From NCBI GenBank assembly GCA_000503915.1, contig CP006915.1, positions 570,001 to 602,000 of the forward strand: a stretch of DNA of 32,000 nucleotides. Direction: 5' to 3'. The position numbers and the translations under genes are program-made. The number at the start of each line of letters is the position of its first letter. The stretch's first letter is position 1. Shown here piece by piece: positions 1 through 32,000 of this stretch. This stretch comes from Candidatus Saccharimonadota bacterium (lineage in GTDB: Bacteria; Patescibacteriota; Saccharimonadia; Saccharimonadales; Saccharimonadaceae). The notes under the pieces were generated by a model, which was not told the origin of the DNA, made no database searches, and worked only from the letters and a program-made list of their open reading frames with translations.

Positions 1-81
1 TTCGTCAGAGCGTTACCGGATGGATCATCAACGGGTTTCGCCGCTCGACGAAATTATCTATATATTACCATATTTTTATAT

Positions 82-648
82 TTAAAGCAATGAGTGACTG
101 GTGATAACGTGCTGGCCGAGGATGAAATCTTGGATGATTTGATTGACCTGTGGCTGGATGGTCTTTGTGAGAAGGAGCATTTCATCTTGACTGAGTCGTG
201 CGAGGACGAAATCAACGTCGGCTATCTGACTGCGCTGCTCACTGGCGATGCCAATACGCAGACGGTGGTAATTTTCACCGAGGTGGGCATTGAGCGATTT
301 AATACCATTATTGCCGGCGTCACTCCCCCTGTCGCGGATACGGAGTGTACCAAACGGTAGCGCCAGTTCGTCGTGCAGCACCAGAATGTCGGTGGCGGGA
401 TCGAGCTTGTAAAAATCCATGAGCGCGCGAGCTGAACGACCGGATTCATTGTAGAAAGTCGTTGGCTTCGCCAGGATGACCTTTTCACCATTTATCGACG
501 TCTCAGCGACGACGGCAAGGAATTTAGGCTTGGAACTATAAGTTGCCCCCCTTTCTTCGGCGAAAGCGTCCAAACACAAGAAGCCTACGTTATGTCGCGT
601 GTAGTAGTACTCTAGTCCAGGATTACCTTGTGCAAAGATCAGCTTCAT
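82..648 (-). CDS. pth: peptidyl-tRNA hydrolase
   Basis: 188-aa ORF. N-terminus MKLIFAQGNPG..YYYTRHNVGF and internal VLHDELALPFG..RIR..GS.AGNNG match the Pth family pattern. TAA stop at 82-84. Confidence 0.9.
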   Translation of the reverse strand: MKLIFAQGNPGLEYYYTRHNVGFLCLDAFAEERGATYSSKPKFLAVVAETSINGEKVILAKPTTFYNESGRSARALMDFYKLDPATDILVLHDELALPFGTLRIRDRGSDAGNNGIKSLNAHLGENYHRLRIGIASEQRSQIADVDFVLARLSQDEMLLLTKTIQPQVNQIIQDFILGQHVITSHSLL

Positions 649-670
649 ATCTGTAAAATAGTATATACTA

Positions 671-699
671 TTGCATTCTAATATTAATTATGTTATAAT
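671..699 (+). promoter_or_regulatory. sigma70-like promoter (TTGCAT-17 nt-TATAAT) for the 761..1096 gene
   Basis: TTGCAT at 671-676, a 17-nt spacer, and consensus TATAAT at 694-699, in the AT-rich divergent region between pth and the downstream ORF. Confidence 0.45.
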
Positions 700-716
700 A
701 CACCGGATTGTCCTTT

Positions 717-737
717 GATGACGGATTGTCCGTCATC
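717..737 (+). promoter_or_regulatory. 5' leader hairpin (8-bp perfect stem, 5-nt loop)
   Basis: GATGACGG (717-724) pairs with CCGTCATC (730-737). It lies between the predicted -10 and the AAGGAGG Shine-Dalgarno at 747-753. It overlaps a 10-nt direct repeat CGGATTGTCC at 704-713 and 722-731. Confidence 0.4.
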
Positions 738-760
738 TTCTTCCCCAAGGAGGTACAATC

Positions 761-1096
761 ATGTACAAGCTCACGATGGCGATCATGAAAGCGGTCACAC
801 TGACTCTGCTGGTCGCCGCGGCCATGTTTTACTTGCTCGAGGGAGAATCTGCGCGGACGTATGCCTTCGCTGTGCTCTCGGTCATCGCACTGATCGTCGC
901 TCTGATGATCTGGGGCGAACACCACAGCAAGCTGAAGAACGCACCGAGCTCATCGGTAACGCTCTTTGAGCAAGAAAGTAGTATTACCACTGCACTCAGG
1001 CTGGTCCGCCAGCTTCCGGAGCGTCCAGTGATGTACTACAGGGGCGAGGTCTTTGACTTCGTCCACAACGACCCGACCCAGCCCGATCCGGCCTGA
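761..1096 (+). CDS. small membrane protein, hypothetical
   Basis: 111-aa ORF with AAGGAGG 7 nt upstream of the ATG. It has two hydrophobic segments (AVTLTLLVAAAMFYLL, FAVLSVIALIVALMIW) and a terminator hairpin downstream. Confidence 0.55.
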   Translation: MYKLTMAIMKAVTLTLLVAAAMFYLLEGESARTYAFAVLSVIALIVALMIWGEHHSKLKNAPSSSVTLFEQESSITTALRLVRQLPERPVMYYRGEVFDFVHNDPTQPDPA

Positions 1097-1126
1097 GTTG
1101 GTTTCTGCCCCGTTCCCTAATCGGTC

Positions 1127-1165
1127 GAGCCTCGCTCCCGTGCAGGGTGCGGGGCTCTTCCTTTT
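1127..1165 (+). terminator. rho-independent terminator-like hairpin
   Basis: GC-rich imperfect stem GAGCC-CGC-CCC / GGG-GCG-GGCTC (1127-1157), followed by TTCCTTTT. Confidence 0.5.
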
Positions 1166-1213
1166 GGTGTAATCTCAGCCTACTCTCAGGTCAGTGCCCT
1201 ATAATCTGTCAAG

Positions 1214-2881
1214 ATGAGCATGCGGAGCAATTTTAAGGCAGGCCTGTATCGCGAGGCTACACTATTTGAGCAACGTCTGTCGTCTCCTACCGTGTCGTTG
1301 ATACTGGCGGGATCGATCCTCGGTGCCTTTATTTATCTTTTCTTTCTATTGCAACCGAGTGTTCGCGGCGACCTCTTGCCGTATATTCTAACGATCATTG
1401 CTGAATTTTTCCTGGTCTCCCAAGGAGTGCTGTCGTTTTGGACGATTCTCAGCGGTCGGGCAAACCCGCGCCATTTCGAGTATCACAATGCTCAAAACGG
1501 CCTCTTCGGGCAGCGGATCGGTAAATCGCTCGCCAAAGATTTACATGAATATGTCTCGGAGCAGACGCGGGAGTTGCAGATGTATATGCACCGGAAAAAG
1601 GTTTCCGTTGATGTCTTCATCCCTGTTTACGGTGAGCCGGTTGATGAGATCAAAGCGACCGCCCAGGCTGCGCGCGACATGTACGGCAAGCATGAGACAT
1701 ATATTCTCGATGATGGTGAGTCAGATAACGTAAAGAAAATGGCGCGCCGAATTGGTGTCGGCTATATCAGGCGCCCACGCCATGATCACGCAAAAGCCGG
1801 TAATATCAACTATGCACTGCGTCAGACCAAGGGCGATTTCTTTGTGATCCTTGACGCTGACTTTGTAGCAAAGCCCGAGTTTCTCTACGAAACACTCCCC
1901 TTTTTTGAAGATAAAGAAATGGCGATGGTACAGACGCCGCAGTTTTACAGCAACGCACTTAACTTTGTCTCTACCGCAGCCGGCTACATGCAGCACATCT
2001 TTTATTCCATGCTCATGTCTGGTAAAAATCGCTTCAACGCGGCCTTCTGCGTCGGCACCTGCGTGGTCTTTCGCCGCGAAGCGATCAAAGGCATAGGCGG
2101 TATGTATGACCGTTCGAAGTCTGAGGATATCTGGACGTCGCTAAAACTGCACGAGAAAGGCTGGCGAACAGTCTACATCAACAAAGTTCTAGCTGAAGGT
2201 AAAACTCCCGAGACGCTCAAGGCCTACTCCAAGCAACAGCTCCGCTGGGCGACCGGCAGTTTCGAGATATTCCTAAAGAGTAATCCGCTGCTAAACTTTA
2301 AGCTGAGTGTTGACCAGCGGTTGCAGTATTTTCTGACGACAACGTTTTATTTCAACGGATTTGTCGTCTTGGCGCTGCTCATCCTGCCGGCACTGCAGAT
2401 TTATTTCAACATCTCACCGATTGCCCTCTCAATCCCCCTTTGGCAATGGGCGCTGCTCTACTCCGGCTTTTACGTGATGCAACTAATGCTGTCGTTTTAT
2501 GCGATGGGTGGCCTGAGACTCGAGACGATCATGATTTCTGCCGCTTCCTATCCGATCTACGTCAAGGCATTTTTTAATGCTTTATTTGGTCGCGACCAGG
2601 CGTGGGCAGCCACAAACGCTCGCGACGACCAGTATGATTCGCCGTTTAACTATATCCGCATCCAAGCCTATACTTTCCTGTTTCTGTTATTAACTACCGT
2701 CGTTGGTGTATGGAAAGCCTACTATACGGCGGAATTTTCAATCGCCGTCGTGTGGGCTGGCGTGATGACAGCTATCTTTGGTTATTTTGTTCGCGCGGCG
2801 CTTCGTGAGGGGCGACAGCTAAAACGAGAAGCAAAGAAAGCAGCCGTGAAGCAACGGACATTACAAGGAAGCAAGGCTTAG
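1214..2881 (+). CDS. family-2 glycosyltransferase, processive beta-glucan synthase (BcsA/CrdS-like)
   Basis: 555 aa. Motifs in canonical order: YILDDG, VILDADF (DxD), VQTPQFY, FCVGTCVVFRREA, SEDIWTSLKLHEKGW (TED-like), QQLRWATG (QxxRW). It has 2 N-terminal and several C-terminal TM segments. There is no PilZ-like C-terminal domain. Confidence 0.85.
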   Translation: MSMRSNFKAGLYREATLFEQRLSSPTVSLILAGSILGAFIYLFFLLQPSVRGDLLPYILTIIAEFFLVSQGVLSFWTILSGRANPRHFEYHNAQNGLFGQRIGKSLAKDLHEYVSEQTRELQMYMHRKKVSVDVFIPVYGEPVDEIKATAQAARDMYGKHETYILDDGESDNVKKMARRIGVGYIRRPRHDHAKAGNINYALRQTKGDFFVILDADFVAKPEFLYETLPFFEDKEMAMVQTPQFYSNALNFVSTAAGYMQHIFYSMLMSGKNRFNAAFCVGTCVVFRREAIKGIGGMYDRSKSEDIWTSLKLHEKGWRTVYINKVLAEGKTPETLKAYSKQQLRWATGSFEIFLKSNPLLNFKLSVDQRLQYFLTTTFYFNGFVVLALLILPALQIYFNISPIALSIPLWQWALLYSGFYVMQLMLSFYAMGGLRLETIMISAASYPIYVKAFFNALFGRDQAWAATNARDDQYDSPFNYIRIQAYTFLFLLLTTVVGVWKAYYTAEFSIAVVWAGVMTAIFGYFVRAALREGRQLKREAKKAAVKQRTLQGSKA

Positions 2882-2883
2882 CG

Positions 2884-3612
2884 ATGACGATCGGCGGTAG
2901 GCTTAAATTCGTGATCGGGATTGTGATAGTATTCGCGCTTGCTGCTGGCGGGTTCCTTTACCTAAACTATTCGATGTCGAATATCACCTCACGAGCGGCA
3001 ACGCTTGAAGCGGACTCGTACGCCATTAGCGTCGAATATGGCGGCATTATCGAAAAGCAGTACGTCGATATTGGCACTGAGGTGAAAAAGAATGATCCGC
3101 TGTTTGAAATCAACAGTTCAAGTTTGAAAGATGCGCTCGACAGCAAACGGGCAACCAAATCCGGCCTGCTATTTTCATTGACGCCGGACGGCAATATCCT
3201 GCTCCGTTCCAATAATAACGGCGTGATCCGCCAAGTGAATTACCCTGAGGGCGCCTATCTACCATCGAATACGCAAATTGCCCAGCTGGCTGTAAAAGAC
3301 TCCGACTACGTGACAGCAAAGTTTCTGCTCAGGGCGCCGGACTATTCACGGATCGACAAGAAAAAACCACTCCACGTTACCTTGCCGGATAATACACAGC
3401 TGGAAGCGAAAATCTTTGATATTACTTTGCAGCAGGAAGGTGAAAACGTCTATACGATCGTGAAGGCGCGTTTTAGTCGCGGCGCAACGATCAATTCAAA
3501 CTTTAGTCCGGGTACGCCAGTATCGGCAAACTGGCAATTGCAGAGCAACAGCTGGTACACGAACATGCTCAACCTGTTGAAACAGTTGATTAAACCAACG
3601 ACCGAGTCGTAG
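2884..3612 (+). CDS. HlyD/membrane-fusion-protein-like adaptor, single N-terminal TM
   Basis: 242 aa, starting 2 nt after the GT2 stop. N-terminal TM FVIGIVIVFALAAGGFLYL. Lipoyl-like hairpin GGIIEKQYVDIGTEVKKNDPLFEI. Second half GVIRQVNYPEG..IAQLAV..YVTAKF..PLHVTLPDN..EAKIFDI resembles a HlyD beta-barrel segment. Confidence 0.55.
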   Translation: MTIGGRLKFVIGIVIVFALAAGGFLYLNYSMSNITSRAATLEADSYAISVEYGGIIEKQYVDIGTEVKKNDPLFEINSSSLKDALDSKRATKSGLLFSLTPDGNILLRSNNNGVIRQVNYPEGAYLPSNTQIAQLAVKDSDYVTAKFLLRAPDYSRIDKKKPLHVTLPDNTQLEAKIFDITLQQEGENVYTIVKARFSRGATINSNFSPGTPVSANWQLQSNSWYTNMLNLLKQLIKPTTES

Positions 3613-3621
3613 CGGGCGGCC

Positions 3622-5586
3622 ATGAGAGGGCTGGTTGTCATTAGTACTATCGCAGTTTTAACACTTGTAGGACTTGGCTCTGGTCTACTGTATTTTGGTG
3701 GCAGACAAGACGGTACCCTACCTGAGCCATCGAGTGATTCGAAGCCGGCACCGTCACTGATTGATCGTGTCACACTCGACTCGCTCTCTCCAGTGACGGG
3801 TGAGCAGCTTGACTACAGTCATCTTGCGGCAAATCTCACACCACCGACCAACAAATGGTTTAGTGGCTTTGCATTACAGGCGACGCCTCGTCCGGGTTTT
3901 AGCTATCCAAATAGCTTCAAGCCAACCAATAATGGCTTTGAGATGAGTCTGCCGCAAATTAAGGCAAACCCCGATCTTATTATCGGCCCGCATCGCGCCG
4001 ATATACCAGTGCACATCGTTGGTGCTAGTAGCTATAAAATTACTCGTTATGATGAGTTAACGGTCGACCTGACCTACTACAAAGGCAAAACGGCGCTTGC
4101 AACCGTCACGGTAGCGCAAGGTTCACCATATGTTTTTATGACGGCAAAGCAACGCGTGGTAATTCGAGCTGCTGGATTCTCTAAACAAAAGTCGGCAATA
4201 AAGAGAGGTCACTTCTGGTATGGCCTACAAGCGGCCGGTTCGTGGCAAGCTGACGGTCTTCGCCTATCACCCAAACAGACCATGTCTCTATATAGCGCGT
4301 CTCAATCGGGCGATCTCTCGCTATTGAAGCGGTATGCGTCGAACGTGGTAACATCGGCCAAAGCAAGCTACGCGCTTACATCAAGGCAGGTTCGTACTTC
4401 ATTCACATTTACGACACGTAACCATCGGCCGACGGTATTTGCTTACCTACCCCATCAGCAACATGGCAAAAAGCTGGGAAGTGTCAGCTATCGCTCGATT
4501 CTCGGTACACTGCGTACAGCCGTCGGGACGACGTTTACGTATGATGTTGAGCCTATACCGGTTGCCTCATCTTTGACGATCCATTCCCTTTCCGTTATTG
4601 ATCAGGCTGTGCTGCGGGAGCAGCTGCGTCGCGACACGGCTGCGAGTCAGCTGGATAAACAAGATAGCTATTTTGCTGGTAAGCAACTCTACCGTGCGGC
4701 GCAGCTGTTAGATCTTGCTTATCAACTGGGCGACAGCGACACGGCCAAGCAGCTTCAGGCACATCTGAAGACCCGGCTAACGGGCTGGCTGACCAAGGGA
4801 AAGAGTACGCCGCAGTCGTTTGGCTACAACAGAAAAGCCCATGGTATTGTCGGTCGCGCTGCAAGCTTCGGCTCTAGCACGGAGTTCAATGACCATCACT
4901 TCCATTATGGGTATTTCATCTATGCGGCTTCGGTGCTGGCACGCTATGACGAAGACTTCCTACTAGCGTATAAGCCGATGGTTAACTTACTGGTTGCCGA
5001 TATCGCCAACTATAAAAATAATGAGCCACTACCGCTGCGCCGCGTCTTTGACCCGTATGTCGGACATTCCTGGGCGGGCGGAACGGCGCCGTACTCTGAT
5101 GGAAATGATCAGGAGTCGGTTTCGGAAGCTATGAATGCCTGGACGGCGGTTGTCCTGTGGGGACACGCGACGAAAAATACGGCACTGGAAAACGAAGGCC
5201 GCTGGCTACTCGCCAACGAAGCCGCGACCGCCCAGTGGTATTGGTATAAAAGTAACGCATCAAAGGAGGAGTATTTAAAGCAATATACCGCTCCGCTCGT
5301 CTCGCTGGTCTGGGGCGGAAAACGTGAGTACCGTACCTTTTTTAGCGAAGCACCGAATGCCAAATTGGCCATTCAGCTACTGCCAATGAATCCGACGATG
5401 CAGTTCTTGCAAGCCGACAGGAAGAATCTAATCTTTAAGACTACTGATATTCGCCGTCCGTATGGTGATTTCATCTTGATGGCACAACGCGGCGCTACGA
5501 TCGATCAAGCACGCTCCTTGCCCGACACAGCTATCGATGACGGCAATTCGCGCACTTACCTGTATGCGTGGGTACTGACGCACTAA
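3622..5586 (+). CDS. glycoside hydrolase family 81 endo-beta-1,3-glucanase, membrane-anchored
   Basis: 654 aa, starting 9 nt after the previous stop. N-terminal TM anchor. GH81 signature blocks FNDHHFHYGYFIYAASVLA, FDPYVGHSWAGG and GNDQESVSEAMNAW (paired catalytic Glu context). Confidence 0.85.
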   Translation: MRGLVVISTIAVLTLVGLGSGLLYFGGRQDGTLPEPSSDSKPAPSLIDRVTLDSLSPVTGEQLDYSHLAANLTPPTNKWFSGFALQATPRPGFSYPNSFKPTNNGFEMSLPQIKANPDLIIGPHRADIPVHIVGASSYKITRYDELTVDLTYYKGKTALATVTVAQGSPYVFMTAKQRVVIRAAGFSKQKSAIKRGHFWYGLQAAGSWQADGLRLSPKQTMSLYSASQSGDLSLLKRYASNVVTSAKASYALTSRQVRTSFTFTTRNHRPTVFAYLPHQQHGKKLGSVSYRSILGTLRTAVGTTFTYDVEPIPVASSLTIHSLSVIDQAVLREQLRRDTAASQLDKQDSYFAGKQLYRAAQLLDLAYQLGDSDTAKQLQAHLKTRLTGWLTKGKSTPQSFGYNRKAHGIVGRAASFGSSTEFNDHHFHYGYFIYAASVLARYDEDFLLAYKPMVNLLVADIANYKNNEPLPLRRVFDPYVGHSWAGGTAPYSDGNDQESVSEAMNAWTAVVLWGHATKNTALENEGRWLLANEAATAQWYWYKSNASKEEYLKQYTAPLVSLVWGGKREYRTFFSEAPNAKLAIQLLPMNPTMQFLQADRKNLIFKTTDIRRPYGDFILMAQRGATIDQARSLPDTAIDDGNSRTYLYAWVLTH

Positions 5587-5604
5587 GACGCTCGAGCTAG
5601 CGCT

Positions 5605-7002
5605 CTATTCTGCTGACTCTTTTGCTTGTTTGTAAGCTTTAGTAACCGGTGCCTTGCCCTGGGCGACACGCTCTTTATTAGTCTTGATCTGTTTTTCATC
5701 ACGGAAACTGAGCTTGATCGGCGTCCCGGTGTAATCGTAGGTTTCGCGGAGCAGCCGCTCCAGGTAGCGTTTGTAGCTCCAGTGGATAAACTTTAGATTG
5801 CTGCCATAGATAACGAACCAAGGCGGTGTAACATCAGTCTGGACAATGTAGCGTAGTTTCGGATGAGTGTTTTTCAAACCGGCTGGCGGATGGCTCTGAA
5901 CCGCTCGTTGCAGGAGATCGTTTAAGATGCGCGTTTTCGTCTCTTGGTTGCGGCGAGTTTCAATCTCGGTCGCCAGGTCAAAAAGCTTGGTGACGTTCTG
6001 TCCCGTGACTGACGAAGTAAAGACCAACGGCGCCCAGGGCGTGAATTTGAAATTATAAGAAACGCGCCGGGCAATGTCGTCGCTGACAGTTTCGTCGCGC
6101 TCTTCGAGACTATCCCACTTACTGATGACGATGATCATACCCTTGCCTGCTTCGTCGATGATGCCGGCCAAGCGTTGGTCGAGCTGCGTGTTGAGTTCAT
6201 TCACATCCATGAGGAGAAGGCAGATATCAGCTTCTTCGATAGCCTGCAGGGTACGCAGCACACTAAACTTCTCAATACCGACTTCTTGCTTGCCCTGGCG
6301 ACGGATGCCAGCGGTGTCGAGTAGTTCGACGGTGCGGCCATGGTAGCGTACATGGACGCGGTTGACGTCACGTGTTGTACCAGCGATGTTTGCAACGACG
6401 GCTTGTTGTTTGCCAGCAAGTGTATTGAATAAATGGCTCTTGCCGACGTTTGGACGACCGATCAGAGCGATGCGGAGAATGTCATCATCTTCCTGTTCGG
6501 TTCTAGCTGGAATCTCGCTAACGATAGTATTCAGGACATCAGTGATGCCGCTATTGTGCTCGGCGCTGGTACGGATGATGGTTTTGATACCAAGTCGGCG
6601 GAACTCGTTGTCTGGCAAAGCTGTCTTTAAGTCGGCTTTATTGGTGACGAGGATGACGGGCTTTTTGGTCTTTAGAGCTTTTTTGGCCACCATACGATCG
6701 TCGTCGCTCGGGTAGAGTGAACTATCGACAGTGACGAGGATGATATCGGCTGCTTCGGCCGCTTCTTCGATCTGCTCCTGGATGGAGGCTTCAAATTCAT
6801 CTTCCGGGTTCTTCAGACCGGCCGTATCGACCAGCCAAAATTCGTGGTCGCGGTAGCCGACTTTGCCGATAACATTGTCACGAGTAGTACCGGCTTCACG
6901 GGCAACGATCGCCTGCTGTGCTCTGACCATACGATTAAAAAGCGAACTCTTGCCGACGTTCGCTTGGCCAATGATTGCCACGGTTGGTAATTTTGAAGCC
7001 AT
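5605..7002 (-). CDS. der: ribosome-associated GTPase Der/EngA (two tandem GTPase domains + KH-like C-terminus)
   Basis: Two P-loops (GQANVGKSSLFN, GRPNVGKSHLFN), two DTAG motifs and two NKxD motifs (TNKAD, SKWD). The ORF extends to 7035, but the ATG at 7002 (MASKLPTVAIIG..) gives the canonical N-terminus. Confidence 0.9.
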   Translation of the reverse strand: MASKLPTVAIIGQANVGKSSLFNRMVRAQQAIVAREAGTTRDNVIGKVGYRDHEFWLVDTAGLKNPEDEFEASIQEQIEEAAEAADIILVTVDSSLYPSDDDRMVAKKALKTKKPVILVTNKADLKTALPDNEFRRLGIKTIIRTSAEHNSGITDVLNTIVSEIPARTEQEDDDILRIALIGRPNVGKSHLFNTLAGKQQAVVANIAGTTRDVNRVHVRYHGRTVELLDTAGIRRQGKQEVGIEKFSVLRTLQAIEEADICLLLMDVNELNTQLDQRLAGIIDEAGKGMIIVISKWDSLEERDETVSDDIARRVSYNFKFTPWAPLVFTSSVTGQNVTKLFDLATEIETRRNQETKTRILNDLLQRAVQSHPPAGLKNTHPKLRYIVQTDVTPPWFVIYGSNLKFIHWSYKRYLERLLRETYDYTGTPIKLSFRDEKQIKTNKERVAQGKAPVTKAYKQAKESAE

Positions 7003-7028
7003 AACTCTCAATAGTATAACAGAGGTGC

Positions 7029-7057
7029 ATGACATTTCCTATAAAATAAAATATAAT
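7029..7057 (+). promoter_or_regulatory. sigma70-like promoter ATGACA-17 nt-TATAAT directly abutting a start codon
   Basis: ATGACA at 7029-7034, a 17-nt spacer, and TATAAT at 7052-7057. The ATG at 7065 is only 7 nt past the -10 and has no Shine-Dalgarno. Confidence 0.4.
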
Positions 7058-7064
7058 AAAAGCA

Positions 7065-7451
7065 ATGGAGCAATTATCACCCACCGAACGGGCAAGACTT
7101 GAAGCGCTTGAAGCGCATATTTACCACTGGTCACACGTGGCAGAACTTACTTTTCAAGCGTTTAATGTGAAACCGTCGGCCCGCTGGGTCGAAGGTGATG
7201 TTCGGGATGCGGATAAGCCTACTTCGTTGATCGAAACAGTACGAGAAGCAAAGCGTATTGACGTGTACCCGACTGATGAATATAAGCGGCAACTGATCAT
7301 CGATGCCGTGTTAGATATGACTACCCTTCCCGATGAGGTGAGGGCGTCATTTGACTGGGAAGATTATGCCGACTTTGTGGGCGACGTCGTGGATTATTTC
7401 GATGAGATGCTGGAAAAAGGCTCGCGATACGACATCGTCAGCGCTGCGTAG
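7065..7451 (+). CDS. hypothetical acidic protein
   Basis: 128-aa ORF with no recognisable motif. It fills the gap between der and the pseudouridine synthase gene. Its 3' end overlaps the convergent gene by 14 nt. Confidence 0.55.
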   Translation: MEQLSPTERARLEALEAHIYHWSHVAELTFQAFNVKPSARWVEGDVRDADKPTSLIETVREAKRIDVYPTDEYKRQLIIDAVLDMTTLPDEVRASFDWEDYADFVGDVVDYFDEMLEKGSRYDIVSAA

Positions 7452-8139
7452 AAGCTGGGGTATCCTCAAGGAGACGAAACTCACCTGAGGCGAGGTCGCC
7501 GAGCTGATAACGCCCAAAATGGGTGCGATGAAGCATAGTGACGGTATAGCCGAGTGCGCCAAATGTCCGGCGAATCTGACGGTTACGACCCTCTTTCATC
7601 GTGATACGCCAATCAAGTCGGCTATCGGTGAGCCGCTCGAGCTCAAGCTGGCTTTTACCGTCGGGTAGCATAACGCCAAAGTCGCTGATCATTTGCTGGT
7701 GAAGCGGCGCTAGTGCATGGTCGAGGGTTACTTCATAGACTTTTACCTTTTGGAATTGGGGATGAGTCATTGTAAAAGCGAAGTCACCGTCATTTGTCAG
7801 GAGCAAGATCCCGGAACTATCTTTGTCAAGTCGTCCGACCGGTTTTAAGTGATGATACTTCTCAGGAATAAGCTCATAGATTGTCGGTGTCTCACCCTGA
7901 GCGCGGCGCGAGCAGACGTAGCCAACGGGCTTATGAAGTAGTAGGTACTCAAGCTGACGAGGAGTAGCAAGCAGTTTGCCGTCGACACGTACCTCGTCAT
8001 CGGCTTTTACACGCGTACCAAGCCTAGCCGTCAGCTGATTGACGGTTACTTTATCCTGCTCGATGAGTTCGTCAGCTTCACGGCGAGCAATGCCGAGCCG
8101 AAGCGCCAGATATTTATTTAGGCGGGTTGTTTCATCCAT
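7438..8139 (-). CDS. RsuA/RluB-family rRNA pseudouridine synthase with N-terminal S4 domain
   Basis: 233 aa. S4-like N-terminus RLNKYLA..GIARREADELI..V.VN. Catalytic motif GRLDKDSSGILLLTNDG. C-terminal GRNRQIRR. Confidence 0.85.
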   Translation of the reverse strand: MDETTRLNKYLALRLGIARREADELIEQDKVTVNQLTARLGTRVKADDEVRVDGKLLATPRQLEYLLLHKPVGYVCSRRAQGETPTIYELIPEKYHHLKPVGRLDKDSSGILLLTNDGDFAFTMTHPQFQKVKVYEVTLDHALAPLHQQMISDFGVMLPDGKSQLELERLTDSRLDWRITMKEGRNRQIRRTFGALGYTVTMLHRTHFGRYQLGDLASGEFRLLEDTPASTQR

Positions 8140-8157
8140 GACTGATGAATTATACCA

Positions 8158-8985
8158 CTAGCTCACTGGTGGTTGCATGTTGGGGCGCGGCGTTTCTTCG
8201 AATGTGATAGCTGAGGTATCCGTAGGTGAGATGGGCGGAACACTCGGCGGTGCCGGTACGGGAGGCGTTGGAATGGCTACGGGTGGATGCGGCGCACTAA
8301 GCTCCCTATTCATGCGATCGATCATTGGTTCGCCTTCCTCGGGACGCTCAAGCGGCTGAATGATACGGTCGCCGAGCCCGGCTGGCCGTGGCGTTGAAAA
8401 TGGTGCGGTTGGCTGCGGAAGACCAGAAGCAGGCTGTGGTGCCGGTGTGGCTGTTGCTGGGGATATTACTGGGGCTGGTGCGGCCGTCGTCGGGGTTGGT
8501 GCGACAGGAGCTGTTGCGGGACGAGGTGGCACTGCAGAGACGCTGCTAGGCATAGTGGGACGAGGAACCGGAGTTGAAGCAGGCATACCTGGTATAGCTG
8601 CCCCAGGACTCGTCGGCACATCACCGAGGATATCGTGGACGGTACGCACTACATCCTCAATGCCAACCTGTGACTTTACCAGATAACGGTCGGCACCGAG
8701 CTGCTCGCCACGTTGGCGCTGATCTTCTGAGCTAAGGGCGGTCATCATGATGACTTTGATGTTTTTGGTCTCGGTCGTCGAACGCAGGATATCGAGCATA
8801 TCGAAACCGCTGATTTTCGGCATCATTACGTCACTGATAATAAGTTGTGGACGATCCTTAATAGCCATCGCCAGCGCCTCTTCACCGTCACCGGCCGAGA
8901 CAATATCGTAGCCTTCTGCCAGTAGCCGCACCCCGTATATTTCGCGAAGACTCTTGTCGTCCTCTACCAGTAGTATCTTTGCCAT
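8158..8985 (-). CDS. response regulator: receiver domain plus a ~155-aa Pro/Thr/Ala-rich tail, no recognisable output domain
   Basis: 275 aa. The receiver (KILLVEDD..., IISDVMMPKISG, MMTAL, KS) ends near residue 120. The rest is low complexity (PVPRPTMP.., APAPVISPATATPAPQP.., PPVPAPPSVPP). Confidence 0.85.
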   Translation of the reverse strand: MAKILLVEDDKSLREIYGVRLLAEGYDIVSAGDGEEALAMAIKDRPQLIISDVMMPKISGFDMLDILRSTTETKNIKVIMMTALSSEDQRQRGEQLGADRYLVKSQVGIEDVVRTVHDILGDVPTSPGAAIPGMPASTPVPRPTMPSSVSAVPPRPATAPVAPTPTTAAPAPVISPATATPAPQPASGLPQPTAPFSTPRPAGLGDRIIQPLERPEEGEPMIDRMNRELSAPHPPVAIPTPPVPAPPSVPPISPTDTSAITFEETPRPNMQPPVS

Positions 8986-9030
8986 AATAATTCCTATTGT
9001 ACTGAATGCGGGGTAAAAATGCTATACCAC

Positions 9031-10953
9031 TTATGGTTGATTTGAGGTGTCGGGGTCACGAACCGGTACTCTAATCGTCCGCGGCCGGCTGGTGTAAGCG
9101 CTCGGATTCTGCTCGATAGTAGAAATGGGGATATTGTTATTCGGCTGCGGCACTGCGGCAACAATTGAAGTTTCGTAAGATGGCTGCGCTGTCTCGGTTT
9201 GAGCTTGAGGCGATTGCTCAAGGGATATAGCGGAAACAGCATGGATCGGCTCGTCGGCGACGGTGGCTGCAGCGGTAGCAGCCTCGATAAGCCGGTTCGC
9301 TTCCTCCTGGTCGATACGCGGCAGTGCGAGTATGAAGGTGCTTCCCTTTTTGTATTCGCTTTGTACGGTGATACGGCCGCCCATAAGCTCGGCCAGACGA
9401 CGTGACAGGTAAAGACCAAGACCAGTGCCACCAATTTCACGGGTGTCGGTATTGTCAACACGGTAGAATTTCTGGAATAAGTGCGGGATGTCCTCAGCGG
9501 GAATACCAATGCCGCTATCTTGGATGCTGACATTGACATGTGTTTCGTCGCCGCCGACATCAATAATAACATCACCCTTTAGCGTGTACTTGATGGCATT
9601 TTCAATTAAGTTCGAGACTACCTCGCGCAGATGGTCATTATCAACATGCGTGTAGTAAACCGGTATAACAACACGATCACCGCTCGCGCCAGTGTCGGTA
9701 CGCGGCTTAAAGATGAAACGCAGACCCTTTTCTTGCGCTTTGACACGTAGTCCTTCGGCCACATCAGCCACAAATTCAACCACATCCACGACAGACGGAT
9801 TATTGGTAATACGTCCGTCATCGGCTCTGGAGACGTCGAGGAGATCCTGGAATAGTCGGCCAAGATGCTGGGCTGAAGCCTGGGCTTTGGTGACGTATTC
9901 ACGGGCTTTGTCGTCGATCTGTGCGGTTGCAGGATTTAATACCAGGCCGAGGTAGCCCTCGATACTAGCCACCGGCGTGCGCATCTCGTGGCTGGCAGTC
10001 GAGATAAATTCAGCCTGCTCTCGCTCTTCGGCTTTCTCTTTCGTCATATCGCGAAAGACGATGATAGCGCCAGTACTGGGGCGGCCAATCGGGGAGACGA
10101 TAATAGAAAGCAGGACTTTCTTGCCACCCTCGGTGTGGATCGAAAAATCCTCACTGTGGACTTCCTGATTGTTCATGAGGACTTGTTCGATTGGATCGTT
10201 CTGCTGGCTGACTGGCTTGTCGGCGCGGTCGTGAAGTTTAATGACCGACTTGTAGCTGAGGTTGACGGCATCTTCCCTACCCCAACCGATCATGTGCTGG
10301 GCGGCTGGGTTGATCAGCTCTATAACGCCTCGTTTATCAACCGCGATAACACCGTCGTTGATGGCATTGATCACGACGTCCGCTTTGCTCGATTCTTGGT
10401 TGAGCTCATTCGCGAGCTGGTTGTAGGCCTTGTCACGGGTGTTTTCTCTGGGTGATTTGGTATGCCAGATGATAAAACTACCAATCAGTGGTGCGAGGCC
10501 AGCCAATGCGGCGAGGACAAAAGCCACCATGGGCGCATGAGAAAGCCCGGCGTACACCATATAGGCGATTGCACCGAAACCGAGGAGTAGATATCCGACG
10601 CCGCCGAATACACCGGCAAAGACCGCCACCGCGATCCACAGCGCAATAAACGGTGAGTTGATCTCACCGGTGTTCATCACTAGGTTGGCGGTCGTGATAA
10701 CCAGCAACGTATAGACAAGAAATGCGAATGGGTTGATGTACTTTTGTGGTGCCCATAAATACGCGATGAAGCTCGCGAGGAAGGTTCCGCCGGAAAGCAG
10801 TAGGCTGGTCCAGCCGATAATGACGAGACCATTTTCAGTGGCGTGTCCGAAGAAGTACGGTAAAAAGTAGAGTATAACCACCACAAGCGAAACAAACATC
10901 GTGCCTTCACAGATACGACGGTACCAAAATCGAGTGAGTGTCAGTGCGTGCAC
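9031..10953 (-). CDS. sensor histidine kinase (multi-TM N-terminus, PAS-like, HisKA, HATPase_c) with a ~90-aa disordered C-terminal tail
   Basis: 640 aa. H-box FISTASHEMRTPVASIEGY. N box NLIENAIKYT. G boxes DSGIGI and GTGLGLY. The N-terminal ~170 aa are hydrophobic. The start could be the internal M19. Confidence 0.85.
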   Translation of the reverse strand: MHALTLTRFWYRRICEGTMFVSLVVVILYFLPYFFGHATENGLVIIGWTSLLLSGGTFLASFIAYLWAPQKYINPFAFLVYTLLVITTANLVMNTGEINSPFIALWIAVAVFAGVFGGVGYLLLGFGAIAYMVYAGLSHAPMVAFVLAALAGLAPLIGSFIIWHTKSPRENTRDKAYNQLANELNQESSKADVVINAINDGVIAVDKRGVIELINPAAQHMIGWGREDAVNLSYKSVIKLHDRADKPVSQQNDPIEQVLMNNQEVHSEDFSIHTEGGKKVLLSIIVSPIGRPSTGAIIVFRDMTKEKAEEREQAEFISTASHEMRTPVASIEGYLGLVLNPATAQIDDKAREYVTKAQASAQHLGRLFQDLLDVSRADDGRITNNPSVVDVVEFVADVAEGLRVKAQEKGLRFIFKPRTDTGASGDRVVIPVYYTHVDNDHLREVVSNLIENAIKYTLKGDVIIDVGGDETHVNVSIQDSGIGIPAEDIPHLFQKFYRVDNTDTREIGGTGLGLYLSRRLAELMGGRITVQSEYKKGSTFILALPRIDQEEANRLIEAATAAATVADEPIHAVSAISLEQSPQAQTETAQPSYETSIVAAVPQPNNNIPISTIEQNPSAYTSRPRTIRVPVRDPDTSNQP

Positions 10954-11006
10954 TAGAAGTAATTGCCCCCTACTATCTCACCGTTTAGTATGCCAAACTT
11001 AAGCTG

Positions 11007-11036
11007 TTTACACAAGCGATCGATCGGGCGTATACT
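11007..11036 (+). promoter_or_regulatory. candidate promoter TTTACA-18 nt-TATACT
   Basis: TTTACA at 11007-11012 and TATACT at 11031-11036, about 22 nt upstream of the ATG at 11059. Confidence 0.3.
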
Positions 11037-11058
11037 GGCACAATAACGAGACTGCTAA

Positions 11059-12276
11059 ATGAGATGCGTTGAAACATTCAAACGAAGTATAGATAAAACA
11101 TTGGGGGCAGTTGCGCCGGAGCCAACAGTACTCTGGGAACGAGCGGGCGTTAACATGGAAACGACCACTGTTGAGCCTGGTCGAAGTGTCGACATACCAT
11201 TTTTCCCCAAGAGTCGTATAGATAAAAGACCTGTAGCGCTCAGCTCTGTCGATATTATCGAGAACGGTCGTCGGATTGGCGAGAAAACTACTTATTCAAT
11301 TGAGATGACGACGGGTATTAGCCGGAATGTTATCGTGTACTTACCTGCCCCTGAAGTTTTGGAGGCGGCGCGTGTCACGATTCACATGGACACGCCCTGG
11401 TTTACTGGTGAAGAAGGTCATAATGACAGCATCGCCATCGATTTTATGAAGACTACCGGCCAACCGGTGATCATGATTGGTCCCGAGAATATGGAGCAGC
11501 ATAGGAGCGGACTCTATATTGTCAAGCATTTGGCTGAGGTAGCCACTGATGCTTCGAAAGTTTCTTTGGCGCTCGCTGCGCAAGACTCAATGCAAATTGC
11601 CGGAGAGCTAGCCGAACTGCATGGGTTGGCGCGCTTGTTTGTTCAGGTCGGTGAGTCGAGGGCGGCTAATATGGCGGCTGCGAAACATCCGCATGCTGCA
11701 AGCCTCGATATTCAGAACGTGTACTATGATATTACCGACCCGACGATTGCCCAGAACATCCGTCATGACCCACGGAACCTCGTACGTGTGCCATTTTTTC
11801 CCATTAGCGAAGTGGCCAATATTGCCCCCGTTGGAGTCGATATGCTTCTTCACGGTAATCTACTCAAGGAAAAAGGTACCTTTCCGACGAGAGCACAGTA
11901 TTTGGGCGCGGCAGTTTTGGGTACCGGTCCTGCCCTTTTCGGTGGAGAAGCGGGCGAATTTCCGGCGTATTTACCCTCAGATGTGCCGGTGCATTTTTCA
12001 AACTTTACGCGTAATCCTTTGGCCGAACACAAAAAATGGCGCCAAAAGTTCGGTCACACCCAGTCAGCGGGTGTCAATCTCCATGCTGCCCACCTTGGTC
12101 TCGCCTATTCTTCGGTGCGGCGCCATGTCAGCGAGCGTATCAACCGTTTCCTTTTTGAGTATGAGTGTGTCGGTGCCATCCCAGAGAATCTCCCAATGAT
12201 CGATTACCGGCGCGTGCATCTACGCGACGATCAGCGCTTTTTGGACGGTCATGAGCATATGCCTGACGTGGCATAA
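11059..12276 (+). CDS. hypothetical protein, weak alpha/beta-hydrolase-like nucleophile elbow
   Basis: 405-aa ORF. LFVQVGESRAANMAAA resembles a strand-GxSxG/A-helix nucleophile elbow. Nothing else is recognisable. An alternative start is M33 at 11155. A terminator hairpin follows. Confidence 0.55.
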   Translation: MRCVETFKRSIDKTLGAVAPEPTVLWERAGVNMETTTVEPGRSVDIPFFPKSRIDKRPVALSSVDIIENGRRIGEKTTYSIEMTTGISRNVIVYLPAPEVLEAARVTIHMDTPWFTGEEGHNDSIAIDFMKTTGQPVIMIGPENMEQHRSGLYIVKHLAEVATDASKVSLALAAQDSMQIAGELAELHGLARLFVQVGESRAANMAAAKHPHAASLDIQNVYYDITDPTIAQNIRHDPRNLVRVPFFPISEVANIAPVGVDMLLHGNLLKEKGTFPTRAQYLGAAVLGTGPALFGGEAGEFPAYLPSDVPVHFSNFTRNPLAEHKKWRQKFGHTQSAGVNLHAAHLGLAYSSVRRHVSERINRFLFEYECVGAIPENLPMIDYRRVHLRDDQRFLDGHEHMPDVA

Positions 12277-12280
12277 AAAT

Positions 12281-12298
12281 ACACCTCTTTGGAGGTGT
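12281..12298 (+). terminator. terminator-like hairpin after the 405-aa gene
   Basis: ACACCTC (12281-12287), loop TTTG, GAGGTGT (12292-12298), then TATTAAA. It begins 5 nt after the TAA stop. Confidence 0.45.
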
Positions 12299-12319
12299 TA
12301 TTAAACGCTAGTTCTTCCG

Positions 12320-12367
12320 GCGGATCGGAACCGGCTTTCCCCTGTAGGGGCGCCAGTTCCGATCCGC
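12320..12367. other. long GC-rich compound hairpin downstream of the GC-rich gene
   Basis: GCGGATCGGAAC (12320-12331) pairs with GTTCCGATCCGC (12356-12367). Inner GGC/GCC and CCCC-TGTA-GGGG (plus strand; TACA on the minus-strand transcript) pairings are also present. There is no U-tract on either strand. Confidence 0.5.
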
Positions 12368-12381
12368 GCTGGTAGGGAGGG

Positions 12382-12786
12382 TCAGACGGTGGTCAGGTAC
12401 TCCCGATGCCACTGAGCCTGAAGGTTCCGCTTCCGATCAGCGGTTTGCCGCTTGGAACGGATGGTGTAGCGACGGCCGGCGTGCTGCTGCAAGCGGATGT
12501 TGCGCATCTCGGTCACGCCATCGGCGGGAATGAGCGTCACGCCACGGAGCTTGACCGTACCGGCTCCCATCATCTCGACGATGAACTCGTCGATCTTGCC
12601 AGTGAAGGCTGGGTGTAGGCCTTCCGACCGCACGATATGCTGGGCGACTGCCCGGCTGTTCGCGCCGTTGTAGTACTCGCCGTGACGTGCCTTCTCGTTG
12701 ACGAGGTGTGCGACGTACCTGCGGTTGACGTGAGTCTGACTCACAGTCCCTCCCTGGTGTTTGACACGCATAAATCGGTCGCCCAT
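12382..12786 (-). CDS. hypothetical protein, GC-rich and strongly GC3-biased (probably foreign), basic C-terminus
   Basis: 134-aa ORF. Codons are overwhelmingly C/G-ending (GAC, GTC, CAC, AAC, TAC, ATC, GAG, AAG). Two hand-counted 60-nt samples (12401-12460, 12461-12520) are 62% and 65% G+C, against 48% for a sample of the neighbouring CDS (11161-11220). No family recognised. Confidence 0.65.
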   Translation of the reverse strand: MGDRFMRVKHQGGTVSQTHVNRRYVAHLVNEKARHGEYYNGANSRAVAQHIVRSEGLHPAFTGKIDEFIVEMMGAGTVKLRGVTLIPADGVTEMRNIRLQQHAGRRYTIRSKRQTADRKRNLQAQWHREYLTTV

Positions 12787-12835
12787 CTTGGTCGGCCGGA
12801 GAGCTTATTGCGAAAAGCTCTCATGCGATAGATAT

Positions 12836-12864
12836 GTTATACAAAAATATCCCTAATATGTCAA
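12836..12864 (-). promoter_or_regulatory. near-consensus promoter TTGACA-17 nt-TATAAC driving the GC-rich gene
   Basis: On the minus strand, TTGACA is the reverse complement of 12859-12864 and TATAAC of 12836-12841, with a 17-nt spacer. A leader hairpin follows: GAGAGCTT/AAGCTCTC at 12799-12822. Confidence 0.5.
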
Positions 12865-12876
12865 GAGCAAGGTTGT

Positions 12877-13686
12877 CTACCTTAGATCTTCTTCATCTTC
12901 ACTATCATCGTCAGTTTTGCTGCCAGACCCACTGCCGCTTTTACTTTGGCTGTCATCGTCTGTACTCTTGGGTGCTTCGGCAGAACTGCTATCGTCAGTT
13001 TTCCCACTTCCAGATGAAGTGCTGCTATCATCATCTTTTGACTGGTCAGAGGTAGAGTTCCGGTCGTCACTCGATTTGCTTTCACTGGATTTCTTCGAAC
13101 TTGAGGGGGTTTTGGCACGGACGACTGCGCCCGTCTCGGCGTTGATATCGACACGCGCTTCATCGGTAAATCGTATACTATAAAGCACGATGCCGTCGTC
13201 AGACTCAATCTCTATTTTATTAATAATCTTACCAGGCATTGTCGATTTTGCGACTTCGACGGCTTTTGCGAGACCAATGCCGCCCTTGAAGGTGGCGGGT
13301 ATCGATTCGAGTGCGCGGTCTGACTTGTCTTCACTTTCCGTCGCAATCTTTTCGCCAGAGGTAGCGTCAAAGGTAATAACGGTGCCGTCAGACAATGTTG
13401 CGCTGTAGACGAGCTTTCCATCCTGGGTTTTTAGCTCAATCCCTGTTACGGTAGCAGCATCTTTTCCGTCGAGGGCGCTTTCTTTGATGGTCGCGAGATC
13501 AACCAGCCCTGCCAGATTTGTCGTGTCAAGCTCGATTGCCTTGCTGGTCTGAGCTAAATCGTTTTTCTGAGAGTCCGACTGCATTGAGGAGAAGAATTTC
13601 CAGCCGAGCAGGCCGATGATGATGACTACTATTACGCCAATAACGATTTCGATGGCCGAGAAGCCGGATTGTCTGTTTGTTTTCAT
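12877..13686 (-). CDS. pilin-like (class III signal) protein with two PepSY-like domains and an acidic Ser/Asp-rich tail
   Basis: 269 aa. N-terminus MKTNRQSG|FSAIEIVIGVIVVIIIGLL fits the prepilin G/F(T,S)xxE motif followed by a hydrophobic helix. Two PepSY-like units: ..VTGIELKTQDGKLVYSATLSDGTVITFDATSGEKI and ..AKAVEVAKSTMPGKIINKIEIESDDGIVLYSIRFTDEARVDINAETGAVV. The tail of ~78 aa is Ser/Asp/Lys/Gly-rich. SD AGGAGTGA lies upstream. Confidence 0.8.
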   Translation of the reverse strand: MKTNRQSGFSAIEIVIGVIVVIIIGLLGWKFFSSMQSDSQKNDLAQTSKAIELDTTNLAGLVDLATIKESALDGKDAATVTGIELKTQDGKLVYSATLSDGTVITFDATSGEKIATESEDKSDRALESIPATFKGGIGLAKAVEVAKSTMPGKIINKIEIESDDGIVLYSIRFTDEARVDINAETGAVVRAKTPSSSKKSSESKSSDDRNSTSDQSKDDDSSTSSGSGKTDDSSSAEAPKSTDDDSQSKSGSGSGSKTDDDSEDEEDLR

Positions 13687-13964
13687 CTACTTCACTCCTA
13701 TTTATTGCTTATGGTAATAGAAAAAGTGTACAGGCTCGTTATTATTTGCACAATAGTTTTTATACCGCAACTGCCACCCGCTTGTCTTGGTAAAGCAAGC
13801 TTCTTGTTTCTAATTCCACTGGTCAAGCGGTCGCTCCGCTCCCTATATCCGCTTGTTTGTAAAAATATGTAAACACATTTTACCTCTCTTCGCTTCACGA
13901 AGTCCGGTTGTCGTGCTGGCTTCACCAGCACCAATCCGGCTTCGGTTCACCGCGTAAGGCAGCT

Positions 13965-14002
13965 AAGAAAATTGTCCCAGCAGATGCTGAGACAATTTTC
14001 TT
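13965..14002 (-). terminator. hairpin immediately 3' of tRNA-Glu
   Basis: AAGAAAATTGTC (13965-13976) pairs with GACAATTTTCTT (13991-14002), with an inner CAGC/GCTG pairing. The T-rich run lies within the 3' arm on the minus strand. Confidence 0.45.
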
Positions 14003-14076
14003 GGTGACCTTACCGGGAATCGAACCCGGATTGCCAGGATGAGAACCTGATGTCCTAACCGTTAGACGATAAGGCC
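14002..14076 (-). tRNA. tRNA-Glu (anticodon CTC), CCA encoded
   Basis: The hand-folded 75-nt cloverleaf is GGCCTTA TC GTCT AACGGTTA GGAC A TCAGG TTCTCAT CCTGG CAAT CCGGG TTCGATT CCCGG TAAGGTC A CCA. All four stems pair. Confidence 0.9.
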
Positions 14077-14279
14077 AGATGGTGAGTGAAATGTGCAGAA
14101 AATGTGTTCACATATTTTCTCACTTTTCCGAGGCATCGCCGACTTATCTCGAAGAGATAAGGTGGAATCTGCTTTGATACGAAACACTTTCCGAATCGAG
14201 CGGTCTCATCTCGAAGAGATAGGGCCAGATTCTAGATTATTTCGACTCAAACAATACTATCAAAACAGAGGCGGATTGT

Positions 14280-14663
14280 CTAGGAGTCCTCGCTAAGTTT
14301 ATCGAGTATGCTTAGTAACTTCTTGGGAGTGATATCGGCCTTAATAAGATAGGCGTCAACATTGTGCTCCATCACTTGACGCGACTCCTCGGCCTGGTCG
14401 AAATTAGTCAGAACAACAACTTTGGTGTCTGGGATAAGATCCTCTTTGCCGCCGCGTAAGGCGTCGAGGATTTCGCCACCGCGTCGCTCGGGCAGCATAA
14501 TATCAAGCAAAATTGCATCGTAACGTTTGTTCCGTGCCGCAATCAGCCCATCATTGCCGTCTACCATCCAATCAACGTCGTAGCCAGCTTTACGCAAGCT
14601 ACGGACGTACATTTCACCGATAAAACGGTCGTCTTCGATGATGAGGATTGTTTTTATAGCCAT
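14280..14663 (-). CDS. stand-alone response-regulator receiver (CheY-like)
   Basis: 127 aa. ILIIEDD, phospho-acceptor context ILLDIMLP, VVVLTN, and K in YLIKAD. No output domain. Confidence 0.85.
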   Translation of the reverse strand: MAIKTILIIEDDRFIGEMYVRSLRKAGYDVDWMVDGNDGLIAARNKRYDAILLDIMLPERRGGEILDALRGGKEDLIPDTKVVVLTNFDQAEESRQVMEHNVDAYLIKADITPKKLLSILDKLSEDS

Positions 14664-14777
14664 ATGCTTTATATTATAGCGCTTTTCAGGGAAAAGAGCA
14701 GCCGGACTGGTAAATTTACTTCACCGCCCGCGCGATGAGAAAAACCGTAGGTTTGTCTCATAAGGCGAAGCCGCATC

Positions 14778-16331
14778 TTATCCTCTAAATGCGCCATGAT
14801 TTTTGATCCATCCGCTTGAAGAGCGCTCGATAAACGCTTCATTGTTTGGGCCACGACTCTGCAGCTTGTCAGCGACGGTCGCGTAAATGGGCAACGTAAA
14901 CGTGAAGGTTGAGCCGCGGCCTTCGACGCTGCGCACCCCGACTTCACCACCGTTTGACTCGACGATGGCTTTGGAGATGTAGAGACCGATGCCGGTACCA
15001 GCGACTGTCTCACGGCTACGGTGCGAACGGTAAAATTTGTGAAATAAATTCTCGACGACATTAGCTGGCATGCCGATACCGTGGTCGGTGACCGATGTCT
15101 CGACAACGTTACCTTTTACCGTAGCGGTGACCTCGATGGTACCGCCTTCGTTGCTGTACTTTACGGCATTGTCGATTAGATTGCCAAGCACCTCGCTCAT
15201 GCTATTTGGATCGGCCGCAACGGTCGGCAAAACTTCAGGGAAATCGATACTGAGTAGCCGCCCTTGCGAAGCGGCACGTAGTTGCATATCATCGGCGATA
15301 GAATCATAGATTTCGTGGATTGTCGCCTCTCGCAGATGAATCTTGAGATGACGGCGGTCAAATTTGGACGCATTGAGGATGTTATTGATATAGCCGCTCA
15401 GACGGTTTGCAGAAACAATCAGCCGCTGAAACAGTTCCTTCTGGTCGGCATCTACAGCGTGCTGCAATTCGTCGTCGAGGGTGTCGAGATAGCCACGGAT
15501 AACGGTAATTGGACCACGCAGCTCGTGGGCAGCAAAGGCGATAAAGTCGAGTTCATCGTCTTCGGGCGCGTAATCATGCGTTCGGTCAAACAGCGTGATG
15601 ACCGCTTCGGCTTCGCTCCCCTTTTCATATGACACGAAGACGTCGAATAGCCGCCGGTCTTCTTCACCAACCGGCCTGTCAGCAATCCGGCGCCAGACGT
15701 GCTCGGCGTGGATATCGTGCTCATCGCGGGCGGCCAACCATTCTTCAATCGTGTCATCAACATCAAAAATGAGCGACAGGTGTTTTGTGCCACCTTCGTC
15801 GGTCTTGACAGGTGCGCTCATGTTGGCATAGACAATACGACCCGAGGCATCAAGTAATACAATACCCGTTGTGGTATGGCTGAGCGCAGTATTGATGTCA
15901 ACGGATGACTCGACAGAGCTTTTTTTCGGTACGTCTGTATGGTCGGTGCTGTTCCCGGCAGCTAATTCGTAGACCATCTTAAGGAGTGGTCGCAGGCGAA
16001 CTTTGGCATAGTATGGGTCATTCAGTGCCGGGGCAGTTTCCTTGCTTACCTCCCCCGACACATGTACGAGGGCATCGTTCAAATCTTTTAACGGTCGGAG
16101 CAGTCGATCGAGCAAACGACTCATTAAAACGAAAGAGATGAGAATGATACTGATAAAGATCGCGATAGTTTCAAGCGGAAGCGGCCACAGGAGTGCGACA
16201 GCACCGGCAAACAGCAGACTGATCAGCAGCTGACTCCCAAGGAGCATCAGCCAGGCGTGACGACGGTAGTACGGCCAAAACCGGTTGAGCTGCTCAGCTT
16301 CGGCGGAGGCTCGCCCTTTTTTTACTTCCAT
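14778..16331 (-). CDS. sensor histidine kinase (2 TM, PAS-like, HisKA, HATPase_c)
   Basis: 517 aa. H-box FIAFAAHELRGPITVIRGY. N box NLIDNAVKYS. G boxes DHGIGM and GTGIGLY. It overlaps the upstream gene stop by 10 nt. Confidence 0.85.
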   Translation of the reverse strand: MEVKKGRASAEAEQLNRFWPYYRRHAWLMLLGSQLLISLLFAGAVALLWPLPLETIAIFISIILISFVLMSRLLDRLLRPLKDLNDALVHVSGEVSKETAPALNDPYYAKVRLRPLLKMVYELAAGNSTDHTDVPKKSSVESSVDINTALSHTTTGIVLLDASGRIVYANMSAPVKTDEGGTKHLSLIFDVDDTIEEWLAARDEHDIHAEHVWRRIADRPVGEEDRRLFDVFVSYEKGSEAEAVITLFDRTHDYAPEDDELDFIAFAAHELRGPITVIRGYLDTLDDELQHAVDADQKELFQRLIVSANRLSGYINNILNASKFDRRHLKIHLREATIHEIYDSIADDMQLRAASQGRLLSIDFPEVLPTVAADPNSMSEVLGNLIDNAVKYSNEGGTIEVTATVKGNVVETSVTDHGIGMPANVVENLFHKFYRSHRSRETVAGTGIGLYISKAIVESNGGEVGVRSVEGRGSTFTFTLPIYATVADKLQSRGPNNEAFIERSSSGWIKNHGAFRG

Positions 16332-17410
16332 GAGACGCTGCCTCCGTCGGTCGGGACGGCAGAGATCCAGGTCGTACCTCGAGCGAGTATAAACGGTTTA
16401 CCGTCAGCGCTGCTAAAGCTCAGTTGACTGGCGCGGCTGTCTTTACGCCAGGTGACCTTTGTAACATGACCGTTTTGAAAGACGTAGGCCGTGCCAGTGC
16501 CGCTGGTCTTGATACTTTCACGGTAGCCATCTTCGAAAACTTGTTCCATCGAAACCTGGAGCGCTACGACAACTTTCGCGGTAATGCGTCCTTTTTCGCG
16601 GTCAAGGTGCGGTGCGCCGGCTTGTGAGCGAGCGTATAAACCGGTCTTGGTGTCATAACTGTACGTTGAATTATACGTCGGGCCGCTGATGTTGACTGAG
16701 ACAGTGGTAGCGTCAAGTTTCTTTGGTGTTTCCACGTCGCCACGCGCCATAACTTTTGGGTGAGATGTTTTGTAACCTTTACTTTTATTGAGTACGTCAA
16801 GCTTGGCGAAGCTCGTGTAGACATTATGCGGCGCGTAGCGGTCAGTCGCGCGCCAATAGTAGTCGGGGTTGAAGAATTGATCAATGTCACGGTAGCTGCC
16901 GTTCCTGACGACCTGGAGTGCTTTGTAGCTACCGCCGATATGCGCTACGCTGGCATTATACGGTGTTAGCCAGTCAACATAATACATGCGGACACTGCGA
17001 ACCGGGCCAATCAACTGTGGTTTGTGCTGCTGGTAGAGTGCTAAAAAACGTGTGATGCCACCTTCGGCAACGGCTTCATAGACCACTTCGGCGTTTTTTA
17101 GCCCAGATTGCGGTCGCGCGTCGGGACTGTTTTCGATCATGATAGCGGTTACTGGCTTTGTGGTGTCGGCTTCCGCTTTGACTTGCTCCCCGGTCAGTGG
17201 GGCGTAGTATTTAGGCTTTGGGCGTGGCTTTATGGGAATCGGCGTTGTATCGAGCGGCGGCAAGGGTTTCGTCAGGAGTGCAAAAGTGATGCCGCTGGCG
17301 ATCAAAATCAGTACGGTTCCAACGATGGCATAGGTGGTCGGACCATGCTCTTTTGTCCACGCGATGACTGAACGAAGCCAGTCGCATAGGCGGTGATGGG
17401 GCATCTTCAT
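16322..17410 (-). CDS. DUF3048-like (YerB-like) membrane-anchored protein
   Basis: 362 aa. N-terminal TM YAIVGTVLILIASGITFALL. VTAIMIENSPDARPQSGL..VVYEAVAEGGITRFLALYQ resembles the DUF3048 N-terminal block. Confidence 0.65.
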   Translation of the reverse strand: MKMPHHRLCDWLRSVIAWTKEHGPTTYAIVGTVLILIASGITFALLTKPLPPLDTTPIPIKPRPKPKYYAPLTGEQVKAEADTTKPVTAIMIENSPDARPQSGLKNAEVVYEAVAEGGITRFLALYQQHKPQLIGPVRSVRMYYVDWLTPYNASVAHIGGSYKALQVVRNGSYRDIDQFFNPDYYWRATDRYAPHNVYTSFAKLDVLNKSKGYKTSHPKVMARGDVETPKKLDATTVSVNISGPTYNSTYSYDTKTGLYARSQAGAPHLDREKGRITAKVVVALQVSMEQVFEDGYRESIKTSGTGTAYVFQNGHVTKVTWRKDSRASQLSFSSADGKPFILARGTTWISAVPTDGGSVSWK

Positions 17411-17437
17411 ATGGTATAAAGTATACCACGCTTATGC

Positions 17438-18883
17438 TTACCTAAGGGCGTTTGAAATACGTTTTAGCGTGGTATCTTTACCAAGGAGTGCTAAGGTATC
17501 GTTTAGCTGCGGGCTAAAGGGTGCCCATGTCGTAACAATGCGGATTAGGCTGAAAAGGATACCGGGTTTTTGACCGGTCGTCTCAAGTAGTGAGTTCAGT
17601 GTATTTTGAATCGCTTCACTGCTCCATTCGATCGCCTCAAATGCCTCAAGCGTCGTTTTCAGTAGCGATTGGATCTCTTCGTCAGAGAGCTTCTTTAGCT
17701 GCTTGTTTTCTTCAACGAGACTCCAGTCGGGTGTTGGCTCGCTGAAGAAATATGAGGTCAGTTGAGGTAAGTCCGCTAGGGTCTTGAGTCGCTCAGCAGC
17801 AAGCTCGAGGACGCTTTCTCGGTACTGCTCGTTCGATTCATTTGCGGCATCCGGCCAAAAATTTTCGACGCGGCGTGATAGCTCACCGGGCGAGAGACCA
17901 CGGATGAATTGACCATTCATCCAGAGGAGTCGTTTTTCATCAAAGCGCGCACCCGATCGCTGTACGCGGTTTAAGCTAAATTTTTGAATAAGTTCGTCCT
18001 TTGTGAAAACTTCTTGCTCGGTGCCGTCATTCCAGCCGAGTGTAGCGATAAAACTAACGAGCGTTTCGGGTAAGTAGCCATCACGAATATAGTCGAGCAC
18101 GTCCTTAGCGCCATCACGTTTACCAAGTTTCTTGCCACCGCTCTCGGCCAAAATGTGTGGCATTGTGGCAAGAATAGGCCGTGGAATATCGAGGGCTTCG
18201 TAAAGGTTCAAATAATTTGGTTGGCTTGAAATAAACTCCTGACCGCGAATAACGTGGGTGATCTTCATTTCAAAGTCATCAATAATATGAGCAAAATTGT
18301 AGGTAGGATAGCCGTCGCTTTTTATGAGAATAAAGTCGTCAATAACTTCCGGTCCGGTGGAAAGATCTCCCATAACCTCGTCATGCCACTGGTAGGCTTT
18401 CGGATCCGATTTGAAGCGCAGGGGGTGCTTGCCAAACCAGTCGGCGGGTACTTCTGATGCGCCCTGTTCCCCCTCGAAGATATCGGGGCGATGATTGCGA
18501 TAGAGGAACGGCTTTTTGTTTGTCTGGGCTTGTTCGCGGAAAGCTTGTACCTCTGCCGGAGTATACGGATCGACGTAGGCTCTACCCTGCTCGATCAGTT
18601 TTTTAGCCCATGCTTTGTAGCTGTCCAGGCGCTCACTCTGCTTGTATGGAGCATATAACCCGCCAATATCCGGGCCTTCATCGTAATTCAGCCCGAGTGC
18701 CGTAAGGCAGTCAATAATATGCTGTGCGGAGCCTTCAACTTCCCTGTTCTTATCGGTATCCTCGAGTCGTAGAATAAACTGGCCGCCGGATTGTCGGGCA
18801 ACTAGATATGCAAACAAGGCAGTGCGGATACCGCCAACATGTAAAAAGCCGGTGGGGCTGGGGGCGAAGCGAGTACGAACCAT
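17438..18883 (-). CDS. gltX: glutamyl-tRNA synthetase
   Basis: 481 aa. N-terminus VRTRFAPSPTGFLHVGGIRTALF (HIGH-type motif), KMSKS-type KLGKRDG, and a class I GluRS layout. Confidence 0.92.
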   Translation of the reverse strand: MVRTRFAPSPTGFLHVGGIRTALFAYLVARQSGGQFILRLEDTDKNREVEGSAQHIIDCLTALGLNYDEGPDIGGLYAPYKQSERLDSYKAWAKKLIEQGRAYVDPYTPAEVQAFREQAQTNKKPFLYRNHRPDIFEGEQGASEVPADWFGKHPLRFKSDPKAYQWHDEVMGDLSTGPEVIDDFILIKSDGYPTYNFAHIIDDFEMKITHVIRGQEFISSQPNYLNLYEALDIPRPILATMPHILAESGGKKLGKRDGAKDVLDYIRDGYLPETLVSFIATLGWNDGTEQEVFTKDELIQKFSLNRVQRSGARFDEKRLLWMNGQFIRGLSPGELSRRVENFWPDAANESNEQYRESVLELAAERLKTLADLPQLTSYFFSEPTPDWSLVEENKQLKKLSDEEIQSLLKTTLEAFEAIEWSSEAIQNTLNSLLETTGQKPGILFSLIRIVTTWAPFSPQLNDTLALLGKDTTLKRISNALR

Positions 18884-18926
18884 CAGCTGTTATTTTAACA
18901 GAGAAGATAGAACTTTACCAAAGTTA

Positions 18927-19778
18927 TCACCCATTGTAGGCGGTCGCAGATGACCCTTGCTCGAGCATAACTGCGTCAACGCGAAAGATTCCACTGGAGC
19001 TTGCCGAGCCAGTCCGCCATATTTGTATTGAACCAGCAGGTGTAGCTGAGCTTGTCCATGTGAGGCTTTTTCGTACCGTCTGGCCAGGTGTAAGGTTGGG
19101 GCTAAACGTTTGCATCGCACGAGTACCGGCGGCGCCATCACCTTCACGTAGACCTATGGCGGTAAGGTCACCACTTATCCCTGTAATGTATACCGAAAGC
19201 GTGTAGGTCGTGGAGGCCGTCAAGCTTGAGAGCGTATATTGAACCCCAGACTGATTCGAGGTGGTCACGCCGACCTCTAAGCAGAAGTCACCAGCGACTA
19301 TGCCGCTGCCACTGTTCACTGTTGCGAGACTGGCTCCAGCTATCGTAGACCAGCCGGTTGCATTGGTTTCAAAACTTGAATTCGTCACTAAGTTGGTGGC
19401 GAGCGTCCCTCCACTGCTACTGTGTCCAATACACGCTCCTTCCGTAGGCGAAGAAGTATTTGTTATGCTGTAGGTGGCCGTACCGGCTATTGCAGTGAGG
19501 CAGTAGCTTGTCCCCGAGGTACTGGTGTATTGATAGGAGACAGCACCGTCAGTAATACCAGCTGTACTGAGGTTGCCCGTTGTCGGGTAGCTAGAATTGT
19601 CTACTTTATACAGCTCAAGCTTCTTCTTTGCTTGCGAGAGTGCTGCACTGGCTTCAGAGGCTCTGGCTCGTTACTGGATGCCGTTATAGGCGACAATAGT
19701 AATCGCCGCTAACACGGCGATGACGATGATGACAATGAGGAGTTCGATGAGGGTGAAGGCGCTAGTAGGCCTTTTCAT
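18927..19778 (-). pseudogene. type IV pilin-like protein fused to a CBM/lectin-like beta-sandwich, interrupted by one in-frame TAA (codon 36, 19671-19673)
   Basis: The ATG at 19778 encodes MKRPTSAFTLIELLIVIIVIAVLAAITIVAYNGIQ, then TAA. The same frame continues with no further stop: RARASEASAALSQAKKKLELYKVDNSSYPTTG...NLVTNSSFETNATGW...FRVDAVMLEQG, ending at 18927. I translated this codon by codon. The ORF track shows only the distal 153 aa, starting from a GTG. Confidence 0.7.
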
Positions 19779-19780
19779 AG

Positions 19781-20260
19781 CTAGAAACCGGTTCCGCCCG
19801 ATGACCATACGCCCCAGCGGTCGGTGTAAGTGTTATCTTTCATGTCACTGGGAATATTGGAAAACTCACCACTAGGCACAGATGGCTGATAGAGCCGATC
19901 GAGTTTATAGTTTGTGCCGTCGGATTTGTATATGTAGGTATTGTTTATAAGATTATTAGTCGGGTCATCGGTGATACTTGGCAGCGACGATGCGTATTCA
20001 GGTGTGAGACCGGGAATGAAGGCGTCGCCATCCCGACGCTGATATTTCCAGGCACCACCAGTCGAAGGATAGCTGCCTTTCTCAGAGGCGTAACGTTCAA
20101 CCAGGTTTTGGATGCTTGTTATATCGTTTATTTTTGCAGTAGTACGGGCTTTATTATTGACACTGTTGTACGACACAATTGTGATGCTGGCAAGAATAAC
20201 GATCACTACAATCACGATGAGCAGTTCAACGATAGTGAAGCCGCTTATGGTTTTTCTCAT
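19781..20260 (-). CDS. type IV pilin-like protein
   Basis: The start at 20260 gives MRKTISG|FTIVELLIVIVVIVILASITIVSYN, a prepilin motif plus hydrophobic helix. 159 aa. Its stop lies 2 nt upstream of the next pilin ATG. Confidence 0.8.
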   Translation of the reverse strand: MRKTISGFTIVELLIVIVVIVILASITIVSYNSVNNKARTTAKINDITSIQNLVERYASEKGSYPSTGGAWKYQRRDGDAFIPGLTPEYASSLPSITDDPTNNLINNTYIYKSDGTNYKLDRLYQPSVPSGEFSNIPSDMKDNTYTDRWGVWSSGGTGF

Positions 20261-20302
20261 GTCAGAAGTATAACTTACTAAAAGCTTGATGGTCAACCGA
20301 GG

Positions 20303-21247
20303 TTACATGCTTGTGGCGATGTGGCGGACTTGGTCATTGGAGAGCATCGCGGTGCCGTCAATCGTATAAAGAATGCCCCCGTTAACCCAGGCAGCATGGT
20401 TGCCATAGGTATAAATCGTTAGTCCGGCGTCACTATAGGTAGCGTAGTCTCCCGATGACTTTGGACTGACGTAGTTGGCTAGAAGGGCGCTGGAGTCCCA
20501 ACTACTCCTCGTCTGGCTGAGGGTGAAGCGTTGCGGGCCGGCATTGGCAGCAAAGTTCATAGCGACCTGACCTTCGCTGTAGGAAACCGGACCGTGGAGC
20601 TGATAGCCGGCCGGCTGGTACTGAGGATATGTGGCGTTAATGCCGGCCTGGGCTGCGGCGACACGAACCGAGATGTTTGGCATATTGACGTAGGTAAAGT
20701 AACCTGCGATCAAGATAAGCGCGGCACAAGCGGTCGTGATGTTGAAGAGACGGCGCTTGGAATGTGAACGCTTTGCCTTCTGGCGCTCTGGCTTGGCCTT
20801 CGCCAAAGCTTCTGAGATAGCGGTCTGCTTAATCTCTCGGGCAGTGCGTGGCTTTGCTTTTGCCTGCTGTTGGAGTTTAGCGGCATGAAGCGTTTGAGCC
20901 TTTTCGACCACAGGATGCTTGGCTGGGCCGAAGTCGGAAATAGTCCGCGCTCGAGGAGCCTGAACTTGCGGATCGCGGGCAAAGCGCGTGATCTGTGGGC
21001 TTCGCTCGATGGCCGGGCGTTTTGGAGTCTGAGCGGCCGCGACGGCCGGCGTTCTCACCGGTTTGGTGGTGCTTTTGACAAACTGACGGCTGAGCGTCGA
21101 TGAGCGCTGCGTTTTATGGTGGATTGATTTGGCGTGTCTGACCGGATGCGACGGAACGGACGCAGCACTCGGCCGTTTTTCTAGCGGCGCGCCGCTCGCT
21201 GCGTCGTACGCGACGCCGTTTATAGTGATGGTGGAAGATTCGCTCAT
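20303..21247 (-). CDS. single-pass membrane protein: basic disordered N-terminus, TM, extracytoplasmic DUF4367-like domain
   Basis: 314 aa. The N-terminal ~170 aa are Lys/Arg/Pro/Ala-rich. TM LFNITTACAALILIAGYFTYV. The C-terminal segment YQPAGYQL..VSYSEGQVAMNF....FTLSQ resembles DUF4367-type domains (weak). Confidence 0.65.
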   Translation of the reverse strand: MSESSTITINGVAYDAASGAPLEKRPSAASVPSHPVRHAKSIHHKTQRSSTLSRQFVKSTTKPVRTPAVAAAQTPKRPAIERSPQITRFARDPQVQAPRARTISDFGPAKHPVVEKAQTLHAAKLQQQAKAKPRTAREIKQTAISEALAKAKPERQKAKRSHSKRRLFNITTACAALILIAGYFTYVNMPNISVRVAAAQAGINATYPQYQPAGYQLHGPVSYSEGQVAMNFAANAGPQRFTLSQTRSSWDSSALLANYVSPKSSGDYATYSDAGLTIYTYGNHAAWVNGGILYTIDGTAMLSNDQVRHIATSM

Positions 21248-21353
21248 GTTTTACCCTCGTTTTGTTTCCCCAAGTGGTTTAGTACTATCATAGACGGCGC
21301 ATAAGCGTGATGCAAGCCTTTCATTTATAAATGGCAGCAAACCGGGTGGTATA

Positions 21354-22811
21354 ATGAAAGAGACTATGCACCAAACCCGCTCTCGGCGACGCCAGATTAT
21401 CCAGCGTACTATCGTCTACACGTTAATGACAACCTTTGTCGTCGGTCTCGTAACGGTACTCGTACTACTAATGCTTGGCTACCGTTTCAACCGGCTGACG
21501 AACACGATCGAGCAAGGCGGCCTCGTCCAATTTGTTACCCGCCCCAGTGGCGCTTCGGTAACGGTCGGCAACGCGCATCTGATCGATACGACACCCTCGA
21601 AGATTACGGTCAACGCTGGTCACTACCAGGTGAAGATGGAAAAAAGTGGCTATCGCCTCTGGCAGAAGTCGGTCGACATCGAAGCGGGCGAGGTGCTATG
21701 GCTAAACTACGCACAACTGGTGCCGGAAAAGATTACCACCACAACGGTAGCTTCCTTCGCGTCGCTTTATGAAGCGCGCGTCTCGCCGACCGGACGCTAC
21801 TACGCGTTATTACCTGATGTCACAAAGCCGAGTATTGTTCTGATAGACATGGCCGATAGCAAATACCAGCAAACCAACGTCAACCTAAGTACGGTAGCGG
21901 GAAAGACGTCGGGCACCTGGCGCTATACGATTGCGAGCTGGAGCAACGACAGTAATTTTATATTGGTAAAACGTACGCAAGCATCACGGATCGAATGGCT
22001 ACTGGTCGATCGGCACGACCCGGCCAAATCGCAGAATTTAACCAGTACTTACAAAAAAGCGATATCGACTGTCCTGTTTGATCCGAATTCGAGCAATCGT
22101 CTCATCTTGCGGATGAATGACGGAACGTTGCAGACAGCCGATGTTTCCTCTGGCAATCTGTCGGACGTGCTACTACGCGATATTACTGGTATCAATGTCA
22201 GCGACGATACACTGTTGTATGTGCAGCAGAAATCGCCAGCCATCCAGTCGGTCGGGTATATGTCTCTCGGCGGCGTGAAAGGCCGTGAACTAGTGCAGCG
22301 GGAAACCAAGCAAAAACTACTGATAGACATTGGATCGTACTACGGTGATCTGTATACGGTTATTACGACTGGCAATGAGATAGATTTATACCGGCTCTCT
22401 GCCCTTCCGAAGAGTGCCTCAACCGCACCGATTACCATGACACCAGTTGCGCACTTCCAGGTGGCGACGCCGCCACTTGATGCATCGATCAGATCGGCGG
22501 GTCGTTTGGCCGTTGTAGAGTCTCAACGTGGCTTTCTGACATATGATCTGGAGCTTGGTAAGATGACTTCCACCGACCTCGGTACAACCACGGCCAGTCG
22601 GCTTACATGGCTCGATAAGTACCATGTTGGCTACGTCGTCAACGGACGCTTTACGATCATCGAATTTGACGGTGGGAACCGCCAGGAAATCACCGAAGCG
22701 ACCACCGGTTTTGAAGGTAACCAATCGAGCGATAATAAATACGTCTATAGTTTTCTGCGTACCGATCGCGGCGTTGAGCTACGGCGTAGCCAAATGATAC
22801 TCTCGAACTAG
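21354..22811 (+). CDS. PEGA-domain membrane-anchored protein with beta-rich C-terminal region
   Basis: 485 aa. N-terminal TM. PEGA-like unit VTRPSGASVTVGNAHLIDTTPSKITVNAGHYQVKMEKSGYRLWQKSVDIEAGE. A TATAAT at 21350-21355 overlaps the first ATG, so the ATG at 21366 (M5) may be the real start. Confidence 0.7.
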   Translation: MKETMHQTRSRRRQIIQRTIVYTLMTTFVVGLVTVLVLLMLGYRFNRLTNTIEQGGLVQFVTRPSGASVTVGNAHLIDTTPSKITVNAGHYQVKMEKSGYRLWQKSVDIEAGEVLWLNYAQLVPEKITTTTVASFASLYEARVSPTGRYYALLPDVTKPSIVLIDMADSKYQQTNVNLSTVAGKTSGTWRYTIASWSNDSNFILVKRTQASRIEWLLVDRHDPAKSQNLTSTYKKAISTVLFDPNSSNRLILRMNDGTLQTADVSSGNLSDVLLRDITGINVSDDTLLYVQQKSPAIQSVGYMSLGGVKGRELVQRETKQKLLIDIGSYYGDLYTVITTGNEIDLYRLSALPKSASTAPITMTPVAHFQVATPPLDASIRSAGRLAVVESQRGFLTYDLELGKMTSTDLGTTTASRLTWLDKYHVGYVVNGRFTIIEFDGGNRQEITEATTGFEGNQSSDNKYVYSFLRTDRGVELRRSQMILSN

Positions 22812-23995
22812 CGGGCACCAAATAGCCGCTCGATAAGCGTCGGTGCAGTACCTGGCATTGTGATTGCCTCTCCACCAGTATCCGTTTGCGGTGCTTTTGC
22901 GGCGGTTGCTGGGTTGGGGCTTATCTGTTCGCCAGTAACAAGTAGGCGGTTCAGCGCCGTACCGAGTGGCGTACAGGTTAGAAGCGTCACTTCGGGTTTG
23001 GTTGTACCATCCTGCAATGACTTGACGTCATTTGGCTTGACGACACGGATTTTCGTAACGTTATACGTGTAACGTGTGCCATTATAGTGGACGTAGAATA
23101 TGTCGCCTTTCTTTAGTCGGTCAAGTAAAGCGAACACGAATTTGTATTTACCACCGTCGGTAAAGTCATTGCTTGAGTGCCCGGAGAGCACCGTATTGCC
23201 GATTTGGCCAGGCTTGCTGTTGGCGCCTGGTATACCAAACCAGGCTAGGCCCCTTTCCATCGCCTTTAGTTGCGAGGTCTGGTCTGGCGTGACGTTATAG
23301 ATAACCGGGACATTAACATTAATCTTCGGGATGATCAGTACCGGATCCTTACTGACGGCGAGCGAGGCATTCGGATCGACAACGATATTTTGAGGATCAA
23401 TCTCACCCGGAGTTACGTAGGCTTTAACATTGCCGATGATAATACTGTTGTATTGTAAAAAGACGAAAAGCAGTAAGACGCCGATGGCTGATACGAGCGG
23501 TACAAAGTGGCGGCTTTTACGTACTTTCTTGGCGGATGACTGTACTTTGTCGACCAGCTGCGCGCGTAGGTCGTACATGGCTTCGTCCTTAGAGAGTGGT
23601 TCGTTGCTGGTAGCGGTACCAATGGCCTGCGTAGGGTGTCCTTGGTCTAGTTGCGACGGCAACCGACTGGTATACGCTTGGTGTACCTGACGGACGGCAC
23701 CCATGTAGTAATGTTCGTAGTACTTCTGATAATAATTTTGCCAGGCACTATGATAACGGTTCCATTCCTCGGAACGAATTGTATGTGATGGCGTATGGTT
23801 GCGCTGGTATGGGGTCGGCTCGACGGCGGTCACGTCTGTCCTTCCCTCATCGGCGGCTTGTTTTGAGTAGATAGCATCGATCTGGTGACGCGTTACATCG
23901 GCTGCGGCCGCCTGTGAGGCTGCGATAGAACGCTCAGGCGGTTGGGTACCACCTTGAGGCGGTTTTTGGATCGGCATGTTGTCATCAGGTTGCAT
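22808..23995 (-). CDS. sortase-family transpeptidase with ~190-aa N-terminal extension and one TM
   Basis: Catalytic motifs LSGHS, TLLTCTP (TLxTC) and a downstream NRLLV Arg. TM FVPLVSAIGVLLLFVFL. The ORF track extends to 24187, but that part is antisense to tRNA-Leu. M65 (ATG at 23995) is taken as the start. Confidence 0.85.
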   Translation of the reverse strand: MQPDDNMPIQKPPQGGTQPPERSIAASQAAAADVTRHQIDAIYSKQAADEGRTDVTAVEPTPYQRNHTPSHTIRSEEWNRYHSAWQNYYQKYYEHYYMGAVRQVHQAYTSRLPSQLDQGHPTQAIGTATSNEPLSKDEAMYDLRAQLVDKVQSSAKKVRKSRHFVPLVSAIGVLLLFVFLQYNSIIIGNVKAYVTPGEIDPQNIVVDPNASLAVSKDPVLIIPKINVNVPVIYNVTPDQTSQLKAMERGLAWFGIPGANSKPGQIGNTVLSGHSSNDFTDGGKYKFVFALLDRLKKGDIFYVHYNGTRYTYNVTKIRVVKPNDVKSLQDGTTKPEVTLLTCTPLGTALNRLLVTGEQISPNPATAAKAPQTDTGGEAITMPGTAPTLIERLFGAR

Positions 23996-24134
23996 AGCTA
24001 TAGATTCCCACTTGCTCTTATTGTACAATACTAGAGAGATTTCGGGTATGCCGCGCCATGTGGAATCGCCTGCCCGAATGAATTCATTCAGGCGGGGTAG
24101 ACAATTCACTTCGTGAATTAAAATCTGTATTTGT

Positions 24135-24221
24135 GCCGCGATGGCGGAATTGGTAGACGCGCGGGACTCAAAATCCCGTTCCAGCAATGGAGTGTGAGTT
24201 CGATTCTCACTCGCGGCACCA
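24135..24221 (+). tRNA. tRNA-Leu (anticodon CAA), class II long variable arm, CCA encoded
   Basis: The hand-folded 87-nt structure is GCCGCGA TG GCG GAATTGGTAGA CGC G CGGGA CTCAAAA TCCCG T-TCCA-GCAA-TGGA-GT GTGAG TTCGATT CTCAC TCGCGGC A CCA. Confidence 0.9.
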
Positions 24222-24240
24222 AATACAGATTTTCGCTAAG

Positions 24241-24320
24241 ACAATTCGCTACGCTCATGCTACGCCCAAAATCTGGTGAGCACTACGCTCGTGCCGGTTC
24301 AAGTCCGGCCCGCGGTACCA
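24241..24320 (+). pseudogene. decayed tRNA-Leu-like copy: intact variable arm, T arm, acceptor 3' strand and CCA; degenerate 5' half
   Basis: CAAAATC TGG T-GAGC-ACTAC-GCTC-GT GCCGG TTCAAGT CCGGC CCGCGGT A CCA is collinear with the 3' half of the upstream tRNA-Leu. No complementary 5' acceptor strand is present. The short motif CTACGC occurs three times. Confidence 0.55.
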
Positions 24321-24356
24321 TAAATAAAAGACTTCAGAAAAGAAGTCTTTTATTTA
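24321..24356. terminator. bidirectional terminator hairpin (15-bp perfect stem)
   Basis: TAAATAAAAGACTTC (24321-24335), loop AGAAAA, GAAGTCTTTTATTTA (24342-24356). Both arms are A/T-run-rich. It sits between the tRNA locus and the convergent 302-aa gene and overlaps that gene's stop codon. Confidence 0.65.
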
Positions 24357-25258
24357 TGCATGACGTAATTAAATACGCCACTCGCTATATGGTCAAGAGT
24401 TGATCTGGCGCTCAGGCTCAAACGCTTACCGCGCTGTTCGGTAATAAGCCGCCGTGTTGTTGCATATCCTCGGTCGTCGTTCGGCCACTTACTGGATTTA
24501 GGGGTATTTCCCATTAAATGAGCGTTAACGACTGGGATATGAGATGCTATATGGCTATGCGTACGGACGTTACCCTCCACCTGATAGGAGAAGATCGATT
24601 CATCACCCCGTCTCCTACGGTTGTCATAGTAGAATCCGTCAATATGGGTTGAAGTATCGGGGTTGATGTCGTCATCGTACGCCAAAGACGGCAAGGCGAA
24701 TTGCTTGGCGGTGGCGCGGCGCATTGCGAGGAGGACTGGCGTCGCCTCGCCAATATAGCCTTTAATTTCACGTAGTTGTCTTTGCTCATCCTCGGATCTC
24801 TCGCGAGAAGGCGTAGCAAGAAGCCTATCGTGGCGTTCTAACGCTTCAGCAGTGAGTTCGGCTGTTTCTGTCGCATGCTCGTCAAACCCGAGGTTATCTG
24901 CTACTCTTCTGGCCTCTCTATCGTTCAGTCCTTCCAGGTTAACAATGCCCGCCCATACGATAGGACGCATCCATATACAAAGTAAGCGAGCTCGTAGCGA
25001 AGCAAGCTCGTTAATACCATCATTTGACTCAGCTGCGTGCTGTAATCGGTATGCGGCTGAGCGAAACGTTTCTTCGGGTGGGTCTTCGCCCCGGTTTGCC
25101 GCAATCTGCAACTCTTCGACCGCAAGACTTGCTAGGTAATAGTGTGCAGTGGGGATATCGTTCCGTTTGCAGCGCTCTGCGATGGCGGCACTGTAGGCTT
25201 GGACTCTTTCTCGAGCCAGTTGTGGGTGACCTGTCTCTTGCTTCACCACTAACGTCAT
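24350..25258 (-). CDS. hypothetical protein
   Basis: 302-aa ORF with no recognisable motif. It is the last gene of a minus-strand gene string and ends inside the terminator hairpin. Confidence 0.6.
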   Translation of the reverse strand: MTLVVKQETGHPQLARERVQAYSAAIAERCKRNDIPTAHYYLASLAVEELQIAANRGEDPPEETFRSAAYRLQHAAESNDGINELASLRARLLCIWMRPIVWAGIVNLEGLNDREARRVADNLGFDEHATETAELTAEALERHDRLLATPSRERSEDEQRQLREIKGYIGEATPVLLAMRRATAKQFALPSLAYDDDINPDTSTHIDGFYYDNRRRRGDESIFSYQVEGNVRTHSHIASHIPVVNAHLMGNTPKSSKWPNDDRGYATTRRLITEQRGKRLSLSARSTLDHIASGVFNYVMHK

Positions 25259-25300
25259 GATTTCGCAATTATACCATAAGGAACTATTTTAGAAAGAGTA

Positions 25301-26095
25301 TTAAAGGTCGCTGGCGAGGGAGGCGGTGGTTGCTTCGAGCAGTTTGCCCTTGTTCCAGAGTCCATAACCTGCGGCTTTCGTAGCAACCTGGCCACGCCAG
25401 ATCGCCATCGGATTCTCCCAGCTTTGGGTGATGACTTCCCCGCCACTAGCGATGATGATTGTGTCTTTATGCAAGGTAACCAGTGTACAGGGATAAGTAG
25501 TGCTGAATTTATGCAGCGCTTCGACCAGCTGTAGTAGTTGCATATTGAAAGTCAGCATTTTGGGATAGTACACACCTTGAAAGAGTTTTTGTACTTGGGC
25601 AAAGCTGGCGACGATGAGCGTGTCGGGACGCTCGGCAATAAGTCGCGGGTCGTTTTTAATGAGATCGATCGCGTCACGCGAGATAGTGAGTGGTCCGCTG
25701 TAGTCCTTGATGAAATGTTCGTATAACACGGCTGTTTCGCTGTTGCGACCGGCGTCGCCGATCAGTAGTGTACCGTCCGACCAGGCGGCGGCGGCCATCA
25801 GGTCGTTTTTCGCGTCGCCACTGAGCCCACCCGACGTATTACAGGGCGCATAAATAACCTCAGTGATGATGGGCGGAATCGTTCGTTTGAGGCAGTCGGG
25901 CACTAAGACCTTGACGTGGCCAACACCGGTATCGAGCGCTGTCTGATAGCTTTCGGCAACAGCCACGAAACCAAGTTTGTTCCCACCGATAATGAGCAGG
26001 TTGCCAGCTTGGTCGCGCCGCTCCGGCCTTGACCATTCGATATCCGGAAACAGCGGCTTAGAAAGTGTCTGTTTGCGCCAATACGTATAATCCAT
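25301..26095 (-). CDS. YjeF_C / carbohydrate-kinase-like (NAD(P)HX dehydratase family), divergent
   Basis: LLIIGGNKLGFVAVAESYQTALDTGVGHVKVLVP resembles the YjeF C-terminal-domain N-terminal block. The usual C-terminal GDxLxG motif is not evident. The start is taken at M10 (26095). Confidence 0.45.
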   Translation of the reverse strand: MDYTYWRKQTLSKPLFPDIEWSRPERRDQAGNLLIIGGNKLGFVAVAESYQTALDTGVGHVKVLVPDCLKRTIPPIITEVIYAPCNTSGGLSGDAKNDLMAAAAWSDGTLLIGDAGRNSETAVLYEHFIKDYSGPLTISRDAIDLIKNDPRLIAERPDTLIVASFAQVQKLFQGVYYPKMLTFNMQLLQLVEALHKFSTTYPCTLVTLHKDTIIIASGGEVITQSWENPMAIWRGQVATKAAGYGLWNKGKLLEATTASLASDL

Positions 26096-26780
26096 CGCGA
26101 CCCTTCTGCATGGTGTAAGCAATGTTTTTACGCTCTATCACCACTTCCCAGTTATGTTGTTTGGCTGCCTCTAGTAGCTCTTCGGAGGGGTTAAATGCAA
26201 TGCCACGCTCGACGAGCTCGAGCATCTCTATGTCGCTCTTACTATCGCCAACCGCTATGCTTCCCTTGAGGTCAACATCATGTGCCACGAAATAATCTTT
26301 CAAAATAGCTGCTTTATTCCCGACCGTAGCTCGTGCCACTTTTCCAGTAAACGCGTGGTCTTTACGTTCGTATAGCCAGCCGATGCACTCGTCAAATCCG
26401 TATGATTTGGCAAACGGTTCGGCAATCTCTTGCATCGATCCGCTGAGCGCCAGGAGATAGTAACCTTCGGCCTTTAATGATGTGGCTAAATCTGTCGTGT
26501 AGGCATAGACTTTGTGCCCTGATTCTTCAAGAATCTGGCTGGTGAGTAGTTCAAAATCTTCCACCTTCAGTCGTGTTAAACTTTCGTCTAACGCTTTAAT
26601 CGCTGCAATCTCAAACGTATGAAAAGCCTCCTTGCGTGACTGCCAGGCATGAAAGCTGGCGCGAATGGCGTTTGCCTGGTGATCCTCAAAAAATCCCCGT
26701 TCGAGTAGCTTTAGGACGACTTCATAGTATAGCTGCCAGCGGAAGACGGTTCCATCGATGTCGAAGACGGCGAATTTCAT
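26058..26780 (-). CDS. HAD-superfamily hydrolase (HAD-IB / phosphoserine-phosphatase-like)
   Basis: 240 aa. Motif I FDIDGTV, a cap-like helical insert, and motif IV GDSKSDIEM. There is an ATGA overlap with the upstream gene. Confidence 0.8.
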   Translation of the reverse strand: MKFAVFDIDGTVFRWQLYYEVVLKLLERGFFEDHQANAIRASFHAWQSRKEAFHTFEIAAIKALDESLTRLKVEDFELLTSQILEESGHKVYAYTTDLATSLKAEGYYLLALSGSMQEIAEPFAKSYGFDECIGWLYERKDHAFTGKVARATVGNKAAILKDYFVAHDVDLKGSIAVGDSKSDIEMLELVERGIAFNPSEELLEAAKQHNWEVVIERKNIAYTMQKGRDGLYVLAQTDTF

Positions 26781-27631
26781 GCGCTAAATGAATAGTCGGC
26801 GGCGGCGAAGAGTAGCACGGCCATTAAGATGAGCAGCCCGATAAAGACCGCCAGGACGATGGGTAGCAGTAGCGTCAGCCATGATAGCCAGTGGGCAGCC
26901 GGTTTCTCTTTGGTGGCACTGTATTGACGATAGAGTACGGCGTTGGTGCCGGGGCGTAGGACTGCATCCATCGCACCAAAGGTCATCATATTCCATAGTC
27001 CGCTGGCGGCAAATGTTGTCAGCCATGCACCTTTCGTAAGTTCTAGGCTGTGCTTGACGGCCGCGTTGCCGCGCAGGTCTTTAGCGAAGAAACTGGTACC
27101 AGCCAAACTGTAACGGACTGACATGATGATACCAGGCACGATCAACAGAAGCGACCAGAGGATTACTTTGACAATAATGATAATCTGTAGCCATAAATAG
27201 CTGCCGATATGTCGGAAGACTTCTTTTAAGGCTTCACCAAGATTGGTGTCGTGTCCGGCAGCCAAGCGTGCCGACGTGTAGTCACTGACACCACTAATGA
27301 CTATCCCTATGAGAATGGCAATGGACAGTATCGTGGCCGCAATAACCCCGATAATTGCCCAGACGGCTGGTGGCAATGCACGAAATGTGCTCTCGAGGTC
27401 ACCCTTAATTGCTTCACTCTCCTGACGTGAGATTTGCCGATCAGGACGCGCATCGTTTGGTGTGATGGCATTTTGGATGGTGCTAACTCCGTTGCCAAGG
27501 AATGCCAGTGCCGATAGTACAATGGCAGCGATTGCCACCGATTGCGCTTTCTTAAAGAAGGTCGTCAAGCCCTCGAGCGCGATATAAAACGGGTTACTTT
27601 GATAGGTTTTTGACGTATGTTGTGCCACCAT
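26777..27631 (-). CDS. multi-pass membrane protein, hypothetical
   Basis: The ATG at 27631 is preceded by AAGGAGG. 284 aa with at least 5 hydrophobic segments. The longer track ORF (to 27904) overlaps the upstream kinase gene and was rejected. Confidence 0.7.
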   Translation of the reverse strand: MVAQHTSKTYQSNPFYIALEGLTTFFKKAQSVAIAAIVLSALAFLGNGVSTIQNAITPNDARPDRQISRQESEAIKGDLESTFRALPPAVWAIIGVIAATILSIAILIGIVISGVSDYTSARLAAGHDTNLGEALKEVFRHIGSYLWLQIIIIVKVILWSLLLIVPGIIMSVRYSLAGTSFFAKDLRGNAAVKHSLELTKGAWLTTFAASGLWNMMTFGAMDAVLRPGTNAVLYRQYSATKEKPAAHWLSWLTLLLPIVLAVFIGLLILMAVLLFAAADYSFSA

Positions 27632-27645
27632 TGCCTCCTTGTTAA

Positions 27646-28281
27646 CTACTTGTATAATAGCAAACTCTCGATTGTTTTGAGAAGTTTTGTTGCTTCTTGT
27701 GGTGCAGCGGTCTGACTCATTCTGTTCGTAGCGATAGCAATCACCTGTCGCGCGGTTTCGGAGAGCTGCCCTGGGCGGTTGACGAGCCAGTGATGATCGA
27801 TGGTTTGGGCAAGCGACCATTCGATCGAATCTTTTCCTTCTTGAAGACGTTTTCGTAAGTCGTCGTTCATTTCGGGAAAGCGTGCCTGGAGCCATTCCTG
27901 CCACGATTCAACCGATGCCATTAGGCTGATTGTCATCGTCCGAGCAAAGGGTAAAGCGCGATACATCTGAACAGTACTCGCTAATGTATCCTGAAGATTG
28001 AATGTGGTTTGAAAACTTTGAATGACCGTGCCGTACTTAAAGTGTGTCGTGGGGTGTTCGATCCAGGTTAGTGCTTCGCCTCGATCCTTCAGTGTTTGCG
28101 CTTCAACCTCTGATAGATGAATATAGCTACTATTTTCGCCATTTCGCTGCGGACGCGTTGTAAACGCTCGGACGTAACTAAAACGCGGATCAAGCCGGAC
28201 GACTTCGCGCATTAGCGTGGACTTGCCGATAGCAGTCGGTCCAACGATCATGACGAGAGTTTTGTTTGCTAATTCATTCAT
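27646..28281 (-). CDS. guanylate-kinase-like P-loop kinase
   Basis: P-loop GPTAIGKSTL and the TTRPQRNGE motif typical of Gmk, followed by WIEH....YGT. The start at 28281 forms an ATGA overlap with the xth stop. Confidence 0.6.
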   Translation of the reverse strand: MNELANKTLVMIVGPTAIGKSTLMREVVRLDPRFSYVRAFTTRPQRNGENSSYIHLSEVEAQTLKDRGEALTWIEHPTTHFKYGTVIQSFQTTFNLQDTLASTVQMYRALPFARTMTISLMASVESWQEWLQARFPEMNDDLRKRLQEGKDSIEWSLAQTIDHHWLVNRPGQLSETARQVIAIATNRMSQTAAPQEATKLLKTIESLLLYK

Positions 28282-29075
28282 ACGATTTCGATACTGACCG
28301 GACAATGGTCGGAGCCCATGACGTCGGGGTGAATTTGCGGGTTTTTAACACGCGCCGCAATTTCCTGACTAGCGAGCCAGTAGTCAATGCGCCAGCCGAC
28401 GTTACGTGCCCTGGCATTGGCCCAATGCGTCCACCAACTGTAGGCTTCGGTTTTGTCTGGGTACACCGCGCGGAAGGTATCGACGAAACCAGCGTCGAGA
28501 AAGTCTTGGAAACGCTCGCGCTCTTCATCAGTAAAGCCGTGCTTGCCGATATTTTGCTTGGGATTTGCGAGGTCGATTTCCTGGTGGGCAACGTTGAGGT
28601 CACCGCAAAATAGTACGGGTTTGGTCTTCTCAAGCTGTTTGACGTACGCCAGGAATGCTTTATCCCAACTGTCGTAGCGCAGCTTCAATCGGCTCAGATC
28701 GCCTTTTGAATTTGGTGTGTAGACGGTCACCATCCAAAAATCATCGAACTCGGCGGCGGTTACCCTGCCCTCGTCGTTGGGGTTGCCGTAGATGTCGCCG
28801 GTGACGTCGAATTTCTTAATAATGTCAGCTGGAAAGCCATCTTTGTAGCCAAGCGGTTTGGTCTTGGAAAAAATTGCCGTACCGGCGTAGCCTTTTTTGA
28901 CAGCACTAAAAAAGTGCTCCTCGTACTGCGGAAAATCGATCTCAAACTGATCACGCGAAGCTTTCGTCTCTTGTAGGCAGAGGAAATCTGGGTCATGTTC
29001 GGCGATGAACTTTTGCAGTGCCCCTTTATTGAGGACGGCGCGGATACCGTTAACGTTCCAGGAATAGAGCTTCAT
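28278..29075 (-). CDS. xth: exodeoxyribonuclease III (AP endonuclease, EEP fold)
   Basis: 265 aa. MKLYSWNVNGIRA, FLCLQETK, GDLNVAH, WRIDY and SDHCPV are the canonical Xth/ExoIII blocks. Confidence 0.9.
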   Translation of the reverse strand: MKLYSWNVNGIRAVLNKGALQKFIAEHDPDFLCLQETKASRDQFEIDFPQYEEHFFSAVKKGYAGTAIFSKTKPLGYKDGFPADIIKKFDVTGDIYGNPNDEGRVTAAEFDDFWMVTVYTPNSKGDLSRLKLRYDSWDKAFLAYVKQLEKTKPVLFCGDLNVAHQEIDLANPKQNIGKHGFTDEERERFQDFLDAGFVDTFRAVYPDKTEAYSWWTHWANARARNVGWRIDYWLASQEIAARVKNPQIHPDVMGSDHCPVSIEIV

Positions 29076-29100
29076 ATATATAAGTATAAACTATCAAAAA

Positions 29101-29571
29101 TTACTTCATCATACGCTTTACGTCGCGATCCTGGTCGCGGCGTTTTATCGTTTCGCGTTTGTCATAGGTCTTCTTGCCTTTTCCGAGGGCAATGACGAGT
29201 TTAATAAACCGCCCACGGGTGAGTAGCTTTGTCGGGACAATCGTCATGCCTTGCTGCCGACTGGCGGCAAAGGCATCGATCTGCTTGCGCTTAGCGAGAA
29301 GTTTGCGAGGCCTAGTATCAATACTACGATTATCGCTTCCTTTTTCATTGAGCTTCAGACTAAAGCTGGCATTATTGAGCCACAGCTCGTTGTCTTTTAA
29401 ACTGACGAACGAGCCTTTCAGCTGGACGTGGCCATCGCGCGCTGCTCGGACTTCCTGGCCGGTAAGCTCAAGACCAGCGACGATTTCATCTTCGAGCGCA
29501 TAGTCAAAGCGGGCCCGACGGTTGACGACCTGGCCACTTGGCTGCTTTTTTTTGTGCTTTTTCTGTGCCAT
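29101..29571 (-). CDS. smpB: SsrA-binding protein SmpB
   Basis: The start at 29571 gives MAQKKHKKK..VVNRRARFDYALEDEIVAGLELTGQEV..LKGSF, with a basic C-terminal tail. This is the SmpB pattern. Confidence 0.9.
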   Translation of the reverse strand: MAQKKHKKKQPSGQVVNRRARFDYALEDEIVAGLELTGQEVRAARDGHVQLKGSFVSLKDNELWLNNASFSLKLNEKGSDNRSIDTRPRKLLAKRKQIDAFAASRQQGMTIVPTKLLTRGRFIKLVIALGKGKKTYDKRETIKRRDQDRDVKRMMK

Positions 29572-29642
29572 AACAATTCTATTGTAACAGATAACAAACA
29601 TTGACTAATATTAAAAAAGTAGTATTATATAAGTGATCAACG

Positions 29643-30236
29643 ATGGACGCGAAAGGTGGTGAAAATGTGAAGTTCATTGCTGATGGGCTGACGGTGCTGC
29701 GTGTGCTGTCAGCAGCTGGAGTAGCGCTTTGTATTTGGCAGGGTGCGTGGGAGCTTGCGACGATCGTATTTCTCGTTGGCATTCTGAGTGATGCTTTCGA
29801 CGGGATCGCCGCTCGTCGCTGGCCCTACTCACCTTCCGAGAACATGCGTTACCCCTGGCGCAAGGATCCGCACGCATTTGACAATGCGGCCGATCTCAGC
29901 TTGAGTACTGCTGCCCTGTTGGGTGTGACTCTCGCACTTCTCCCCTTCTGGGGTGCGGTCGCAGTTGTAATCGCGGTCGCGGGCGTGTCACTGATATTTG
30001 TGAAGTCCGTCGAGCTGGCGGCCAAGACAGATGTCAAGCGTGCTGAGCGGATTGACGTGGCTCATGGCTTCGTCTACGGTGCGGAACTTTTCGTGATGCT
30101 GGTTGTTATGACCTGGCAGGCGTTTGAGTTCTGGCCTTGGATTGTTGCTGGCTATGTCGTCCTCGCGTGTCCTCTTCTTTGGGCAAAGCGTGATCGCATC
30201 ACGTCGCGTCCCGAGGTGGACTACGGCGGCCATTAA
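29643..30236 (+). CDS. CDP-alcohol phosphatidyltransferase family protein (divergent)
   Basis: 197 aa, multi-TM. It has SDAFDGIAARR followed by FDNAADL (DGxxAR...DxxxD with a longer-than-usual insert). A GTG at 29667 preceded by AGGTGGTGA is an alternative start. Confidence 0.6.
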   Translation: MDAKGGENVKFIADGLTVLRVLSAAGVALCIWQGAWELATIVFLVGILSDAFDGIAARRWPYSPSENMRYPWRKDPHAFDNAADLSLSTAALLGVTLALLPFWGAVAVVIAVAGVSLIFVKSVELAAKTDVKRAERIDVAHGFVYGAELFVMLVVMTWQAFEFWPWIVAGYVVLACPLLWAKRDRITSRPEVDYGGH

Positions 30237-30337
30237 AGCCGTCTACGCCGCCCCTGAGTACTCACCGCAGCAAGCGGCGAGGAAAACGGGCGGCTTTGCC
30301 TTGTTTGGTGCTACGCTATCTGTTATAGTCTAGCGAA

Positions 30338-31168
30338 GTGACACGTGAGATCAAGAAACCTATCCTCATCACGTTTGATGGTGAGGCGCGTACTGGCAAG
30401 GGCACAATTGTTCAGGCTACCAAGGATTTTTTACGTGATGAACTCGGCTACAAAGTGATGCTGATCGACCGCGGACAGACATTTCGCGTTTTAGTTGTGG
30501 CGGCGACCCGTGCCGGGGCCAATCTTGATGATCCAACGGCCATTGATGCTTTTCTTGAGGACAAGCAGAATGTCGCTGCCTGCGTACAGTTTGTCAAAGA
30601 TGTTTATCATATGGAAAAGTCGGAACGAGACAACCTGCTCTATACCAATCAAGTCGGAGAGAGTAGCGCTAAAGTGGGTGCGAGGCCAGCAAGTCAGAAA
30701 TTTGTGGCAAATCTCACCAAAAAGTGGCTCCACGATGCTGGCATCGAAGATTTCGAGGTAGTGCTCGTTGATGGACGGGCGCTCGAAAACATTGCTCAGG
30801 AAATGGAAGCCGAAGGCTTGTGTGACTACCGCGCAGGTCTTTATTTTATCTGTGAGGAATATATTGGTGCACGCCGTACCTTAGGCTACGCGGCTACAAA
30901 GTATGAAGATTTATCACCTAGTCAACGAGTGGAAGTCGAGGATCTCGTTGCACAAATCAAGGCACGCAATCAACGTGACTTTGAGCGAGACGTCGAGCCG
31001 CTTATACGACCAAATGCACCGACTATTGTTTTACCAAGCGCCATTGACCCCGAAATTATTCAGCAGCCGAGTGGTCGCTACGTAGCAATCATTGATACAA
31101 GTGCTGACATGACGAAGAGAGTAATGTGTGCGCCAGTACTCAAACTTATGCGTGCGGTCTTCTCTTAG
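30338..31168 (+). CDS. cytidylate-kinase-like protein
   Basis: 276 aa with a GTG start. ITFDGEARTGKGT (P-loop), IDRGQTFRV, VLVDGRAL, ARRTLG, RNQRDFERDVEPL and IDTSADM are collinear with Cmk blocks. The protein is longer than typical Cmk. Confidence 0.55.
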   Translation: MTREIKKPILITFDGEARTGKGTIVQATKDFLRDELGYKVMLIDRGQTFRVLVVAATRAGANLDDPTAIDAFLEDKQNVAACVQFVKDVYHMEKSERDNLLYTNQVGESSAKVGARPASQKFVANLTKKWLHDAGIEDFEVVLVDGRALENIAQEMEAEGLCDYRAGLYFICEEYIGARRTLGYAATKYEDLSPSQRVEVEDLVAQIKARNQRDFERDVEPLIRPNAPTIVLPSAIDPEIIQQPSGRYVAIIDTSADMTKRVMCAPVLKLMRAVFS

Positions 31169-31169
31169 A

Positions 31170-31198
31170 TTGACTTTTGTTTATAAAAGTATTATAAT
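31170..31198 (+). promoter_or_regulatory. near-consensus sigma70 promoter TTGACT-17 nt-TATAAT
   Basis: TTGACT at 31170-31175, a 17-nt spacer, and TATAAT at 31193-31198. It lies upstream of the AGGAGGTGA Shine-Dalgarno and the ATG at 31245. Confidence 0.55.
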
Positions 31199-31244
31199 AT
31201 AATTATGGCTTTCCCTTTGACTTTTCGAAAGGAGGTGAAAAGCT

Positions 31245-31634
31245 ATGTTCCTCGTTTTGACAGCAATACTGTTCGTCCTTATGACGATTGCTACTTACGC
31301 GGTGGCATACAGGCTCGCCAATCCTCAAGCGGAAGTTTCTTACTCCAAGCTGGTGGGAGGGCTCGCCGGTATGAGTGGACTGCCGTTTTTGAGCGGCGCT
31401 ACCTACTCTGCCTACCGGGCAGGTGGGCGAAGGATTGTCGGTCGCAGTACTCATGGTGGGAATAGTGACGATGGCCATTGCCTCCGTGAGGGGCGAATTG
31501 CAAGGCCTCGAGCAGCCGACCATCACGTAGTACCTGAAGCGAGGAACGGCCTCGGACTAGTGTCCGAGGCCTGTTTCTTCTTTAGAGCTTCTTTACAGCT
31601 TCGAGTAGGATCTCAGCGGATTGATCCCAGCTAA
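31245..31634 (+). CDS. small membrane protein; the 3' two-thirds of this ORF is doubtful (probable 1-nt frameshift near 31425)
   Basis: Strong SD AGGAGGTGA lies 6 nt upstream. The first 60 codons are membrane-like. The remainder is Arg/Gly-rich, reads through the terminator hairpin and overlaps the convergent gene. The +1 frame gives a third TM segment and a TAG at 31528-31530, just before the terminator. Confidence 0.45.
   Translation: MFLVLTAILFVLMTIATYAVAYRLANPQAEVSYSKLVGGLAGMSGLPFLSGATYSAYRAGGRRIVGRSTHGGNSDDGHCLREGRIARPRAADHHVVPEARNGLGLVSEACFFFRASLQLRVGSQRIDPS
31548..31583. terminator. rho-independent terminator (10-bp perfect GC-rich stem + T-tract), shared by convergent genes
   Basis: GGCCTCGGAC (31548-31557), loop TAGT, GTCCGAGGCC (31562-31571), then TGTTTCTTCTTT. 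Confidence 0.7.
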
Positions 31635-32000
31635 ATTTATTGATATAGCTCTGGCCGTTAGCGACGATTTTTTCACGCGTTTCTTTATCGTCAAGTTTTT
31701 TTACCTTATCGGCAAAATCTTTCGGATTACCTACCTTGAAGTAGAGCGCACCACTGCCGGCGACTTCACGCAGGATTGGCAGGTCGGTAATGACGGCCGG
31801 TACGCCAAACTTCAAACCTTCGGCCACTGGCAGGCCGTAGCCTTCATCGCGGGTGGCGGTGACGAGGAGGGCGTCGTCGGCCAGTAAGGCCGCATATTCT
31901 TCGTCGCTTACGCCATTGTGAAACAGTACGTTAGTACCTTTCGGAATCAGTGCAGTCAGCTCCTGGCGGCGTTTCGTGGAAATCGGGCTGAGGATATGCA
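31582..32000 (-). CDS. GT-B glycosyltransferase (group 1 / GT4-like), C-terminal part; 5' end lies beyond the window
   Basis: The frame is open from the window edge. ..LLVTATRDEGYGLPVAEGLKFGVPAVITDLPILREVAG.. is the typical GT4 C-terminal nucleotide-sugar-binding block. TAA stop at 31582-31584. The GTG start in the track at 31827 is internal. Confidence 0.8.
   Translation of the reverse strand, partial: HILSPISTKRRQELTALIPKGTNVLFHNGVSDEEYAALLADDALLVTATRDEGYGLPVAEGLKFGVPAVITDLPILREVAGSGALYFKVGNPKDFADKVKKLDDKETREKIVANGQSYINKFSWDQSAEILLEAVKKL

Follow-up and report, generated by a model that had tools for sequence, protein, structure and literature searches.

The window, by which we mean the whole 32,000-nt stretch of DNA analysed here, carries on its minus strand two adjacent pilin genes followed by gltX (Table 1). 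The upstream pilin gene is intact, while the second is interrupted by a stop codon. The reading frame of this second gene runs from an ATG at 19778 to a TGA at 18927-18929 and comprises 283 sense positions with a single internal stop, the TAA that stands as codon 36. The codons around the TAA read GGC ATC CAG TAA CGA GCC, within the wider sequence GGCATCCAGTAACGAGCC. Past this point the frame stays open for 247 codons with neither a second stop nor a frameshift, a run whose chance we estimate at about (61/64)^247, or roughly 7e-6, and the same codons align end to end with intact homologues. The continuity of the frame is therefore not that of a chance open reading frame. The earliest in-frame start codon after the TAA is a GTG at 19388, 94 codons further on, where a carbohydrate-binding module (CBM) begins. 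An earlier note on this DNA had described a single-stop frame between 19778 and 18927 with the TAA at codon 36, and translation confirmed this description together with every peptide string quoted in it.

In GenBank, the locus is represented by two hypothetical proteins of 45 and 153 aa, and the gene caller applied to the corresponding Logan contig reported neither of them. A single open frame should run from the leader through the helix and the globular domain, but the TAA at codon 36 breaks it. We therefore assign the gene to its family as a pseudogene and not as a functional member.

Table 1. Features of the interrupted pilin-CBM gene and its immediate neighbours (window coordinates)
Feature	Position	Strand	Evidence or remark
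Intact pilin of 159 aa ('fimbrial protein pilin'), upstream	19781..20260	-	TAG 2 nt before the start of the interrupted gene
Whole interrupted gene: pilin and CBM_4_9 modules, one internal TAA	18927..19778	-	Translation, Pfam, full-length intact homologues
Prepilin leader MKRPTSA, Ala at -1 before the predicted cleavage site	19758..19778	-	Sequence, alignment A1
Mature hydrophobic helix alpha1-N (FTLIELLIVIIVIAVLAAITIVAYNGIQ; Phe+1, Glu+5)	19674..19757	-	PF07963, TIGR02532
Premature in-frame TAA, codon 36	19671..19673	-	Sequence and homologue column; seen in three assemblies
Pilin remainder after the stop, aa 37-118: alpha1-C, small beta-sheet, Cys93/Cys116	19425..19670	-	AlphaFold2 model, alignment, profile matches
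Gly/Ser-rich linker HSSSGGTLAT between the modules	19395..19424	-	Sole low-confidence block of the model, pLDDT 67
C-terminal CBM_4_9-type beta-sandwich, aa 129-283	18930..19394	-	PF02018, profile matches, Foldseek
45-aa fragment AHB42502.1 / HCZ28626.1, from an upstream ATG to the premature TAA	19671..19808	-	GenBank
153-aa fragment HCZ28627.1, GTG start, CBM only, no signal peptide	18927..19388	-	GenBank
gltX (glutamate-tRNA ligase), downstream	17438..18883	-	43 nt after the interrupted gene; synteny anchor

Pilin and carbohydrate-binding modules

Domain scans were run on the product with Gln put in place of the stop. Residues 5-27 matched the Pfam model N_methyl (PF07963) with 26.6 bits (GA 21.2), and the NCBIfam model for the prepilin cleavage/methylation domain, TIGR02532, scored 22.5 against a cutoff of 16.3. 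Matches to the ComP_DUS and T2SSG pilin domains lay below the Pfam threshold. The leader MKRPTSA is short and polar, and the helix that follows it, FTLIELLIVIIVIAVLAAITIV, has Phe at +1, Glu at +5 and a run of about 20 hydrophobic residues, which is the form of a class III signal peptide. Alanine at position -1 also occurs in five of the 27 homologues that make up, with the window gene, our 28-sequence alignment (A1). The N-terminal part of the family profile matches PilA (6xxd; E 7e-16) as well as geopilin chains.

The part of the protein encoded after the stop was modeled using AlphaFold2. The model covers residues 37-283 (model residue n corresponds to residue n+36 of the full-length protein), was computed from an input alignment of 53 sequences, and has a mean pLDDT of 91.1. 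Its pilin part consists of a 24-residue helix (model residues 2-25) and a three-stranded sheet (strands 45-51, 55-62 and 65-70 in model numbering), all with pLDDT of 85-97, and thus has the ‘lollipop’ shape of an alpha1 helix joined to a small beta-sheet globular domain. The C-terminal part is predicted to form a beta-sandwich of ten strands. The identification of the N-terminal module as a type IV pilin, first proposed in the earlier note, is upheld by the N_methyl and TIGR02532 scores. No pil machinery genes were found within the window; full type IV pilus gene sets have been reported elsewhere in the genome of Candidatus Saccharibacteria bacterium RAAC3_TM7_1, from which the window derives (Kantor et al., PMC3812714).

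For the C-terminal module, the Pfam model CBM_4_9 (PF02018) matched residues 129-247 with 35.2 bits (GA 25.9), and the C-terminal part of the family profile matches CBM22 and CBM16 chains. The NCBIfam model for a phage/GTA head spike fibre domain also gave a near-cutoff match over this module. A Foldseek search of the predicted structure against the PDB returned 4xup, a CBM22, as the best match (E 3.7e-8). The CBM22 and CBM16 structures 4xup, 2zex and 2zey were found with E values of 4e-8 to 1e-7 and TM-target of 0.72-0.77, and inclusion of 2y6j (CBM4-2) extends these ranges to E 1e-6 and to TM-target 0.64-0.77. The predicted sandwich resembles the CBM4/16/22 modules of glycoside hydrolases, and its superposition gives TM-target values of 0.70-0.77 for 4xup, 2zex and 1h6x, yet the sequence identity of these structures to the window module is just 14-20%, and they are attached to an enzyme whereas the module studied here is attached to a pilin.

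The Pfam and NCBIfam matches together with the predicted fold support the reading of the protein as a pilin plus a CBM-like beta-sandwich. Because the profile and AlphaFold checks that had been proposed for the C-terminal domain recover such a fold, the lectin reading that the earlier note attached to it is not refuted. By analogy with published modular pilins, the domain would bind a ligand, probably a glycan, and the predicted fold suggests a possible role in host recognition.

Homologues and syntenic orthologues

A protein cluster search identified 572 homologues. The best 120 are nearly all 286-393 aa long, with three shorter. Among the best of the homologues listed, most are intact with lengths of 290-320 aa, and many have both N_methyl and CBM_4_9 domains; their names describe prepilin-type N-terminal cleavage/methylation or carbohydrate binding domain-containing proteins. 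Many of these relatives from metagenome-assembled genomes (MAGs) of Patescibacteria share the two domains of the window gene, and all are uninterrupted, in contrast to it. Several of the homologues are found as sets of paralogues on a single contig. A contig search with the family alignment was dominated by generic pilin N-termini and did not recover the genome of the window itself; the record titles of the related loci that it found are mainly those of Saccharibacteria or Saccharimonadales MAGs.

In alignment A1, the two residues that flank the stop, Q35 and R37, are invariant, as are Cys93 and Cys116. The column of the stop itself holds Gln in 18 of the 27 homologues and N, V, D, S or E in the rest. 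The NxSFE motif at the N-terminal end of the CBM and a C-terminal Asp are conserved family-wide. Every residue that is invariant in the family is kept in the window gene. The two modules differ in their degree of conservation, with a mean pairwise identity of 62% for the pilin module and 32% for the CBM module. The window sequence is 56-60% identical to each of the subgroups, which are 48-56% identical among themselves, and it does not sit on a long branch. In most family members, though not in the subfamily of the window gene, the CBM module is extended by a conserved C-terminal tail, YADGxSxNWxWNGTxNNSTSTGP. The window gene terminates in TAYNG like its nearest relatives P0001, P0002 and P0009. 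Since the tail is missing from these three as well, its absence is a trait of the subfamily and not a truncation.

One of these relatives, P0001, is a syntenic orthologue. It lies on a JGI contig (locus L086), is 61% identical to the window protein and intact, has CAA at the column of the stop, and is followed after a short spacer by a GltX 63% identical to that of the window. At a second syntenic locus, L094, the order CBM, gltX, DUF3048 is kept. The gene at this locus, P0128, was among the four matches obtained with the CBM module alone as query, a search whose yield was limited by its word filter and which is therefore uninformative on paralogues within RAAC3_TM7_1. P0128 looked like a second ‘split’ gene, a reading that we rejected, since this orthologue is truncated where its contig has a chimeric end. 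The end of its contig (GCA_020049755.1, JAHZTO010093762.1; positions 1-115 of the locus) has a GC content of 78% in its first 100 nt compared with 50% elsewhere, and that it joins in the middle of the pilin-CBM gene suggests a chimeric assembly end, which makes the orthologue look CBM-only. The locus of P0008 is not syntenic with the window.

Origin and state of the stop codon

With Gln in most homologues at this column and CAA in the syntenic orthologue, a change from CAA to TAA is the simplest history of codon 36. The substitution suggested in the earlier note is thus backed by both the homologue column (18 of 27) and the comparison with P0001. We consider the gene to be, with good probability, a recent nonsense pseudogene of a modular type IV pilin in RAAC3_TM7_1. 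In intact members of the family, the prepilin leader and hydrophobic helix would place the subunit in a type IV filament. They are followed by a small globular pilin domain with the conserved cysteine pair, a short linker, and a CBM4/16/22-like sandwich that would be displayed on the pilus and whose ligand, judged by analogy, is probably a glycan. In the window copy, a single C-to-T change would have turned the CAA of Gln-36 into TAA. Translation would then end after a 35-residue stub of leader plus helix, so that the pilin globular domain and the CBM would not be produced in exportable form, and re-initiation at the GTG would yield a CBM without an export signal. The window copy is therefore most likely non-functional.

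If the 45-aa peptide and the 153-aa CBM protein translated from the GTG were products of two genes, this would agree with the GenBank annotation and with the position of that GTG at the start of the CBM module. However, the 282 nt between them share their frame, code for the conserved alpha1-C helix and the globular pilin domain, and align with intact homologues. The separate CBM protein would lack any export signal, we know of no functional product that consists of a leader-plus-helix stub of 35-45 aa, and the Logan gene caller recognized neither fragment. We regard this reading as extremely improbable.

Three assemblies contain the TAA, namely the closed RAAC3_TM7_1 genome, a UBA re-assembly and the Logan assembly of SRR944699. 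Contig DPRQ01000015.1 of GCA_003537595.1 and the Logan SRR944699 contig show 0 mismatches to the window in 9,229 nt, and both have the TAA. The 45-aa product that ends at the TAA, AHB42502.1 (RAAC3_TM7C00001G0658), is annotated in the closed genome of 845,464 bp, which Kantor et al. 2013 (PMC3812714) reconstructed from Rifle aquifer-sediment columns, using paired reads for curation. With an identical sequence in three assemblies made by different software, one of them curated and closed, an assembly artefact is unlikely, and the possibility raised in the earlier note that the TAA might be an assembly error is not borne out. The three assemblies most likely share the same reads, given how closely their sequences agree, and all appear to come from one population and not from independent biological samples; the putative link of SRR944699 to the Rifle study is one that we draw through sequence identity alone. 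Agreement of this kind rules out an assembly error, and a minor intact allele may still exist in the population.

It is also conceivable, if quite improbable, that the organism has an intact gene and that the TAA arose as an error of sequencing or of the consensus. The codon is one base away from the family consensus codon, and a systematic error would be carried into all assemblies if, as is probable, the read set is common to them. Nevertheless, an Illumina substitution would have to dominate a deeply sequenced genome curated with paired reads (PMC3812714), three different assemblers concur, and the local sequence is neither a homopolymer nor of low complexity.

A rather unlikely alternative to a fixed lesion is that the TAA is polymorphic, with CAA and TAA alleles that coexist as standing variation, not as a switch, so that the adhesin would be made in some cells. 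The lack of any other decay fits a very young or still-segregating mutation, and pilin repertoires are typically variable, with the CBM as the variable part of this family (32% compared with 62% identity). These points are offset by the fact that TAA is the consensus of three assemblers and of manual curation. No intact allele was found in a collection of 15 billion proteins, and no full-length relatives with more than 61% identity were found in a database of 5.8 billion clusters. Exact look-ups of the full-length variants with Q36, K36 or E36 were negative, and a 32-mer around the stop, in which any nucleotide was allowed as the first base of the codon, was absent from the JGI metagenome contigs. 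Reversible switching between the alleles would in addition be left without a mechanism. The lesion is not associated with a simple repeat, a homopolymer or a plausible invertible element, and the only repeats nearby are a chance-level, imperfect inverted pair of 17 nt and a 9-nt repeat of 2.2 copies within the helix codons, 46 nt from the stop. Therefore, we rejected a slipped-strand or invertible switch.

A further possibility is that programmed read-through or a suppressor tRNA overcomes the stop, and that the full-length pilin-CBM protein is made, perhaps at a low and regulated level. The frame past the stop is indeed perfectly preserved, and the stop is followed by C, which gives the weakest termination context for TAA in Escherichia coli; UAA is, on the other hand, the least leaky stop codon. 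In the window, TAA ends 13 of the 30 confident genes, which makes it the commonest genuine stop, and it never occurs within them. Given this usage, the codon is not recoded, and we rejected TAA recoding as an explanation. None of the 27 homologues has a stop at the column of codon 36. We also pooled 168 distinct pilin-type N-termini from the fetched loci, mostly from Saccharibacteria, and just one of them, the window's own gene, has an early stop with a long open frame behind it. The only tRNA genes in the window are those for tRNA-Glu(CTC) and tRNA-Leu(CAA), with no suppressor tRNA among them. A bypass of the stop is accordingly very improbable. The normal use of TAA, the lack of a shared stop and the lack of repeats leave programmed read-through and phase variation without support.

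The earlier note had offered three states for the gene. Fresh inactivation is the one that we retain, as the probable explanation; an on/off switch is not supported, as the lesion has no repeat, homopolymer or invertible element, and neither is read-through, given TAA as the main genuine stop and homologues that have no stop there. On the assumption that the gene is inactive, we infer from the retained invariant residues, the 247 open codons and the lack of a long branch that the inactivation is recent. The absence of further lesions would also be expected of a gene that retained some form of expression. RAAC3_TM7_1 has about 60 pilus-related genes, or 6% of the genome (Kantor et al., PMC3812714), and an intact pilin gene lies directly upstream; the loss of one copy is thus unsurprising.

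It is unlikely that a CBM-tipped pilin appears on a subset of cells, either through an intact CAA allele that coexists with the TAA in the natural population or through occasional bypass of the stop. If true, this would provide an episymbiont with a simple form of heterogeneity in adhesion or host range, in which the pilin family would combine a constant pilin module with a fast-diverging binding module.

Modular pilins and other genes of the window

Modular type IV pilins, as described in the parts of Raynaud et al. 2021 (PMC8179133) on which we draw, combine an N-terminal prepilin motif with an extra domain that is not specific to type IV pili, and the window gene has this composition. Among the examples given there are two proteins of Streptococcus sanguinis, PilB (pilin plus vWA) and PilC (pilin plus a concanavalin-A-like lectin), for which the principle of a grafted module that is displayed on the pilus to bind a ligand has been shown, and carbohydrate-binding modules are described as being among the commonest domains grafted on pilins (PMC8179133). 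The carbohydrate-binding modules named in those parts of the paper are PF13385, PF13620 and PA14, whereas the window gene has PF02018 (CBM_4_9). In contrast to S. sanguinis PilB and PilC as presented in the same source, the window copy belongs to a Saccharibacterium and has a nonsense codon, and its adhesive function and location at the pilus tip would follow by analogy.

Within the Saccharibacteria, Nanosynbacter lyticus TM7x has two lectin-like minor pilins, PilX1 and PilX2, for which a function in glycan recognition has been proposed (Grossman et al., bioRxiv 2024, PMC11623550). PilX1 is, by its description, a pilin with a C-terminal beta-jelly-roll like that of the window gene; it is structurally close to CBMs and lectins, and glycans of the host cell wall have been proposed as its ligands (PMC11623550). 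The domain of PilX1 is reported not to be recognized by NCBI CD-Search, and no PilD cleavage site was predicted for PilX1 (PMC11623550). The window protein, by contrast, has a recognizable CBM_4_9 and a canonical leader. The window copy is also interrupted.

The combination of pilin and CBM is accordingly not new. Many database entries have it, and modular pilins of the lectin type have been published (PMC8179133), for Saccharibacteria as well (PMC11623550); the novelty of a glycan-binding pilin was overrated. What is new here is only that a single disrupted pilin-CBM gene accounts for two hypothetical proteins of RAAC3_TM7_1. The annotation can be corrected so that AHB42502.1, and HCZ28626.1/HCZ28627.1 in the UBA re-assembly, belong to a single nonsense-disrupted gene. 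By itself the broken copy matters little, and the family, abundant in Saccharibacteria and other Patescibacteria, is the more useful object. Its conserved pilin module and divergent CBM fit the published idea that lectin-type minor pilins recognize glycans of the host cell wall, and intact members such as P0001 are better candidates for binding studies than the window copy.

Several further genes of the window were also noted. A membrane-anchored protein of 485 aa, which combines a PEGA domain with beta-propeller-like repeats, is encoded at 21354-22811 on the plus strand, divergently from the block formed by a 314-aa protein, the two pilin genes and gltX. Another protein with a pilin-like N-terminus, SGFSAIEIVIGVIVV, is encoded at 12877-13686 on the minus strand (269 aa; N_methyl only at E 0.12). 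It has two PepSY domains and a long acidic tail rich in Ser, Asp and Lys, and may be a pseudopilin-anchored PepSY protein. The plus strand between 1214 and 5586 carries three genes in a row, for a cellulose-synthase-like GT2 (1214-2881), an HlyD-like barrel-sandwich protein (2884-3612) and a protein with the C-terminal domain of GH81 (3622-5586), an endo-beta-1,3-glucanase family. This trio may be a cassette for glucan synthesis and turnover, which would be unusual for so small a genome.

The remaining observations concern regulators and gene starts. A receiver domain encoded at 8158-8985 on the minus strand continues into about 160 aa of low-complexity sequence rich in Pro, Ala and Thr, with no recognizable output domain, and this response regulator is adjoined by a histidine kinase reading frame at 9031-10953. 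For the sortase gene, the longest open reading frame (22808-24187, minus strand, 459 aa, TTG start) overlaps at its 5' end with tRNA-Leu(CAA) at 24135-24221 on the plus strand. The GenBank product has 395 aa, which places the true start further downstream. The longest reading frames at 26777-27904 and 27646-28305 on the minus strand share 259 nt, and no Pfam match at E<=1e-5 was obtained for either; the start of the 375-aa frame in this region is probably overcalled.
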